64,000 nt of DNA from Candidatus Poribacteria bacterium (GTDB lineage: Bacteria; Poribacteria; WGA-4E; PCPOR2b): contig OZ244042.1 in assembly GCA_965215015.1 (NCBI GenBank), positions 1,792,001-1,856,000 of the forward strand, in the 5' to 3' direction. Both the position numbers and the translations under genes were made by a program. The notes under the pieces were generated by a model. The model saw nothing but the letters and a program-made list of their open reading frames with translations, was not told where the DNA came from and did not search any database. This document shows positions 1 to 64,000 of the stretch, piece after piece. Each line of letters begins with the position of its first letter. Within the stretch, counting starts at the first letter, position 1.

Positions 1-678
1 GCCCTCGATAGCTCTGCCGATTGGTCTCCGGATGGGTCCCAGATTGCGTTTACGAGCGATCGGGTTCGTAATGGGTTGAGCATTTTCGTGATGGACGCCG
101 ATGGTGCCAACGTCAGACAACTGACTGAGGGGCCGTTTGACGTCGTGCCGAAGTGGTCTCCGGATGGGAAACAGATTGCCTTTGAAGCGGTGTTGGGGTT
201 GGGGCACGGTCGGCAAATCTATATGATGAATGCCGATGGCACCAACATCTGGCAGGTGTCAGAACCGGTTCCCAAGGCGGGGATGTTTTTGAGGGGGTGG
301 TCGCCGGATGGCAAACGGATTTTGTATACAGCGGCTATTGATTACTTAGCCCAAAGTGCGTTTTTAGTCATTGCGACGTTGCATCCGAGAAGGCATAAGG
401 CAATCAAGCATGAGCGGGTGCCGCTGCCAAAAAAAATGCACCTCGAGACATCTGCATGGGGTGCCGATGGGAAGTCGGTGCTCGCCACTCTCAGAAGGGG
501 TTCTAGGGAAGCGGGTGGTGCCTGGAATATCTACCGGTTTCGTCTCTCAACGGGTGAACTCATCCAGTTGACCGATAATCCGACGACGGATATAGCTCCT
601 CACGAATGGAATCCTCGGCTGTCGATTTCGCCACAGGGGTTAGCTCCCAAACGTTGGGTGGAGATTAAATCGAACTGA
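1..678 (+). CDS. TolB-like/PD40 beta-propeller protein, copy 1 (5' end outside the window)
   Basis: WSPDG-x-x-IAF repeats; near-identical to the 3' part of 1251..2219; the frame is open from base 1. Confidence 0.85.
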   Translation, partial: ALDSSADWSPDGSQIAFTSDRVRNGLSIFVMDADGANVRQLTEGPFDVVPKWSPDGKQIAFEAVLGLGHGRQIYMMNADGTNIWQVSEPVPKAGMFLRGWSPDGKRILYTAAIDYLAQSAFLVIATLHPRRHKAIKHERVPLPKKMHLETSAWGADGKSVLATLRRGSREAGGAWNIYRFRLSTGELIQLTDNPTTDIAPHEWNPRLSISPQGLAPKRWVEIKSN

Positions 679-733
679 CCGCATCACCGAGGGGTTGGGT
701 TGCCCCCAATCCCTCCCACTCCTTACCCCTTTG

Positions 734-823
734 GCTCATGTTAAGAAATGGTGCAACAGTCCCCGAGTTTTTTCGGAAACACTCGGTTTCTCTAAGCATC
801 TGTGCACTTTCTTTTGCATGAAT
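734..823 (+). mobile_element. MITE-like element family A (about 90 bp); other copies at 2275-2363, 31103-31192, 32159-32248 (inverted), 59331-59421
   Basis: terminal inverted repeats GCTCATGTTAAGAAA...TTTCTT-x-x-x-x-CATGA and an internal CCGAGTTTT...AAAACTCGG hairpin. Confidence 0.7.
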
Positions 824-1026
824 TTCATTTTTTTTCTAAAAAAAGAGCTAAACTTTTTGAATTGAGCGCAATATAATAAGTGTAGGCGGAATTAATCAGA
901 GCCTACGAGTGAAGCGATGTTTTGAGGCTGTCTGAGTGGTTGTCCTCAAATATAATAAGGGTAGAGGCAGTGGACCCATCTGTTGCCTCTCACATTTCAC
1001 CGCATTTTACCAGGAGGAGGTTCATC

Positions 1027-1248
1027 ATGACATGCCTACCCCGGGTGGAACCGATTGAAGACACGCCGCCCCCGGAAGAGGTCAACACGAGGGACGATAC
1101 GCTCACAAACAATGTTGGTGGTTTATCAGATGGCTACTATTGGATTAACGCCTATACGGAGCTGGAGTTCAAGAGAGAAGGGAGCAACATCAACCTTCGG
1201 ACCCCCAGAGCCGAGGCGGCAAAAAGATTTCGGAAAATGAGGAACTAA
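1027..1248 (+). CDS. small hypothetical protein (73 aa) upstream of TolB-like copy 2
   Basis: RBS AGGAGGAGG at 1012-1020 then ATG 1027; stop 2 nt before the TolB-like ATG; paralog at 2581. Confidence 0.55.
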   Translation: MTCLPRVEPIEDTPPPEEVNTRDDTLTNNVGGLSDGYYWINAYTELEFKREGSNINLRTPRAEAAKRFRKMRN

Positions 1249-1250
1249 CC

Positions 1251-2219
1251 ATGCGTACTCTAACGATATACCTCACCTGTTGTCTCTGGTTGGGCACGAT
1301 GAGTGCTCATGGCAAAATTGTGTTTCAATCCGGTCGGGATGGAAATCTTGAAATCTATGTCATGAATTCAGACGGAACGGGTCAAACCCGTCTGACACAT
1401 AACGAGGCACGCGATTTTGAAGCTGCCTGGTCTCCTAATGGTAGACAGATTGCGTTCACACGAACGTGGGATGATGAGGACTTGGAGATTTATGTGATGG
1501 ATGCCGATGGTGGCAACCAGCGCAATCTGACCAACCATCCCGCCCTCGATGGCTCTGCCGATTGGTCTCCGGATGGATCGCAGATTGCGTTTACGAGTGA
1601 GCGGGTTCGTAATGGGTTGAGGATTTTCGTGATGGACGCCGATGGTGCCAACATCAGACAACTGACCGAGGGACCATTTGACGTCGTACCGAAGTGGTCT
1701 CCGGATGGGAAACGGATTGCGTTTGAATCGATGTTGGAGTTGGGGCACGGTCGGCAAATCTATATGATGAATGCCGATGGCACCAACATCTGGCAGGTGT
1801 CAGAACCGGTTCCCAAGGCGGGGATGTTTTTGAGGGGGTGGTCGCCGGATGGCAAACGGATTTTGTATACAGCGGCTATTGATTACTTAGCCCAAAGTGC
1901 GTTTTTGGTCATTGCGACGTTGCATCCGAGAAGGCATAAGGCAATCAAGCATGAGCGGGTGCCGCTGCCAAAAAAAATGCACCTCGAGACATCTGCATGG
2001 GGTGCCGATGGGAAGTCGGTGCTCGCCACTCTCAGAAGGGGTCCTAGGGAAGCGGGTGGTGCCTGGAATATCTACCGGTTTCGTCTCTCAACGGGTGAAC
2101 TCATCCAGTTGACCGATAATCCGACGACGGATATAGCTCCTCACGAATGGAATCCTCGTCTGTCGATTTCGCCACAGGGGTTAGCTCCCAAGCGTTGGGT
2201 GGAGATTAAATCGAACTGA
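1251..2219 (+). CDS. secreted TolB-like/PD40 beta-propeller protein, copy 2
   Basis: N-terminal signal-like MRTLTIYLTCCLWLGTMSAHG; RDGNLEIYVM and WSPDG repeats. Confidence 0.9.
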   Translation: MRTLTIYLTCCLWLGTMSAHGKIVFQSGRDGNLEIYVMNSDGTGQTRLTHNEARDFEAAWSPNGRQIAFTRTWDDEDLEIYVMDADGGNQRNLTNHPALDGSADWSPDGSQIAFTSERVRNGLRIFVMDADGANIRQLTEGPFDVVPKWSPDGKRIAFESMLELGHGRQIYMMNADGTNIWQVSEPVPKAGMFLRGWSPDGKRILYTAAIDYLAQSAFLVIATLHPRRHKAIKHERVPLPKKMHLETSAWGADGKSVLATLRRGPREAGGAWNIYRFRLSTGELIQLTDNPTTDIAPHEWNPRLSISPQGLAPKRWVEIKSN

Positions 2220-2580
2220 CCGCATCACCGAGGGGTTGGGTTGCCCCCAATCCCTCCCATTCCTTACCCCTTTGGCTGATGTTAAGACAGAGTGCAACAG
2301 CCTCCGAGTTTTGCCGAAAAAGCTCGGTTGCTGTTCGCGCTTTGCACTTTCTTTTGCATGAATTTCATTTTTTAGTAAAAAAAGAGCTAAACTTTTTGAA
2401 TTGAGCGCAATATAATAAGTGTAGGCGGAATCAATCCTGCTAAATTGAAAAGAGCCTACGAGTGAAGCGATGTTTTGAGGCGGTCCGAGGGACTGTCCTC
2501 AAATATAATAAGGGTAGAGGCAGTCGAACCATCTGTCGCCTCTCACATTTTCACCTCGTTTTACCAGGAGGAGGTTCATC

Positions 2581-2811
2581 ATGACACGCCTGAAGCAACA
2601 CCCGAAGGCATTTGTGATTGAAGACACGCCGCCCCCGGAAGAGGTCAACACGAGGGACGATACGCTCACAAACAATGTTGATGGTTTATCAAACGGCCCC
2701 TATTGGATTAACGCCTATACGGAGCTGGAGTTCAAGAGAGAGGGGAGCAACATCAACCTTCTGACCCCCAGAGCCGAGGCGGCAAAAAGATTTTTGAAGA
2801 TGAGGAACTAA
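2581..2811 (+). CDS. small hypothetical protein (76 aa) upstream of TolB-like copy 3
   Basis: AGGAGGAGG RBS then ATG 2581; paralog of 1027..1248 with a different N-terminus. Confidence 0.55.
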   Translation: MTRLKQHPKAFVIEDTPPPEEVNTRDDTLTNNVDGLSNGPYWINAYTELEFKREGSNINLLTPRAEAAKRFLKMRN

Positions 2812-2813
2812 CC

Positions 2814-3782
2814 ATGCGTACTCTAACGATATACCTCACCTGTTGTCTCTGGTTGGGCACGATGAGTGCTCATGGCAAAATTGTGTTTCAATCCGGTCGG
2901 GATGGGAATCTTGAAATCTACGTCATGAATTCAGACGGAACGGGTCAAACCCGTCTGACACATAACGAGGCCCGCGATCTCCAAGCTGCCTGGTCTCCTA
3001 ATGGGAGACAGATTGCGTTCACACGAATGTGGGATGATGAGGACTTGGAGATTTATGTGATGGATGCCGATGGTGGCAACCAGCGCAATCTGACCAACCA
3101 TCCCGCCCTCGATGGCTCTGCCGATTGGTCTCCGGATGGGTCGCAGATTGCGTTTACGAGCGAGCGGGTTCGTAATGGGTTGAGCATTTTCGTGATGGAC
3201 GCCGATGGTGCCAACGTCAGACAACTGACTGAGGGACCGTTTGACGTCGTGCCGAAGTGGTCTCCGGATGGGAAACGGATTGCGTTTGAATCGATGTTGG
3301 AGTTGGGGCACGGTCGGCAAATCTATATGATGAATGCTGATGGCACCAACATCTGGCAGGTGTCAGAACCGATTCCCAAGGCGGGGATGTTTTTGATGGG
3401 GTGGTCGCCGGATGGTAAACAGATTCTGTATACAGCGGCTGTTGATTACTTAGTCCAAAGTTCGTTTTTAGTCATTGCGACGTTGCATCCGAGAAGGCAT
3501 GAGGCGGTCAAGCATGAGCGGGTGCCGCTGCCAAAAAAAATGCACCTCAACACGGCTGCGTGGGGTGCCGATGGGAAGTCGGTGCTCGCGACTCTCAGAA
3601 GGGGTCCTAGGGAAGCGGGTGGTGCCTGGAATATCTACCGTTTCCGTCTCTCAACGGGTGAACTCATCCAGTTGACCGATAATCCGACGACGGATATAGC
3701 CCCTCATGAATGGAATCCTCGGCTGTCGGTTTCGCCACAGGGGTTGGCTCCCAAGCGTTGGGTGGAGATTAAATCGAACTGA
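2814..3782 (+). CDS. secreted TolB-like/PD40 beta-propeller protein, copy 3
   Basis: same length (322 aa) and motifs as copy 2. Confidence 0.9.
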   Translation: MRTLTIYLTCCLWLGTMSAHGKIVFQSGRDGNLEIYVMNSDGTGQTRLTHNEARDLQAAWSPNGRQIAFTRMWDDEDLEIYVMDADGGNQRNLTNHPALDGSADWSPDGSQIAFTSERVRNGLSIFVMDADGANVRQLTEGPFDVVPKWSPDGKRIAFESMLELGHGRQIYMMNADGTNIWQVSEPIPKAGMFLMGWSPDGKQILYTAAVDYLVQSSFLVIATLHPRRHEAVKHERVPLPKKMHLNTAAWGADGKSVLATLRRGPREAGGAWNIYRFRLSTGELIQLTDNPTTDIAPHEWNPRLSVSPQGLAPKRWVEIKSN

Positions 3783-3833
3783 CCGCATCACCGAGGGGTT
3801 GGGTTGCCCCCAATCCCTCCCATTCTTTACTGC

Positions 3834-3910
3834 CATTAAACTCGCAACCCGAATGAGGAACAAAATATCCCTAACCCCGTAGGTGGGGCCTCTTGCCCCA
3901 TCTACTACCT
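3834..3910. repeat. dispersed repeat with a GTAG-type REP palindrome; inverted copy near 63200-63275
   Basis: GTAGGTGGGGC-ctctt-GCCCCATCTAC hairpin; about 75 bp match on the opposite strand at 63.2 kb. Confidence 0.7.
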
Positions 3911-4251
3911 GAGCCCCATACCTGCATCCGTGCTTTCTGTGCCACCAGTTTAAGCCGTGATTCAGGCAATAATTATAACCCCCTTCAACTGCCACTTTGC
4001 ACACTGGACGTTAAAGGCGACAACCGAGTTGCACGGTGTTGGGCAATTTCTGAACCATCCCCTTAACTGCACGAGTATTTCGTGGGTGGTTGCCCCTATT
4101 CGGTTTTGACGGTGAGATTCACCGGTTGGAGGGATCTCCTATGTTTCTCATTGTTAATAGATGTTTGGCACAAAGATTGCCCAATAACTACTAAGAGGCC
4201 CCACTGGAGTGAAGACAAACAACTGCCGCTTATAAGTAAGGAGGAACGACC

Positions 4252-4875
4252 ATGACACAACAACGGAATCCACGAAACCCAGAAAAATGTCCCTTCTATA
4301 TTCAACCCACAGACCCCTTAAGCGCAGAGAAATCAATTGATCGATGTGTGGCGTGTGTTACTCGCGGCAACCAACAGCTTCAAAGCCTGAAAGCGGATTT
4401 GCGTCAAACGGCATACCTGACAATTCGCGAACAGACGCCGAAGTATGACCCCAACCATGAAACGGGGGCCAGTTTCAGCACATTTATCCGTTCCTGGGTG
4501 TGTGGCAAGCTCTGGAGCGAAAGAACAGAATACCTCAAGTTAATTCCGTTTCCGGTCTATGAGGGTAGGGAAGATGCTCAACCCTTTGCCAACAATCCAT
4601 TGGTTGATGGAATGGTAGCCGAAGCATGGCAATGTGAAGGCGTCGAGGACCGGGCGACCCACTGTGTTGAGGTTGAGCAATTTAAACAGCAGCTGCCCCA
4701 ATTCTTAGAACGTTTGTCCGAGCGGGAACGGTTGGTCTTGAAGTTAAAATTCTTTGAGGAAAAAAAGTCAGTTGAGATAGCTAAAGTCCTTGATGTGAGT
4801 GAGGCGCGTGTGAGCCAATTGATTAGCACTACCCTTGCTAAATTGAAAAAAACTATCAGTGCCCGGTTCTGTTGA
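4252..4875 (+). CDS. sigma-70 family RNA polymerase sigma factor (regions 2 and 4, FliA/WhiG-like)
   Basis: KYDPNHETGASFSTF (region 2) and LSERERLVLKLKF...EIAKVLDVSEARVSQL (region 4 HTH); RBS AAGGAGGA. Confidence 0.85.
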   Translation: MTQQRNPRNPEKCPFYIQPTDPLSAEKSIDRCVACVTRGNQQLQSLKADLRQTAYLTIREQTPKYDPNHETGASFSTFIRSWVCGKLWSERTEYLKLIPFPVYEGREDAQPFANNPLVDGMVAEAWQCEGVEDRATHCVEVEQFKQQLPQFLERLSERERLVLKLKFFEEKKSVEIAKVLDVSEARVSQLISTTLAKLKKTISARFC

Positions 4876-5101
4876 CATTTGACAAATCAACCAATCTTGA
4901 GATCAATGTAGTGGGTACGCTCGGTTGTGCTGTCCACAGAAGAGAGTGAGGCCTTCAGTTGGTCAATTTGCTAAGATCGACCAACTGGGAATCGAAATAT
5001 GAATCTAGATTGATCGGCTTAGCCGCGCAATCTGCTAAATTCGTTTAATCCGTGATTCAGACAATAATTATGCACATCCCTCAATGAGGTTATAATAATC
5101 A

Positions 5102-6082
5102 ATGAATAACAATAGACCGACGCGGATTGCCGATGTAATTGGCGGACACATTCATCCGGCAATCTGTGTCACGCAAAGCGGAACGCTGCTTGGCGTCTAC
5201 AATAAAGAGGGCGGTGGTGGGAAAGAACTCCTATTAAGCCGATCGGACGATGGAGGCGGGACGTGGAGCCGTCCAATCCCCATCCCTGTCATCCGTAACT
5301 GCTCAATCTATCCCGGATCGCTGACAACGTTGAGCGATGGACGGGTTCTGCTCAATTGGTCCTGCTATCACAAAGCGGGGAAGAAACTCTGGCGGACACC
5401 TCAATTTTCAATCAGCCGCGACGAGGGCGAAACGTGGTCTGAACCGAGAGATTATCCTATCACCGACCTCACCAACTATACCTGTATGCGTCATGCACAG
5501 ATTGAATGGTCAACCGATACGTGGGTGTGTCCATTCTATGACCGCACCGTGCTGTACGATATGAGGGCAGATCAGATTAAGGCTTTCGGGGATGGACGCA
5601 ATCACGGCATGGTGCCGATTGTCCGTACCACTAAGGGAACGCTAATCAGCGGTGCCCCGCAGGCGGTTGCGCCCGTGCCTGTAGGTGTGCCGGGGAATAT
5701 GGTCAGAGGGCTTCGTTCGACAGATAACGGTAACACATGGGATGCGTTGAACGTCTTTCCGCACTTTGGTGTTGCTGGATATGATCTAGCTGCGCTGACA
5801 AACGGTTGGATCGTCTTAACCTACATCGTCTACGGCGTTGGCGTCGATGGGGAGTTTAGCTATGAGTTAGTTGTATCGCGTGATGATGGGGTAACGTGGA
5901 ATTTCGATCGCGCAATTGAAGTCCACAATCCGGGTAGGCCCATCGTGGGGCGGGGTTGGCCGCGCACGGTGCAGCTTGACGCAGAGACCCTTGGGACCCT
6001 CTTTTATGATCTTGACCAAGACCAACCTGGGGGGCCGGGGGTGTTCTTTGTTCGGACACCACTGACGCAATTGGGCGGTTGA
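5102..6082 (+). CDS. BNR/Asp-box sialidase-like protein
   Basis: four Asp-boxes: SDDGGGTW, SRDEGETW, STDNGNTW, SRDDGVTW. Confidence 0.8.
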   Translation: MNNNRPTRIADVIGGHIHPAICVTQSGTLLGVYNKEGGGGKELLLSRSDDGGGTWSRPIPIPVIRNCSIYPGSLTTLSDGRVLLNWSCYHKAGKKLWRTPQFSISRDEGETWSEPRDYPITDLTNYTCMRHAQIEWSTDTWVCPFYDRTVLYDMRADQIKAFGDGRNHGMVPIVRTTKGTLISGAPQAVAPVPVGVPGNMVRGLRSTDNGNTWDALNVFPHFGVAGYDLAALTNGWIVLTYIVYGVGVDGEFSYELVVSRDDGVTWNFDRAIEVHNPGRPIVGRGWPRTVQLDAETLGTLFYDLDQDQPGGPGVFFVRTPLTQLGG

Positions 6083-6393
6083 GACAAAATACCTGAGGGT
6101 GCTCATAAATAGACCCTCGGTTGGGTTGAACAGGTAATCCCTAATCTCTGCCCACATCAACCAATGTTCGGCGTGTCGCGCAACATATTGGGTATTTTGG
6201 GGACAAGAATCCGTGATTCAGACAATTTATTATCAGCACTTCTCAAAGACCTACGCTCATGTCCAAAGAAAGTGCAAAACGCAAAGAACGTGAAACGTGA
6301 AAAACCATTTGTTCATGGGGGCATTGGTTCGTTAATGCGGGCGGGCTAGGAAGGCCGGATTCTATTGCACGATTGCTTAACATCAACGAAATT

Positions 6394-6436
6394 AAAAAGC
6401 CGTAGAGACACAATATACCGTGCCCTTACGGCTTTC
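6394..6436 (-). terminator. intrinsic terminator after leuA
   Basis: AAAGCCGTA...TACGGCTTTTT inverted repeat with U-tract on the minus strand, about 20 nt after the leuA stop. Confidence 0.65.
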
Positions 6437-6455
6437 TTGTTATGGATTTCTCATT

Positions 6456-7991
6456 TTATTCTTCATAGCGCAGATGGACAATCTTGTTGAGGACATCAAT
6501 GTAGGCTTTCGCGCTCGCTTCAATAATGTCCGTGCTAGCACCATGCCCGATAATAACATTCCCGTTGTCCTGCACCCGGATTGTCACCTCACCGATCGCA
6601 TCCTTTCCCTCGGTAACAGACCGGATGTTGTAGTCTGCGAGCAGGAGGGGAATCTTGGCGATCCGGTCAATTGCCTTATAGGCTGCATCAACAGGACCAT
6701 CGCCAGTGGAGGCTTCCTCAATAACACCTGCTTCGGTACGGACGCCTACCGTCGTTGTTGGGGAGATTTTCGTCCCGCTGACCAGCTGAATGTACTCCAA
6801 TTGGAAGGTTTCAGGAATCGAGCGGACCTCGTCTCTCATGATGGCCTCAAGGTCGGCGTCGTGAACCTCTTTCTTCTTATCGGCGACGTTGAGGAATCGT
6901 TCATAGATTTTTTCCAGCTGTTCCTGTGTCACCTCATAACCGAGCGCATTCAGACGGTGCCTGAGGGCGTTGCGCCCGGATCGCGGACTGAGGATAATCT
7001 GACTCTCCTGCCAACCGACATCTGCCGGATCGATAATCTCGAAAGTATTTCGTTGCTTGATAACACCATCTTGATGAATGCCAGAACTGTGTGCAAAAGC
7101 ATTCTCCCCAACGATAGCTTTGTTCGGTTGAACCGATATTCCCATCGTCCGACTGACACGACGGCTAATCGGAACAATCTCTTTCGTGTTGATGTCCGTA
7201 TAGTAGTCGCTGAAATAGTCTCGACGGGTTCGGATTGCCATCACAATCTCTTCGAGCGATGTGTTACCAGCGCGTTCACCGAGCCCGTTGATGGTGCATT
7301 CGACCTGCCTTGCCCCATTTTCAATCGCTGCGAGACTGTTCGCAACAGCGAGTCCGAGGTCATTATGGCAGTGGACACTGATGATTGCTTGATCGATGTT
7401 CGGGACATTCGCTTTGATGTCCGCGATGAGTTCCCCAAATTCAGCTGGCACCGTCCAGCCTACCGTTTCGGGGATGTTCACGATCGTTGCGCCCGCCGCG
7501 ATCGTCGCCTCAACCACTTCATAAAGATAGCTTGGCTCCGTACGTCCGGCGTCCATCGGCGAAAATTCGATAACTGCGCTGGGGTGTCCGGCAGATAGCC
7601 CCTTCGCGTAGCTGACGGCGTCGAGTGCCATCTGCAGCGTCTCTTCGGGAGAGGTGCGGGTGATACGTTCTCGGTGAATGGGTGAGGTCCCGACAAACGT
7701 GTGAATACGAGGTTTTTGGGCATCTTTAATCGCTCCCCACGCCGCGGTGATATCCTTCTCGACCACGCGTGAAAGCGCGCAAATTTCTGGACCCTCAACT
7801 TCATTGGAGATGCGCGTCACTGCATCAAAGTCACCGGGTGATGAGACAGGGAACCCAGCTTCGATAATATCGACTTGCAGCTTTGCGAGGTGTTTCGCTA
7901 TTTCCAGCTTTTCCTCAAGATTCAGCGCGGCACCGGGCGTTTGCTCAGCATCCCGCAGGGTGGTATCAAAAATGTAAACTTTCTCAGACAC
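6456..7991 (-). CDS. leuA: 2-isopropylmalate synthase
   Basis: [37 protein letters not shown] and a C-terminal regulatory domain (GDGPVDA). Confidence 0.93.
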
Positions 7992-8019
7992 TGTGTGATT
8001 CTCCTTTTTAGGGGTGCGC

Positions 8020-9084
8020 CTACGCTAGGCTTTTATGTGCAGTCCTAAGTAATGAAGCCGTTGTTTCCAGATCAATGCAACTGTCGGTGACGGAAACACC
8101 GTATTCAAGCGTGGATCGATCAAACCCGGTTAAGTCAGAAGGTATTTGCTGACTTCCAGCGTTAATATTTGATTCTAGCATGATTCCTACTATCCCATCA
8201 TTTCCGTCACGAACCTGTTTTAATATTTCCTCAAAAACAGCGGCTTGTTTGCTGTAATCTTTCTCTGAATTTCCGTGACTACAATCTATCACAACATTTG
8301 GAGGCAGCTCCGCTTCCGTCAGCATCCCTTGAACATCTTGAACACTTTGTGAGTCATAATTTGTGCCCGTATTGCTCCCCCTTATTACAATATGAGTATA
8401 TGGATTACCCGTTGTTCGTACAACAGACGGAGCCCCATAGCCATCAATTCCCAGAAAAGAGTGTTCGCCGTTTGCTGATAGAATCGCGTTGATCGCAACC
8501 GAGATATCGCCCTGAGTGCTGTTTTTGAAGCCAACCGGCATCGAAAGACCCGAAGCTAGCTGTCTGTGTTGGGGCGACTCAGTCGTCCGCGCCCCAATTG
8601 CCGCCCAAGAGACCAGATCCGAATTATATTGAGGCGTGAAGGTTTCAAGATATTCAGTGGCACATGGCAGTCCGATTTCAAGACTATCCATTAATATCCG
8701 TCTTGAGATATATAAGCCATCCTTGATATCTCCTGCCCCATTTAGATGTGGGTCATAGATTAAGCCTTTCCAACCGAGACTGGTGCGGGGTTTTTCAAAA
8801 TAAGACCTGACTATAATAACTAAGCGATCTGAAACAGCATCCGAAACCTCTTTTAATCTTACCGCATAGTCATGGGCGACCTCTGCATCATGGATAGAAC
8901 AAGGGCCAACTATGACGAATTTTCGGGAATCGGTGCCATCCAAGATATTTCTGACGCTTGTTCTGCCGTATTGGACCGTCTGTGTCATCGCATCTGTTCT
9001 TGGGAGATCGATTAGCAACTGTCTTGGACTCATTAAGGTTTGATAGTCTTTGACATTTCTGTCAATCGTACCGTTGGTCTGCAT
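8020..9084 (-). CDS. aroF: 3-deoxy-7-phosphoheptulonate (DAHP) synthase, class I-alpha (AroF/G/H isozyme not resolvable)
   Basis: VGPCSIHD, YFEKPRT-x-x-GWKG, IGARTTES, PVGFKN, DCSHGNS; RBS AGGAGG upstream of ATG 9084. Confidence 0.9.
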   Translation of the reverse strand: MQTNGTIDRNVKDYQTLMSPRQLLIDLPRTDAMTQTVQYGRTSVRNILDGTDSRKFVIVGPCSIHDAEVAHDYAVRLKEVSDAVSDRLVIIVRSYFEKPRTSLGWKGLIYDPHLNGAGDIKDGLYISRRILMDSLEIGLPCATEYLETFTPQYNSDLVSWAAIGARTTESPQHRQLASGLSMPVGFKNSTQGDISVAINAILSANGEHSFLGIDGYGAPSVVRTTGNPYTHIVIRGSNTGTNYDSQSVQDVQGMLTEAELPPNVVIDCSHGNSEKDYSKQAAVFEEILKQVRDGNDGIVGIMLESNINAGSQQIPSDLTGFDRSTLEYGVSVTDSCIDLETTASLLRTAHKSLA

Positions 9085-9106
9085 TATTTTGCTGCCTCCT
9101 ATAGAC

Positions 9107-9149
9107 AAAAAAAACGCCCACCATCGAACCTGTTTTCGATGATAGGCGT
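9107..9149 (-). terminator. attenuator terminator hairpin upstream of the DAHP synthase gene
   Basis: minus strand ACGCCTATCATCGAA-aacagg-TTCGATGGTGGGCGT followed by a T-run; 15-bp stem with G:U pairs. Confidence 0.9.
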
Positions 9150-9177
9150 GAATGAAAAACTAAATGTGGGATAATCT

Positions 9178-9303
9178 CTACATCTCCGATGCGAGGTCTA
9201 CCCGCCCATCATCGCAGCACAAGTACAACAAAAAGAGATAGAGATAAAGGAAGTACAGCGTTGTTTGACGTGCGATGTGGGTATGTGGGTAGAAATTTTT
9301 CAT
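9178..9303 (-). CDS. attenuation leader peptide MKNFYPHTHIARQTTLYFLYLYLFLLYLCCDDGRVDLASEM (41 aa)
   Basis: hand-translated; RBS AGAGG; 13 consecutive Leu/Tyr/Phe codons; contains an antiterminator-complementary segment at 9203-9214. Confidence 0.85.
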   Translation of the reverse strand: MKNFYPHTHIARQTTLYFLYLYLFLLYLCCDDGRVDLASEM

Positions 9304-9393
9304 TAGCCTCTTGTGGTTCCTATGTATTCTATACCTAACCTATACGTTCATCAACTGCTAGAAATGTCTGTAAGTTTGGTGAAAAGACACTTA

Positions 9394-9423
9394 ATTTTAA
9401 CAAACCCCTTGACAAGATGTCAA
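9394..9423 (-). promoter_or_regulatory. sigma70-type promoter for leader-aroF-leuA
   Basis: minus strand TTGACA-18 nt-TAAAAT with an extended TG. Confidence 0.55.
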
Positions 9424-9434
9424 GGCAATTTTCG

Positions 9435-9463
9435 TTGACAACCCTTTTTCTGGGTGTTATAGT
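9435..9463 (+). promoter_or_regulatory. sigma70-type promoter, divergent
   Basis: TTGACA-17 nt-TATAGT with an extended TG. Confidence 0.65.
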
Positions 9464-9519
9464 TATATTTCGGAGCGTCAATAAAACAGATTTAATCGGG
9501 ATTTGAGGATTAAAGAATC

Positions 9520-9785
9520 TAGGACTTACGCCGTTGAACCCTCGAAGCCAATACCCGAAAAGGGCGCGCAATGTTCATCGTTGGTTCAAAACACCCAGAC
9601 TCTAGCGCAACGTTCCGGGCGGATTGAGCCAGGATTATTGCTCCATAGTATCTGGTATTCTCTTGCGCTCTAGTCATGGTATCCTCACCCCCCTCTGGCC
9701 CCCGCAAGCAGGGGGACAGCATAAGGAGTATGTCTACTACTGGCGACGATTTATGGTCTATCGTGATGCGGCTTGAATGGCATTA
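9520..9785. repeat. composite of dispersed repeats (AGGACTTACGC-end element; CCCCGCAAGCAGGGGG element)
   Basis: 9524-9582 matches about 48445-48500 inverted; 9676-9785 matches about 32297-32407 inverted. Confidence 0.7.
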
Positions 9786-9853
9786 CGACAAACTCAAGTG
9801 CATAACTCCTAAGAATCAAGAGAATCCGCCAATCCTGACAAAGGAGTAGTCGT

Positions 9854-11266
9854 TTGAACGCTGAAGAAAAGTGTCTATTTATTAACAGTCAGATTCCCAA
9901 AGGGGGGCTCTTCACCGGCGAAAAGAAGACCGTCCACCCCGATAGCAATGTAACGTGGCGAATCTCGCCGGAGCCATTTTGGATTCTCCAAGAACACTTA
10001 GATTGGCTTGAGGAACTGGGAACACACCTATTGCGGTTCTACAAAGCCTGTAACTTACTCTACTCGCAGAGTGTACGTGGCATTCAGCCGGATTGGGTCG
10101 CAGCGTATCTTGATCAGGGGAAGCCTGAGTCTGTGATAGAACTCGGACGGATGAATCGGTTCAAGAGCCAACTACCACAAGTTATTCGTCCCGATATCTT
10201 GCCGACTCCCGATGGTTTTATTATCACCGAATTGGATTCCGTCCCCGGCGGCATGGGATTTACCGGCAGCCTAGCGACACAATATGCCAAATTGGACTAC
10301 GACATCATTGGCGGTAGCAATGGGATGCAGCTCGCTTTTGCGGAGATGGTCAGGTCGCTAGCGAAGGTTGAACACCCAACGTTGGCAATTGTCGTCTCCG
10401 ATGAATCCGCGGATTATTGGGACGAAATGAAGTGGTTAGAATCAGCACTGCGAGGGGTAGGCTTGGCTGCCCACACCATCAAACCCCGCGACGTGATTTT
10501 TACAGAAAATGCGCTATTCCTTGAATTAGATGAAGGAAAAATCCAAATTGATGTCCTCTACCGCTTCTTTGAACTGTTTGATTTGAAAAACATTCCCAAA
10601 GCAGAGTTGATGCTCTATGGTGCCAAAAGGCGAACGGTGGTCATGACCCCGCCCCCGAAGACATACCTTGAGGAAAAGTTGCTGTTTGCCCTGTTTCATC
10701 ACCCATCCCTCCAACCTTTCTGGCAAAGAGAACTTGGGAAGAAAACCTACCAGTTCCTACCGAACATTCTCCCACAGACATGGCTGCTCGATCCGCGTGA
10801 GCTACCACCACACGCTGTCATTCCGGCACTTGAGATGGATGGACTGCCTGTCACAAACTGGAAACAAATCATTCCTGTCTCGCAACGGCAGCGTGAACTT
10901 GTCCTCAAGCCATCGGGGTTCTCCGAATTGGCATGGGGAAGTCGTGGCGTTGCAATCGGACATGACCTTCCCACCGAAGATTGGGAACACGCAGTGGAAA
11001 ACGCATTGACCCGTTTTCATCAGACACCCTATGTCCTACAAAAATTCCACAGAGCGGAACGCCTCACTATGACTTATTACGACTTTGAGCAGGGGGCAGT
11101 TCAAAGAATGCCGGGGCGAGCGATGATTCGTCCGTATTACTTCGCAATGGGTGACAAGGTGCGCCTCGCTGGGATTCAAGCGACCATCTGCCCCGAAGAC
11201 AAAAAAATCTTGCATGGGATGGTTGATTCGATTATTGTGCCGTGTGCGGTTAAAACGGATATATAG
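9854..11266 (+). CDS. circularly permuted ATP-grasp / glutathionylspermidine-synthase-like protein
   Basis: IRPDI, TELDSVPGG, EEK, VLKPSG...WGSRGV and YVLQKF match CP-ATP-grasp motifs. Confidence 0.6.
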   Translation: MNAEEKCLFINSQIPKGGLFTGEKKTVHPDSNVTWRISPEPFWILQEHLDWLEELGTHLLRFYKACNLLYSQSVRGIQPDWVAAYLDQGKPESVIELGRMNRFKSQLPQVIRPDILPTPDGFIITELDSVPGGMGFTGSLATQYAKLDYDIIGGSNGMQLAFAEMVRSLAKVEHPTLAIVVSDESADYWDEMKWLESALRGVGLAAHTIKPRDVIFTENALFLELDEGKIQIDVLYRFFELFDLKNIPKAELMLYGAKRRTVVMTPPPKTYLEEKLLFALFHHPSLQPFWQRELGKKTYQFLPNILPQTWLLDPRELPPHAVIPALEMDGLPVTNWKQIIPVSQRQRELVLKPSGFSELAWGSRGVAIGHDLPTEDWEHAVENALTRFHQTPYVLQKFHRAERLTMTYYDFEQGAVQRMPGRAMIRPYYFAMGDKVRLAGIQATICPEDKKILHGMVDSIIVPCAVKTDI

Positions 11267-11333
11267 TTCTAGTTCAGGGGAGGCTTAAAGGATTGAGATT
11301 TACTAGACTTATTCTTTAAGAAAGGACATCGCC

Positions 11334-12155
11334 ATGAAAATAGTAACCATTCCAGCCAACGGAGAAATCCTTGATAAGAAAGACCCTTATCCCTACGGGT
11401 GGCGTGAAGCGATACGTACTTTGCCAGACGGAACAGAGGTTCTGGAACGGACCGCCCTGACACTTGAGGACATCCTTCACCCACAGGTTGGAGATTACCG
11501 AATGCACGATGAAGAACATGAACGATTCTGTAATTATCTCTACAACGTGCTATCCGCCCGGATTGCAGATGACCCGAATGCCGTGGTCTTGCACGATGTG
11601 CGCGTGGCGTGGGCACTGCCCGGTCTGAGAGCGCATGGGCCCGACATTTCAGTGATTTTTGACCTCCAGCGGCACATCAATTGGAGCACCTTTTCGGAGG
11701 GAGAGGAGGAAACCAAGCCAAGCCTGATTATCGAGATTGTCTCACCTTCAACCCGATCAGTTGATGTTGTCACGAAGGTTGACCACTATGAGAGGGTCGG
11801 CGTACCGAATTACATCATCGTGGATCGGTTTGAGCGGCGGGGGGTAATGGTACGAGAGTTGGTGGGATACCGACTCACACCGGGGGGCTATGAGGAATTG
11901 AGTCCCAATGCGGATGGCTGGCTATGGATTGAGCCTGTCAATCTTTGGATCGGCTTGAATGGCGAAGATTTAGTCTGCTATAATGAAAGCGGCGAAGCCA
12001 TCCTGGATTACGTGGGAGTGACAGCGGCCCGTGCGGAAGCGGAAACGCGGGCCACTGAAGCGGAAACGCGGACCGCTGAAGAAGCCCAAGCCCGCGCTGC
12101 GGCAGAGGAACGGATTCGCCAACTTGAAGCTGAATTACAGCGTCGTATACCGTAG
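11334..12155 (+). CDS. Uma2 (DUF820) family endonuclease-like protein with coiled-coil tail
   Basis: PDISV, LIIEIVSPST, K-x-x-x-Y-x-x-x-GV-x-x-Y; AEAETR repeats at the C-terminus. Confidence 0.85.
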   Translation: MKIVTIPANGEILDKKDPYPYGWREAIRTLPDGTEVLERTALTLEDILHPQVGDYRMHDEEHERFCNYLYNVLSARIADDPNAVVLHDVRVAWALPGLRAHGPDISVIFDLQRHINWSTFSEGEEETKPSLIIEIVSPSTRSVDVVTKVDHYERVGVPNYIIVDRFERRGVMVRELVGYRLTPGGYEELSPNADGWLWIEPVNLWIGLNGEDLVCYNESGEAILDYVGVTAARAEAETRATEAETRTAEEAQARAAAEERIRQLEAELQRRIP

Positions 12156-12180
12156 GTTTCCTCGAACGGAACCAGTCACA

Positions 12181-13143
12181 TCACTCTCTGCGATAAGGTA
12201 GGGCAAGCGCGGCAGGGGGCCTGGCTTGCCCGACAAATCCTGCCAACACAAGAAGCGTCAAAACATAAGGCAGCATCAGGAAGAATTGGTAGGGGATAAA
12301 TCCGAGATCGGCGACCGCCTGCAACCGGTCGGGTAGGGCGTTGGCAAGCCCAAACAGTAATGCCGCTCCACACGCCTTGACCGGATGCCACTTGCCAAAG
12401 ATAACGATTGAAAGCGCGATAAAGCCGCGACCGGCGGTCATCTCTGTGCTGAAGAATGGTACGTCGACTAACGAAAGATACCCGCCGGCCAGTCCTGCCA
12501 TGAACCCGCCAAAGAGGACGCATCGCGCCTGCAGCCAGAGCACACTAACACCGACCGTATCCGCCGCCTTGGGGTGTTCACCGCAGGCTTGGATAGCAAG
12601 TCCATGATAGGTGTGAAAGAGATAAAAATAGACAGCGGGAACAGCGAGAAATGCTATGTAGACCAACAGATTTTGCTGAAATAGGATGGGACCAATAAAC
12701 GGAATATTAGACAACAACGGAATATGAAGCGGCTGGAAAATCGCCACCTTCAGTGCATCCCCAGTTGCACCAAAGATGCGGCGGTACAACACCTCGACGA
12801 GTCCGAACGCCAAGAGGTTGATACCGGTGCCCGTCACGACCTGATCGGTCTTTAGCCGCAGACTTAAGGTCGCAAAGATACTGGCTAGGACCACGCCACT
12901 CAACCCACCCAACAGGATGCCGAACCACGGTGCAAGCCCAGGGTTCATACCTTGGATGTAGAAAGAACCGATCCAGCCGGTAAATGCCCCCAAAATCATC
13001 ATGCCTTCCAACCCGATATTGATGACCCCCGCGCGTTCAGCGATAATTTCTCCGAGGGCGACAAGCAAAAGCGGAGTTGCGTAGCGAACTGTTGCTTCGA
13101 GAATGTGTTCAATCATGTCGCGTGAAATTTTCTTTAAGGCCAA
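12181..13143 (-). CDS. nucleoside/sugar ABC transporter permease (BPD_transp_2)
   Basis: ERAGVINIGLEG, GEHPKAADTVG, GRGFIAL, LPYVLTL. Confidence 0.88.
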   Translation of the reverse strand: MALKKISRDMIEHILEATVRYATPLLLVALGEIIAERAGVINIGLEGMMILGAFTGWIGSFYIQGMNPGLAPWFGILLGGLSGVVLASIFATLSLRLKTDQVVTGTGINLLAFGLVEVLYRRIFGATGDALKVAIFQPLHIPLLSNIPFIGPILFQQNLLVYIAFLAVPAVYFYLFHTYHGLAIQACGEHPKAADTVGVSVLWLQARCVLFGGFMAGLAGGYLSLVDVPFFSTEMTAGRGFIALSIVIFGKWHPVKACGAALLFGLANALPDRLQAVADLGFIPYQFFLMLPYVLTLLVLAGFVGQARPPAALALPYRRE

Positions 13144-13149
13144 CGGTAG

Positions 13150-14388
13150 CTACGTCAGGGAGAGTGCTTCATCGATTTCGGCCTGATATTCGTAAACCTC
13201 GCCGTTTTCCACCTCGGCTATTCGTAGGGCACGCCCAGCCCTGGAGGACTCAAATATCGCGTAGAGTGCCGCCACATCCTTCAATCCGCAGATGCCATCA
13301 ACCTCAATTTTCCGTCCGTTGCGAATCGACGCTGCCAGCTCGTAATATTCGAGCGCAATCAGTTTCCAATCCACAGCGGGGTCTCCCGCGGAAACGCCCG
13401 ATGGAAAGAAATGTTTCGCCAGCGGCTCTAGGGAAAATTCATCCACGGACGCTAGAATCTCTTCTTGGTTCATCGTTTCCTGAGTCCTTCGCTGCATGCT
13501 GATCCTGCCGCCGCGTGTGCCAAAGCCATTGATGCTTCCCCCATCACCAAAGATGAGTTCACCACCGCAACCACCGTGCCCGCTAAGACCGACCAGCCAG
13601 TTGACAGTCGTCCCGTTCTCCATTTTAAACATCGCCAGCGAGGTGTCCTCTGCCGTTGCTGGAACCTTCGCTGCCATCGCCCGAAAACGGTTCTGGTAGA
13701 AGGTATAGGTGTCGCCGATGCTGTCAGGCTTTTTTCTTACTGGTTCAACCAACTCCACATCCCCGTAGACTTCCGCTATATCCCCAAGTTGATACCGGAT
13801 CATGTGAGTGAAGTGAACCGCCATGTCGAGGAGGGCTCCGCCGCGTTCCTTAAGATGCCGCCAAGGCGTGATGAAAATCCTGTCCCCCGGACTCAACGAA
13901 TGGAACAACGCCATATAAGGTGCCCCGATTGCCCCCGTCTCCAACAGATAGCGGACGAGTCGAGCGGAGGGATCGCGTCGGAAGTTCTCCGCCACCGACA
14001 GATGACGGTTGTTTCGCGCTGCGGCTTCAATCATCTGCCGGCACGCCTTTACCGTAATTGCCATCGGTTTTTCCACCATCACATGAAGTCCCAAGTCTAG
14101 TGCTTGACACACAACCTCATGGTGTACCGACGGATCCGTCACTACATCTACAGCGGTGAGGTCGGGCACGGTGCGGGTCATCTCCTCCAGGTCGGTGAAA
14201 ATCTCTGGACTGACACCCATCAATTTCTCCGCTTCTAGCGCGGCAAGCTCGGCATTCTCCCTGCGAATATCGCACACGGCACAGAGCTCCACGTTGGAGA
14301 AAGGGCTTTGCGCCAATTCCCGCAAGCCATACAGATGCCGCGTCCCCATCCCACCGCAGCCCACCAGTCCAAGTCTGATTTTGTCCAT
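13150..14388 (-). CDS. Gfo/Idh/MocA family oxidoreductase
   Basis: GCGGMG Rossmann motif, VEKPMA, LLDMAVH. Confidence 0.88.
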   Translation of the reverse strand: MDKIRLGLVGCGGMGTRHLYGLRELAQSPFSNVELCAVCDIRRENAELAALEAEKLMGVSPEIFTDLEEMTRTVPDLTAVDVVTDPSVHHEVVCQALDLGLHVMVEKPMAITVKACRQMIEAAARNNRHLSVAENFRRDPSARLVRYLLETGAIGAPYMALFHSLSPGDRIFITPWRHLKERGGALLDMAVHFTHMIRYQLGDIAEVYGDVELVEPVRKKPDSIGDTYTFYQNRFRAMAAKVPATAEDTSLAMFKMENGTTVNWLVGLSGHGGCGGELIFGDGGSINGFGTRGGRISMQRRTQETMNQEEILASVDEFSLEPLAKHFFPSGVSAGDPAVDWKLIALEYYELAASIRNGRKIEVDGICGLKDVAALYAIFESSRAGRALRIAEVENGEVYEYQAEIDEALSLT

Positions 14389-14402
14389 GACTCCTCCGCT
14401 AG

Positions 14403-14924
14403 CTACGGGGTATAATTTTCTAAATCCGGTTCGATAGCCAGACCTTGCTCCAGATCGAAATCGACTTCGACCGAGTGCGCGTGATAGTCCTGATCACCAC
14501 GAACCGTTTGGTAGACATCGGTGCCCTCCACACAAATAGGCATGGTATGCCAGACCTTAAGCCCCAAACAGACCCCCACACTCCCATCCGAATAGAAGGC
14601 GCGTACATCTTCAGCCTCTAGGGTATCCTGTACAGGACCGACCAGAAAGACTGTTGGCTGGTGCAGGCTTGGGTAGAACGCCTGACCGGCGTCGGTGTGA
14701 AAGGCGAAGTGTGCTCGCTGCAGCCCTTCGGAGAGCGGCGTTTTTTGGGGTTCGGCGTCCGCGGATATCTCAGAAAGGGCCGCGGTTACGGGATATGCAG
14801 CTGAACGGAGTCCCCCTTTTGCGATTTCTGGTTTGGCCTCCTCAAACGATTCAATGACCTCTCCGAACGGCGCGAAGGCTTCAGGGGTCAACGGTTCAAC
14901 TTTGACTTTGAAGCTTTTCCACAT
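14403..14924 (-). CDS. ureidoglycolate lyase (AllA)-like cupin
   Basis: EPLTPEAFAPFGEVI, H-x-x-x-x-Q-x-F-x-P, VWH; start moved to the ATG after GAGGAGG. Confidence 0.65.
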   Translation of the reverse strand: MWKSFKVKVEPLTPEAFAPFGEVIESFEEAKPEIAKGGLRSAAYPVTAALSEISADAEPQKTPLSEGLQRAHFAFHTDAGQAFYPSLHQPTVFLVGPVQDTLEAEDVRAFYSDGSVGVCLGLKVWHTMPICVEGTDVYQTVRGDQDYHAHSVEVDFDLEQGLAIEPDLENYTP

Positions 14925-15062
14925 GGCTTTATCCCTCCTCAAGTTATCGCCTATTGATTTTGTCCAACGATTCTTTGCTTTGAAAAGATACCCGATAGAA
15001 TTAACCACTAATGGCGCAGGTTGTGGGTAGGAAACAACAATCGTCGTTCCCTACTATTTTTG

Positions 15063-16070
15063 CTATAGCCGCATTGTCGGTGGCAAGCCAAATTCTTGGG
15101 CGATTTGATTGAGTCGCTCAATATCTACGAAACTGATAGGTGCACCATCGCGCTTGTATTCCTGTTCCCTGCGAGATTCAGGGGTGCCGGGAAGCGTTGC
15201 CTCATCGTAGCCTCGTAACGGTGCCATAGTTTCCCGTACTCCACGCACCAAGTTATCGACTCCGGCCCGAAATTCTTCTGGATCAGTGAATAGCCCTATA
15301 TCCATAACCACAATCAAGCCCCCGGCTTGTCCGCGGGGCCATTTCGCTTTTACCGCTTTCGCCCGTGCACTGTCTGTACCAACAAAGGGCCCACCGAGCC
15401 CCCTAGCGACGCCGGTATAACCCATAGACTTGAAAAAGGCAGCTGGAATCATTGACTGCAAGGCATCAAATTCTTCACCACGCTGGTAATCAGCGAGGAT
15501 GCAGGTTGCCATGTCGGGAATAAGCGGCGGTTCGTTCCCGCCGGGCAAGCCAAAGCAGAGCGGGGGATTGCCCCAATAGGCGGAAGGAGGGCGGTTGTTT
15601 GGGTCCGCTGGACCAAATTCACTTGAACCGCCCTGAACGGAAAAGGCAGTACATCCTGCCTCCATCGCCCGGCGAACGTAATGCCCTGCCGAACCGTAGT
15701 GGCCGATGTGACAGGTCGCGCCAACAGCCACGCCGCTCACCTTTGCCTTGGTGATAGCACTTTCAGTTCCCATCATCATAGGCGCATACCCCAAGCCACC
15801 ATCGCCATCAATCAGGATAGCGGTCGGAGTTTCTTTGAGGACTTGGCAGTTGGGGTTGGGGTTAATCAGTTTGTCTCGCAAGCTCTCACAATAACCGGGC
15901 ACCTGCCGGAGACCGTGGGAGTGCACCCCTCGTAGGTCGGCGTTGGTCAATAATTGGGCGAGTTGCTCCGCATGATCCCCGCGTAAGCCTGCGGCTTTGA
16001 AACAGGCCCCAGCGAAGGCTCGCAGCTGTGGTTCTGAGATGCGTTTGGATTCTGTGGGGGGACGGTTCAT
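15063..16070 (-). CDS. Ldh_2 family (malate/lactate/ureidoglycolate) dehydrogenase
   Basis: ADLRGVHSHG, DGDGGLG, HYGSAGHY, GNPP, DMAT. Confidence 0.85.
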   Translation of the reverse strand: MNRPPTESKRISEPQLRAFAGACFKAAGLRGDHAEQLAQLLTNADLRGVHSHGLRQVPGYCESLRDKLINPNPNCQVLKETPTAILIDGDGGLGYAPMMMGTESAITKAKVSGVAVGATCHIGHYGSAGHYVRRAMEAGCTAFSVQGGSSEFGPADPNNRPPSAYWGNPPLCFGLPGGNEPPLIPDMATCILADYQRGEEFDALQSMIPAAFFKSMGYTGVARGLGGPFVGTDSARAKAVKAKWPRGQAGGLIVVMDIGLFTDPEEFRAGVDNLVRGVRETMAPLRGYDEATLPGTPESRREQEYKRDGAPISFVDIERLNQIAQEFGLPPTMRL

Positions 16071-16081
16071 TGTATATCCTC

Positions 16082-17251
16082 CTATCCCTTTTGTTCTTTC
16101 TCATGTAACGTTTTCATAACTTGGTGGTGTCCCATACCCTGATTTCGCAGCTCGGCATAGGCTTTTTCGTCAATGGCATCGCGCTTGAGAAAGCCACGGA
16201 TATCGTATCTGCCCGGTTTTTCCACCGGCAGCTTGCCCTCACCCACCATCAACTCCAACGGATAACCCTCCTCCTGTAGGGGCAGGTGGATAACACGATG
16301 TTGTCGAGCAGATTCGTAGAGTGCCATCATGATTTCCACCGTCGCGCGGGCTTTTTTGCCGGTGCCACGGTGTTCGGGACCGCCCTCGATCCAGGCTATA
16401 AGTTCACGCACCTGTGCGGCGTTGGTCCGCCCGCCGATTGCTTGAATTTCTTCTGCTTCTACGCGCAGGGGCACCTGTTCCCAACCGTTGGAGTTGGCGT
16501 TAAACAGTCTGACCCGTGCTTCGCTAACATCCAGCATACCCTCGGTGCCTTGGATGAGAAAACCTCCCGCCGCTGCACCCTCCATGCACAGGTCAGACTG
16601 TATAAAGAGCTGCAGCCCACCTTCCATCTGCACCAGGGCCATGCAGCGGTCTTCGATCGGCGTATCCCTCTCATACCGATCTGTATCCCGCTCTACCGCT
16701 CCCATTACCCAGAGTGCTTGCGGATCCCCCAAGACGAAACGTGAGCCATCAATTGCATGTGTACCACAATTGAGTAATCCCTGCTGAATCTTGCAGTTTA
16801 CCCAAACCGGATCGCCGATAGCCTTCTGTTGAATCAGTTCACCTGCCTTCTCCCAACCGGGCGTAAAACGTCGCTGATGGCTGATTATCAACTTGGTGCC
16901 GCTCGCCTCGCACGCATCAACCATACTGTTTGCCGCGCCTAAGCTGGTCGCCATCGGTTTTTCGCAGATTACAGCTTTGACGCCGGCTTGCGCCGCTGCG
17001 ATGGTCGGTGCTGGATGGAGCGGATGCCAAGTGCAAACACTGACGATATCTGGCTGCGCTTTTTCCAGCATTTCTTCAACAGTGGAGTAGCCCTGTGGAA
17101 TGTTATACTTTTCCATATATTCCTCGCGGGCGACCAACAGCGGATCGACGACGGCTACCACTTCCACATTGTCATTCAAACTATAGCCATCCATGTGGGC
17201 ATTGCCGATAGATCCACAGCCGATAATTGCTGCAGTATATTTTCTAGACAT
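16082..17251 (-). CDS. Gfo/Idh/MocA family oxidoreductase
   Basis: GCGSIG, CEKPMA, HQRRF, GTHAID. Confidence 0.88.
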   Translation of the reverse strand: MSRKYTAAIIGCGSIGNAHMDGYSLNDNVEVVAVVDPLLVAREEYMEKYNIPQGYSTVEEMLEKAQPDIVSVCTWHPLHPAPTIAAAQAGVKAVICEKPMATSLGAANSMVDACEASGTKLIISHQRRFTPGWEKAGELIQQKAIGDPVWVNCKIQQGLLNCGTHAIDGSRFVLGDPQALWVMGAVERDTDRYERDTPIEDRCMALVQMEGGLQLFIQSDLCMEGAAAGGFLIQGTEGMLDVSEARVRLFNANSNGWEQVPLRVEAEEIQAIGGRTNAAQVRELIAWIEGGPEHRGTGKKARATVEIMMALYESARQHRVIHLPLQEEGYPLELMVGEGKLPVEKPGRYDIRGFLKRDAIDEKAYAELRNQGMGHHQVMKTLHEKEQKG

Positions 17252-17301
17252 CTACTGTTTCCTTTCTATCTAGGGGAAACGCGTCCGCGCAGCTACGCTA
17301 A

Positions 17302-18054
17302 TTATGATTCGTGGAGACACCTCGGCAGCTTTCGCATCAATCGCTGCTCGCGTTCCGAGAACCCCGCCCAGACATATTCAGGAATCGGGTTCCGTTCCCG
17401 GTGTTCTCGCTGCATCCAGCCACGAAGGCAGGCAAATACCGCAACGGGACGTGGGGTGTCTGTGCGATTGGGTGTTCCTCGGTGCAGACAGCGCGGGTCT
17501 CGGATGAGGACATCCCCGACGTTCATCAGTAGCGGTTCAAGCGGGATCTCACCATCTTCAATCCGTCGCAACGCCTCCGTTTTTGGAAGCAGATGTGTCC
17601 CACGTGCGACCTCAAATGGTCCGTGTGCCGATGTAACATCAATAAAAGGGAAATTCACCGCAAGAATCGCAGGCGGATGTTGGAAATCGGGCTTTTCAGG
17701 GAAGAGGGGACCAACATCGCCATGAATTTCCTGATACACCGAACCCTTGAGCGGCGTATCGCTGGCGTACTGATCGATCGCGAAATCCTCCCCTAGCACT
17801 TGGCCCGCGATGGCGATAACCGTATCGTCGTCAAAGAAGCAGGGATCATACAACGGCGGCTCGAAAGGGAGTGTGATGTAATGCCTCGCTGGCCCGCGGT
17901 TTGGGTCGTCCCTATGTTCTGCGACATAATCGCGTAAGATTGGCGCAAAAGCTTCGTTGCAAACTTCAATAGCAGATATAGGAAACTGATCTCGCAGGAT
18001 GCAGAAACCGTCTACCAGAATTTGCTCCACCTTTCCCTGAACTTCCACTGACAT
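17302..18054 (-). CDS. phytanoyl-CoA dioxygenase (PhyH) family protein
   Basis: H-x-D (IHGD), GTH, HRGTPNRT...PR. Confidence 0.85.
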   Translation of the reverse strand: MSVEVQGKVEQILVDGFCILRDQFPISAIEVCNEAFAPILRDYVAEHRDDPNRGPARHYITLPFEPPLYDPCFFDDDTVIAIAGQVLGEDFAIDQYASDTPLKGSVYQEIHGDVGPLFPEKPDFQHPPAILAVNFPFIDVTSAHGPFEVARGTHLLPKTEALRRIEDGEIPLEPLLMNVGDVLIRDPRCLHRGTPNRTDTPRPVAVFACLRGWMQREHRERNPIPEYVWAGFSEREQRLMRKLPRCLHES

Positions 18055-18084
18055 TGTGTGATTCTCCTTGTTTCTTTCGTGCCA

Positions 18085-19093
18085 TCAAATCTGCGTCCGT
18101 CCCTGATAGATGAGGGGATGAACAATCCCAATATCCTCAATAGCAGCATTGAGGTCGCCCGGGAGTGCCCCACGAAGTGCAGCAGACATATTGAGTTCAA
18201 CCTCCCGGAGATTACTGAAACCAACGACGATGGATTGTTGCCTTTGCTCTGAAAGCATCCACCGGATGCAGAGTTCTGCCATGGGCATCCCAGCATCCGC
18301 ATGAATATCAAGGAACCTGAAATAGGATGCTTTGAAAGTCTCGTCCATCCAATCGGGAGGGCTCTCCTGCCATGCGTCTTGGGGAACAGCAAGCCAGCCT
18401 TTCATCAGCGGGGCACCAATTACAACGCCCACCCGTAGGTCTTGAGCGGTCGGGAACAGGAACTCAACGGCGTTCCTAAAGACCGGGTTGAATTGATGCG
18501 CTGTCATGACAGAATCAACCTCAACTACTTTCAGTATCCGTCCCAACAGGCGTGCATTTTTAGCTGTCAGCCCTATAAAACGCGCCTTACCACTACGCTT
18601 TGCATCTGCGAGGAATTCGACCGCTGGCGCATTAGAGAAGTTGTAGTTTCTATCATCCTCAATGAGTGCGCTCCAACTCCCCTCATTTTCACCATCGGGC
18701 ATATCGTCAGCCCACCACTTCAGAAAGTCTGCCTCGTGGATTTGAATAATGTCCACGTAATCGGTCTGAAGCCGCTGGAGAGAACCCTCGAATTGTTCCA
18801 TAAGCTGGGCGGCACTACGGTGCGCTTTCAAACTATAACGTTGGCGGTTTATAAATCCCACTTTGGTGGCAAGAATGACCTTATCCCGCTTTCCCTTCAG
18901 GGCAGCACCCAGCATGGTCTCATCCCTGCCGTCCCCGTAGTTTGCGGATGTGTCGAAATAGTTCACGCCGCGATCAACCGCATAGTCCACGCAACGATTC
19001 ACACCCTCCTGCCCCCTGACCTGCCATGAAAGCAGAACCAAGACCGAGCGCGCTGACATTGAGTCCTGTCTTACCAAGTATGCGTGTTTTCAT
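18085..19093 (-). pseudogene. aldo/keto reductase with an apparent +1 frameshift in a G5 run (19012-19016)
   Basis: ATG 19093 gives MKTRILGKTGLNVSALGLG, out of frame with the body (YFDTSANYG, ILATKVG, SLQRLQTDYVD). Confidence 0.75.
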
Positions 19094-19201
19094 TTTCTTT
19101 CATTTTCATTCAATAAGCAATTAAATGTGAATCTCGTATTGATTCGCCCAGGCCCTTCGGACGTGGAAGGACAAATAATGACAGCTTTCAAGAGAGGATG
19201 T

Positions 19202-19591
19202 TCACCTAGTCAAGAAATCACAGAAATTCTGCAAGACCTCCGTCATCTGCGGGGTAAATGCAACCGTATCAGGATTAGCAACATACATGGAATGAAGTAA
19301 ATTTGCCAGATGGGTTAAATGGCGAATCACAGAAACACCTTCCGTGTAGGACATATCGGGGATCGAAAATTTTTGATGCCACTGTTGAATTGGTAGGTCG
19401 CCCGGCGTCACGTAAAGCGTTAGCCACGCCCACCCCTGATTCAGGTTCCAAGCCAGCTCAATCCACGGATTCGGTTCATAGGCATCAGCAGGAACACGCC
19501 GTATCCCTTCGGGAGGGATGTCGTTGGGATTCCGAAATTCCGTCCCTGGTCCTGCAGCGGGCGCGGCAGCGAATGGTCGATTTGTATCCAT
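19202..19591 (-). CDS. hypothetical protein
   Basis: 129-aa ORF, co-oriented and 18 nt from the upstream gene. Confidence 0.5.
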   Translation of the reverse strand: MDTNRPFAAAPAAGPGTEFRNPNDIPPEGIRRVPADAYEPNPWIELAWNLNQGWAWLTLYVTPGDLPIQQWHQKFSIPDMSYTEGVSVIRHLTHLANLLHSMYVANPDTVAFTPQMTEVLQNFCDFLTR

Positions 19592-19609
19592 GTATCCGTC
19601 ACTTTACAG

Positions 19610-20050
19610 TTATTGGTCGCTACCATGGGTTTGCATTTTGCGAAGAACAACTTTGCCGGGACTCTTGATTTTCAATGTCTCTGCCAGATATCCTTCGTTA
19701 ATAGCAATTTTGAGCACACTCTGCTCTATGCTGAAACGTACCAAATAATCTCCGACCGGTACATCACCGTAGTTTTCAACGTAGAGACAGTTGATTTTTT
19801 GCCCATCTTCAAATTCGACTGTGATAGCATCTTTTAGATTCCAGCCGATTGCAGTAAATGCGGCGGGTTTAATATCGGTTACGACGTTGGCATGGTTGTC
19901 AATCGCCGTAATTTGCCCCATAATTTCCTCATGGGTCACCTTTTCGGCTTTTGCCATACCCTCCTCTGTGCCTGTCTTTCCACTGCACCCCATCCATAAC
20001 ATTGTCCCAACCATCAAGGTCAGGGCATAAAACAAAAATTGGTGTTTCAC
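19610..20050 (-). CDS. lipoprotein resembling the C-terminal domain of DUF62/SAM hydroxide adenosyltransferase
   Basis: lipobox-like WMGC; GQITAIDNHANVVTDI, YGDVPVG, LKIAINEG; RBS AAGGAG. Confidence 0.6.
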   Translation of the reverse strand: MKHQFLFYALTLMVGTMLWMGCSGKTGTEEGMAKAEKVTHEEIMGQITAIDNHANVVTDIKPAAFTAIGWNLKDAITVEFEDGQKINCLYVENYGDVPVGDYLVRFSIEQSVLKIAINEGYLAETLKIKSPGKVVLRKMQTHGSDQ

Positions 20051-20300
20051 AGCAAATCTCCTTGTATATGTGTAGGTTAATTTTTTAAAACCGATAAGGC
20101 ACCAGAAACCGAGCTCTTAGCAAAAACTCGGTTTCTCTATCCTTAACGCAAGCTGCACATGTCGCCCCACTGGGGCTTTGATTTGATATGTGTGGATTAT
20201 GTATCTATACACTTCCTCGTTTATCTGCTTACGATGAAATGTTAATAGAACCTAGACTTGGGTTATCCTTATGTCTATATTCTCCTCCAAGTCAGATTGC

Positions 20301-21776
20301 TTAGTTGATATCGTTGATGTTCTTAGGGTAGGGACGTTGCCAATCTTCCTTACCAAACGTGGGATCACCAGCAAGCGGTTTAGAATAGACCCGTTTGCTC
20401 TCATGAGAGAGGCTTAATGAATTCATAATCTCTCGGGTCAATTCGGCATCCAATCTGATATACTCCTCCAAATATCGGTTGTCTTTCATAAGGTTATGTT
20501 GTTCGTTTGGATCTTCCGACAGATTAAAGAGCAACACCTCGCCGGTCGAGTATTTACACAGCTTCCACTGACCGTCATAAATCATCCAACCGCCCCCGAC
20601 CATGCCGATGACACGCTCCCTGTGATTTTTCCGCGGGATGTCGAGTTCGGGCAACGGTATCGAATCCATGTAGTCAGGGATCTCGCCCCCACCAAAATGT
20701 AGCATTGTTGCGGTCACATCGCCCAATTCCACCAGATCCGTACACGTCCGCGATTGGTCAGTCCAAGGCAGGTGAACTAAGAGCGGGACATGGATACTGG
20801 ATTCAAAGAACGTTCCCTTGCCGATGAAATTGTGATCACCAAGGTAATCACCGTGATCGCTGGAAAAAATGATAATTGTGTTATCTGACAGCTCTTTTTC
20901 GCGCAAGGCATCAAGTATTTGTCCGACTTCGTAGTCAATCTGTTTGACCAACCCTGCATAGTGGGCGCGAATCTTCTTCTTGTGCGCTTCCGTAAATTCG
21001 GTGTAATCGACACCGTTCCACGCTTGACGGTTGCCCTCAATATTTTGCCGACGGAGCCCGGGGGCGTCGCCATCTACTTCCGGGATGGAATCCGGCATGT
21101 CGGCCGGGTCAAAGGCATCTAAAAATTCGGCGTTGGGATCATAAGGACAGTGGGGCCCTGGAAAACCGACCATCATCGCAAAAGGGGTCTCATCGCCGTA
21201 GTTGCGGATAAAACGACACGCCTCCTGCCCCACAAAGTGATCGACCGAATAGCCCCAAGGAATCTTGTTGATGATCGCGCCCCTGTTTTCGTGATAGCCG
21301 CGGTGTTCGTTTCCGTGGAGTTTTCGGTAACCACCTTCCTTCAAAAAGTGATAGTAGTCATCGCGGATCTCCAGCCATCGTTTGTCTTCGGCCGCAACTC
21401 GGTACTGGAATCCCAGATTGATATCCCACGGATAGAAGTGCATCTTGCCGATGGCAGCAGTGTAATAGCCCTGTTTGGATAGCGTTTGGGGCCATGTTTC
21501 TATGCCGCCCGCAGCGAGGTCGGGATTTAGCCACTGACCGTTATCTGTCACACCGTTTTTGATTGCGTTGAGACCTGTTAGGAGTGACGCTCTGGCTGGC
21601 ACACATATTGGCGAGGCAGAATAGGCGCGCTCGTAACGCACACCGGACTCCGCAATGCTGTCGATATGGGGTGTATCAATGAAGGTTGCACCGTAGCAGC
21701 TCAGGAAATCCGCCCGCAGCTGATCGGGCATGATGAAAAGCAGATTCGGCTTCTTCGCCGTTTGGGGTTCGGACAT
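20301..21776 (-). CDS. sulfatase (Cys-type)
   Basis: DQLR, CVPARASLLTG, GKMH, SDHG; start at MSEPQ after GAGGAG. Confidence 0.92.
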   Translation of the reverse strand: MSEPQTAKKPNLLFIMPDQLRADFLSCYGATFIDTPHIDSIAESGVRYERAYSASPICVPARASLLTGLNAIKNGVTDNGQWLNPDLAAGGIETWPQTLSKQGYYTAAIGKMHFYPWDINLGFQYRVAAEDKRWLEIRDDYYHFLKEGGYRKLHGNEHRGYHENRGAIINKIPWGYSVDHFVGQEACRFIRNYGDETPFAMMVGFPGPHCPYDPNAEFLDAFDPADMPDSIPEVDGDAPGLRRQNIEGNRQAWNGVDYTEFTEAHKKKIRAHYAGLVKQIDYEVGQILDALREKELSDNTIIIFSSDHGDYLGDHNFIGKGTFFESSIHVPLLVHLPWTDQSRTCTDLVELGDVTATMLHFGGGEIPDYMDSIPLPELDIPRKNHRERVIGMVGGGWMIYDGQWKLCKYSTGEVLLFNLSEDPNEQHNLMKDNRYLEEYIRLDAELTREIMNSLSLSHESKRVYSKPLAGDPTFGKEDWQRPYPKNINDIN

Positions 21777-21807
21777 TTGATTCTCCTCAAAAGTTGCATG
21801 ATTCATA

Positions 21808-23010
21808 CTAAGAAACAGGGCGACGCTTCCCTATTCCTTCACGTCTCGCTACCTCGGAGATGAGATGCGTTGGGCGACGACGGTTGGGATTGGCGATTGC
21901 CCGCGGCGTGTCCCCACCTAGCGTTTCCGCTGAACGGATATATAGGCTACGATCGATAAGCGGGAGGTCTACCCGCACATTGCCCCGGCGGTGCGATTCA
22001 CGGATGGCGATGGCGAGTTCCAACAGATGGCGTCCCATATCGCCAGAACAGTTGGGCGTTTTACCCGTTTCAATACAGGTGATGGCATCCTTGACCTGTC
22101 CCACACCAGCACTCCAGATGCGTTGGGGACGCGGAAAGATGTGCCGCACCGGCGTGGCGGGCGCGTCGTCGGTGACGTGTCCCATTTTCCACAACTCGAA
22201 CTCATAGCCGTCGTTGGCGTTGCGGAGGTGAATCGTGCCGCGTTCACCGATTGCGTCAAGCGTCCATGTTGATGCCCCGCTCGGCAGCATGCGGCAGAAC
22301 CCGCGGACACCGTTTTCAAATGCTAGATAGGCGTTGCCTGCAAGGTCTGTATCGCCCGCGGCCTTTTCGTCGCTCTCTACCTCTCCCACAACCCAAGAAA
22401 CACGTTCACTCCCACCAGCCAGAACACACATCGCGCCGAGCCAGTGGACACCCATGTGGGACAGATTTCCCGCGCCGTGGGCGGTTATTTGCAGCATCAC
22501 CCCCAGCATACCTTCGTCGATAAGTGCCCGTGCCCTGCGATAGTATACATCAGAGGCGCGCATTGCGTTCATCATGAGGATGATACCAGCCTCGCGGCAG
22601 CCTTCGACCATCGCATCGGCGTCCTCCAGAGAAATCGCCATCGGCTTCTCCACCCAGATGCACTTCACACCGGTCCGCCCCTCACGTACCATACGCACGA
22701 TGTCCAGCGTAATCTTTGCGCGTGGCGCAGCGGAGGTGCAAATGCTCACGATGTCGGGCTTCTCGCGCTCAAGCATTTCCTCGTAGCTCTCATAAAGATG
22801 TGCGTCTTCAATGGTCCAGCGTTCACCAAATGCCTCACGTTGTTCGGCGTATAGGTCCGCGGCACCGACCACCTCTACTTCTGGTACGTCCATGTAGCTG
22901 CCCATGTGGCTGAACGGCACAAGCCAGCCATCGCCCACCACTTCGTCGTCGATGGTATCTGCGATACGTCCTAAACCGATAAGGGCTGCTCGATAACGTT
23001 TGTCGGTCAT
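21808..23010 (-). CDS. Gfo/Idh/MocA family oxidoreductase
   Basis: GLGRIA, VEKPMA, HMGVH. Confidence 0.85.
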   Translation of the reverse strand: MTDKRYRAALIGLGRIADTIDDEVVGDGWLVPFSHMGSYMDVPEVEVVGAADLYAEQREAFGERWTIEDAHLYESYEEMLEREKPDIVSICTSAAPRAKITLDIVRMVREGRTGVKCIWVEKPMAISLEDADAMVEGCREAGIILMMNAMRASDVYYRRARALIDEGMLGVMLQITAHGAGNLSHMGVHWLGAMCVLAGGSERVSWVVGEVESDEKAAGDTDLAGNAYLAFENGVRGFCRMLPSGASTWTLDAIGERGTIHLRNANDGYEFELWKMGHVTDDAPATPVRHIFPRPQRIWSAGVGQVKDAITCIETGKTPNCSGDMGRHLLELAIAIRESHRRGNVRVDLPLIDRSLYIRSAETLGGDTPRAIANPNRRRPTHLISEVARREGIGKRRPVS

Positions 23011-23112
23011 ATCGTTCTCCTAAATACCCGATGTGTCGCGCTATCGCCTCTGGTTTATTGAGCCAAGGCACTCTGACGCGACGCTGTTGGTATCTTCTAT
23101 TTTTCAACTCTT

Positions 23113-24639
23113 CTACGAATCCACGATTGGCGGATGGTTTCCAAGGATAGTCGGTGTAAGCCCAGGTATCTCCGTATCGATCGGAAAGTAGGGGCGTTTG
23201 AGATGTTTGTAGGGCAGGTGACGGCATGTCGCCGGTGTTGCGCCGGGCGTGTCAAGGATAAAAGCTGCTTTGGCAATCTCACCGTAAGCGAGGCGATAGT
23301 TCATCGGATTTTTGACGACGATGAACTTGGCATCAGGGGGCTGCAGTTCCATAGAACGAAATTGCTCATCCGCCCAGTCATAGGTGCCGTGGGTGGCAAT
23401 AAGTATCTGAATCCCACCTATTGTCAACACCGCCGATGGGCCCATGTTGCCCTCAACGCCATCCCAAATCCCACCGATATAGCGGAAGCGACCGTCACTC
23501 AAGCGAGTGACAGTTCCCGTAACAATCACCGGTTTACCCCAGCGCGGGTCCAACCGATGTCCCAGCGCAACTGTAACTTCCTGACCAACATCGGCTCGAT
23601 GACAAGCGGCGGCAGCTTCCGGATCCGCCACAGGTACGAGTGAAGGCCCTGTTACCTCTGCGTCAAGTAGTGCCATCAATGTGGCAACACTATCCCCCGC
23701 TGCACCGCCGCCACAACAATCCGCCGCTTCTACCAAGAGCACCGGACCACCATCTATCTCCAAACCCTTGGCAATGGCTTCGCTTGGGGTGTGGATATCG
23801 GGTTCAAGGTCAAACCGCCGCGTCCAGTACTGCCCGGCAAGCTGAGTTGCAAGCGATACCGCTGTCTCCATATCGTTATCTGTGATTACCAATGCACCGC
23901 TGCCCATGTCCGGCTGATCTAAGTAAGGATGAACCAAGAAAACGCTAGTGGACAGAACACCATCACGCCCTTCGTGTGCTTTGGCGGCACGCATAATCTG
24001 GGCAAAGGGGCCATCGCCTTCGGTCGAGCCGTGGATTGCGCCAGTAATCACCGGCACCTTCGCCATCGCCATGGTTGGACGGCAGCGTCCCGCCAGGGTA
24101 TCGCAGAGTAGTCGGGCACCGCGCACGCCGGTGGTAAACGTATCGCGGTGGGGATAGGTTTCCCACGCAACCAGCCCATCGGCGAAACGGGCCATGTCGG
24201 CGGTGACATGTGCGTGTAGGTCAAGTGTGACGACAATCGGTATCGCCTCCCCGACAATTGCACGCACCGCTTTGATGAGATCGCCCTCCGGGTCACCGAT
24301 GTTTTCAACTGTCGCAGCACCGTGCAGCGGCAACAACACACCATCAACGGGTAAGGCTGCATGTAAGCGGTCTATAAGTTCCGTCTTCAGTTGAGTATAA
24401 CACTCGGCAGTCAGGGGACCGCCGGGGCAGGTACTCGCGTAAATCAAGGGAACGACATCCGCTCCGTATTCGCGCATCACCTGCATCATCCCACCTACCA
24501 CGCCGGCGTCAACCAGTAAGACCTCTTCCCCCCGACATAGCTCATAACGCTCAAACCAGCCTATATCGATGGGCACTCCGCCAAATTCGTTGCACTCGGT
24601 GAGAATGGATCCGAGTGCAACGCGCGCTTTACCTTTCAT
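23113..24639 (-). CDS. MlrC/M81 family metallopeptidase
   Basis: ECNEF, LHGA, DLHAH, YPHRD, GGGAAGD. Confidence 0.88.
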   Translation of the reverse strand: MKGKARVALGSILTECNEFGGVPIDIGWFERYELCRGEEVLLVDAGVVGGMMQVMREYGADVVPLIYASTCPGGPLTAECYTQLKTELIDRLHAALPVDGVLLPLHGAATVENIGDPEGDLIKAVRAIVGEAIPIVVTLDLHAHVTADMARFADGLVAWETYPHRDTFTTGVRGARLLCDTLAGRCRPTMAMAKVPVITGAIHGSTEGDGPFAQIMRAAKAHEGRDGVLSTSVFLVHPYLDQPDMGSGALVITDNDMETAVSLATQLAGQYWTRRFDLEPDIHTPSEAIAKGLEIDGGPVLLVEAADCCGGGAAGDSVATLMALLDAEVTGPSLVPVADPEAAAACHRADVGQEVTVALGHRLDPRWGKPVIVTGTVTRLSDGRFRYIGGIWDGVEGNMGPSAVLTIGGIQILIATHGTYDWADEQFRSMELQPPDAKFIVVKNPMNYRLAYGEIAKAAFILDTPGATPATCRHLPYKHLKRPYFPIDTEIPGLTPTILGNHPPIVDS

Positions 24640-24931
24640 AACGATTCTCCGATTATATCCTTAACCGGTTAGGAGTTACGCCCTTGAGCTTGTAATAACA
24701 CCATTCAACCTGCGTCCAAAGTAGCATACTCCGTCTGCCATCCCCCACTTGCGGGGGGTGGTTCGTAGTAGCGCAATTCATTTCATAACGATTCTCCGAT
24801 TATATCCTTAACCGGTTAGGAGTTATGCCCTTGAGCTTGTAATAACACCATTCAACCCGTGTCCAAAGTAGCATACCCCGTCTGCTGTCCCCCCCGCTTG
24901 CGGGGGGTGGTTCGTAGTAGCGCAATTCATT
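24634..24931. repeat. about 147-bp tandem duplication covering the MlrC-like start codon/RBS and REP elements
   Basis: TTTCATAACGATTCTCCGATTATATCC... starts at 24634 and again at 24781, with several substitutions. Confidence 0.85.
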
Positions 24932-25122
24932 GCGCGTGGAATGGCCAACCCCCCTAACTCCTCACAAACAGGCGGATGGCACGGGGGCGTGCTACTATTA
25001 TAGAAGTCCAGGCTCAATTCACCAAACACGGTCGCACAACATACCGGGTATTTGATGAGTCCCCGAACTACGAGGCCTAAACATTCAACTGAGTAAGCCC
25101 TACCAGTTTCTAACGCTCGCAA

Positions 25123-25992
25123 CTACGCGGGGGCACCGACAGGTTCACCGTCTTGGCAGACTCTAGGGAAATGTTCGCCAGCTTCAGCCATAGGCTCGCC
25201 ATCTTCCAGTGTTACAAACTGCTTCATTAAATGCTGACCGCTTGCCACAAAACGCGATTCCCCGGTCATGTAGTGAATAGCGATAGCGCGCCGTGGTCGA
25301 TCTGAGTGGTTGAAAGGCGAACCGTGCCAAGTCAGAGAATGATGGAATGACACCTCACCACTCTTGACGGGCCTGGGTTGTGGGACCACAGCTTTGACTT
25401 CAGAATCGGCGGGCGGGGAAAACCCTTGAATGTCCATGAATTCTTCGCGCTGTTCAAGGTGTTGTTGGGTGCGAAGAAAATCCATCTGATCCCCCCATTT
25501 GTAGCTGCCGGGCACCATCCACATACAACCATTGTCCTCGTCGGCATCATCCAAGGCGATCCACGCTGATACAGGCGTCATCGGGAGGATAATGGGCCAC
25601 AGCGGGGCATCTTGGTGCCATCGGGTTGCACCACCGTGGTTGGGGGGTTTGTACTGAATCTGGTCGTGCCAGACCATTAGATCGGGGGCATCCGTCAACT
25701 GACTTATTCCCTTAACGATGGCTGGGTGATAGATCAACCGTCTAAAGGCTGAGGACGCCTCCCAGATATTGACAATTTGCCAAACGGCGAGTGCAGCAAG
25801 TTCGTCACCTCGCTGGGACATGTTGCGAAACGACACCGGCTGCGGCTCCTCGCTGGCAAAGCCATCGGGCCCTTTCTCCAAGATGCAATCTAAATCCGCC
25901 CTCAGTCCCTCCAATTCATCATCGGTGAGGATGCAACCACCGTTAAGGAAGCCGTTGCGATGAAACTCGTCAATTTGCGATGGTGTTAGCAT
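25123..25992 (-). CDS. PhyH family 2OG-Fe(II) dioxygenase
   Basis: WHQD, AWIALDDA-x-x-x-NGC, PGS, WHGS-x-x-N-x-S-x-x-x-RR. Confidence 0.9.
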   Translation of the reverse strand: MLTPSQIDEFHRNGFLNGGCILTDDELEGLRADLDCILEKGPDGFASEEPQPVSFRNMSQRGDELAALAVWQIVNIWEASSAFRRLIYHPAIVKGISQLTDAPDLMVWHDQIQYKPPNHGGATRWHQDAPLWPIILPMTPVSAWIALDDADEDNGCMWMVPGSYKWGDQMDFLRTQQHLEQREEFMDIQGFSPPADSEVKAVVPQPRPVKSGEVSFHHSLTWHGSPFNHSDRPRRAIAIHYMTGESRFVASGQHLMKQFVTLEDGEPMAEAGEHFPRVCQDGEPVGAPA

Positions 25993-26125
25993 AGCGATAC
26001 ATCTCCATATTTATAGTTTGCCCCGGACAGCGTGATAGTTGTAACTGCAAAGCTTCCGCCTATACAGTGTTTCCTTACCCTACTAAGGAAGGGCAGCGGC
26101 TGGCAGATTAACAAAACAGCAGAGG

Positions 26126-27013
26126 CTACCTCTCCCCCGGATTCGACATTCCACCTGCTTCCCAACGTTCGGACAACGCTGCACACTCGGCAGCGACCTG
26201 TTCTGCTGTCTCTTCTGTACGTCCCGCCAACGCCTCTATCGTCCACGCACCGTCAAAGCCAATCGCTGAAAGTGCCTCCCCCAAGGCAGACCAGTCAATG
26301 ACGCCGTGTCCCGGAACCCAGTGACAGTCAGCCTGTCCATCGACATCCTGTATGTGCAGCGCATAAAGCCTTTCTGAGGCGATCCGTGCCTGCTCCGCCG
26401 GATCGAGACCACTGATACAGGCGTGACCTGTGTCCAAGCAAAGCCCCACATGTTCAGGTGGAAAGCCAGCGATGAACGCGCGTAGTTCCTCCATAGACCT
26501 CAGTGGACGACACGGCAAGCTTGTATTCGGTAGGTTCTCCAGTGCAATACGGACTCCGGTTTCCGCCGCAACCGGAACCAATTCACTCACAGAGCGATGG
26601 ATACGTTCCGCCGCCGCGCCGATGTTCTCCAATGCGTAAGGCGGTTCTTCGGGGCTGGGGCTGCCTGTTGGGTGGACAATCGCAGCCCGCCCACCAAGCT
26701 CCCCGAGAAACCGCATTGCATCCCCAATACGCGCAACGCTGTCCCGCCGAATCGCCTCGATCGAGCTTGCCAAATTCACGCCCGACATAGGTGTGTGTAT
26801 TGTGTGGGGAAAGATCTTAAATCGCTCCAACGCATCACGACACGGCCCCGCGTCGTGTGAACCCGGCTGCTGCCACTCATCGCCTTCAGCCATCAGTTCG
26901 GTTTCGCTGAAACCAGCGGCAGCGATCGACTCAAGTGCCGCTACGGGGTCATGTCTGGCTTCGCTCTCCGCGTCAAGAAAGAAAAGCCCCGAAGCTAAAC
27001 TGTATGTAGCCAC
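26126..27013 (-). CDS. sugar phosphate isomerase/epimerase (TIM barrel)
   Basis: IALENL, LDTGH, HIQD, H-x-x-PG-x-G-x-IDW, TIE. Confidence 0.85.
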   Translation of the reverse strand: MATYSLASGLFFLDAESEARHDPVAALESIAAAGFSETELMAEGDEWQQPGSHDAGPCRDALERFKIFPHTIHTPMSGVNLASSIEAIRRDSVARIGDAMRFLGELGGRAAIVHPTGSPSPEEPPYALENIGAAAERIHRSVSELVPVAAETGVRIALENLPNTSLPCRPLRSMEELRAFIAGFPPEHVGLCLDTGHACISGLDPAEQARIASERLYALHIQDVDGQADCHWVPGHGVIDWSALGEALSAIGFDGAWTIEALAGRTEETAEQVAAECAALSERWEAGGMSNPGER

Positions 27014-27047
27014 TATAACCTCCTACTTTTATTATTTAGTAGATGAC

Positions 27048-27728
27048 CTACGCTTCATCAAGCATCTGTTGAATGCGCTCCGTAACGCCTACGACAACGG
27101 CGTCGAGAATCTGTCCGCCCTTCGGGATACTTGCCAACTTTGCGTTGTCGTAGTTGACCTCGTCCGCGCGGATACGCTCCGGAAAAACGACCATCGCAAA
27201 TGAGGTCTCAAACTCACCGGCGTGGCCCGCACTCCGCTCCAACTCTAGATTCGCCTCATAAAAGGATTGCGGAGCAGTCTCCCAATAGGTCACATACGTG
27301 ACACCCATATCATCAAGCCGCTTCATCTGGTCGGGAGCGACAGGCTCCAGATTCTCTCGCTTGTTGCCACCGTGCCCGTTGAGCACCATGACTTTCGGGA
27401 CACCTAACCGTTTCAGGCTATGACACACATCGTGGACATATTCAAGATGGATCTCCGGACGTATCGTCAAAGCACCGCCCCGATTCATGTGGTGCTCCGA
27501 CACAGACATGGGGACGGTGGGTGTGACCAGCACATGGGGATAAAAGTTCGTCGCAGCCCGCTTGGCAATTTCTGTGACACTGGCAGTATCGTGAATCATT
27601 GCCAGATGGTCTTGATGCTGTTCGCAGGCACCTGTTGGGACAATTGCCCCCTTCACAGTGCCGCTGGAGATGGCTTCCCCCAGTTCTTTCCGTGTCAGTT
27701 CACCTAAAAATACGTTGTTGTCTAGCAT
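27048..27728 (-). CDS. creatininase family protein
   Basis: PTGACEQH, SEHH, NGHGGN, HAGEFETS; start at MLDNN. Confidence 0.88.
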   Translation of the reverse strand: MLDNNVFLGELTRKELGEAISSGTVKGAIVPTGACEQHQDHLAMIHDTASVTEIAKRAATNFYPHVLVTPTVPMSVSEHHMNRGGALTIRPEIHLEYVHDVCHSLKRLGVPKVMVLNGHGGNKRENLEPVAPDQMKRLDDMGVTYVTYWETAPQSFYEANLELERSAGHAGEFETSFAMVVFPERIRADEVNYDNAKLASIPKGGQILDAVVVGVTERIQQMLDEA

Positions 27729-28238
27729 TGATATTCCCTCTGATTTGTTAAAGCAACGGTTATGCAAAAAAAATAGTGCATATTGCACCAATGGTGCGAG
27801 TTTGCAACTGTTAATACACTCTCCAATTAAAGACCAAGCCTGAAACCGACAGTAGTAGGCATACGCCGTATACCCTCCCCGTTGTCCCAATGACAGCACG
27901 GCGGAGCGTGTCTACTACTTTAGGATTAGCTGTCACCGCCCGAGGAATCGGACGGTGAGCGGTATCTTCACCTAATTTGTAATCATGGCGCAGAGTCTGA
28001 CCTCGCTGAAATCAGGGTTGCCTAAAGCACCAACATAGGACTTCTGTCTGTCAATTTTCCAAAATTGACACTATGGACATTTCGGTGTCGAGGTATGTAT
28101 CTTGACCGATGTGGAAACCACAACTTCACCAACTTGCACCAAAGATTATTGAGGATAGGAATTAGTTGGGCACGAAGGAAGAGTAGAAGAATGGGAGATG
28201 CCCCTCCTACCTGTGTGGTCTATATCGCAAAATTTCAA

Positions 28239-28766
28239 TCACCTGCGTTTTTTGTCCATAATAATGTCGGACCACCCCTCAAGGTCATTAAAAGATTCCG
28301 TATGGGAGTGCGGCAATGATTCAGTAATTTTGTTGATTGAATCTGTATCCAACTGAATCATTGATTGGAGGAGCGGGCCTATTGCCCGTTCACGACTCTT
28401 GGCTGTTATCATAGGTAAGCCGTGATTCTGTGCAAAGTTACGAATATCTCCCAGGCGCGGCAGAACGGTTTTGGATAGAAGCGTATTATGGAACCGAGTT
28501 AGAGCTTGATGTTTTTCTGGGTCTTCAGACTTGATGCGCTCCAATTCCGATTTTATGGCATGGCGCGGTCGCCGTTGCCGCTTACCACCTTGCTCGAATC
28601 CAGCCGTCCGAGCTGCGAGCGAACTCTCTCTTAGAAAATTCTCCCATAATTGAATGGTTTCAGGTGAAGAAAGCAGATCCGCAAGCTCCTCAAACGGCTT
28701 TGTTCCGTACTTGTCGAATAACTTAGCCAGGTCTATCAATAGTTCTTTCTGTTGTCGTGTAATCAT
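28239..28766 (-). CDS. hypothetical protein, possible ParA partner
   Basis: 175-aa helical ORF, co-oriented downstream of the ParA gene. Confidence 0.6.
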   Translation of the reverse strand: MITRQQKELLIDLAKLFDKYGTKPFEELADLLSSPETIQLWENFLRESSLAARTAGFEQGGKRQRRPRHAIKSELERIKSEDPEKHQALTRFHNTLLSKTVLPRLGDIRNFAQNHGLPMITAKSRERAIGPLLQSMIQLDTDSINKITESLPHSHTESFNDLEGWSDIIMDKKRR

Positions 28767-28902
28767 AATCTGATTGAACCCCTAATCCTGAGAATCCTGA
28801 TGCACATTCATGTTCTTAACCGCTTGTTAGGCCTCTGGGCTTGCCCTAACAATCTTCCTCACAGGCGTTGAAGGTTGACAAATCCCATCTGTTTGACGCT
28901 GA

Positions 28903-29481
28903 TCATGATTCCCTCCGCTCATGTTGTGTTAAGTGATCAATGTGATTCTGGTTGAGTTGTCGGATGCTCGATTCTATGTCCGATAGGCGTTGGTTCGTTT
29001 CGGCTTGCATGTCAGACAAACGCTGATTGGTTTCGGTTCGGACTTCATCAATGCGCTTGTTCGTTTCGTCCAATCGCTGATTGGTTTCGGTTCGGACTTC
29101 ATCAATGCGCTTGTTCGTTTCGTCCAATCGCTGATTGGTTTCGGTTCGGCCTTCATCAACGCGCTTGTTCGTTTCGTCCAATCGCTGATTCATTATGCCG
29201 ATGACTTCAACGAACCGCTTGTCCATCCGGTCTTCGAGGCGTTCAAGGGCGTGAAAGAAGGTCTCGCCTTGCTCTTTGAGTGCAAGATTTATATCGTCGC
29301 CTTGCTCTTTGAGTGCAAGATTTATATCGTCGCCTTGCTTGTCAATTCTCTCGTCGGTTTTGTCCTGGTGTTTTTCCAGCCGTGAGGTGCGATAGAACAG
29401 GATGGCTACCTGTCCTATGAAACCGAGGATGATAAAAAGTACAAGGACGGTGTGTGAGGGGCTCCATTGTAAAAAATCCAT
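28903..29481 (-). CDS. membrane-anchored coiled-coil repeat protein
   Basis: N-terminal TM helix; 3 x 54-bp repeats (29023-29184) and 2 x 33-bp repeats. Confidence 0.75.
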   Translation of the reverse strand: MDFLQWSPSHTVLVLFIILGFIGQVAILFYRTSRLEKHQDKTDERIDKQGDDINLALKEQGDDINLALKEQGETFFHALERLEDRMDKRFVEVIGIMNQRLDETNKRVDEGRTETNQRLDETNKRIDEVRTETNQRLDETNKRIDEVRTETNQRLSDMQAETNQRLSDIESSIRQLNQNHIDHLTQHERRES

Positions 29482-29499
29482 TTGTTGAGTTTCCTTTCT

Positions 29500-29718
29500 T
29501 TATCGCCCTTTTTTTGCGAATTTCCTGCCTGCCTCGAAGGCGAGTCCTCGCAGAAATTCCCTGTTGAATGCTTGATAGTCCGCATTTTTTCTCTCCAGTA
29601 GCCCGATTGCTTGCTTCTGACAACCGATAATTTTTGCGACTTCGGCTTGGGTCTTTCCTTTGAAGCGAAGTTGTGCAATTCGTTCCCAATCTTGGGGTGT
29701 GATTGTTTGCACTGGCAT
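29500..29718 (-). CDS. small helix-turn-helix protein
   Basis: GKTQAEVAKIIGCQKQAI HTH pattern; RBS AAGGAG. Confidence 0.65.
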   Translation of the reverse strand: MPVQTITPQDWERIAQLRFKGKTQAEVAKIIGCQKQAIGLLERKNADYQAFNREFLRGLAFEAGRKFAKKGR

Positions 29719-29854
29719 TGTAAAAATCTCCTTGGAGGGTAATGGGTTGGGGATTACGGGCGCGATGTTGACAAAGCTTATTTTGGCGTTTATACCACAA
29801 AGGATCTATCACATTCATGTTGTCTGAATCAGGATTTTCAGGATTAAAGGATTT

Positions 29855-30259
29855 TCAGGAGTCCTGACAAGCTCTATCTTGGAATTCACTAGCGAAGGCA
29901 CGGAATTCTTGTTTCTTGCACGATCTAGCGTAGGAAGTACCAGAGATTGGTTTGCCTTCACGTGCTCCCTTGGGGTATGAACGCGAGTAAGATATTTCGT
30001 TATCAAACAGGTACCAGTTACGCTTATTTGCTTCTTGGCGTACCATTTGCTTAGCTTTCTCCGCTTCTGGAATATACTCGTCAGATTGATTAAATACAAT
30101 CCCTGCAAGCTGGATCTGTCTATCTGGGTATTTGTCATTGAAGTGCTCCATTGATCGTGCCAAGAGTGGGAGACCAATAGTAGACAGAAATTCGGGTTTG
30201 ACTGGCACTAGCACATAATCGCTCGCTAGACACGCCGCGGTAGTGAACAATGACTCAGT
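29855..30259 (-). pseudogene. diverged tandem duplicate of the 3' 394 bp of the ParA gene
   Basis: aligns to about 30266-30653 at offset 394; open frame TESLF...EFQDRACQDS with no start of its own. Confidence 0.85.
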
Positions 30260-31085
30260 ATCCGATTCTATCTGCGAATTCACTAGCGAAGGCATCGAAT
30301 TCTTGTATCTTGTACGGTCTAGCGTAGGAAGTATCAGAGATTGATTTGCCTTCACGTGCTCCCTTGGGGTATGAACGCGAGTAAGATATTTCGTTATCAA
30401 ATAGGTACCAGTTACGCTTATTTGCTTCTTGACGTACCGTTTGCTTAGCTTTCTCCGCTTCTGGAATATACTCGTCAGATTGATTAAATACAATCCCTGC
30501 AAGCTGGATCTGTCTATCTGGGTATTTGTCATTGAAGTGCTCCATTGATCGTGCCAAGAGTGGGAGACCAATAGTAGACAGAAATTCGGGTTTGACTGGC
30601 ACTAGCACATAATCGCTCGCTAGATACGCTGCGGTAGTGAACAATGACTCAGTTGGGGGACAATCAAAGAGTATCAGGTCATAACTGTTTTCGACCTCGG
30701 AGATAAACTCCGCCAATAGATGCTCTTTTTGTGCTGGCTCGCGTAGGGTATGGGCCAATTCCAAACGTGAAGGAATCAAATCCACCCATGAATCTCCATA
30801 CTCGGCCCAGCAGCCTGTATAAACCCTGTGGATAACACCTGTATAAGCGATAACACTTAATGGGGCTTCACGCTCCTCGAATATATTTTGAACTGTCGGC
30901 GCATTTGCTTCGTGAATCCTTCTATACCTATACCTGCCAAGCATATATTGGCTTGCATTAAACTGAGGGTCAAGGTCAACTAACAGAACACGTGCTCCAT
31001 CACCCCAATTCCAAGCGAGATTCACGGCAAGCGTTGTTTTACCAACTCCGCCTTTCATATTAATTAGTGATACCTTTATCCCCAT
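30255..31085 (-). CDS. ParA/Soj family ATPase (orphan, no parB)
   Basis: KGGVGKTT, DLDPQ, DCPP; RBS AGGAG. Confidence 0.9.
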   Translation of the reverse strand: MGIKVSLINMKGGVGKTTLAVNLAWNWGDGARVLLVDLDPQFNASQYMLGRYRYRRIHEANAPTVQNIFEEREAPLSVIAYTGVIHRVYTGCWAEYGDSWVDLIPSRLELAHTLREPAQKEHLLAEFISEVENSYDLILFDCPPTESLFTTAAYLASDYVLVPVKPEFLSTIGLPLLARSMEHFNDKYPDRQIQLAGIVFNQSDEYIPEAEKAKQTVRQEANKRNWYLFDNEISYSRSYPKGAREGKSISDTSYARPYKIQEFDAFASEFADRIGY

Positions 31086-31102
31086 CTATCTAATCTCCTA
31101 TC

Positions 31103-31192
31103 GCTCATGTTAAGAAAATGGTACAAAGAAACCGAGTTTTTGCCAAAAACTCGGTTTCTCTGATCTAGTCTGCACTTTCTTCTGACATGAGC
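31103..31192 (+). mobile_element. MITE family A, best-preserved copy
   Basis: GCTCATGT...ACATGAGC termini; AGAAACCGAGTTTTT/AAAAACTCGGTTTCT internal hairpin. Confidence 0.75.
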
Positions 31193-31211
31193 CCCTACTG
31201 TCTCTTAATTT

Positions 31212-31868
31212 CTACATTGCAAAGTTTCCAACGAAAACGTTGTTTGTCTCCTCATCACAACTCCAAGTGACGGAGAGAATTTTGTCTTGATAGCAATAGG
31301 AGGTCGATTTACCGACGATAGGGGTATCAAGTTGCTCCAGCGGCTTGTACCAAATCTGGTGCGGCTGGGTGCAGTTTTGGCACGGGTAGCGCGAAACCGA
31401 TAGTGTTAGCACCTTTCCAACATGCAAATCATATTTCACATCTTTCTTCGTGAAAGTGATTGGCGCGCGCTCTGTGCTAACGACCTCGCCGAGGAGCTCG
31501 CCGCGTTTCGTGGTCATCAGATCGGTTAAGACAGAACGCTGTTCCAAAGTCGCTTTTTCGTCGAGATACAGGACGCTGCGGCGTGTGTCGCTATCAAGTG
31601 CAAGGTTATTCTTTGCTGTTACCACTGCGACCACAATCAATCCCTTCAACGAAACGCCCTTCCAGGTCCCTTGACGGATATTCCAAACGAGTGTCGCCTC
31701 TCTACCCCCTTCGACGTACTCAGCCCCATAATGGCATGCCCCGACATAAACACTGACAGATCGAGCTTCCAAATACTCGCCCTGCACAGTTTCGGGTTGC
31801 GTAGCCAACCCACCGGGGACGGTCAGTAAAAGCGCAATTGCCGTTAAGGTAAAAATCTTGGTTATCAT
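31212..31868 (-). CDS. secreted DUF1326-like protein
   Basis: signal peptide; GEYLEARS...GACH; YLDEKAT-x-EQR. Confidence 0.6.
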   Translation of the reverse strand: MITKIFTLTAIALLLTVPGGLATQPETVQGEYLEARSVSVYVGACHYGAEYVEGGREATLVWNIRQGTWKGVSLKGLIVVAVVTAKNNLALDSDTRRSVLYLDEKATLEQRSVLTDLMTTKRGELLGEVVSTERAPITFTKKDVKYDLHVGKVLTLSVSRYPCQNCTQPHQIWYKPLEQLDTPIVGKSTSYCYQDKILSVTWSCDEETNNVFVGNFAM

Positions 31869-32040
31869 CTTTGGACTCCCTTCTAAATATCAAACGTGAA
31901 AGCTGCTATTTGCAGACACGTGTACAAGTTGCAAGGCAGTTTATCACACCCAAGTTATGACGTCAAGTGAAAAGAAAACCTCCGACATTTAAGAAACCTC
32001 AGAGAGAATATGCCCTCGAATCCCAAAATGGAATTTTCGC

Positions 32041-32069
32041 TTGACGGAACCCACGAAATATGATAGATT
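32041..32069 (+). promoter_or_regulatory. sigma70-type promoter upstream of the molybdoenzyme operon
   Basis: TTGACG-17 nt-TAGATT with an extended TG. Confidence 0.5.
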
Positions 32070-32230
32070 GTGCTGAGGAACCTCATCATCATTTAGTAGT
32101 AACAACGGAAAATTTCTGGAGTGTCTCGTCGGTCATCGGTCATTAGCAACCGATTTTAGCTCATCTAAAAGGAAAATCCAAAGCGCGCAGAGAAACTGAG
32201 TTTTTTCTTAAAAACTCGGTTTCTGTTGCA

Positions 32231-32743
32231 CCATTTCTTAACATGAGCTCCGATTTCTATTTTTTGTAGGAGTGGCGCATTTGAGTTTTTCACAACGTCA
32301 TTCAACCCACATCCCGATAGCCCATAAAAATCGTCGCTAGTAGGTAGACATACTCCTTATGCTGTCCCCCTGCTTGCGGGGGGACGAGAGGGGGGTGAGG
32401 ATACCATTTCTTAACATGAGCTCCGATTTCTATTTTTTGTAGGAGTGGCGCATTTGAGTTTTTCACAACGTCATTCAACCCACATCCCGATAGCCCATAA
32501 AAATCGTCGCTAATAGGTAGACATACTCCTTATGCTGTCCCCCTGCTTGCGGGGGGACGAGAGGGGGGTGAGGATACCATTTCTTAACATGAGCTCCGAT
32601 TTCTATTTTTTGTAGGAGTGGCGCATTTGAGTTTTTCACAACGTCATTCAACCCACATCCCGATAGCCCATAAATCGTCGCCAGTAATAGACATACACCT
32701 TATGCTGTCCCCCTGCTTGCGGGGGGACTAGAGGGGGGTTAGG
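32231..32743. repeat. 3 x 173-bp tandem repeat built from a MITE end and a CCCCCTGCTTGCGGGGG element
   Basis: CCATTTCTTAACATGAGC starts at 32231, 32404 and 32577; small differences between units. Confidence 0.9.
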
Positions 32744-32768
32744 AGTGCCACTAAGATAGGAGGACGAC

Positions 32769-33413
32769 ATGTCAAAAGAGAAAGAACGAAGTCAGGAAAC
32801 GACCATATCGCGGCGAAGTTTCCTGAAAGGCGTCGGCACCGGCGCGGTCGCCGCAAGCGTTGCACCCAATGTGCTCATTGGTGAAGAAACAGCGGCGGAA
32901 GCCCAGATGGGTGAAGAGATTACCCGCGCTAAAATCAAACTCAATATCAATGCCAAAACGTACGAAACTGAGGTCGAACCGCGCACCACATTGTTGAGCG
33001 TCTTGCGAGACGGTTTCGACACCGACGGCAATCGCCTCGACCTGACCGGCGCAAAACCTATCTGCGAGCGTGGCGAGTGCGGTGGGTGTACGGTGGAGGT
33101 CGACGGAAAGGCAGTTTATGCCTGTATGATGCTCGCCCTCGACGCACAGGACAAGCAAATTATCACCGTCGAAGGGCTTGCCAACGGCGATCATTTACAC
33201 CCAGTCCAAGAGGCATTTGTCCAGCACGATGCCTTGATGTGTGGTTTCTGTACACCCGGTTTTGTCGTGGCTGCGAAATCGTTGTTAGATCAGAATCCGA
33301 GCCCGAGCCATGAGGAGATTAAGGAAGGATTGACGGGCAACATCTGTCGCTGCGGGACTTACCCCTATATCTTTGAGGCAGTCAAAACAGCTTCGCGCAA
33401 GATGGGAGGCTAG
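32769..33413 (+). CDS. 2Fe-2S subunit of a PaoA/YagT-like aldehyde oxidoreductase, with Tat signal
   Basis: SRRSFLKG; CERGECGGCT; CGFCTPG; CRCG. Confidence 0.92.
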   Translation: MSKEKERSQETTISRRSFLKGVGTGAVAASVAPNVLIGEETAAEAQMGEEITRAKIKLNINAKTYETEVEPRTTLLSVLRDGFDTDGNRLDLTGAKPICERGECGGCTVEVDGKAVYACMMLALDAQDKQIITVEGLANGDHLHPVQEAFVQHDALMCGFCTPGFVVAAKSLLDQNPSPSHEEIKEGLTGNICRCGTYPYIFEAVKTASRKMGG

Positions 33414-33416
33414 AAA

Positions 33417-35537
33417 ATGGCATCATGGGGAAAAGCAAGGGATTCGCGCCTGATTGGCAAACGCATCCCGCGTTTGTCAGGTGCTGATAAAGTGACTGGA
33501 AAGGCAAAGTACACGTTTGACATCAATCGTCCCGGGATGCTTTATGGTCATATTCTGCGGTCACCGGTGGCACATGCGACCATCACTGGTATTGACCTCA
33601 GCGAAGCAGAAGCACTGCCCGGCGTCAAAGCGGCCATCCCGCTGATTGAACCGGGGAAACGGGTTCGCTTCGAGGGGCAGGAGATTGCTGCGGTTGCGGC
33701 TACTACCCCCGACATTGCAGAGGATGCGGTTCGATTGATTCAATTCGACTATGATGAATTGGACTACGTCGTTGATGTCGAGGCGGCAAAAGAGGCAGGT
33801 GCTCCGCAAATTCGTGACGATTGGAAGGGAAATCAGAGTGAGCCGCGAGTTGACGAACGCGGAGATATCGAGGCAGGCTTCGATGAAGCGGCTGTCGAGG
33901 TTGAGACGACCTACCACGCCCCGGTGCAAACCCATGTCTGTCTGGAAACACACGGGCATGTCGCTGAGTGGGACGGAGATAACCTGACCGTTTGGGCTTC
34001 GACGCAGGCGATTTTTGGCACACGCCAAAATTTCGCTCGGCATTTTGAGCTGCCCGAAAATCAGGTGCGTGTCAGCACCGAACACATGGGCGGCGGCTTT
34101 GGCAGTAAATTTGGCCCCGGGGTGGAAGGGGTCACCGCCGCGAAGCTCGCTCGAAAAGCGGGAGCACCTGTCAAACTGATGTTGACCCGTAAGGACGAGC
34201 ACCTCGTCGCCGGCAACCGTCCATCAATGACACAGCAGGTCCGTGCCGGTGCCACCGAAGATGGTCGCTTCATCGCTTACGACATGAGCGGCTACGGCAC
34301 AGGGGGTATCGGGAGTGGCGCGGGTTTCACCGGTCCCTATGTCTATCATGTCCCGAACTACCGAACTAAAAAATCTGCTGTCGCGATCAATGCAGGCAGT
34401 GCCCGTGCCATGCGGGCGCCGGGTCATCCACAGGGGGCCTTCGCGATGGATTCACTAATGGACGAGCTTGCCGAAAAGCTGAATATGGATCCATTAGAGT
34501 TCCGCCGCATAAACAGCGATAGCGACGCACGACGAAACAGGATTCGTCAAGCGGAATATACGCTCGGTGCACAAGAGATTGGCTGGCACCGACGCAACAG
34601 AGTCCCCGGCTCCGGTACGGGCGTTACGAAACGCGGCATAGGTATCGGCTGCGGATTGTGGGGCGGCGGCGGTGGTGCAGGAACACAAGCCCGTGTGACC
34701 ATCCACGCAAGCGGTGCTGTCGAGGCGGTCACCGGCACACAAGATATCGGCACAGGTATCCGAACGGTTATCGCCATTATCGTTGCAGAAGAGCTGGGAC
34801 TGCGGCCTCAAGACATCACAGTGAAAATTGGCGACACTGAACCGGGGTTGTCCTCCCGTGGAAGTGGGGGAAGCCAGACAATTGGCTCTGTAGCACCAGT
34901 CATAAAGACCGCAGCGATGGCAGCCAAGCGTAAGCTCTTTGCACATATCGCACCCCTGGTGGAAGCGGAACCGGGGGATTTACGCGCTGCTGACGGGCGG
35001 ATTTACACCAAATCAGATCTAAGGATGAGCCTCCCGTGGAAAGAGGCGACGGGCTATCTCGGCATGGAAACCATCTCAGAAGGGGGCGAATGGGACGAAA
35101 ACCTCCGTATCGGCGATACCGCCGGTGTACAGTTTGCCGAGGTCGAAGTCGACACAGAAACGGGGATTGTCAAGGTCATCAAGGTTGTCGCCATCCAAGA
35201 CTGCGGTTTGGTGGTCAACCGCCTAACGACCGAAAGCCAGATTAACGGTGCTGTCGTTATGGGATTGGGCTATGCGCTCCTTGAAGAGCGCATTATGGAC
35301 GACCAAACCGGCAAGATGATTAACCCCAACCTTGAGGATTACAAAGTCCCGGGAACGATGGAAATCCCTGAGATTAAATCCATCGCATACGATACCGACC
35401 GGAAGATAACGGGGATCGGTGAACCCCCGACCATCCCAACGGCGGGGGCAATTGCAAACGCTGTCTACAACGCAATCGGCGTTCGCATCCGGGAACTCCC
35501 TATCACGCCTGACAAAGTCCTCAACGCCCTCGGTTAG
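33417..35537 (+). CDS. molybdopterin-binding subunit (PaoC/YagR, xanthine dehydrogenase family)
   Basis: KVTGKAKY, GGGFGSK, MRAPGHPQG, QDIGTG, GIGEPP. Confidence 0.92.
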   Translation: MASWGKARDSRLIGKRIPRLSGADKVTGKAKYTFDINRPGMLYGHILRSPVAHATITGIDLSEAEALPGVKAAIPLIEPGKRVRFEGQEIAAVAATTPDIAEDAVRLIQFDYDELDYVVDVEAAKEAGAPQIRDDWKGNQSEPRVDERGDIEAGFDEAAVEVETTYHAPVQTHVCLETHGHVAEWDGDNLTVWASTQAIFGTRQNFARHFELPENQVRVSTEHMGGGFGSKFGPGVEGVTAAKLARKAGAPVKLMLTRKDEHLVAGNRPSMTQQVRAGATEDGRFIAYDMSGYGTGGIGSGAGFTGPYVYHVPNYRTKKSAVAINAGSARAMRAPGHPQGAFAMDSLMDELAEKLNMDPLEFRRINSDSDARRNRIRQAEYTLGAQEIGWHRRNRVPGSGTGVTKRGIGIGCGLWGGGGGAGTQARVTIHASGAVEAVTGTQDIGTGIRTVIAIIVAEELGLRPQDITVKIGDTEPGLSSRGSGGSQTIGSVAPVIKTAAMAAKRKLFAHIAPLVEAEPGDLRAADGRIYTKSDLRMSLPWKEATGYLGMETISEGGEWDENLRIGDTAGVQFAEVEVDTETGIVKVIKVVAIQDCGLVVNRLTTESQINGAVVMGLGYALLEERIMDDQTGKMINPNLEDYKVPGTMEIPEIKSIAYDTDRKITGIGEPPTIPTAGAIANAVYNAIGVRIRELPITPDKVLNALG

Positions 35538-35556
35538 GAGAGGAGGAAATGAAAAG

Positions 35557-36531
35557 ATGGAAAATTTTGCTTACGTCAACGCGGCAGATATCGAGCAGGT
35601 CCCTTCGTTATTGAGCGACGATTGGAACGAAACGAAAATGATCGCGGGAGGAACGGATCTTCTCGGCGAGTTGAAGGAGTACATTGAAACGCCGAAGAAG
35701 GTAGTCAACCTCAAATCCATCCCCGGTCTGGATGAGATTCGCGCGGATGCATCGGGCTTAACCATCGGTGCACTCGTGACACTCGCTGACATTGCTGCAC
35801 ACCCAACCATTCAGGGGCATTATACCGTGCTGGCAGAGGCTGCCGCCTCCGTCGCATCGCCACAGATTCGGAATGTGGGCACGCTTGGTGGCAACCTGTG
35901 TCAGCGCCCCCGCTGCTGGTACTATCGCGATCCCGATATTATTTGTCTCAAAAAGGGCGGCGATACCTGCTACGCAGTCGATGGCTTGAACAAGTACCAC
36001 GCAATTTTTGGCGGGGGGCCCGTCTACATCGTCCATCCCTCTGATACGGCACCGGCCCTCATCGCCCTCGGTGCTACGGTGAAAATTGTCGGCCCCAACG
36101 GAGATAGGACGATGCCGCTGGAAGATTTCTTCGTCCTGCCCGAAATCAATCCGCAACGTGAAAACGTCCTCGAACCAAACGAGGTTGTTACAGAGGTGCA
36201 CCTCCCTCCATCGAAGCGGCACACGAAGAGCACTTACGTCAAAGTCCGTGAACGGGGTTCCTTTGACTTTGCGTTGGTGAGCGTTGCAGCCGTCTTCGAG
36301 ATGAACGGCGCGACCTGCAGCAGGGCAAACGTCGTCCTCGGTGGGGTTGCTCCTATCCCTTGGCGATCCAAGGAAGCCGAAGCAGCGTTGAACGGCAAAG
36401 GTATCACCGCAGCGGTAGCAAAGCAGGCTGGCGAGGCAGCGGTGGCCAATGCAGACCCAATGACTGACAACGGCTATAAGGTCCCATTAACTCGGAACAT
36501 TATCAGCCGCGCCGCAATGACCCTCGCTTAG
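35557..36531 (+). CDS. FAD-binding subunit (PaoB/YagS-like, with 4Fe-4S insert)
   Basis: AGGTDL, QIRNVGTLGGNLCQRPRCWYYR, GGVAPIPWR. Confidence 0.92.
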   Translation: MENFAYVNAADIEQVPSLLSDDWNETKMIAGGTDLLGELKEYIETPKKVVNLKSIPGLDEIRADASGLTIGALVTLADIAAHPTIQGHYTVLAEAAASVASPQIRNVGTLGGNLCQRPRCWYYRDPDIICLKKGGDTCYAVDGLNKYHAIFGGGPVYIVHPSDTAPALIALGATVKIVGPNGDRTMPLEDFFVLPEINPQRENVLEPNEVVTEVHLPPSKRHTKSTYVKVRERGSFDFALVSVAAVFEMNGATCSRANVVLGGVAPIPWRSKEAEAALNGKGITAAVAKQAGEAAVANADPMTDNGYKVPLTRNIISRAAMTLA

Positions 36532-36588
36532 GCATAGCCTCGTCAATCTCGAAGAATCTGTCTACATACCATACTAAGGAGAACGAAC

Positions 36589-36828
36589 ATGTTAGCGGAA
36601 AAAGGTCCCTCCCTCTTAAATAAACCGATATGTCAAAACCTATGTACCAAGGCACTCTATACCCCCGGCGGCAACCTGCAAAACCTCGTCGAGACCAATC
36701 CGTTCTCAAACTACTGGTGCAACTGCACCATGACGGTGGTTGGACCGGATGATCGATTTGTTTCCCCAGAAAACTGCAATCGGTCTCGCGTCTGCTTTAA
36801 GCAGATTGGGGGCACCCCTGTTGCATAG
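36589..36828 (+). CDS. small Cys-rich protein at the end of the molybdoenzyme operon
   Basis: RBS AAGGAG; CQNLC, YWCNCT, GPDD, C-x-x-x-R-x-C. Confidence 0.65.
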   Translation: MLAEKGPSLLNKPICQNLCTKALYTPGGNLQNLVETNPFSNYWCNCTMTVVGPDDRFVSPENCNRSRVCFKQIGGTPVA

Positions 36829-37024
36829 TTTGGCTTAAGGGCTCGTTCGTCGTAGTGCCCTTCATTGCCTGTGTCGGCGGGCGCCCATAAATCGTTGAGC
36901 TACTCGTAGTAGCGTTTGTAGTAGTGCAATTTATTGCACGTGGCGGCGTGAAAAAGCATTGAAAGAATAGCCCATGGCACAAAAGACACCGAGTAACTTC
37001 CCTTCAACTGCAAAGGATTCCTAA

Positions 37025-40000
37025 ATGCCCCGCATCTTCGATAACATTGACCAACGGTTGCTACCCGCGCTCTGCAAGACCCTCACAACTGCCAATCACG
37101 CCGACTTTTGCGTCGGTTATTTTAACCTGCGGGGATGGAGGGGGCTCAGCTCTTATATTGAGGAGTGGAAGGGGGGCGAAGGGGGGTGTTGCCGCCTACT
37201 GGTGGGGATGCAATTACCTCCTGAAGAAACCTTCCGAGGTGCCATGCGCCTTAATAAAGGGAAGGATGGAATTGACAATCAAAGAGCGTTGCGCTTGAAA
37301 CAAAGATTGGCGGAGGAGTTCCGCGAACAGTTGACCGTCGGTGTGCCGACCCGTAAAGATGAAAAAGGTTTGCGCCAATTGGCACAACAGATTCGCGACG
37401 ACAAGGTAAAGGTAAAGCTGTTTCTTCGACATCCGCTCCATGCAAAACTGTACCTACTTTACCGTCCGGATCCAATTGCGCCGATTGTGGGGTACCTCGG
37501 TAGTAGCAACCTAACCCTTGCCGGACTCTCACGGCAGGGCGAACTCAACATTGATGTGGTCGATTCAGACGCCTGTCAGAAGTTAGAAAATTGGTTTGAA
37601 GAACGATGGAAGGACCGGTGGTGTATTGATATCTCTAAGGAATTGGTTGAAATTATTGAGCAGAGTTGGGCACGTGAGGAACGAATTCCGCCATATCACA
37701 TCTACATCAAAATGGCGTATCATCTGTCGCAAGAAGCGCGGGCGGGATTGACGGAATTTCAGATTCCATCTGATTTTGAGAATGAACTATTTGAATTTCA
37801 AACCGCAGCGGTTAAAATCGCAGCGCGCCACCTGAATAGACGCGGCGGGGTGCTGATCGGGGATGTTGTCGGCCTCGGCAAAACGCTGATGGGAACGGCA
37901 CTCGCACGTATATTTGAAGACGACTACGATCTCGAAACGCTGATTATCTGTCCAAAGAATTTGATGAACATGTGGGAGGATTATCGGCAAAGGTATCGCC
38001 TACGTGGGAAGGTGCTTTCAAGCAGCCAGGTCATCTCTAAATTGCCGGACCTTCGACGCTATCGCCTTGTCCTGATTGATGAAAGCCATAACCTCAGAAA
38101 CCGCGAGGGAAAACGCTATAGCGCGATTCGGGAATATATCGAAAAAAATGATAGCAAGGTTATCCTCCTCTCTGCAACCCCCTACAACAAAACCTATCTC
38201 GACCTCTCTAACCAGTTGCGCCTGTTTGTTGATGAGAGTGAAGACTTGGGGATTCGACCGGAGCAATTGCTCAGGAGTCTAGGCGGTGAAGCCGCGTTTG
38301 TTAGCAAACACCAAAGCGGTCCCCGAACGCTTGCAGCGTTTGAGCATAGCGAACACATCGATGACTGGCGTGAATTGATGCGCCTCTATCTGGTGCGCCG
38401 TACGCGCAGCTTCATCATGGAGAACTACACCGAAACAGAACCCCAGACGGGCCGGAAGTTTCTCTCCTTCCCCGATGGAACGCGTTCCTACTTTCCCACA
38501 CGCATTCCCAAAACGGTGAAGTTCACAATTGATGACCAAAACTCCAATGACCCCTATGCCCAGTTGTACTCTCCGCATGTTGTGGATACCATCAGTAATC
38601 TGAAACTACCCCGATATGGACTGGCAAATTACATTGACAAGGGGCCATCGCAACAACCGACGTCCGGTGAGCAAGGACAATTGGATAACCTCTCACGGGG
38701 CGGGAAGCGGTTGATTGGCTTCAGTCGAACCAACCTTTTCAAGCGACTAGAAAGTAGCGGCCATGTGTTCCTCCAGTCTGTTGAACGGCACATTTTGCGA
38801 AACTATATTTACCTCTACGCCATCGAAAAGGACAAACCACTACCGATTGGAACGCAAGACGCTCAGATGCTTGATTCGCGCCTCTACGATGAAGACACCG
38901 ATACCCCGAATCTCATGTCCAATCCGTTTGATGATGACACTGAGGCACAAGTCGATGACACCAGTTCACAATTGGCTGCCTATACAACTGACGCGTTCAA
39001 AAGGCAAGCCGCTGAAATCTATCGTCTCTACACGACACAATACAGAAGCCGGTTTGGGTGGATTCGTCCGAATCTCTTCTGTCAATCACTTCGGGACGAC
39101 CTCGCCGCCGACGCACGCGCCTTGCTTAAAATTTTACAACAATACGGTGCATGGGATGCGGCAAAAGACGCAAAACTGAACGCCCTTGAGGACCTCTTAA
39201 CCCAAAGCCACTCGGAAGATAAGATCTTAATTTTTACGCAATTTGCCGATACAGTGCGGTATCTGAATGAGGTTCTTTCAGCGCGTGGGATTGCTCAGCT
39301 AGCAGCGGTTACGGGGGCCTCCTCAGATCCGACCGAACTGGCGCAGCGATTCAGTCCTGTCAGTAATAACAGGCAAAATACACAAAATGAGTTACGGGTT
39401 CTCATTAGCACAGACATACTGAGTGAAGGACAGAACCTACAAGATTGTGCGATTGTCGTCAACTATGACCTACCTTGGGCGATTATCCGCCTCGTTCAAC
39501 GCGCCGGGCGTGTCGACCGGATTGGTCAAAACGCTGAGAATATTTTATGCTATTCGTTTCTGCCGGCGGAAGGCGTCGAGCGCATCATCGCTTTGCGGGG
39601 GCGCGTCCGGGAACGGTTACATCAGAATGCGGAGGTTGTCGGCACGGACGAAGCGTTTTTTGAAGATGATCGCAATGAGCAGGCGATTGTTGACCTCTAC
39701 CATGAGCGGGCGGGGTTACTTGACGATGAATTAGATAACGATGTCGATCTTGCCTCTTATGCGTATCAGATTTGGAAAAATGCAATCACCCAAGATCCAC
39801 AGTTAGAAGGTACCGTCTCTCAACTGCTACCCGTCGTTTATTCAACACGACCGCACTGCCCGACGGATACGGAACCCGAGGGGGCACTCATTTATATGCG
39901 GACAGGTGAAGGAAACGATACGCTGGCATGGGTGAATCGAGACGGGGACAGTGTAACGGAATCCCAGTTTGCAATTCTTCAGGCTGCAGCGTGCGCCCCG

Positions 40001-40426
40001 GATACCCCTGCACTGCCCCCGCTTGCAGAACACCATCAACTTGTGAAACGGGGGACAGAGTTGATAATAGATGAGGAAAAGTCGGTTGGCGGAGGCCTCG
40101 GACGACCGTCGGGGGCGCGGTTCCGTACCTATGAACGTCTGAAGCAGTACGCCAACGAGGTAAAAGGAATGCTATTTGATACGCAAGACCTGGGACGAGC
40201 CATTGAAGACATCAATCGATACCCGTTGCGTCAGGAGGCGACCGACGCCCTGAATCGCCAACTGCGTAGCGGTATTTCCGATCAAGCCCTTGTGGAACTG
40301 GTAATCGCGCTGCGGAACGAAGATCGGCTCTGTATTATTCAAGAGGAGGCGCGAACACGAGAACCGCAGATTATCTGTTCATTGGGGCTTGCAGCCAGCG
40401 AAGGAGAGAACACCGATGCCAATTAA
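37025..40426 (+). CDS. PLD-nuclease / SNF2-like helicase fusion (restriction-type subunit)
   Basis: LHAKLY and GSSNLT (PLD), DVVGLGKT, DESHN, SATP, EGQNLQ, QRAGRVDRIG. Confidence 0.9.
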   Translation: MPRIFDNIDQRLLPALCKTLTTANHADFCVGYFNLRGWRGLSSYIEEWKGGEGGCCRLLVGMQLPPEETFRGAMRLNKGKDGIDNQRALRLKQRLAEEFREQLTVGVPTRKDEKGLRQLAQQIRDDKVKVKLFLRHPLHAKLYLLYRPDPIAPIVGYLGSSNLTLAGLSRQGELNIDVVDSDACQKLENWFEERWKDRWCIDISKELVEIIEQSWAREERIPPYHIYIKMAYHLSQEARAGLTEFQIPSDFENELFEFQTAAVKIAARHLNRRGGVLIGDVVGLGKTLMGTALARIFEDDYDLETLIICPKNLMNMWEDYRQRYRLRGKVLSSSQVISKLPDLRRYRLVLIDESHNLRNREGKRYSAIREYIEKNDSKVILLSATPYNKTYLDLSNQLRLFVDESEDLGIRPEQLLRSLGGEAAFVSKHQSGPRTLAAFEHSEHIDDWRELMRLYLVRRTRSFIMENYTETEPQTGRKFLSFPDGTRSYFPTRIPKTVKFTIDDQNSNDPYAQLYSPHVVDTISNLKLPRYGLANYIDKGPSQQPTSGEQGQLDNLSRGGKRLIGFSRTNLFKRLESSGHVFLQSVERHILRNYIYLYAIEKDKPLPIGTQDAQMLDSRLYDEDTDTPNLMSNPFDDDTEAQVDDTSSQLAAYTTDAFKRQAAEIYRLYTTQYRSRFGWIRPNLFCQSLRDDLAADARALLKILQQYGAWDAAKDAKLNALEDLLTQSHSEDKILIFTQFADTVRYLNEVLSARGIAQLAAVTGASSDPTELAQRFSPVSNNRQNTQNELRVLISTDILSEGQNLQDCAIVVNYDLPWAIIRLVQRAGRVDRIGQNAENILCYSFLPAEGVERIIALRGRVRERLHQNAEVVGTDEAFFEDDRNEQAIVDLYHERAGLLDDELDNDVDLASYAYQIWKNAITQDPQLEGTVSQLLPVVYSTRPHCPTDTEPEGALIYMRTGEGNDTLAWVNRDGDSVTESQFAILQAAACAPDTPALPPLAEHHQLVKRGTELIIDEEKSVGGGLGRPSGARFRTYERLKQYANEVKGMLFDTQDLGRAIEDINRYPLRQEATDALNRQLRSGISDQALVELVIALRNEDRLCIIQEEARTREPQIICSLGLAASEGENTDAN

Positions 40427-43400
40427 TCGCGACCAGACCTGCCAACTCCTTGGAGACTTTGAATTTGAAACGCTCCTGATTGAAGAGCTCGGTTGGGATT
40501 ACCACACACAAAGTCTCAGCATTACCATTGATGAAACCGAATACCTATTGACCGCAATTGCCGAGAAACGCGGGATGGTTGTCTTTCAATGTGCGGCAAG
40601 GACCGATGGAAATATTCCAGATTATGCGACCCGGCGTAGAATTCAACGGGAGGTCGCCAAATCTGTCCACGAACACCTCATTATTTATACTAACACTGAG
40701 AGAACCACACAGATTTGGCAATTGGCCAAACGGGAGCCGGGAAGACCGATCGCATGTCCTGAACACCGTTACGATTCTGAACAGTCCGGTGAGTCCCTAA
40801 TTCAAAAACTGAAAATGATTGCTGTTAGCTTCGACGAGGAAGAAGACATCACACTGCTGGACGTCACCGGGCGCGTTCGGGCAGCTTTTGACGTGGAACG
40901 CGTGACCAGACGATTCTATGACCGTTTCAAGACGGAACACGCCCAGTTCCTCAATTTTCTCGAAGGGCTTCCTGATCAAGAGATGGAACGCTGGTACGCT
41001 TCGGTGATGCTGAATCGCTTGATGTTCATCTACTTTATTCAGAAGAAAGACTTCCTGAACGACGATATTGAATATTTGCGGACCAAGCTGACAGAAAGCC
41101 AAGTCAACGGTAATGATCGATACTACACCGATTTTCTTTGTCCACTCTTCTTTGAGGGATTTGCAAAACCAGAATCGGAGCGGAGCAGAGAGGTACATCG
41201 CTTGCTCGGAAAAGTGCCTTACCTGAACGGCGGCATCTTCCAACGGCACCAACTTGAAGAACTTTATGGGGAAAGGATTCAAATTGCTGATGCTGCATTC
41301 GAGAAGCTTTTTAACTTCTTTGAAGGTTACCAATGGCACCTCGATGAACGTCCATTGCGGAACGATAACGAGATTAACCCCGATGTCCTCGGTTACATTT
41401 TTGAAAAATATATCAACCAGAGGCAGATGGGCGCGTACTACACCAAAGAGGACATCACGGAGTATATCAGCAAAAATACGGTGATTCCGTTCCTGTTTAA
41501 TGCCGCACGCAAGGAGTGTAAAATCGCTTTCGAGGGGGAAGCAAGTGTTTGGGGACTGCTACAAGACAACCCAGACCGTTACATCTACGATGCTGTCAAA
41601 ACAGGTGTCAAAGGAGATCTGCCGCCGGAGATTGCGGCGGGGATTGACGATGTATCCAAACGCGGACTGTGGAACACACTTGCGCCCGATGAATACGCTT
41701 TGCCGACCGAAACATGGCGAGAGACCGTCGCACGGCGGAGCCGATACGAAGCAGTTCACACCCAGCTGTCAAACAGCGAAATAGATGAGGTTAATGCACT
41801 CATTACCTATAACCTCGACATCCGTCAATTCGCACAGGACGTAATCGAAAATTGTGAAGGGCCCGAGCTACTGCGCGCCTTCTGGAAAGCCATCACTCAA
41901 GTGACCATCCTCGATCCGACCTGCGGTTCCGGCGCGTTCCTGTTTGCCGCCCTCAATATCCTTGAACCGCTCTACGAAGCGTGTCTGGATCGGATGGAAA
42001 TATTCCTTGACGACCTACAACACTCGCCCCGCTTGCGGGGGGGTAGAGATTTTCGCAAAATCCTTAAAAGCATCGATCAACACCCCAACCGCCGTTACTT
42101 CATCCTCAAATCAATTATTGTCAACAACCTTTACGGTGTAGACATTATGGAGGAAGCAATAGAGATTTGCAAGTTGCGGCTCTTCCTCAAAATGGTGGCA
42201 CAGATTGAGGACGTGCGACGGATTGAACCGCTGCCCGACATCGACTTTAATATACAAGCGGGGAATACGCTCGTCGGCTATGCGACATACGACGAAGTAG
42301 AAAAAGCGGTCACCGAAAACAGAATAGACTTCGACAACACCATGGAAAGCCTCCAAGAAAAGGCGGAGGACGTCGAGCACCTATTTGAACAGTTTCGCCT
42401 GCAACAGACAGAATTGGGCGGTGCGGTGACACCTGATGATAAACAGGCGTTACGCGATAAACTTAAAGTGTTAGAAGATGAGCTCAACCGATACCTCTCT
42501 GGAGAGTACGGCGTAGATGCGAACAAGAAAGCTGCTTACCAGAAGTGGCTCTCTTCCCACAAACCGTTTCACTGGTTCATTGAGTTTTACGGCATTCTCA
42601 AGGCCGGTGGCTTTGATGTAATTATCGGCAATCCACCGTATGTAGAATATAGCAAGGTGAAAAAGGAGTACAAGATTAGAGGGTATGAGACAGAAAACTG
42701 CGGCAACCTACACGCGTTTGTGTTTGAAAAAAGTTTACGTCTGCTTCAACGAAGTGGTTGGAAATCGATGATAATTCCACATTCAGCTTATTGTACGGAT
42801 AGGATGTCATCTCTTCAAGATTTATTTCATCGTTCTAGGCGAGTTGGGTGGGTGCAAACATACGGTATCCGTCCAACAAAATTGTTTGTGGGAGCAGAGC
42901 TAAGTTTGGCGATTTATATCGTTCAACAGGGCTCACAGGTGTCTCCCGCATTATACACCTCTCGGTATAATAGATGGCATGAACAGTTTCGCCCACATCT
43001 CTTTGATGTTATCGAACACGCAAATATTACGCAGATATCGTTTCAAAATTCAGTTCCCAAGATCTACAGTGAGATCGAACAAGACATTTGGAAGAAAATA
43101 GCCCGATTTTCAGTTTTAGGTAAGCATCTTTATAAGAGACCAGATTCCTGCACGATATATTTCCATAACTCGGGTTACTGGATTAGGGCAATGGATTTTG
43201 TGCCTTACTTCTGGAATGCACGAGGTGGAGAGCGCAGATCCCCTCAAGTCAAGCTTTTGTGCTTCGCAACAGAGTTAGATGCAGCCGTAGCCATGGCGAC
43301 TTTGAATAGTTCACTTTTTTATTGGTGGTTTGTTATTCTCTCTACTTGCCGAACCCTTAGTTTACGTGAGATTAGAAATTTCCCAATCGGCGTTGATAAA

Positions 43401-43658
43401 ATAGAAGGGGCAATAAAGCGTAGTCTTTGTGGAATTTCCGCTGACCTGATGATAGATTTAAGACGCCACGCGCAGCGCAAGGAGACCTACTATCAAGCCA
43501 CTGGACGCGTTGTCTTTGACGAATTTTCTCCGCGTCACTCCAAGCCCATCATGGACGAAATTGACCGGGTACTTGCCCAGCACTACGGCTTCATCGACGA
43601 AGAATTAGACTTCATCATCAACTACGACATCAAATACCGGATGGGGTTGGGAAAATGA
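40416..43658 (+). CDS. Eco57I-like N6-adenine DNA methyltransferase with target recognition domain
   Basis: YLNGGIF, GAYYT, LDPTCGSGAF (motif I), IGNPPY (motif IV); overlaps the helicase stop; RBS AAGGAG. Confidence 0.92.
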   Translation: MPINRDQTCQLLGDFEFETLLIEELGWDYHTQSLSITIDETEYLLTAIAEKRGMVVFQCAARTDGNIPDYATRRRIQREVAKSVHEHLIIYTNTERTTQIWQLAKREPGRPIACPEHRYDSEQSGESLIQKLKMIAVSFDEEEDITLLDVTGRVRAAFDVERVTRRFYDRFKTEHAQFLNFLEGLPDQEMERWYASVMLNRLMFIYFIQKKDFLNDDIEYLRTKLTESQVNGNDRYYTDFLCPLFFEGFAKPESERSREVHRLLGKVPYLNGGIFQRHQLEELYGERIQIADAAFEKLFNFFEGYQWHLDERPLRNDNEINPDVLGYIFEKYINQRQMGAYYTKEDITEYISKNTVIPFLFNAARKECKIAFEGEASVWGLLQDNPDRYIYDAVKTGVKGDLPPEIAAGIDDVSKRGLWNTLAPDEYALPTETWRETVARRSRYEAVHTQLSNSEIDEVNALITYNLDIRQFAQDVIENCEGPELLRAFWKAITQVTILDPTCGSGAFLFAALNILEPLYEACLDRMEIFLDDLQHSPRLRGGRDFRKILKSIDQHPNRRYFILKSIIVNNLYGVDIMEEAIEICKLRLFLKMVAQIEDVRRIEPLPDIDFNIQAGNTLVGYATYDEVEKAVTENRIDFDNTMESLQEKAEDVEHLFEQFRLQQTELGGAVTPDDKQALRDKLKVLEDELNRYLSGEYGVDANKKAAYQKWLSSHKPFHWFIEFYGILKAGGFDVIIGNPPYVEYSKVKKEYKIRGYETENCGNLHAFVFEKSLRLLQRSGWKSMIIPHSAYCTDRMSSLQDLFHRSRRVGWVQTYGIRPTKLFVGAELSLAIYIVQQGSQVSPALYTSRYNRWHEQFRPHLFDVIEHANITQISFQNSVPKIYSEIEQDIWKKIARFSVLGKHLYKRPDSCTIYFHNSGYWIRAMDFVPYFWNARGGERRSPQVKLLCFATELDAAVAMATLNSSLFYWWFVILSTCRTLSLREIRNFPIGVDKIEGAIKRSLCGISADLMIDLRRHAQRKETYYQATGRVVFDEFSPRHSKPIMDEIDRVLAQHYGFIDEELDFIINYDIKYRMGLGK

Positions 43659-43678
43659 CCCAACCAAAGTAGCCTAAA

Positions 43679-44107
43679 ATGAAGTTAATCACAGTTTTGA
43701 GCGTAATATCTCTACTCTTTGCTGTCCCCGCGTTCAGCACCCTGACCGCAGCAGACATTGAGAAGATTCGCTCAATTGTCAAAGAGGAAGGCACCGCCTC
43801 CGAAACGCGAATGAAAGAGTACATCTCACAAGAAATTGCGAAAGTCAACATCAAAATTGAAGAGATGGACAAACGCCTGACCGGCGAAATTGAAACGTTA
43901 GGCGAACGCCTGACCGGCAAAATTGAAGAGATGGACAAACGTCTGACCGGCAAAATTGAAACGTTAGGGGAACGATTAAACCACATTTTTATGCTGGTCA
44001 TGGCTTTGGTAGCTTTCATCGCCGTGGTCATCGGGATACCACAAATCATCGTCGCCATGCAGCGAAAAGATATACGTACACAAGACGAAAAAATCGAAGC
44101 CTTGTAG
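43679..44107 (+). CDS. signal peptide + coiled-coil + TM protein
   Basis: 2 x 22-aa repeat KIEEMDKRLTG-x-IETLGERL; C-terminal hydrophobic helix. Confidence 0.75.
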   Translation: MKLITVLSVISLLFAVPAFSTLTAADIEKIRSIVKEEGTASETRMKEYISQEIAKVNIKIEEMDKRLTGEIETLGERLTGKIEEMDKRLTGKIETLGERLNHIFMLVMALVAFIAVVIGIPQIIVAMQRKDIRTQDEKIEAL

Positions 44108-44109
44108 TA

Positions 44110-44400
44110 GGTATCAATTTGATTCATATCCTCCTGTTAATCCTTAAATCCTGAAAATCCTGATTCAGACTCTCCCCTTCTCCCCGCTTGCGAGGGATTT
44201 GGTTCGTAGTAGCGCAATTCATTGCGCGTGGAATGTCCAAGTCATCGGTATACCACAGATTATCGTCGCCATGCAGCGAAAAGATATTTGATTCATATGC
44301 TCCTGTTAATCCTTAAATCCTGCAAATCCTGATTCAGACTTTCCCCGAGTGCCCTAATTTATAGTGTTGCCCTAATTTTCAGCTTTATGTTAGAATAATT
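44110..44400. repeat. AATCCTGAAAATCCTGATTCAGAC repeat (two copies) plus promoter-like repeat
   Basis: same motif recurs at 45899-46590 and, inverted, at 29820-29860. Confidence 0.8.
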
Positions 44401-44457
44401 AACGTCAATCAAAATCGTGCGAGCACTAAACGAGCCAAGTGAGTTTCTAAACATGCT

Positions 44458-45249
44458 ATGAAAACGACAGTACAATCAACCATAAAATATGAGAACCCGC
44501 CCATCAATGAGATTGTTTGCGACATACTTTTCGATTCAATTGAGGGGCTACGAGCGGGACATTTCGGCATATTATGGCAGAAGTTCAGACCTGATTTTCC
44601 AGCAATTGAAGACCACATCTTAGTAGCCCCAATTCCCGGAGACGATCTGGAAACTCCTAACAAATTCCCACTGCCACGAGTTTGGTTCGTACACAAAGAC
44701 GAAAATGAGGTTGTTCAAGTCCAACAGAATCGCTTCCTGTACAATTGGCGAAAACAGCGAGCAGCAGATCAATATCCAGGTTATGAAAAAGTCATCGAAA
44801 ATTTTGAAAAATATCTGTCTGGTTTCCAAGAATTTCTGGCAGCGGAAAACTTAGGAAATATTGCTGCAAGAAAATATCAATTGGTATACATCGATCTTAT
44901 CCCTAAAGGAGAAGGTTGGGGAAATCTCGACGATTTAAAAAAAGTCTTCCCAAACCTATTATCTCTAACCAAACAAACTATACCTTTCACCGATCTAAAA
45001 AGTATCAACTGGCAAACTATCTTCAGTCTACCAAACAACTTGGGGCAATTACAGATGTCGATTCGTGATGCTCGGCGAGTCTCTGATGACCATCCGCTTC
45101 TCCAAATTGAATTTAAAGCACTTAGTAACGAACCGTACGAACCTATGCGAGAGTGGTTTGATGCTGCTCATAGCACAATCATCAACCTTTTTTCTAATCT
45201 AATAAGCAACGAAATTCAAGACAAGTTTTGGAGAAGAAAACCGTGCTAA
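44458..45249 (+). CDS. TIGR04255 family protein
   Basis: YENPPINEIVC, PRVWF, Q-x-NRF-x-x-NWRK, YPGY. Confidence 0.75.
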   Translation: MKTTVQSTIKYENPPINEIVCDILFDSIEGLRAGHFGILWQKFRPDFPAIEDHILVAPIPGDDLETPNKFPLPRVWFVHKDENEVVQVQQNRFLYNWRKQRAADQYPGYEKVIENFEKYLSGFQEFLAAENLGNIAARKYQLVYIDLIPKGEGWGNLDDLKKVFPNLLSLTKQTIPFTDLKSINWQTIFSLPNNLGQLQMSIRDARRVSDDHPLLQIEFKALSNEPYEPMREWFDAAHSTIINLFSNLISNEIQDKFWRRKPC

Positions 45250-45581
45250 GTCATTACACAGACACCACATCAACAATAGTTCAACACATACAGTTCCCCT
45301 TCAACGAAGTAGAAAAACAGGAGATTCCAAAGCCCCGCGTGCAAGACACAGGAGCATCGTTTGAATTACGCTTTGAAGAAGAAGTTGAATCTGGAATAAC
45401 TCAAGAATTTGCAGATACACAACGACAACCTCGTGCCTTTCCCTCCTACAGTGAAGAAGATATTCTGAATTGGGAAGTTGCCATAGAGGTCCCTCCTCTT
45501 CGTCCATCGGGTACAATACGAGTCAAGTTAAAATATAAGGGAAAAAGTAAACCCATTCCTATTGAAAATCCTTGGGAGTAA
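45243..45581 (+). CDS. hypothetical protein coupled to the TIGR04255 gene
   Basis: GTG start overlaps the upstream stop; acidic ORF of about 112 aa; start uncertain. Confidence 0.5.
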   Translation: MLSHYTDTTSTIVQHIQFPFNEVEKQEIPKPRVQDTGASFELRFEEEVESGITQEFADTQRQPRAFPSYSEEDILNWEVAIEVPPLRPSGTIRVKLKYKGKSKPIPIENPWE

Positions 45582-46074
45582 CAAGTATTAGGGCGTACTG
45601 ACACGATCGGGAAAGGTACTTCCTATATTGACTTCTTTTCTTTTAACGTCCATTGCGGGCCAAATTGGCTGGAACCTTGCCTAGCCCTACAACATCCGCG
45701 GGGGATACAAACTCTCCCTTAGTGACCTATATTTAACCATAATTTATAGTGTTGCACTAAATGGGGTTGGGAAATGCCTGAAGCGGTTTAACGCATCACA
45801 CAAACGGGCGCGAAATGAGAGATGCTCATAAATCCGATATCTCAACCGTGATTCAAAGACCAATGATGTCCCCTCATCAGACATATCTCGTCGTTTAGGT
45901 ATCCATTTGATTCATATGCTCCTGTTAATCCTTAAATCCTGAACGGTTTAGACTTCACAATCAACTACGCTCTCACATACCAGATGGGATTGGGAAATAC
46001 CTGAATCGTTTGAACGCATCACGCAAACTGGCGCGCGATGAGAGATGCTGATAAATCGGCTATCTCAGTCGTGA

Positions 46075-46590
46075 TTCAAACACCAATGATGCCCCCTCCT
46101 CAGATATATCTCGTCGTTTAGTTATCCATTTGATTCATATTATCCTGTTAATCCTTAACTCCTGAAAATCCTGATTCAGACTTTCCCCTAGCGCCCTATA
46201 TTCAAAGACCCATGATGTATCCTCCTCAGACACCTCTCGTCGTTTAGGTATCCATTTGATTCATATGCTCCTGTTAATCCTTAACTCCTGAAAATCCTGA
46301 TTCAGACTTTCCCCTAGCGCCCTATATTCAAAGACCCATGATGTATCCTCCTCAGACACCTCTCGTCGTTTAGGTATCCATTTGATTCATATGCTCCTGT
46401 TAATCCTTAACTCCTGAAAATCCTGATTCAGACTTTCCCCTAGTGCCCTATATTCAAAGACCCATGATGTATCCTCCTCAGACACCTCTCGTCGTTTAGG
46501 TATCTTAGGTATCCATTTGATTCATATGCTCCTGTTAATCCTTAACTCCTGAAAATCCTGATTCAGACTTTCCCCTAGTGCCCTATATTT
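46075..46590. repeat. 4 x 126-bp tandem repeat, preceded by a roughly 223-bp duplication starting near 45760
   Basis: TTCAAA(C/G)ACC at 46075, 46201, 46327 and 46453; no unique spacers. Confidence 0.9.
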
Positions 46591-46754
46591 AACCCTAATT
46601 TATAGTGTTGCACTAATTCTTAACTTTATGTTAGAATAACCTAAAATTTGGACAATTTCACAGGAGCTGGCGGGGCTTAATGAAAATGACTTATGTTGAG
46701 CACTGGCCGCGGCTTTAACTGATAATCCTAATTCTTAACAAGGAGATCCGAACA

Positions 46755-46975
46755 ATGGCTGATGTAATGGCTATATCCCTTTTCAACGCGTGAAGGATTG
46801 GAAAGCTGGCGATAGGATCATCGTAGACGGTAATCCTGGGAAAATCCGTGATATCGCTCAATTTAGGAATCCTTCAGGCTCCGGAGAAACAATCGCCTCT
46901 ATCGGTGTGGAGTACGACAATGAGCCGGGTGTTATTAGGCTTGTTGACTTTGATATTCACCAACTTGAACGTTAA
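46755..46975 (+). pseudogene. small SH3-barrel-like protein, probably frameshifted near 46764
   Basis: AAGGAG + ATG 46755 stops after 12 codons; adding 1 nt joins it to NGYIPFQRVKDWKAGDRIIVDG... Confidence 0.45.
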
Positions 46976-47098
46976 CAATTATCCACCGGCAGATTTGGAA
47001 ACCCGCTCCCACAAAGATCTGGCACACCTTTAGCAGAAACTACTTGCGATAACATTGTTGGGAACACCCTCCTTCACAATAATGCTTAAGGAATTGAA

Positions 47099-47974
47099 GT
47101 GGAACAACAAAACCAAGCAATATTGAAGACAGAGCTATCTGAACAGATTACCGCTTGCGCTTTTTCTAAAGCGGATTTGCAAGCTCTTTGTGAAAGATTG
47201 CAGGAGTGGGGTGATAAAGCGTTAGAAGAGGAAATAAATTATTACAAGCCACTCAATCGGACACAGGAACAATTTCGCGCAGATACAGCGTCACTACGGG
47301 AGGAATTCAAGATAAAGGTCACTGTACAGGGAATAGATGATGAAAGGATTTATGGCACAATTCCAGCGGTGTTTAACTCTCCTCGTTTCCCAGACCAGGT
47401 TAAAAGTCTTTACATAAACACTCAACAGAAGTTAAAAAAATTATACAATTGGTATCCGAGGAACTCTTTTGCATTGTCTCTAGATTTCACCAAATCTGAG
47501 CTTTTCAATCTATTACTATCACCCTTGAGATCTACTCTGAGCAATATCCGTGTCTCCGGTCTAGATGCTGCTTGGGTTAATGGGGTGTATAGTGAAGTTA
47601 CGAATTTTATCAAGAGAAAAAAAACACACCGCCGATTTCTCTATAGGCATGGTATTTATGATTGGCTCATGCCGCTTGGAGGTTTCCCGTTCGCATTTTC
47701 GATAGCATACAAGTTATCCGGGTTGATAAACAACCTATTTGATGAACACTCAGGAGTTCTGAAAAGTGCGGCGTATGTATATGTGTTCTACTTTTCATTA
47801 TTTCTGTTTAGGCTGCTTTTTGATTATGCTAGATGGATTTTTCCGATTGTAGAGTATAAGGGATCTATTGGTACTGCCCGAAAGCATAGAGCTATCTTGG
47901 GGGTTCTAGTCCTCGGGGTTTTGGGAAATTTGCTCTATGATGTGTTTAAAATTGTGACGGGTCTAATATCATGA
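47099..47974 (+). CDS. hypothetical membrane protein (soluble N-domain + about 3 TM helices)
   Basis: 291-aa AT-rich ORF with C-terminal hydrophobic segments. Confidence 0.7.
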   Translation: MEQQNQAILKTELSEQITACAFSKADLQALCERLQEWGDKALEEEINYYKPLNRTQEQFRADTASLREEFKIKVTVQGIDDERIYGTIPAVFNSPRFPDQVKSLYINTQQKLKKLYNWYPRNSFALSLDFTKSELFNLLLSPLRSTLSNIRVSGLDAAWVNGVYSEVTNFIKRKKTHRRFLYRHGIYDWLMPLGGFPFAFSIAYKLSGLINNLFDEHSGVLKSAAYVYVFYFSLFLFRLLFDYARWIFPIVEYKGSIGTARKHRAILGVLVLGVLGNLLYDVFKIVTGLIS

Positions 47975-48093
47975 GCCCTTAGACTTTTCCTAGAAATGTA
48001 TTGAGGATATTCCGCAGTGCGATTTGGGGTTCAGTTTTTGTTAGAAGAGCCCAAGTTGCCGCCTTAAAAACGAAATAGCTTCCCTTTTTTGTG

Positions 48094-48130
48094 AATAAAG
48101 CCCGTGCGTTTTATAGTACGGGCTTTATTT
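48094..48130. terminator. bidirectional intrinsic terminator
   Basis: AATAAAGCCCGT...ACGGGCTTTATT. Confidence 0.7.
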
Positions 48131-48529
48131 GCGAAAATCCGTATGGATACCAGAAGTGCCGCAGACAGATGCGAACAACGTCACACTATAGTAAATACCC
48201 CTAGCCTCCTATATAGCTCCAGGCTCAATGAGCCATCCCCTGTCTTGCAACACACCTGGTCCCTGTAGCGCAATTCAACCCGCGTCTTTAAGGGAGTCGG
48301 CATACGCCGTATGCCGACTCCTCCCTCTTCTCCCCGCTTGCGGGGGATTTGGTTCGTAGTAGCGCGTTCATTGCGCGTGGAATGGCCAACCCCCCTAACC
48401 CCCCGCAAGCAGGGGGAGGGTACACGGAACATGCCGACTACTTAACGCTGAATATTGCGCGCCCTTTTCTAGTGTTGGCGTCGAGGGTTCAACGCCGTAA
48501 GGCGACGGTAGTGGTTGAAACTATCAAGT

Positions 48530-48625
48530 GTGTTGCTCCTCTGCGGCGGGGACAAATCTTCGCAAAACAGAGATATTAAGCGAGCAAAAGCCTATTGGCA
48601 GGAATACAAGGAGATGCCAAGATGA
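48530..48625 (+). pseudogene. 3' remnant of an HI1419-like (RelE/HigB) addiction-module toxin
   Basis: hand-translated VLLLCGGDKSSQNRDIKRAKAYWQEYKEMPR*; ATGA overlap with the next start; 5' part replaced by repeats. Confidence 0.8.
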
Positions 48626-51405
48626 GACAAATGATAAAATACCGCGATTACCTAATAGAAAGACTTGCGGATCACGAGGAAGCGGCTGCCTATCTTCAGA
48701 CATCTCAAGAAAAATACCAGAAAGACGGTGACACTGACGCATTTTTGTTAGCACTCCAAAGCATCGCCAAGGCGCAGGCAGGGAACAATGAACTCGTTTC
48801 CGAAGTCTATTTATTGAGCGGCACAGTTCATCGCTCACGAGGGGAGTATGACTCGGCGATTGAAGATTATAACACAGTGATAAAATTGACTAACACAGTA
48901 ATAGAACTGAATCCCAATAATGTTGAAACCTATATCCGCCGTGGCATAGCTTACCACTACAAAGGCGAGTATGGCTCCGCCGTTGAAGACTTTAACAAAG
49001 CAATAGAACTAGAGCCAAACATACCTCAAATCTATTTAGCGCGAGGCATAGCTTACCACTACAAAGGCGAGTATGGCTCCGCTATTGAGGACACTACTAA
49101 AGCATTAGAACTGAATCCTGATAATGCCGAGGCTTATCAGTATCGTGGTCTGGCTTATCAGAGCAAAGGTGATTATGACCGTAGTGAAGGCAATTATGAC
49201 TGCGCTATCGCAGATTTCACCAAAGTAATAGACCTGAACCCCAACGATACTAATGCGTACTGCGGTCGTGGCCACGCTTACCAGAGCAAAGGTGATTATG
49301 ACTGCGCCATCGCAGACTTCACCAAAGCAATAGACCTGAACCCCAACGATGCTAGAGCCTATTGTGGTCGCGGTTACGCTCATCACAGCAAAGGCGACTA
49401 CGGCTGCGCCATTGAAGATTGCACCAAAGCAATAGACCTGAACCCCAAGGAGGCCAATGTCTATAACCATCGCGGCGTTATCTATTATTACAACGGTGAT
49501 TATGACCGTGCCATTGAAGACTATAATAGGGCGATACAACTGAATCCCAACTCTGCTCGAGCTTATAACAATCGTGGGACTGCCTATCGTGATAAAGGCG
49601 AAATTGACCGTGCCATCGTGGACTTTAACAGGGCGATACAATTCAACTCTGATTATGCCGAGGCCTATTATAATCGTGGTGTAGCTTATAGAATAAAAGG
49701 CTTGATTGGCCGTGCCATTGAAGACTATAATAGGGCGATACAACTGAATCCCAACTCTGCTCGAGCTTATAACGATCGTGGGGCTGCCTATCGTGATAAG
49801 GGCGAAATTGACCGTGCCATCGTGGACTTTAACAAGGCGATACAATTTAACTCTGATTATGCCGAGGCCTATTATAATCGTGGTGTAGCTTACAGGGTAA
49901 AAGGCTTGATTGGCCGTGCTATCGTGGATCTTAACAGGGCGATACAACTGAATCCCAATTATGCTGATGTTTATAATCACTGGACAGCGCAGTCACACCC
50001 GAAAGCACGTAAAGAAACCAGATTAGCTGTGAATCCGCTAGAAGTAGCCACTGAAATTGATACTTTCGCAGGCGTAATCCGTTACAAAAGGAGTACCTCA
50101 CGCATGTCGAAAGAAACGGTCGAAGGCATCACAAAGATAGCTGTGAGCGGATTCAAGTCGCTCGTGAACGAGTGTGCAATCGACATCTGTCCGCTGACGA
50201 TTCTTGCCGGCGCAAATAGTTCCGGGAAATCGGGCATCATGCAGCCGCTCTTGATGCTGAAGCAGACGCTGGAGGCACCGTATGATCCGGGACCCCTGTT
50301 GATTGAGGGGCCGAACGTTCAATTTACGTTGGTAGAGCAATTTTTGTCCAAGTTAATTGGTGAAGAAAGGGCAGATCGTTTTCAGGTTCAGGTTGAGACG
50401 TGTAGTTTTGGTTCTCCTTACTCAGTAAGGACAACTTTCAGAAAAATACCAACGGGTATTGAAATTGTCGAAATGACGAAGACAGAAATCAATTACCAAC
50501 TATTCCCCCCCCAGGCCGAGGATATGACCCTGTATCCTGGGATGCCATCTGAAGAAATCAAGTCATTGGCAGATCAACACTGGGGTCTCAAGGATTTTGA
50601 TACTGTTAAGTCTTCACGATGTTTTTTGCTCTGTGAATCTCAAGATGGTCGTACGTCCTCGAGTGTTACCTTTGAACTTGAGTCCGATATTTTCAACATC
50701 ATTCACCTCCCCGGATTACGAGGCAATCCAGAGCGTACCTACAAACTGACCAGTACCGGTCCATGGTATCCCGGCACCTTTGAACATTACGTTGCGAGTA
50801 TCATCCACGAGTGGCAGGAGACAAGGGATGAACGTCTAGAGACGTTAGCCAATGCCCTCTATACGCTTGGACTGACAGCACAGGTCGGCACTGAGAAAAT
50901 CGGGGATACCCGCATCGAACTTCAAGTCGGGCGCCTCCCTCTCCCCTCCGCTAGCGGGAGAGGCATGGACATGGTTAACATCACCGATGTGGGATTGGGG
51001 GTGTCCCAAGTCTTACCTGTCTTAGTCGCCCTGATTGTCGCGAAGCCGGGGCAGTTGGTCTACCTTGAACAGCCGGAGCTGCACCTCCACCCTCGCGCCC
51101 AAGTCGCGTTGGCGCAAGAGCTGGCAGCTGCGGCGAGACGTGGCGTCCGTGTCGTCGCGGAAACGCACAGTTCGCTGCTGCTCCTAGCGGTCCAAACGCT
51201 TGTCGCCGAAGGAGAACTCTCACCGGAGTTGGTGAAGCTGCATTGGTTCACACGCCGTGAAGATGGTGCCACCAAAATCGACACCGCTGATTTGGATGAG
51301 GCGGGTGCTTACGGAGATTGGCCCGAAGACTTTGATGATGTCGATTTGAAGGCGCAGAGCCGCTACATAAAGGCAGCCCAATTGCGTTTAGCTGAAAGAG
51401 CATAA
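48622..51405 (+). CDS. chimeric ORF: HI1420-like antitoxin N-terminus + about 11 TPRs + AAA_21/DUF3696-like ABC ATPase
   Basis: YLIERLAD...AAAYL...FLLALQSIAKA; 34-aa TPRs; GANSSGKS, VGLGVSQVL, EQPELHLHP, ETHS; internal RBS + ATG at 50104. Confidence 0.8.
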   Translation: MRQMIKYRDYLIERLADHEEAAAYLQTSQEKYQKDGDTDAFLLALQSIAKAQAGNNELVSEVYLLSGTVHRSRGEYDSAIEDYNTVIKLTNTVIELNPNNVETYIRRGIAYHYKGEYGSAVEDFNKAIELEPNIPQIYLARGIAYHYKGEYGSAIEDTTKALELNPDNAEAYQYRGLAYQSKGDYDRSEGNYDCAIADFTKVIDLNPNDTNAYCGRGHAYQSKGDYDCAIADFTKAIDLNPNDARAYCGRGYAHHSKGDYGCAIEDCTKAIDLNPKEANVYNHRGVIYYYNGDYDRAIEDYNRAIQLNPNSARAYNNRGTAYRDKGEIDRAIVDFNRAIQFNSDYAEAYYNRGVAYRIKGLIGRAIEDYNRAIQLNPNSARAYNDRGAAYRDKGEIDRAIVDFNKAIQFNSDYAEAYYNRGVAYRVKGLIGRAIVDLNRAIQLNPNYADVYNHWTAQSHPKARKETRLAVNPLEVATEIDTFAGVIRYKRSTSRMSKETVEGITKIAVSGFKSLVNECAIDICPLTILAGANSSGKSGIMQPLLMLKQTLEAPYDPGPLLIEGPNVQFTLVEQFLSKLIGEERADRFQVQVETCSFGSPYSVRTTFRKIPTGIEIVEMTKTEINYQLFPPQAEDMTLYPGMPSEEIKSLADQHWGLKDFDTVKSSRCFLLCESQDGRTSSSVTFELESDIFNIIHLPGLRGNPERTYKLTSTGPWYPGTFEHYVASIIHEWQETRDERLETLANALYTLGLTAQVGTEKIGDTRIELQVGRLPLPSASGRGMDMVNITDVGLGVSQVLPVLVALIVAKPGQLVYLEQPELHLHPRAQVALAQELAAAARRGVRVVAETHSSLLLLAVQTLVAEGELSPELVKLHWFTRREDGATKIDTADLDEAGAYGDWPEDFDDVDLKAQSRYIKAAQLRLAERA

Positions 51406-51406
51406 T

Positions 51407-51952
51407 ATGCGGTCAAGGGATTCCAAGCGGCTCGTTGTGGATGCCTCGGTTGCACGGGCTGCCGGTGGTGTAGATGCAACGGCTCCAGTATCAATCAACT
51501 GCACCAAATTTCTCGAAACCTTTCGGGACAATTGTTCACTTCACGTGGTAATGACACCAGAGCTTTCCGAGGAATGGGAGAAGCATCAATCGAAATTTGC
51601 AACCACATGGCTGGGATCGATGATTGCTAGGAAAAGATTCGATTATGTCAAACCTCCCATGAACCAAGCGTTGCGCGCCAAAATTGAAGCAACAGCAGCC
51701 TACGAAAATCAGATTGAAAAGATGCGGAAAGATTTTCACCTCCTTGAAGGGGCACTGGAAACCGATCAGATTATCATTTCGCTTGATGAAACCATCCGGC
51801 GGATTTTCGCCCGTGCTACCCAACGGGTTGGTGAAATCCGGGATATTGTTTGGGTGAATCCTGACCGTACAGAGGAAAAACCGCTCGTTTGGCTCCAAAA
51901 CGGTGCCCCGCCGGAAGATCATCGTAAACTCCGCGCCTGGGGGCCTGTTTAG
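51407..51952 (+). CDS. PIN-like domain protein coupled to the AAA ATPase
   Basis: LVVDASV, KD-x-HLL-x-x-AL, IISLD acidic pattern; starts 1 nt after the ATPase stop. Confidence 0.6.
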   Translation: MRSRDSKRLVVDASVARAAGGVDATAPVSINCTKFLETFRDNCSLHVVMTPELSEEWEKHQSKFATTWLGSMIARKRFDYVKPPMNQALRAKIEATAAYENQIEKMRKDFHLLEGALETDQIIISLDETIRRIFARATQRVGEIRDIVWVNPDRTEEKPLVWLQNGAPPEDHRKLRAWGPV

Positions 51953-52037
51953 CTCGGCGCAGCATTGGGCTGCCGCTGCGAATGCCTATGCCCAAGGGGC
52001 GGACGCTTTCGGAATAGGGGCCGCCCCTTGGCCATCC

Positions 52038-52365
52038 AACGGTTGGCTCTGGCCGCCCGACGAGTACCAGACCTTGCCCCTACTGGAGCATCCTGACAAC
52101 TCCCTGCAAGGGGTGTGAATCTGTCCTTCCCCCTGCTTGCGGGGGGACCGAGGGGGGTTCTTAACTAACTAAACGGTTGGCTCTGGCCGCCCAACGAGTA
52201 CCAGACCTTGCCCCTACTGGAGCACCCTGACACCCGCCCCGCAAGGGGTGTGAATCTGTCCTTCCCCTTGCTTGCGGGGGACGATTGCTAGGGTTACCAG
52301 TAAGTATACAGTGCCACATATGTCCTTCCCCCTGCTTGCGGGGGGACCGAGGGGAGTTCTTAAAT
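52038..52365. repeat. 134-bp tandem duplication with CCCCCTGCTTGCGGGGG palindromes
   Basis: AACGGTTGGCTCTGGCCGCCC at 52038 and 52172; a third palindrome near 52325. Confidence 0.8.
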
Positions 52366-52372
52366 AGCACTA

Positions 52373-53155
52373 ATGGATCAAATTCACGACGCTGTGCGTC
52401 AACAATTTAGTCAACATGCCAAATATTATGCCCGGAGCAAGGTGCACTCGGAAGGAGAAACCCTAGGTGTGCTTGTCGATTTCGCAGAGCCGAGCGGGAC
52501 CGAAAAAGTCCTTGACATCGCCACTGGAACAGGTTTCACTGCCTTTGCTTTCGCGCCAAAGGTAGCGAGCGTCATCGCGACCGATTTGACCCCCGCGATG
52601 CTAGATCAAGCAAAAGCACTAGCCAATGAACGTGGACTACAAAACATAGATTTCCAAATTGCCCCGGCGGAAGCTACCCCCTTTGAAGCAGAATCTTTTG
52701 ATGTGGTTACCTGTCGGATTGCGCCGCACCATTTCCAAGATGTACCGCAATTTTTGTCAGAAACCTATCGGGTATTGCGTCCGGGGGGATTATTCTGCAT
52801 GGTAGATTCCGTCTGTCCGGAGTCGGAGCGACTCATCAAATGGCAAAACCGCGTAGAAAAACTACGAGACCATTCCCATGTATGGGGCTATCCCCCTTCG
52901 CAGTGGCGAGAGATGATTGAGCAGGCCGGATTCAGCGTTGAGAGAGAAGTACATACGCACAACGCCCTTCAACCTTTTTCATGGTGGGCTGACCGCCCTG
53001 GCAATTCACCAGAGCGAGTTCAACAGATTCGCGCCGCCTTTGATGAACTGAGGCCAGAGGAAGAACCGATCTTCGCCATTCACCGGGAGGCGGGGGAATT
53101 GTACTTCGCGTGGCCCATGTACTGCGTCAAAGCACGAAAACCAGCTTCATCATGA
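52373..53155 (+). CDS. class I SAM-dependent methyltransferase
   Basis: VLDIATGTG, FDVVTCRIAPHHF, LRPGG. Confidence 0.9.
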   Translation: MDQIHDAVRQQFSQHAKYYARSKVHSEGETLGVLVDFAEPSGTEKVLDIATGTGFTAFAFAPKVASVIATDLTPAMLDQAKALANERGLQNIDFQIAPAEATPFEAESFDVVTCRIAPHHFQDVPQFLSETYRVLRPGGLFCMVDSVCPESERLIKWQNRVEKLRDHSHVWGYPPSQWREMIEQAGFSVEREVHTHNALQPFSWWADRPGNSPERVQQIRAAFDELRPEEEPIFAIHREAGELYFAWPMYCVKARKPASS

Positions 53156-53291
53156 AGCTTATATGACTGCACAGGTTGCATTAGAATAGCAGCTTTTCCA
53201 TAAGCCCCGTCGGTTAGGCTTCCTCGTCCGATTCCCCAATGAACAGATGGTTTTCACGTTTCACGCCCTTAGCGTTTTGCACTTTCGAGCC

Positions 53292-54125
53292 CTAACTGTT
53301 TGGGGTAAGCTTGTTCGGTTCTCTCGGTATAAGCTCTAGCGGTTGAACAATCTGCCGACGCTCAGGGGTCAAGCGTTCCAACAGCTCCGGTGAAGGTTGA
53401 TAACCGTATCGGAAATTTCCCCAAGAGGGCCCATAGCGATAGACGATAGTGCGGCGAATACCGGGGTTTACCCGTTTCGCCGAACCGTGTGCTGCCCCAT
53501 CTACGAAAAGCAGTGCGTCGCCGGCCTTAATGTGGATTTCAACAGCCCCTTCGATCCCTTCGACTGTCGCATCCTGTGCCATTCTGTGTTTATCATAGTG
53601 CGGGTGTCTGAAGTTGGATTTGTGACTGCCGGGGATAATCATTGTGCCGCCATCGCCAGGTCCAAAGTCCGTCAGCGCAATGAGGATATCAATCTGTCCG
53701 CACATGAAGCGACCGTTGTGATACCGGAATTGGTTTCGATGGATGGGGGGGTATCCCCCGGAGTGCAGTCCAATAGCTTCCCCGGGACCGCGAAAGGTGG
53801 CGAAGTTCTCATCTATAAACAGTGGACCGTGGTGGTAATCAAAACTGCCTTCCCCTCCAACAAAGTGTTTCACCTTGTCAATCCATGAAGGGTGATCGAT
53901 TAGCCTCTCGAAAGGTTCGCCTGCCTCATAAATCTGCTGTAAATTAAAACCATCAGTCGTACCATACCGGTGGGCGTGAACATAACCGTACCATTCACCC
54001 GCTTTCAATGGCGGTATTGCATTGAGGCACTCGTTGAGTTCTGCCACCTCTTCGGGAGCTAAGGCATTGGGCAAAACGATGTAGCCGCGTAAATCAAACA
54101 GGTAGATTTCGAGATCGGAAACCAT
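53292..54125 (-). CDS. PhyH family dioxygenase
   Basis: FDLRGY, DGGT-x-x-IPGSHK, KAGDAL, HGS. Confidence 0.85.
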   Translation of the reverse strand: MVSDLEIYLFDLRGYIVLPNALAPEEVAELNECLNAIPPLKAGEWYGYVHAHRYGTTDGFNLQQIYEAGEPFERLIDHPSWIDKVKHFVGGEGSFDYHHGPLFIDENFATFRGPGEAIGLHSGGYPPIHRNQFRYHNGRFMCGQIDILIALTDFGPGDGGTMIIPGSHKSNFRHPHYDKHRMAQDATVEGIEGAVEIHIKAGDALLFVDGAAHGSAKRVNPGIRRTIVYRYGPSWGNFRYGYQPSPELLERLTPERRQIVQPLELIPREPNKLTPNS

Positions 54126-54194
54126 AAATCCTCCTCCAATTGCATAGATTTCGGTCGTAGCATCTGTTAATTCGTCTTATCTAAGATCCAGGAA

Positions 54195-55325
54195 TTATCG
54201 GTCCTGCACAGACCCATCAAACCCAATCGGTGTATCTAGCACCTTATCCTGAACAGGGTAGCTCAAAGCTGCTTCGTTCAACTCAATTCCCAACCCGGGT
54301 CCCTCCGGCACCGTCAAATAGCCCGCCTTCAGTTCCAACGGTTTGACAAGCAAATCGCTCTTCGGCGGCTCTGACTCGCCGGTATATTCCTGAAGTGCGA
54401 AATTGGGAATCGATGCATCCAATTGCACACACGCTGCCGTGCTCACCGGACTGAGGGGGTTGTGTGGAATGACCTTAACGTGATGTGCCTCCGCCATCCC
54501 CGCTACCTTCTTACACCCTGAAAGTCCACCACAAAGGCATAGGTCAGGACGGATGTAGGAGGTCGCCTTGGCCTCAAGAAGCTGCTGAAACTCGAAGATA
54601 CTTGCGAATCGTTCACCGGTCGCGATGGGCAGATTGCACTGTTCCTGTACGTCACCCATAATCGCCGGGCTGTCGGGCAACATCGGGTCTTCGTAGAAGT
54701 AAGGATTGAACTGTTCCAACCGCCGCCCCAACCAGATTGACTCCGCAGGATTCATCTGCCGGTGAATTTCGACGCAGATATCGACCGAATTGCCGACAGC
54801 ATCGCGTACCGCTCCCACACGGCGCACTGCCTCATCTGCCCATTCTGAGTACGATTTATGGAGGTGAAAGTCCTGGGGGAATGGCGAGAAACGGAGCGCA
54901 GTAAAGCCTTGGCCTGCCTTTTTCACGGCATCCGCCGCTAGGTCATCTAAGGTTACGCCGCCCACGTGCATGTAGCAACGGACGCGATGGCGCGTCATAC
55001 CTCCCATCAGGTCATAGATTGGCACACCAAGGCGTTTCCCTTTGATGTCCCACAGTGCGATGTCAATGGCTGAAAGCGCGCCTTGAATGACTGACCCCAT
55101 AAAGTGCGATGAGCGGTACAGCCACTGGTAGTGGTGTTCGATGAGCGATGGATCTTTGCCGATCAGATACGGCGACATAACTTCTAACATCGTCTTCGTT
55201 GGTCGCTGCCAACCGTGAACACCGCCCTCCCCAATCCCGACTGTACCGTCTTCGCAGTGAATTTTTATCAGAAGCCAGCGATCCCAGAGAACAGTTTCTA
55301 CACGTTCAATCTTTGTTTTCTGCAT
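54195..55325 (-). CDS. mandelate racemase / galactonate dehydratase (DgoD-like) family
   Basis: IDIALWDIKGK, EDP, ATGER, PHNP, PGLGIE. Confidence 0.88.
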   Translation of the reverse strand: MQKTKIERVETVLWDRWLLIKIHCEDGTVGIGEGGVHGWQRPTKTMLEVMSPYLIGKDPSLIEHHYQWLYRSSHFMGSVIQGALSAIDIALWDIKGKRLGVPIYDLMGGMTRHRVRCYMHVGGVTLDDLAADAVKKAGQGFTALRFSPFPQDFHLHKSYSEWADEAVRRVGAVRDAVGNSVDICVEIHRQMNPAESIWLGRRLEQFNPYFYEDPMLPDSPAIMGDVQEQCNLPIATGERFASIFEFQQLLEAKATSYIRPDLCLCGGLSGCKKVAGMAEAHHVKVIPHNPLSPVSTAACVQLDASIPNFALQEYTGESEPPKSDLLVKPLELKAGYLTVPEGPGLGIELNEAALSYPVQDKVLDTPIGFDGSVQDR

Positions 55326-55381
55326 TATATTATTTCTCCTATCAGTATGCGAGCAGCACCGCAGATCTTCCTTTACTAAAT

Positions 55382-55702
55382 TAGGACTTACGCCCTTGAG
55401 TTTGTATTAGCGCGTTCATTGCGCGTCTTTAAGGTAGTAAGCATACGCCGTATGCTGTCCCCTCCTCCCCCCGTAAGGAGGGGCAAGGACAACTTCCCCA
55501 CCGCTTCGGGGGGGGTAGGGGGTGAGCCATGATTGCCCAATAAGAGTTACGCGCTTGAGTTTGTATTAGCGCGTTCATTGCGCGTCTTTAATGGAGTAAG
55601 CATACGCCGTATGCCGTCCCCCCTCTCCCCCGTAAGCCGGGGCAAGGACAACTTCCCCACCGCTTGCGGGGGAGGGTTAGGGGGGTGAGCTATGGTTGCC
55701 CA
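55382..55702. repeat. about 159-bp tandem duplication of a composite REP element
   Basis: TTACGC-x-CTTGAGTTTGTATTAGCGCG at 55388 and 55547. Confidence 0.8.
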
Positions 55703-55717
55703 AAAACCCCGTAAATG

Positions 55718-56515
55718 TCAGGAAAGCTCAAGGACCTGCCCGTCATACGCCAAATAGACATTTTCGGGTAGGTCAATCTCCTGTTCCGCGCATTGATCCG
55801 GGAAGTACCGATGGTCGAGGCGGTGCATAATATGTGTAAAGTAGGCCTCCTTCGGCTGCAGGGCATCAACAACTTCTAGTGCCTCTCCGACTGAGAAATG
55901 GGTTGGATGACGTGGATTGAAACTGAGCGCATCAATGATTAGTAAATCGATACCTTGCAATAACGCCCTAGAAGAATCGGGCAGCCGTTTCACATCAGGC
56001 ACATAGCCGAAGTTATCGATTCGGTAGCCGTAGGTTTGTACAGCGGCGTGTTCAACCGGAATTGGAGTGAGCTCAAACCCATATAACTGAAATGGCTCTT
56101 CGACGATGTTTGGTAGCAGGTGTCCCACACCCCCGCCCTGAAAGGTTGATTTGCTAAACATATAATCAAAATTGCGCTGCAGAATGCGGATGGTCTCCGC
56201 CGGACCGTAGATGGGCATATCCATTTGTTGTTTACGGCACGGCATGACGATGTCATTTGTCCCGCTTACGTGGTCCGCGTGACAATGGGTAAAGACAACA
56301 GCGTCAATCCAATCGATTTCGTTTCGGTCAATCTGGTCTATGAAATTGGGACCGAGATCGAATTGCAAATGCTTATCATCCTTTTCGATGTGAATTGATG
56401 GACGCGTCCGGTAATTTTTGGACCCAAACTTTCGGGCATCCTGACAGGTTTCACAGTCGCACTTATATTCGGGAACGCCTGTCGAAGTGCCTGAACCGAG
56501 AACAGTAATTTTCAT
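55718..56515 (-). CDS. MBL-fold metallo-hydrolase (PhnP-like)
   Basis: LGSGTSTGVP, THCHADH, HPTH, THI-x-H, AYDG. Confidence 0.9.
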   Translation of the reverse strand: MKITVLGSGTSTGVPEYKCDCETCQDARKFGSKNYRTRPSIHIEKDDKHLQFDLGPNFIDQIDRNEIDWIDAVVFTHCHADHVSGTNDIVMPCRKQQMDMPIYGPAETIRILQRNFDYMFSKSTFQGGGVGHLLPNIVEEPFQLYGFELTPIPVEHAAVQTYGYRIDNFGYVPDVKRLPDSSRALLQGIDLLIIDALSFNPRHPTHFSVGEALEVVDALQPKEAYFTHIMHRLDHRYFPDQCAEQEIDLPENVYLAYDGQVLELS

Positions 56516-56816
56516 AGATTCTCCCCATGTCCTGTTAAGAATAGCTGCCAAAATCCCTCCGGATCATAACACGCCCTATAATATATCAGGCATAGAAATA
56601 ATGCAACATCAAAATCGACCGCGATAGGGGCGTTTGGTTCGCCTGTAGGAGGGATTTCCGAATCCCGACTCAGACAAGGAGAAAATTGAAAACTAAATAA
56701 CCCTAAACAGCGAAATCGAAACTTGCCAATATGCCCAATCTATGATAGAATTTTCCAAATCATACGAATTTCCTGATAATTGAGGGACGATTGAGGTCCC
56801 ACAAGGGATAAAATCG

Positions 56817-57812
56817 ATGCAGCGTATTCTGTTAGACACCGACACCGGCGTGGACGACGCCTTGGCAATCATCCTCGCGCTCAATTCGCCAGAGTTGAAG
56901 GTGGAAGCGATCACTTCCGTCAGCGGCAATGTCCATGTCGATCTCTGCACGTGCAATTTGCTGATGACGCTGGAGGCGATGGAGGCCCGTGAATACCCAA
57001 TTTGTGCCAAGGGGGAGTCACAACCGCTGGTTAAACCGCTGGTGAGGGCAGCGCATGTGCACGGCTCGGATGGCCTCGGAAATTTGACAAGGCTATTGAC
57101 ACCCGATGGCTCGCGCCGCTACCCAGACCCCCAACCGCGGATTGCAGCGATGTCCGCGGTTGACCTCATCATAGACCTGGCCGGGCAGTACCCGGATGAA
57201 CTCGTTCTCGTTCCAGTTGGACCGCTGACAAACATCGCTAAAGCCGTGATTAAGCATCCAGCGCGGATGCGGCGGATTCGGGAGATTGTGTTGATGGGAG
57301 GGGCCTTTGAAACCTACGGAAACGTCACAACAACTGCCGAATTCAACATCTTCGCCGACCCGCACGCAGCGCAACTTGTTCTCGATTTTGGTGTGCCGGT
57401 CACAATGGTGCCGCTTGATATAACACACCAAGTCATTCTGATGGGAAAACGCTTGGACGCTGAAATCGGTGAACGGGACGATAGATTCTCGCAGTTTCTC
57501 CGAGATGTTACACGCGTTACTATGGGGTATCATCAGTCCCACGAAGGGTTTTATGGAACCTACATCCACGATGCTCTACCCATTGGGCTACTCACCCACC
57601 TTGAATTGTTTGAGACTGTGGAGGCTTTCGTACAGGTAGAAACCTCAAGTGATTTGACCCAGGGAATGACTGTCGCCGATCTACGACCCGAAAAACCACA
57701 CCCAAAACCCAACGCTCGTGTCTGCGTGGGGGTGAACGCTGAAACCTTCCTGCAACACTTCTTTGACCGTATACTACATAGAAGTTACGCAGTTAAAGTG
57801 TCAGGCCATTGA
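56817..57812 (+). CDS. nucleoside hydrolase (IU-NH family)
   Basis: DTDTGVDDA, HGSDG, GPLTN, AEFN, HD. Confidence 0.92.
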   Translation: MQRILLDTDTGVDDALAIILALNSPELKVEAITSVSGNVHVDLCTCNLLMTLEAMEAREYPICAKGESQPLVKPLVRAAHVHGSDGLGNLTRLLTPDGSRRYPDPQPRIAAMSAVDLIIDLAGQYPDELVLVPVGPLTNIAKAVIKHPARMRRIREIVLMGGAFETYGNVTTTAEFNIFADPHAAQLVLDFGVPVTMVPLDITHQVILMGKRLDAEIGERDDRFSQFLRDVTRVTMGYHQSHEGFYGTYIHDALPIGLLTHLELFETVEAFVQVETSSDLTQGMTVADLRPEKPHPKPNARVCVGVNAETFLQHFFDRILHRSYAVKVSGH

Positions 57813-58021
57813 TCCAGATAAGCTCTGAGGTGAAAACGCAATGTAATTGCTTGTGATTATTTGTAATGTAATTGACAACCTACCACAAAACGCTTAATTC
57901 TAAAATGGAAACCATTTGCCGATTTTCGTGTGTAAAATGGGTACTTTTCATTTTCGCATGGAAAACGTAACTTTGCTAATGAACCAATTATTTTTACCTT
58001 TCACGCTAAGGCTATTACACT

Positions 58022-58396
58022 ATGGAATGGGTACTAAATCTTTTTTCCGAATATCTTGAAAACGATTTCAAGAAGCGCCGCGGCGTCCCTAAGCCTACGA
58101 TTAATCAACTATGGGACGTATTCAAGGTGCTTTTTCCCACAACTACCGCGCGGCTGTTAGTGCAAGAACCTGTGGGCAATACGGTGAGATTCAAGCTGCT
58201 TGCCTTCTATCACGCCGACGAGATGGGACCGTTAATCGATGATCCGATGGGCTACATCAAGAACAATTTCGGTGGTGGGAAGTTCAAAATCAACTTCTAT
58301 CAGGGGATGCAGTTTATCGCAACAATAAACTTCAAGCCGGAGGGGGCCGAAATCTGGCGGGATCTGCCAGAGTTAGAGGAATCAACGATACAATGA
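58022..58396 (+). CDS. hypothetical protein
   Basis: 124-aa ORF with ATGA overlap to the next gene. Confidence 0.6.
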   Translation: MEWVLNLFSEYLENDFKKRRGVPKPTINQLWDVFKVLFPTTTARLLVQEPVGNTVRFKLLAFYHADEMGPLIDDPMGYIKNNFGGGKFKINFYQGMQFIATINFKPEGAEIWRDLPELEESTIQ

Positions 58397-58824
58397 ATTC
58401 TCAGCCAAGACCTACAGAATGCCCAAGTTGTCATAGCAAAAACGTGCAGGCGGTCGGTAAAGATGGATGGTTTTGCCTCGACTGCGATTGGGATAATTTG
58501 CCCGTTGTCAACGGAGAGATGGACGCACTGATTTCCACCCTGCGGCACGGCGAGAGGGAGGCGCGGCGAGAGGCGGCGCAAGCCTTAATCAATATCGGTG
58601 ATTTTGAACGCCATCTTGCCACGAGTGATGACCTGACCCCTCTGCTCGAAGCCCTAGACGATACGGATGACGATGTCCGCTATTTTGCGACCGTTGCGCT
58701 AGGGCAACTTGGGGATAGGCGGGCCCTTCCGAAACTAAAACAGGTCGCACAAGAGGACACCGCGACGCTGGCGCGAGAGGGGGCTAAGACTGCAATCGAA
58801 CGACTTGAAATGGTGAGCGGATAA
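58393..58824 (+). CDS. Zn-ribbon + HEAT-repeat protein
   Basis: CPSC...CLDC, then PBS-lyase-like HEAT repeats (LLEALDD...VR...ALGQLGD). Confidence 0.75.
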   Translation: MNSQPRPTECPSCHSKNVQAVGKDGWFCLDCDWDNLPVVNGEMDALISTLRHGEREARREAAQALINIGDFERHLATSDDLTPLLEALDDTDDDVRYFATVALGQLGDRRALPKLKQVAQEDTATLAREGAKTAIERLEMVSG

Positions 58825-59240
58825 TGATTACCTTCTCCGATCTACCCACAGTGAACGCTACACTGAATACAATCAGTGCTGTTCTTTTGACTGTCGGGCT
58901 CTTGATGATTCGGCGGCGCAGAATTGTCGCCCACAGAAACTGTATGATTGCGGCGTTTGTGGTATCGGGACTCTTCCTCACCTCCTACCTAATCTATCAT
59001 TACCACGCCGGATCAACCCCATTTGAAGGGAGTGGGTGGATTCGTTCCGTCTACTTTGCTGTCCTTATCCCTCATATTATCCTGGCCTCTTTGATCCTCC
59101 CGCTTGCCTTAATAACACTCTATTTCGCTTTGCGGAAACGATTTACCAAGCACCGGCGCATTGCCCGTTGGACGCTGCCGATATGGTTGTATGTCTCCGT
59201 AACCGGGATCATCGTTTATTGGATGCTCTACCATCTTTGA
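58824..59240 (+). CDS. DUF420 family membrane protein
   Basis: LPTVNATLN, H-x-x-x-M, FLTSYL, HRRIARW, WLYVSVTG. Confidence 0.85.
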   Translation: MITFSDLPTVNATLNTISAVLLTVGLLMIRRRRIVAHRNCMIAAFVVSGLFLTSYLIYHYHAGSTPFEGSGWIRSVYFAVLIPHIILASLILPLALITLYFALRKRFTKHRRIARWTLPIWLYVSVTGIIVYWMLYHL

Positions 59241-59334
59241 AGATCACACAATTCGGTTTGAAATTGGGGAAGATCATGTAGTATACTGTGAATCGAATCT
59301 ACCAGAAAATCAAAAGAAATAATAAGGAGGGTTC

Positions 59335-60225
59335 ATGTTAAGAAATCGTGCAACAGCCTCCGAGTTTTTAAGAAAAAACTCAGCATTCTCTTCTGGCTTT
59401 GCACTTTCTTTTTATATGAACCATAAAGAAAATAAATCCATGCGTTCTCAAAATGCTGCTAGCACCCGACCTCGTCAGGATTCACGGCGACCTGAGAGGG
59501 CCGTTCAACCGATCGATGCCCCAGAAATTCGTGAAATCGGTGCCCCGGTCGATGGGGAACCCCAATACAGTACACGCCGACTATTTTTGCAGCTTCAAGT
59601 TTTCACGGGATGTTCTCAGCCAAATGAGCTAATCGAACCGCTAAAAGCGAGCTGTTTAGAAGTTGTCCTCTATCACGATCTGAACGATCCGAAGGGTATC
59701 GGTTTGCTTTTTATGACAGAGGATGCGGATGTGCTCGTGGCAGAGACGAGAAGAATTCTCACGAAAGCCCCATTCGACGCCCTTCACCCCAAGCCTGAGT
59801 TTACCATGATCGGTAGAACCTATGCCTCTGGACGGGAGCCGGACCTAGAGGATTGGCTGCTCGTTAAACCCCGTCGCAATACACTGGCCCCTGAACTTTC
59901 ATGGGCAATCTGGTATCCACTCCGTCGGAAACCGGAGTTCTACCGCCTTCCTAAACCGGAGCAGGGAAAAATCTTGATGGAACATGCCATGATTGGTAGA
60001 ACATACGTGCAGGCAGGATACGCGCATGACATTCGACTGGCGTGTTTCGGCCTGGACGCACATGATAACGACTTTGTGATTGGATTGATGGGCACAACTC
60101 TTCACCCTTTGTCACACCTTGTGGGTGAGATGAGAAAATCGCAACAGACGGCTCAATATCTCGAATCGCTGGGTCCATTTTTTGTCGGCAAAGTCCGCTG
60201 GCAGAGTCCTTGTGATATCGTCTGA
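59335..60225 (+). CDS. chlorite dismutase / coproheme decarboxylase family protein (start 59335 or 59440)
   Basis: YPLRR, FYRLP, EHAMIGR, GLD-x-x-DNDF, MRKS, PFFVG. Confidence 0.8.
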   Translation: MLRNRATASEFLRKNSAFSSGFALSFYMNHKENKSMRSQNAASTRPRQDSRRPERAVQPIDAPEIREIGAPVDGEPQYSTRRLFLQLQVFTGCSQPNELIEPLKASCLEVVLYHDLNDPKGIGLLFMTEDADVLVAETRRILTKAPFDALHPKPEFTMIGRTYASGREPDLEDWLLVKPRRNTLAPELSWAIWYPLRRKPEFYRLPKPEQGKILMEHAMIGRTYVQAGYAHDIRLACFGLDAHDNDFVIGLMGTTLHPLSHLVGEMRKSQQTAQYLESLGPFFVGKVRWQSPCDIV

Positions 60226-60232
60226 GGGAAAG

Positions 60233-60958
60233 ATGAAAAACATCGCTGTAATCGTTATCAAAGAATTATATACCTACTTTGTCTCACCCATTGCTTACTT
60301 CGTCTTCTTTATTTTTACAGCGGTTTCCGGGTTCCTATTCTATGTGATTCTGGGGAGTTTCGCCGCGTATCAGTACTCGACCACTGATGTAATACAGACC
60401 CTGTTTAACAATATTAGTGTCACCCTCCTCTTTTTCACCCCGGCCTTGACGATGAAACTGTTCGCCGAAGAAAAGAAAACAGGTACAATCGAACTGCTGA
60501 TGACCTCCCCCCTCAAAGATACCGAAGTTGTCCTTGGGAAATTCTTGGCGAGTTGGATTATGTTGTTCGTGATGCTGCTTTTAACCTTGATTTTTCCGTT
60601 GATAACGACCCGATTCGGCAATCTAGACATTGGACCAATTATTAGTGGATATCTAGGGCTGCTACTGCTCGGATCGACCTTCCTCTCGCTTGGCGTAATG
60701 ATATCTTCGATGACGAAAAATCAAATCGTTGCCGCCTTGACTAGCTTCGGCCTGCTGCTCTCTCTCTGGATTATCGGTTTCTTGTCGAGTCGCGGTGGAC
60801 AGATGGGGGAATTCTTGGGCTATCTGTCTCTCACCGAACACTTTAGCGATTTTTCACGGGGAACTGTCTCTCTCAAGCACGCGGTTTACTATCTCAGTTT
60901 CACAATCGTCTGTCTCTTCTTTACAGTTAAATCGTTTGAATCATCAAAGTGGAGGTAA
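60233..60958 (+). CDS. ABC-2 permease (GldF-like)
   Basis: YFVSPIAY, EEKKTGTIELLMTSP, VLGKF, NQIVAA. Confidence 0.88.
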   Translation: MKNIAVIVIKELYTYFVSPIAYFVFFIFTAVSGFLFYVILGSFAAYQYSTTDVIQTLFNNISVTLLFFTPALTMKLFAEEKKTGTIELLMTSPLKDTEVVLGKFLASWIMLFVMLLLTLIFPLITTRFGNLDIGPIISGYLGLLLLGSTFLSLGVMISSMTKNQIVAALTSFGLLLSLWIIGFLSSRGGQMGEFLGYLSLTEHFSDFSRGTVSLKHAVYYLSFTIVCLFFTVKSFESSKWR

Positions 60959-60963
60959 TTTCA

Positions 60964-62628
60964 ATGCACGAAACGCCGCGCTCTGAAAATGTAAAATTGC
61001 GATCAGGCGATAAATGGGCACCGCTGCTCGGTTTTCTTACGCTCATCCTTCTGTTTGCAACACTGTCGAGTGTGCTGCTGCGTCAACGTCTTGCTGTATG
61101 GATCTTCCTCGTGCTTGGAATCGCGTCTTTGGCCGCTTTTGTGATTCTGAAACGCCGAGCAGTATCCCGCCTCTTTGTCAGCCGTCAAGTTCGCTATGGT
61201 ACAAATGTTGGCATCGCCGTTTTGCTCATGACCGGGATTGCGATCATTGTCAACGTTATCGTCGTGCAAAGGTTCGATACATCCGCAGACTGGACAAGCG
61301 ATAAGGTATACAGCCTGTCGGATCAGACGAAGAAAATTCTACACGGACTCGATCAGCAGGTTCAGGTGATTGCCTTCTTCAGTCTCAATCCCACTAATGA
61401 TCAATTGGCGCGCGATCGTCAACGTGCACAGGATTTATTGGAAATGTATCAACGCGAGACTGACAAACTCACAGTCGAATTTGTAGACCCCTATGCGGGG
61501 AAGATGAAGAGTGAGGAATATGAGATTCAATTTGATGGAACAACAGTGTTCGAGAACGGTGGAGTGCGGGAGCGTGTCACAACTGTTGATGAACAGAAGT
61601 TTACCAGCGCGATTTTGAAAGTGGTTCGTGATGAGTTAGTGAAAATCTATTTCTTGACGGGGCACGAGGAACAGGCAATTGATGATTTTGATCAGAACCG
61701 GGGCTACAGCCAAACCAAAGACGAATTAGAAAAGCAGAATTACAGAGTTGAGACATTATCTCTGGCAACGCAGCCGGAAATCCCCGCCGATTGTGCGGCA
61801 CTCATCATCCCCGGCCCCAAAGGACCACTGATGGCACACGAAGTCAACTCCATTTCAAAATACTTGGATAAAAACGGCAAGTTGTTACTGATGCTCGATC
61901 CCTTGGTGAACTCAGCAGAAGAGCCGAATCAGGGACTGGTTGACTTGATGGACAGATGGGGCGTTACGATTGGTAATGATCTCGTTTTGGATCGCATTCG
62001 CCCCGCGTTCTTCCTATTCGGGGGCAGCCAGCCGCAAGCACCAACACTCGATGACTTTGAGTTCCATCAGATTACACAGGATGTGTTGCGGCCGGTGACG
62101 TTTCAGCTCGCCCGGTCCGTCACTCCGAAGACACAGGCAGGAAGCGACCTCAATATCAAATCGCTCGTAAAGACCACCGATGAAATTGGCGGTAGTTGGG
62201 GCGAGACAAAACGGAAAGCTGATGGTACTTTTGAAATAGATCTTTCATATACGGAAGGCGAGGATACACCGCCACCAGTGTCTCTGGCTGTTGCTGTGCA
62301 GCGTGAAAGCAGTGAATCACTGATAGGCGACGACTCCTCCGCTGATATGCCGAAAAAAAACAAAACACGAATTGTCGTGGTAGGGGACTCCGATTTTGCG
62401 AACAACCTCTTCTTTCATGGCACCGGCGGCGGTAATTTCTTCCTAAACGCAGTGAACTGGTTAACGCTTGAAGAGGACCTGATTGCCATCCGTCCGGTGG
62501 ACCCAAGTGAACGAAGCCTTCGCATGATGACGCCGCGCGAAGTCGCATTCGTGCAGATGACAGCAATCTTTCTGATCCCGTTAATCATCTTTCTAATCGG
62601 CGTGGGGGTCTGGTGGCGACGGCGGTAA
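60964..62628 (+). CDS. GldG-like ABC transporter auxiliary component
   Basis: D-x-T-x-x-x-x-YSLS-x-QT, IYFLTGH-x-E, IPGP, VVGDSDF, NAVNWL, C-terminal TM + RRR. Confidence 0.85.
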   Translation: MHETPRSENVKLRSGDKWAPLLGFLTLILLFATLSSVLLRQRLAVWIFLVLGIASLAAFVILKRRAVSRLFVSRQVRYGTNVGIAVLLMTGIAIIVNVIVVQRFDTSADWTSDKVYSLSDQTKKILHGLDQQVQVIAFFSLNPTNDQLARDRQRAQDLLEMYQRETDKLTVEFVDPYAGKMKSEEYEIQFDGTTVFENGGVRERVTTVDEQKFTSAILKVVRDELVKIYFLTGHEEQAIDDFDQNRGYSQTKDELEKQNYRVETLSLATQPEIPADCAALIIPGPKGPLMAHEVNSISKYLDKNGKLLLMLDPLVNSAEEPNQGLVDLMDRWGVTIGNDLVLDRIRPAFFLFGGSQPQAPTLDDFEFHQITQDVLRPVTFQLARSVTPKTQAGSDLNIKSLVKTTDEIGGSWGETKRKADGTFEIDLSYTEGEDTPPPVSLAVAVQRESSESLIGDDSSADMPKKNKTRIVVVGDSDFANNLFFHGTGGGNFFLNAVNWLTLEEDLIAIRPVDPSERSLRMMTPREVAFVQMTAIFLIPLIIFLIGVGVWWRRR

Positions 62629-62647
62629 CTATTCTCATCATGGCACA

Positions 62648-63052
62648 TCACCTCTCTTTTCCCAAGCATTCTTGATAATGCTGTGGATAAATCTGGATGC
62701 CCGCCTTAATCAGGGGAGCGAGTGCCATAAGCTTCGAGAGTGAACCTGTGGGCACAATCTGCCGCTTGGTGATTGCGCCCATGACGTTAATTTCTCCCAA
62801 CCAGAAGTGATGGGCAATATCTCCGGTCATGGCAAGTTCAACGTCCGCCTTTTCGTCACATTCACCATAGTGGATGGCACCCTCACTATTATGCGAGACA
62901 AGCGTAATGGAAGCCTCAGGTTGTGTATAGTTGAACCTCACTGTTAGTTCTAATGATGCCAGCTCGCCTTGCACTTGTGTCTGAGATTTCATCCGCTCAA
63001 ACAGCCCACCGATGCAGGCGTAAAGTTCATCCGCAGTCTCGAAAACCGGCAT
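62648..63052 (-). CDS. SCP2 sterol-binding domain protein
   Basis: 134 aa; AHHFWLGEINV...QIVPTG pattern; RBS GGAAGG. Confidence 0.7.
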   Translation of the reverse strand: MPVFETADELYACIGGLFERMKSQTQVQGELASLELTVRFNYTQPEASITLVSHNSEGAIHYGECDEKADVELAMTGDIAHHFWLGEINVMGAITKRQIVPTGSLSKLMALAPLIKAGIQIYPQHYQECLGKER

Positions 63053-63131
63053 AACTAAAAATCCTTCCCTGACGCGCAAAAAATAATTCAAAAATGTGCA
63101 CTTAGCCTAATAGCCTTTGGTGCTAGTTAGT

Positions 63132-63366
63132 TGAGGGGTACTCATAAGTATTGTCTGAATCGCGGATTCAGCAGATTGCGCGGATACAGATATTGATCGC
63201 AGGCAGTAGATGGGGCAAGATGCCCCACCTATGGAGTTGGGGATATTTTGTCCCCATTATGGGTGCGAGTTTAATAGAAGTTCGGTGTTAGCCAAGCCAT
63301 ATACCATAACAGTTGTGGGGGTTACGGCACGAAGAATCGTTCCTACTCCTTTATGAGTACCCCTCA
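63132..63366. mobile_element. 235-bp MITE-like element with perfect 16-bp TIRs and nested repeats
   Basis: TGAGGGGTACTCATAA (63132-63147) and TTATGAGTACCCCTCA (63351-63366). Confidence 0.7.
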
Positions 63367-63454
63367 GTTGGTTTGGATTGCCCCCTTTTCAAATCGCCAA
63401 TTGGCTAATCTTTTGAGTTATCCGCCCTCCACTCCACGCTTTACGCTTCACGCG

Positions 63455-64000
63455 CTAGCTCCAAAGCCTATCGTGCGATTGTTCTTTATCCCACTCTGTT
63501 GTCGGTGCGAAATACTCCGGATCATCGGGGTGCATATGCTCTTTGATGGCATCCGGATTGAGCTCGATGCCCAGGCCCGGTGCCTCTGGCACTTCCGTAT
63601 ACCCATCTTGGATAATTGGATTGGGAAGCCCGGTTACCAACTCATTCCACCACGGATTATCAACAGAATGGTTTTCCAAAACAAGGAAGTTCTCCGTCGC
63701 TGCGGCGCAATGAATGCTTGCCATCGCACATACCGGCGTGCCCGCCATGTGTAGTGCCATGGCAATGCCATGTTCTTGAGCGAAATCACCAATCTTCTTG
63801 GTCTCTAAAATCCCGCCCGATGTCGCGATATCCGGATGACAGATAGAAATGGCTTTCGCTTCAAATAGTTTTATAAACTCTTCTTTGCAGTAGATATCTT
63901 CACCCGTGCAGATTGGTGTCGCACACGCGTTGGACAGTCGGACGTACTGATCGGTAAATTGCCACGGGACCATATCTTCCAGCCACGCCAGGTTGTACTT
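63455..64000 (-). CDS. mandelate racemase/enolase family protein (5' end outside the window)
   Basis: WLED, TGEDIY, HPD, GGILETK, PGLGIE. Confidence 0.85.
   Translation of the reverse strand, partial: KYNLAWLEDMVPWQFTDQYVRLSNACATPICTGEDIYCKEEFIKLFEAKAISICHPDIATSGGILETKKIGDFAQEHGIAMALHMAGTPVCAMASIHCAAATENFLVLENHSVDNPWWNELVTGLPNPIIQDGYTEVPEAPGLGIELNPDAIKEHMHPDDPEYFAPTTEWDKEQSHDRLWS

Follow-up and report, generated by a model that had tools for sequence, protein, structure and literature searches.

In classical leader-peptide attenuators, the control codons lie in region 1 of the leader RNA and the stop codon of the leader lies before or in region 2. The ilvGMEDA and thr leaders are multivalent attenuators, and the Leu/phe leader motif of Lactococcus lactis (Rfam) is one RNA motif that carries runs of either Leu or Phe codons. 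The enterobacterial attenuators trpL, pheL/pheA and pheM/pheST are treated in the relevant part of PMC11802643, as is the aroR leader peptide (Phe-Tyr-Phe) of Corynebacterium glutamicum, which lies upstream of the DAHP synthase gene aroF and acts through ribosome stalling (Neshat et al. 2014, cited in PMC11802643). The relevant parts of two further sources describe leader-peptide attenuators for leuS and trpS of Streptomyces (PMC1262725) and for hisS paralogues of bacilli, where two paralogous genes have a similar 5' UTR (PMC2965389). Literature searches found no attenuator described in Poribacteria.

The locus compared with these systems lies in a 64,000-nucleotide stretch of contig OZ244042.1 from Candidatus Poribacteria (the window, whose coordinates are used throughout). 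Its minus strand appears, with somewhat more confidence than doubt, to encode a ribosome-mediated (leader-peptide) transcription attenuator for a two-gene operon, aroFGH-leuA. Like aroR as that source presents it, a leader peptide with Phe and Tyr codons would control a DAHP synthase operon via ribosome stalling. Whereas aroR is described there as a Phe-Tyr-Phe triplet, the Poribacteria leader has a 13-codon run that includes 7 Leu, and its operon contains a leucine-pathway gene. aroR comes from a different phylum, and a sequence relationship with the Poribacteria leader is not expected. A preliminary description of the locus knew of no described attenuator with such a combination of amino acids. 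With aroR, a Phe-Tyr-Phe leader of a DAHP synthase gene was already known (PMC11802643, in the part concerned), so this claim holds for the added Leu codons and leuA; only these, the architecture and the phylum-wide family appear to be new. The features of the locus are:

9394–9423, minus strand: candidate promoter P1 (TTGACA, 18 nt, TAAAAT, with TG), 11 of 12 matches to consensus
9326–9354, minus strand: weaker alternative promoter-like site P2 (TTGATG, 17 nt, TAGAAT), 9 of 12 matches
9307–9312, minus strand: Shine-Dalgarno-like AAGAGG, 3 nt before the leader ATG
9178–9303, minus strand: leader ORF, 41 codons plus TAG
9259–9290, minus strand: region 1, predicted 5' arm of the anti-antiterminator hairpin (MFE folds), leader codons 5–15, core CCCACATCGCAC at 9281–9270
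9220–9258, minus strand: putative control codons 16–28, LYFLYLYLFLLYL (ORF translation, MFE folds)
9200–9230, minus strand: region 2, predicted 3' arm of hairpin 1:2, with the core CGATGATGGGCG (9214–9203) as antiterminator 5' strand
9176–9195, minus strand: predicted small hairpin with the leader stop codon in its 3' arm (MFE folds)
9135–9149, minus strand: region 3, terminator 5' arm ACGCCTATCATCGAA, predicted to pair with region 2 or region 4
9107–9128, minus strand: region 4, terminator 3' arm (9128–9114) and T-run (9114–9107), from a terminator scan
8020–9084, minus strand: aroFGH-type (class I-alpha) DAHP synthase, putative first regulated gene (TIGR00034, 430 bits against a cut-off of 173)
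6456–7991, minus strand: leuA, 2-isopropylmalate synthase (NF002086, 759 bits against 532)

The 41-codon ORF named in the preliminary description (9303–9178) is present and translates to MKNFYPHTHIARQTTLYFLYLYLFLLYLCCDDGRVDLASEM, and its run at codons 16–28 (9258–9220) is, as had been claimed, uninterrupted, with 7 Leu, 4 Tyr and 2 Phe. Six-frame translation of the host genome (5.94 Mb) gave 29 runs of at least 8 residues composed only of L, Y and F; the 13-residue run of the leader is the longest and the runner-up has 11 residues. The run of the leader exceeds chance expectation. The 11-residue run (407916, plus strand) was rejected as a second aromatic leader, since its reading frame is not that of the long ORF, a membrane-protein gene, in which it is embedded. 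L/Y/F-rich upstream ORFs were also present before DAHP synthase in relatives, the leader frame being kept in 21 of 21 related leaders with lengths of 90–153 nt, every one a multiple of 3. The start codon is ATG in 19 of these and GTG in one; in the remaining relative (L012) the ATG is lost and a new in-frame ATG stands two codons upstream, behind a different upstream sequence. Among 17 same-genus leaders, third codon positions account for 7 of the 11 variable columns within the run, compared with variable columns at positions 1/2/3 of 6/10/10 in codons 1–15 and 4/5/5 in codons 29–41. Sequence conservation starts at the leader start codon, while the DNA 5' of it varies among relatives.

Upstream of the ORF, where a sigma-70-like promoter had been reported, two such sites were found, both consensus matches only in a region where sigma-70-like sites are not rare (7 observed against 4.6 expected in shuffles). 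P1 overlaps a palindrome, CCTTGACATCTTGTCAAGG (9425–9407), stands back to back with a plus-strand promoter-like site at 9435–9463, and is covered by a block (9440–9394) found again in relatives with 81–94% identity. P2 lies about 20 nt 5' of the leader ATG and is not conserved in most relatives in the alignment. The AAGAGG motif occurs in 6 of 17 aligned same-genus leaders; 10 have an AAAGAAA-type sequence with no clear Shine-Dalgarno motif, and one (L012) differs.

It is very unlikely that the leader has no regulatory role, in which case it would either encode a small hydrophobic protein or give rise to a short RNA, ended by a constitutive terminator of its own, upstream of aro by chance. The leader peptide is hydrophobic and contigs from RNA libraries cover the leader, as this explanation would have it, but outside the run its amino acids are not conserved among relatives, and paralogous leaders place quite different peptides on the same RNA cassette. 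Furthermore, the sigma-70-like scan gave no separate promoter-like site between the terminator and the aro gene, and contigs from relatives in three studies bridge leader, terminator and aro gene, these being contigs only, for which DNA carry-over is possible. Six metatranscriptome runs each contained only about 5–7% of the sampled words, and the four that were aligned consist of contigs assembled from relatives with about 90% identity. In one run, two contigs stop at 9101, which is 6 nt beyond the T-run; as contigs cannot show ends, strand or level, they are no evidence for termination or a transcript start. No RNA contig aligned upstream of 9323 because the relatives differ there.

The terminator that had been proposed at 9149–9107 consists of a 15-pair stem (9149–9114) with 7 G-C pairs, a 6-nt loop and a T-run that extends to 9107, and the leader stop codon lies 33 nt upstream of region 3. 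The complementarity claimed between 9214–9203 and the terminator 5' arm was found as a 12-nt inverted repeat with 9148–9137 (92%, G:U counted as a mismatch). In 36 DAHP synthase leaders, 97.2% of cells were paired for the terminator (reached by 0 of 500 shuffles, with 2 compensatory pairs) and 96.5% for antiterminator 2:3 (reached by 1 of 500 shuffles, with 1 compensatory pair), compared with only 24–64% in a control with the pairing partners slid. Covarying stems had been suggested as a check in relatives: the pairings are kept, but compensatory changes are few, and in 40 family members the 12 core terminator pairs are almost invariant with compensatory change at none of them. Covariation is thin. 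In the MFE fold (z = -3.4), the L/Y/F codons lie in the loop of a long hairpin that adjoins the terminator. This hairpin (9290–9195, -24.3 kcal/mol) holds the first nine control codons (9258–9232) inside its 28-nt apical loop (9258–9231) and the last four or five within its 3' arm. When the 1:2 helix was taken from the window sequence itself, only 78% of cells were paired, a value reached by 11–27 of 500 shuffles. A partner for region 2 more than 20 nt further 5' was predicted in 70 of 84 distinct leaders; after shuffling of the upstream part, 323 of 840 had one. In the small hairpin, orthologues L005 and L006 have GCGTC/GACGT where the window has GCATC/GATGT.

The computations establish the leader ORF and how it is conserved, the three pairings, the genes and a family with matching codons; from these we infer a ribosome stall, exclusion of 1:2 by steric means and a response to each of the amino acids, as follows. 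Two folds would be open to the leader RNA, one with hairpin 1:2 and terminator 3:4 and the other with antiterminator 2:3, with the control codons placed in the loop between regions 1 and 2. If the leader is untranslated, or translated without delay to its stop codon, region 1 would pair with region 2, terminator 3:4 would form and transcription would end at the T-run (9114–9107). A shortage of charged tRNA-Tyr, tRNA-Phe and probably tRNA-Leu would stall a ribosome at codons 16 to about 26, where it would hold regions 1 and 2 apart and leave the core of region 2 free. Region 2 could then pair with region 3 once this is made, no terminator would form, and DAHP synthase and LeuA would be transcribed. 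Thus, the uncultured sponge-associated host most likely turns on the first enzymes of the aromatic and leucine pathways when those amino acids are scarce. The footprint folding that had been proposed as a check went against expectation: with 30 nt blocked at codon 16, 18, 20, 22, 24, 26 or 28, all 7 folds still contained the terminator, and most of them the outer 1:2 helix. Because footprint-masked MFE folding takes no account of ribosome bulk, it does not yield the antiterminator, and the switch therefore depends on the assumption that regions 1 and 2 are kept apart by a ribosome in the loop.

By its sequence, the leader is a member of a family that shares a near-invariant antiterminator/terminator cassette, within which the codon run varies with the gene controlled. 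Runs of Ile precede ileS, of Leu leuS, of Tyr tyrS, of Thr thrS (TTSITTTIST) and of Tyr, Phe and Leu DAHP synthase. Counted over the 16 codons before region 2 in distinct windows, with gene names verified with NCBIfam, 36% of codons are Leu in leuS leaders (17), 36% are Ile in ileS leaders (10), 17% are Tyr in tyrS leaders (8), and in DAHP synthase leaders (26) Leu makes up 33%, Tyr 20% and Phe 13%. Exceptions are leader L162 of a DAHP synthase, in which only Tyr-Phe is present, leader L160 of tyrS, which lacks Tyr, and two ileS leaders (L152, L169) that have no Ile run. The finding of a single cassette with five codon runs that each suit their gene speaks strongly, on comparative grounds, for ribosome-mediated attenuation. 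Together with the conserved frame and the pairings in 36 leaders, it upholds the attenuator architecture set out in the preliminary description, though not a separate sensing of Leu.

A scan for the cassette pattern was positive in 28 of the family's 29 genomes, and a reversed control matched none of the 29. Among 185,579 species genomes the cassette pattern was found in 89 stretches; the 80 of these that are listed comprise 74 from Poribacteria, 4 from MAGs labelled 'uncultured bacterium', one from Vibrio and one from Jiella, the last two without region 2. Among the matches listed, the family would thus be confined almost entirely to Candidatus Poribacteria. In the host genome, the pattern and the covariance model gave only the DAHP synthase and ileS leaders, and no such leader was found upstream of its leuS, tyrS and class I-beta DAHP synthase genes.

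Alternatively, the cassette could be read by a non-ribosomal factor (an RNA-binding protein, uncharged tRNA or a metabolite) with the ORF being incidental, which we regard as improbable. Throughout the phylum and among paralogues, GCCCATCATCG...CGATGGTGGGC hardly varies, a degree of conservation beyond the needs of pairing alone, and the Shine-Dalgarno motif is weak in many relatives, both of which would suit such a reader. However, invariance could also arise because region 3 must be complementary to both 2 and 4, and region 2 to 1, and the fit of codon runs to downstream genes in five operon classes, the kept frame, the third-position bias in the run and the compensated loss of a start codon all point to translation. 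Searches with Rfam argue in the same direction: cmscan of 8000–10500 on both strands with E up to 10 returned only a chance snoRNA-like match elsewhere, and seven related loci gave no match at gathering scores. A T-box at the leader was rejected, since model RF00230 has no match at the locus while it detects two T-boxes at other sites of the same genome, upstream of ilvBN-ilvC and of pheST.

In the attenuator that we favour, the identities of the two regulated genes and the 28-nt gap between them, as given in the preliminary description, are borne out by profile scores and coordinates. The aro ORF spans 8020–9108 (minus strand), and translation probably begins at the ATG at 9084, which is preceded by AGGAGG (9100–9095). 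The class I-alpha DAHP synthase is present in a single copy, and leuA encodes the sole isopropylmalate synthase of the host genome, a 27%-identical paralogue being a citramalate synthase. In most same-genus relatives leuA does not follow aro by 28 nt, as a methyltransferase-like gene intervenes. Nevertheless, 19 of 21 loci have leuA 3' of DAHP synthase, as do all 3 further loci from two other families (22 of 24 in all), with the class I-alpha enzyme in some lineages and I-beta in others, and one of the two loci that lack it has leuS downstream instead (L045/L153). Going by gene order, the pairing of DAHP synthase with leuA is conserved across several families of the phylum.

As to which amino acids are sensed, the leader sequences make sensing of Tyr and Phe well supported and that of Leu plausible, as the Leu codons may be filler or structural. 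The claim that one leader senses Leu, Tyr and Phe together therefore finds good support for Tyr and Phe and is no more than plausible for Leu. It is possible, if rather doubtful, that the same attenuator is aromatic-only (Tyr and Phe, plus Trp in some lineages), with Leu codons that are filler or fixed by the stem and leuA riding along. Tyr and Phe are common to DAHP synthase leaders across the phylum while the number of loop Leu codons ranges from 1 to 4 among lineages with leuA, and the last five codons of the run (FLLYL) are encoded by the conserved 3' arm TTTTTGTTGTAYTTG, a stem that must pair. In addition, tyrS leaders carry 14% Leu without a leucine gene of their own, the DAHP synthase-leuA leader L162 has only Tyr-Phe before region 2, and the known aroR leader of C. 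glutamicum is given as Phe-Tyr-Phe in the part of PMC11802643 concerned. Against this, leuA follows DAHP synthase even where the enzyme class has been replaced, with leuS downstream in one of the two exceptions, and 4 of the 9 loop codons are Leu in this genus and are kept by synonymous change (CTG/CTA/CTT, CTT/CTC). Moreover, leuA is the sole isopropylmalate synthase gene of the host genome, and no further RNA leader was seen for it there. The Leu signal is not separable because almost every lineage has leuA downstream, which leaves no contrast.

Perhaps the family is a portable module, a tentative proposal in which a new codon run is written before one cassette in at least five operon classes and which would play the part taken elsewhere by T-boxes. 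The DAHP synthase-leuA copy would then be a two-pathway sensor whose terminator is opened by aromatic or Leu starvation alike, and the invariance of the cassette may reflect a trans-acting partner. Such a sensor, if true, would co-regulate the first committed enzymes of two unrelated pathways, and confirmed Leu sensing would make it an example of multivalent attenuation across them. The family amounts to a natural swap experiment, with five codon runs on one cassette that each fit their gene, and offers testable RNA-level control by amino acids in a candidate phylum without a cultured member. With our RNA model (R1), such leaders can be annotated in genomes of Poribacteria, in which small ORFs are readily overlooked. 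The DAHP synthase-leuA member also raises the question of why the entry steps of the aromatic and leucine pathways are linked throughout the phylum.

Compared with other known systems, the Poribacteria leader resembles T-boxes in that it would sense tRNA charging for synthetase and amino-acid genes with a terminator/antiterminator output, and both coexist in the host genome. In T-boxes, however, a specifier codon pairs with the tRNA, whereas here the signal would be translation of a codon run. The Leu/phe leader of L. lactis has a host of a different phylum, and the Poribacteria locus has no Rfam match with E up to 10. Synthetase attenuators of Streptomyces and bacilli, as described in the parts of the sources consulted, likewise combine a short ORF rich in cognate codons with a terminator and an antiterminator; in contrast to these, the Poribacteria family places one near-invariant cassette before at least five operon classes across a phylum, one member being biosynthetic. 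With the classical enterobacterial attenuators, the leader would share the four-segment logic (1:2, 2:3, 3:4), termination by default, a predicted stall at cognate codons that leads to read-through, and the capacity of one leader to read several amino acids. It differs from them in that the control codons lie in the 1-2 loop and the ORF reads through region 2, and in that it matches no Rfam leader family and combines amino acids from unrelated pathways.

Upstream of the DAHP synthase and leuA genes, the minus strand of the window carries the following elements.

9423-9394, minus: the better of two promoter-like sites before the leader, 11/12 consensus matches
9303-9178, minus: leader ORF, ATG at 9303, 41 codons, stop ending at 9178, translation MKNFYPHTHIARQTTLYFLYLYLFLLYLCCDDGRVDLASEM
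9258-9220, minus: codons 16-28, an uninterrupted run of 7 Leu, 4 Tyr and 2 Phe
9214-9203, minus: core of leader RNA region 2, complementary to 9148-9137 over 12 nt with one G:U (repeat finder)
9149-9135, minus: region 3
9128-9107, minus: region 4, the terminator 3' arm and T-run
9149-9114, minus: terminator stem of 15 pairs, then the T-run as far as 9107 (terminator scan)
9084, minus: ATG, probably the DAHP synthase start, preceded by AGGAGG

The ORF, run, terminator and complementary segment in the preliminary description are thus all present. The gene pair, separated by 28 nt, encodes an AroFGH-type DAHP synthase and a 2-isopropylmalate synthase (LeuA), as described, both exceeding curated cut-offs. 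The reported sigma70-like promoter is found as a putative site, both sites before the leader being consensus matches only. Six-frame translation of the whole genome yields 29 L/Y/F-only runs of at least eight residues; the leader run is the longest, and the second-longest is out of frame within a coding gene.

A perfect 8+8 palindrome (CCTTGACATCTTGTCAAGG, 9407-9425) overlaps the -35 of the minus-strand promoter-like site and adjoins a plus-strand promoter-like site (9435-9463) of a divergent 470-aa gene. The 47-nt block 9394-9440 is present in relatives at 81-94% identity, about 550-680 nt upstream of the leader in several of them versus about 90 nt in the window, and palindrome and block may be an operator common to the divergent genes. 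Elsewhere in the window, the C-terminal part of a plus-strand ORF (4252-4875) matches sigma-70-family factors (FliA/WhiG and ECF models), always below full-length cut-offs save for the general sigma70-ECF superfamily model.

When the window's own genome and 40 relatives were searched at the DNA level, 30 of the 41 gave a match, among them 18 of 19 other same-genus genomes. The L/Y/F-rich ORF postulated upstream of DAHP synthase holds up in these relatives: it occurs in 21/21 aligned leaders, and its best 13-residue window is L/Y/F throughout in 13 of them and never below 9/13. Conservation starts at the start codon, the sequence 5' of it being variable; at that position one relative has ACG, with its ATG shifted in frame to two codons upstream, and another has GTG. 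ORF lengths differ only by multiples of three, and 7 of 11 variable columns within the run are third codon positions, a bias not seen in the remaining ORF. Remoter leaders differ strongly in nucleotides and keep same-frame Tyr/Phe/Leu-rich stretches (e.g. RSFYAWALYAFLLYLR, VYLYSFVLFTFLLYLR, LYFYTLGLFMRLLYLH). Such a pattern would be expected of a translated leader if nothing in it mattered but the codon identities of the run.

The minimum-energy fold of 9330-9090 (-69.8 kcal/mol, z = -3.4) comprises a long hairpin (5' arm codons 5-15, 28-nt loop codons 16-24, CGAUGAUGGGCG within the 3' arm), a small hairpin around the stop codon, and the terminator. These predicted elements therefore give the classical set of anti-antiterminator hairpin (1:2), antiterminator (2:3) and terminator (3:4), with estimated energies of about -24.3, -19.6 and -23.6 kcal/mol, respectively.

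Pairing in 36 DAHP synthase leaders (alignment A1)
Helix; cells paired; pairs with compensatory change; controls
Terminator 3:4; 97.2%; 2; 0/500 shuffles as high, 24-64% when slid
Antiterminator 2:3; 96.5%; 1; 1-2/500 shuffles as high, 31-58% when slid
Helix 1:2 copied from the window; 78.2%; 6; paired share and covariation score reached by 11-27/500 shuffles

The weak alignment result for helix 1:2 is partly due to the poor alignment of the leaders' 5' halves. When each leader was folded singly as far as region 3, region 2 found a partner over 20 nt upstream in 70 of the 84 distinct leaders versus 323 of 840 upstream-shuffled ones. Over all operon classes the terminator's 12 core pairs hardly vary and show no compensatory change, so that pairing is supported mainly by conservation rather than covariation. 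Of the expected covarying stems, then, the pairing of 3:4 and 2:3 is kept and covariation is slight, and a triple pairing constraint accounts only partly for the invariance.

In the proposed switch, stalling anywhere from codon 16 to about codon 26 would place the ribosome in the loop that separates region 1 from region 2; given a footprint of about 12 nt beyond the A-site codon, the region 2 core (from 9214) would be free for region 3. A ribosome reaching the stop (9180-9178), or none at all, would allow 1:2 and then 3:4 to form. Release of the terminator by a masked footprint was not reproduced by thermodynamic folding, which kept it at 7/7 ribosome positions tried because the method cannot represent ribosome bulk or order of synthesis. 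Metatranscriptomes are neutral here: six runs contain a small share of the stretch, and contigs from about 90% identical relatives span the leader and terminator into the aro gene (four runs aligned, three studies), two contigs of one run ending at 9101, but contigs show no ends, strand or level, may reflect DNA carry-over, and have no weight for or against termination.

The window operon is aroFGH-leuA, with a weak terminator-like site after leuA and a convergent next gene. DAHP synthase is followed by LeuA in 19 of 21 loci (three families), and in three more from two other families. One of the two exceptions is a truncated second copy; in the other, a dehydrogenase-like gene and leuS come after a broken DAHP synthase. 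One genome (G022:C1) has identical DAHP synthase leaders in two places (L043, L044), the second before a truncated aro gene with no leuA. The window's genus and some neighbours have a class I-alpha DAHP synthase, other lineages a class I-beta one; both classes are found beside leuA, and the linkage has therefore outlasted enzyme replacement. In most same-genus relatives a SAM-methyltransferase-like gene (~255-276 aa) separates the aro gene and leuA, accompanied in at least one (locus L032) by a small zinc-finger-like ORF. The window's genome lacks both (7992-8019, compared with L031-L042) and has lost them. Its leuA, starting at GTG 7991, is the only isopropylmalate synthase of the genome, the other homologue being a citramalate synthase; two T-boxes lie elsewhere, before ilvBN-ilvC and pheST. 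In relatives (L032:3300-3430, L047:2025-2150, L043:2215-2340, L050:3440-3565), some 40 in-frame codons before leuA are conserved (MKVGLTATEEPDLRDTE.NLTSLEQRTE...) and have a strong SD of their own, GAAGGAGGTGATG. The stretch is absent from the window's genome and has no Rfam match in those relatives; it is either a LeuA N-terminal extension or an upstream element that is translated.

A second site in the window's own genome (G000:C1:3255203-3255406, plus strand), outside the window, likewise matched the query in its terminator part; it has the same regions 2, 3 and 4 and an ORF ending in ...IGIISIIIIIPSCDGGLMQTT. This leader is Ile-rich (..IGIISIIIIIPSCDGG..) and precedes a 1119-aa isoleucyl-tRNA synthetase; upstream of it a 25-nt stretch (TCAACCCCTATATCAATATG..) is present twice. 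The cassette, i.e. the near-invariant antiterminator/terminator part, recurs in 28 of 29 family genomes (1-4 copies per matching genome), in which the reversed control pattern had no match. Across 185,579 species, one genome each, the pattern found 89 stretches. Among the 80 matches listed, 74 are Candidatus Poribacteria and four 'uncultured bacterium' MAGs, three of these being contigs of one genome in the window's own family; single Vibrio and Jiella matches lack region 2 and any leader. Sorted by downstream gene, 75 of 94 copies were counted, 19 being excluded where the gene was out of reach or the ORF failed the filter.

Most enriched residues in the 16 codons before region 2 (distinct windows only)
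leuS leaders; 17 windows; Leu 36%
ileS leaders; 10 windows; Ile 36%
tyrS leaders; 8 windows; Tyr 17%, Leu 14%
DAHP synthase leaders; 26 windows; Leu 33%, Tyr 20%, Phe 13%

Eight of the 19 excluded copies are ileS cassettes of another family; in four that were translated the ORF stops directly before region 2, three with an Ile-run ending (...LIIIIP*). In this variant the same logic would take its classical form, in which region 2 lies under the terminating ribosome. A leader with the run TTSITTTIST, standing before thrS, also belongs to the family, and NCBIfam confirmed leuS, tyrS, ileS, thrS and class I-beta DAHP synthase. A covariance model (R1) of 40 diverse members (alignment A2) matches 127 of 151 sampled phylum genomes, none of five in one family, and finds only two strong copies in the window's own genome. 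Exceptions are a Tyr-free tyrS leader (L160), a DAHP synthase leader with Tyr-Phe only (L162), ileS leaders lacking an Ile run (L152, L169) and a diverged 3' half of a DAHP synthase leader with no amino-acid run (L154, G007:C1:6117800-6120700). The last precedes ureidoglycolate-lyase-like and oxidoreductase-like genes, has counterparts in G009, G010 and G011, where the distance to the DAHP synthase leader downstream is 5-6 kb, and may be a decayed or re-used cassette. At six loci of a neighbouring family (L061, L105, L111, L126, L136, L150), the DAHP synthase leader and its genes, DAHP synthase and leuA, come immediately after tyrS, which has a Tyr leader of its own; the two cassettes are about 1.6 kb apart on one strand.

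The preliminary description had one leader sense Leu, Tyr and Phe jointly. The aromatic part is well supported, Tyr and Phe being constant in DAHP synthase leaders phylum-wide, and some lineages add a Trp codon (e.g. FYAWALY). Leu has points on both sides. That the last run codons (FLLYL) are fixed by the stem and that Leu is found in tyrS leaders too speaks against Leu sensing and would suit an attenuator responding to aromatic amino acids alone, the lineages open to comparison being ones with leuA. For Leu sensing, almost all lineages have leuA downstream (one of the two exceptions has leuS instead), and four of nine loop codons in this genus are Leu, retained by synonymous change. A dual Tyr/Phe and Leu sensor is somewhat more likely than not, and sensing of aromatic amino acids alone is the less likely reading.

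No Rfam model matched the window's leader locus. In abstracts and passages on leader peptides, attenuators, riboswitches or T-boxes, Poribacteria appeared in RiPP papers only, and for a DAHP synthase and isopropylmalate synthase leader or ileS/leuS/tyrS leader peptides nothing came closer than four sources. As far as the passages of these go, in C. glutamicum the DAHP synthase gene aroF is preceded by the leader peptide aroR (Phe-Tyr-Phe), named beside E. coli trpL, pheL and pheM (PMC11802643); classical attenuators are predicted before leuS and trpS in Streptomyces (PMC1262725); and His leader peptides occur before hisS paralogues in bacilli (PMC2965389) and are predicted in some Firmicutes (PMC9413887). 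The likeness to aroR, as described there, is a leader peptide with Phe and Tyr upstream of a DAHP synthase gene. The finding is real, and the comparative evidence suggests that the earlier attenuator model is largely right: a seemingly new, phylum-specific leader family within a textbook mechanism, not a categorically new one. Its one cassette recurs in no fewer than five operon classes, and in one of them the entry enzymes of the aromatic and leucine pathways are joined. The attenuator architecture is supported by the predicted four-segment set and the related leaders; the layout is unusual in that, unlike in textbook attenuators, the control codons lie in the 1:2 loop and the ORF reads through region 2.
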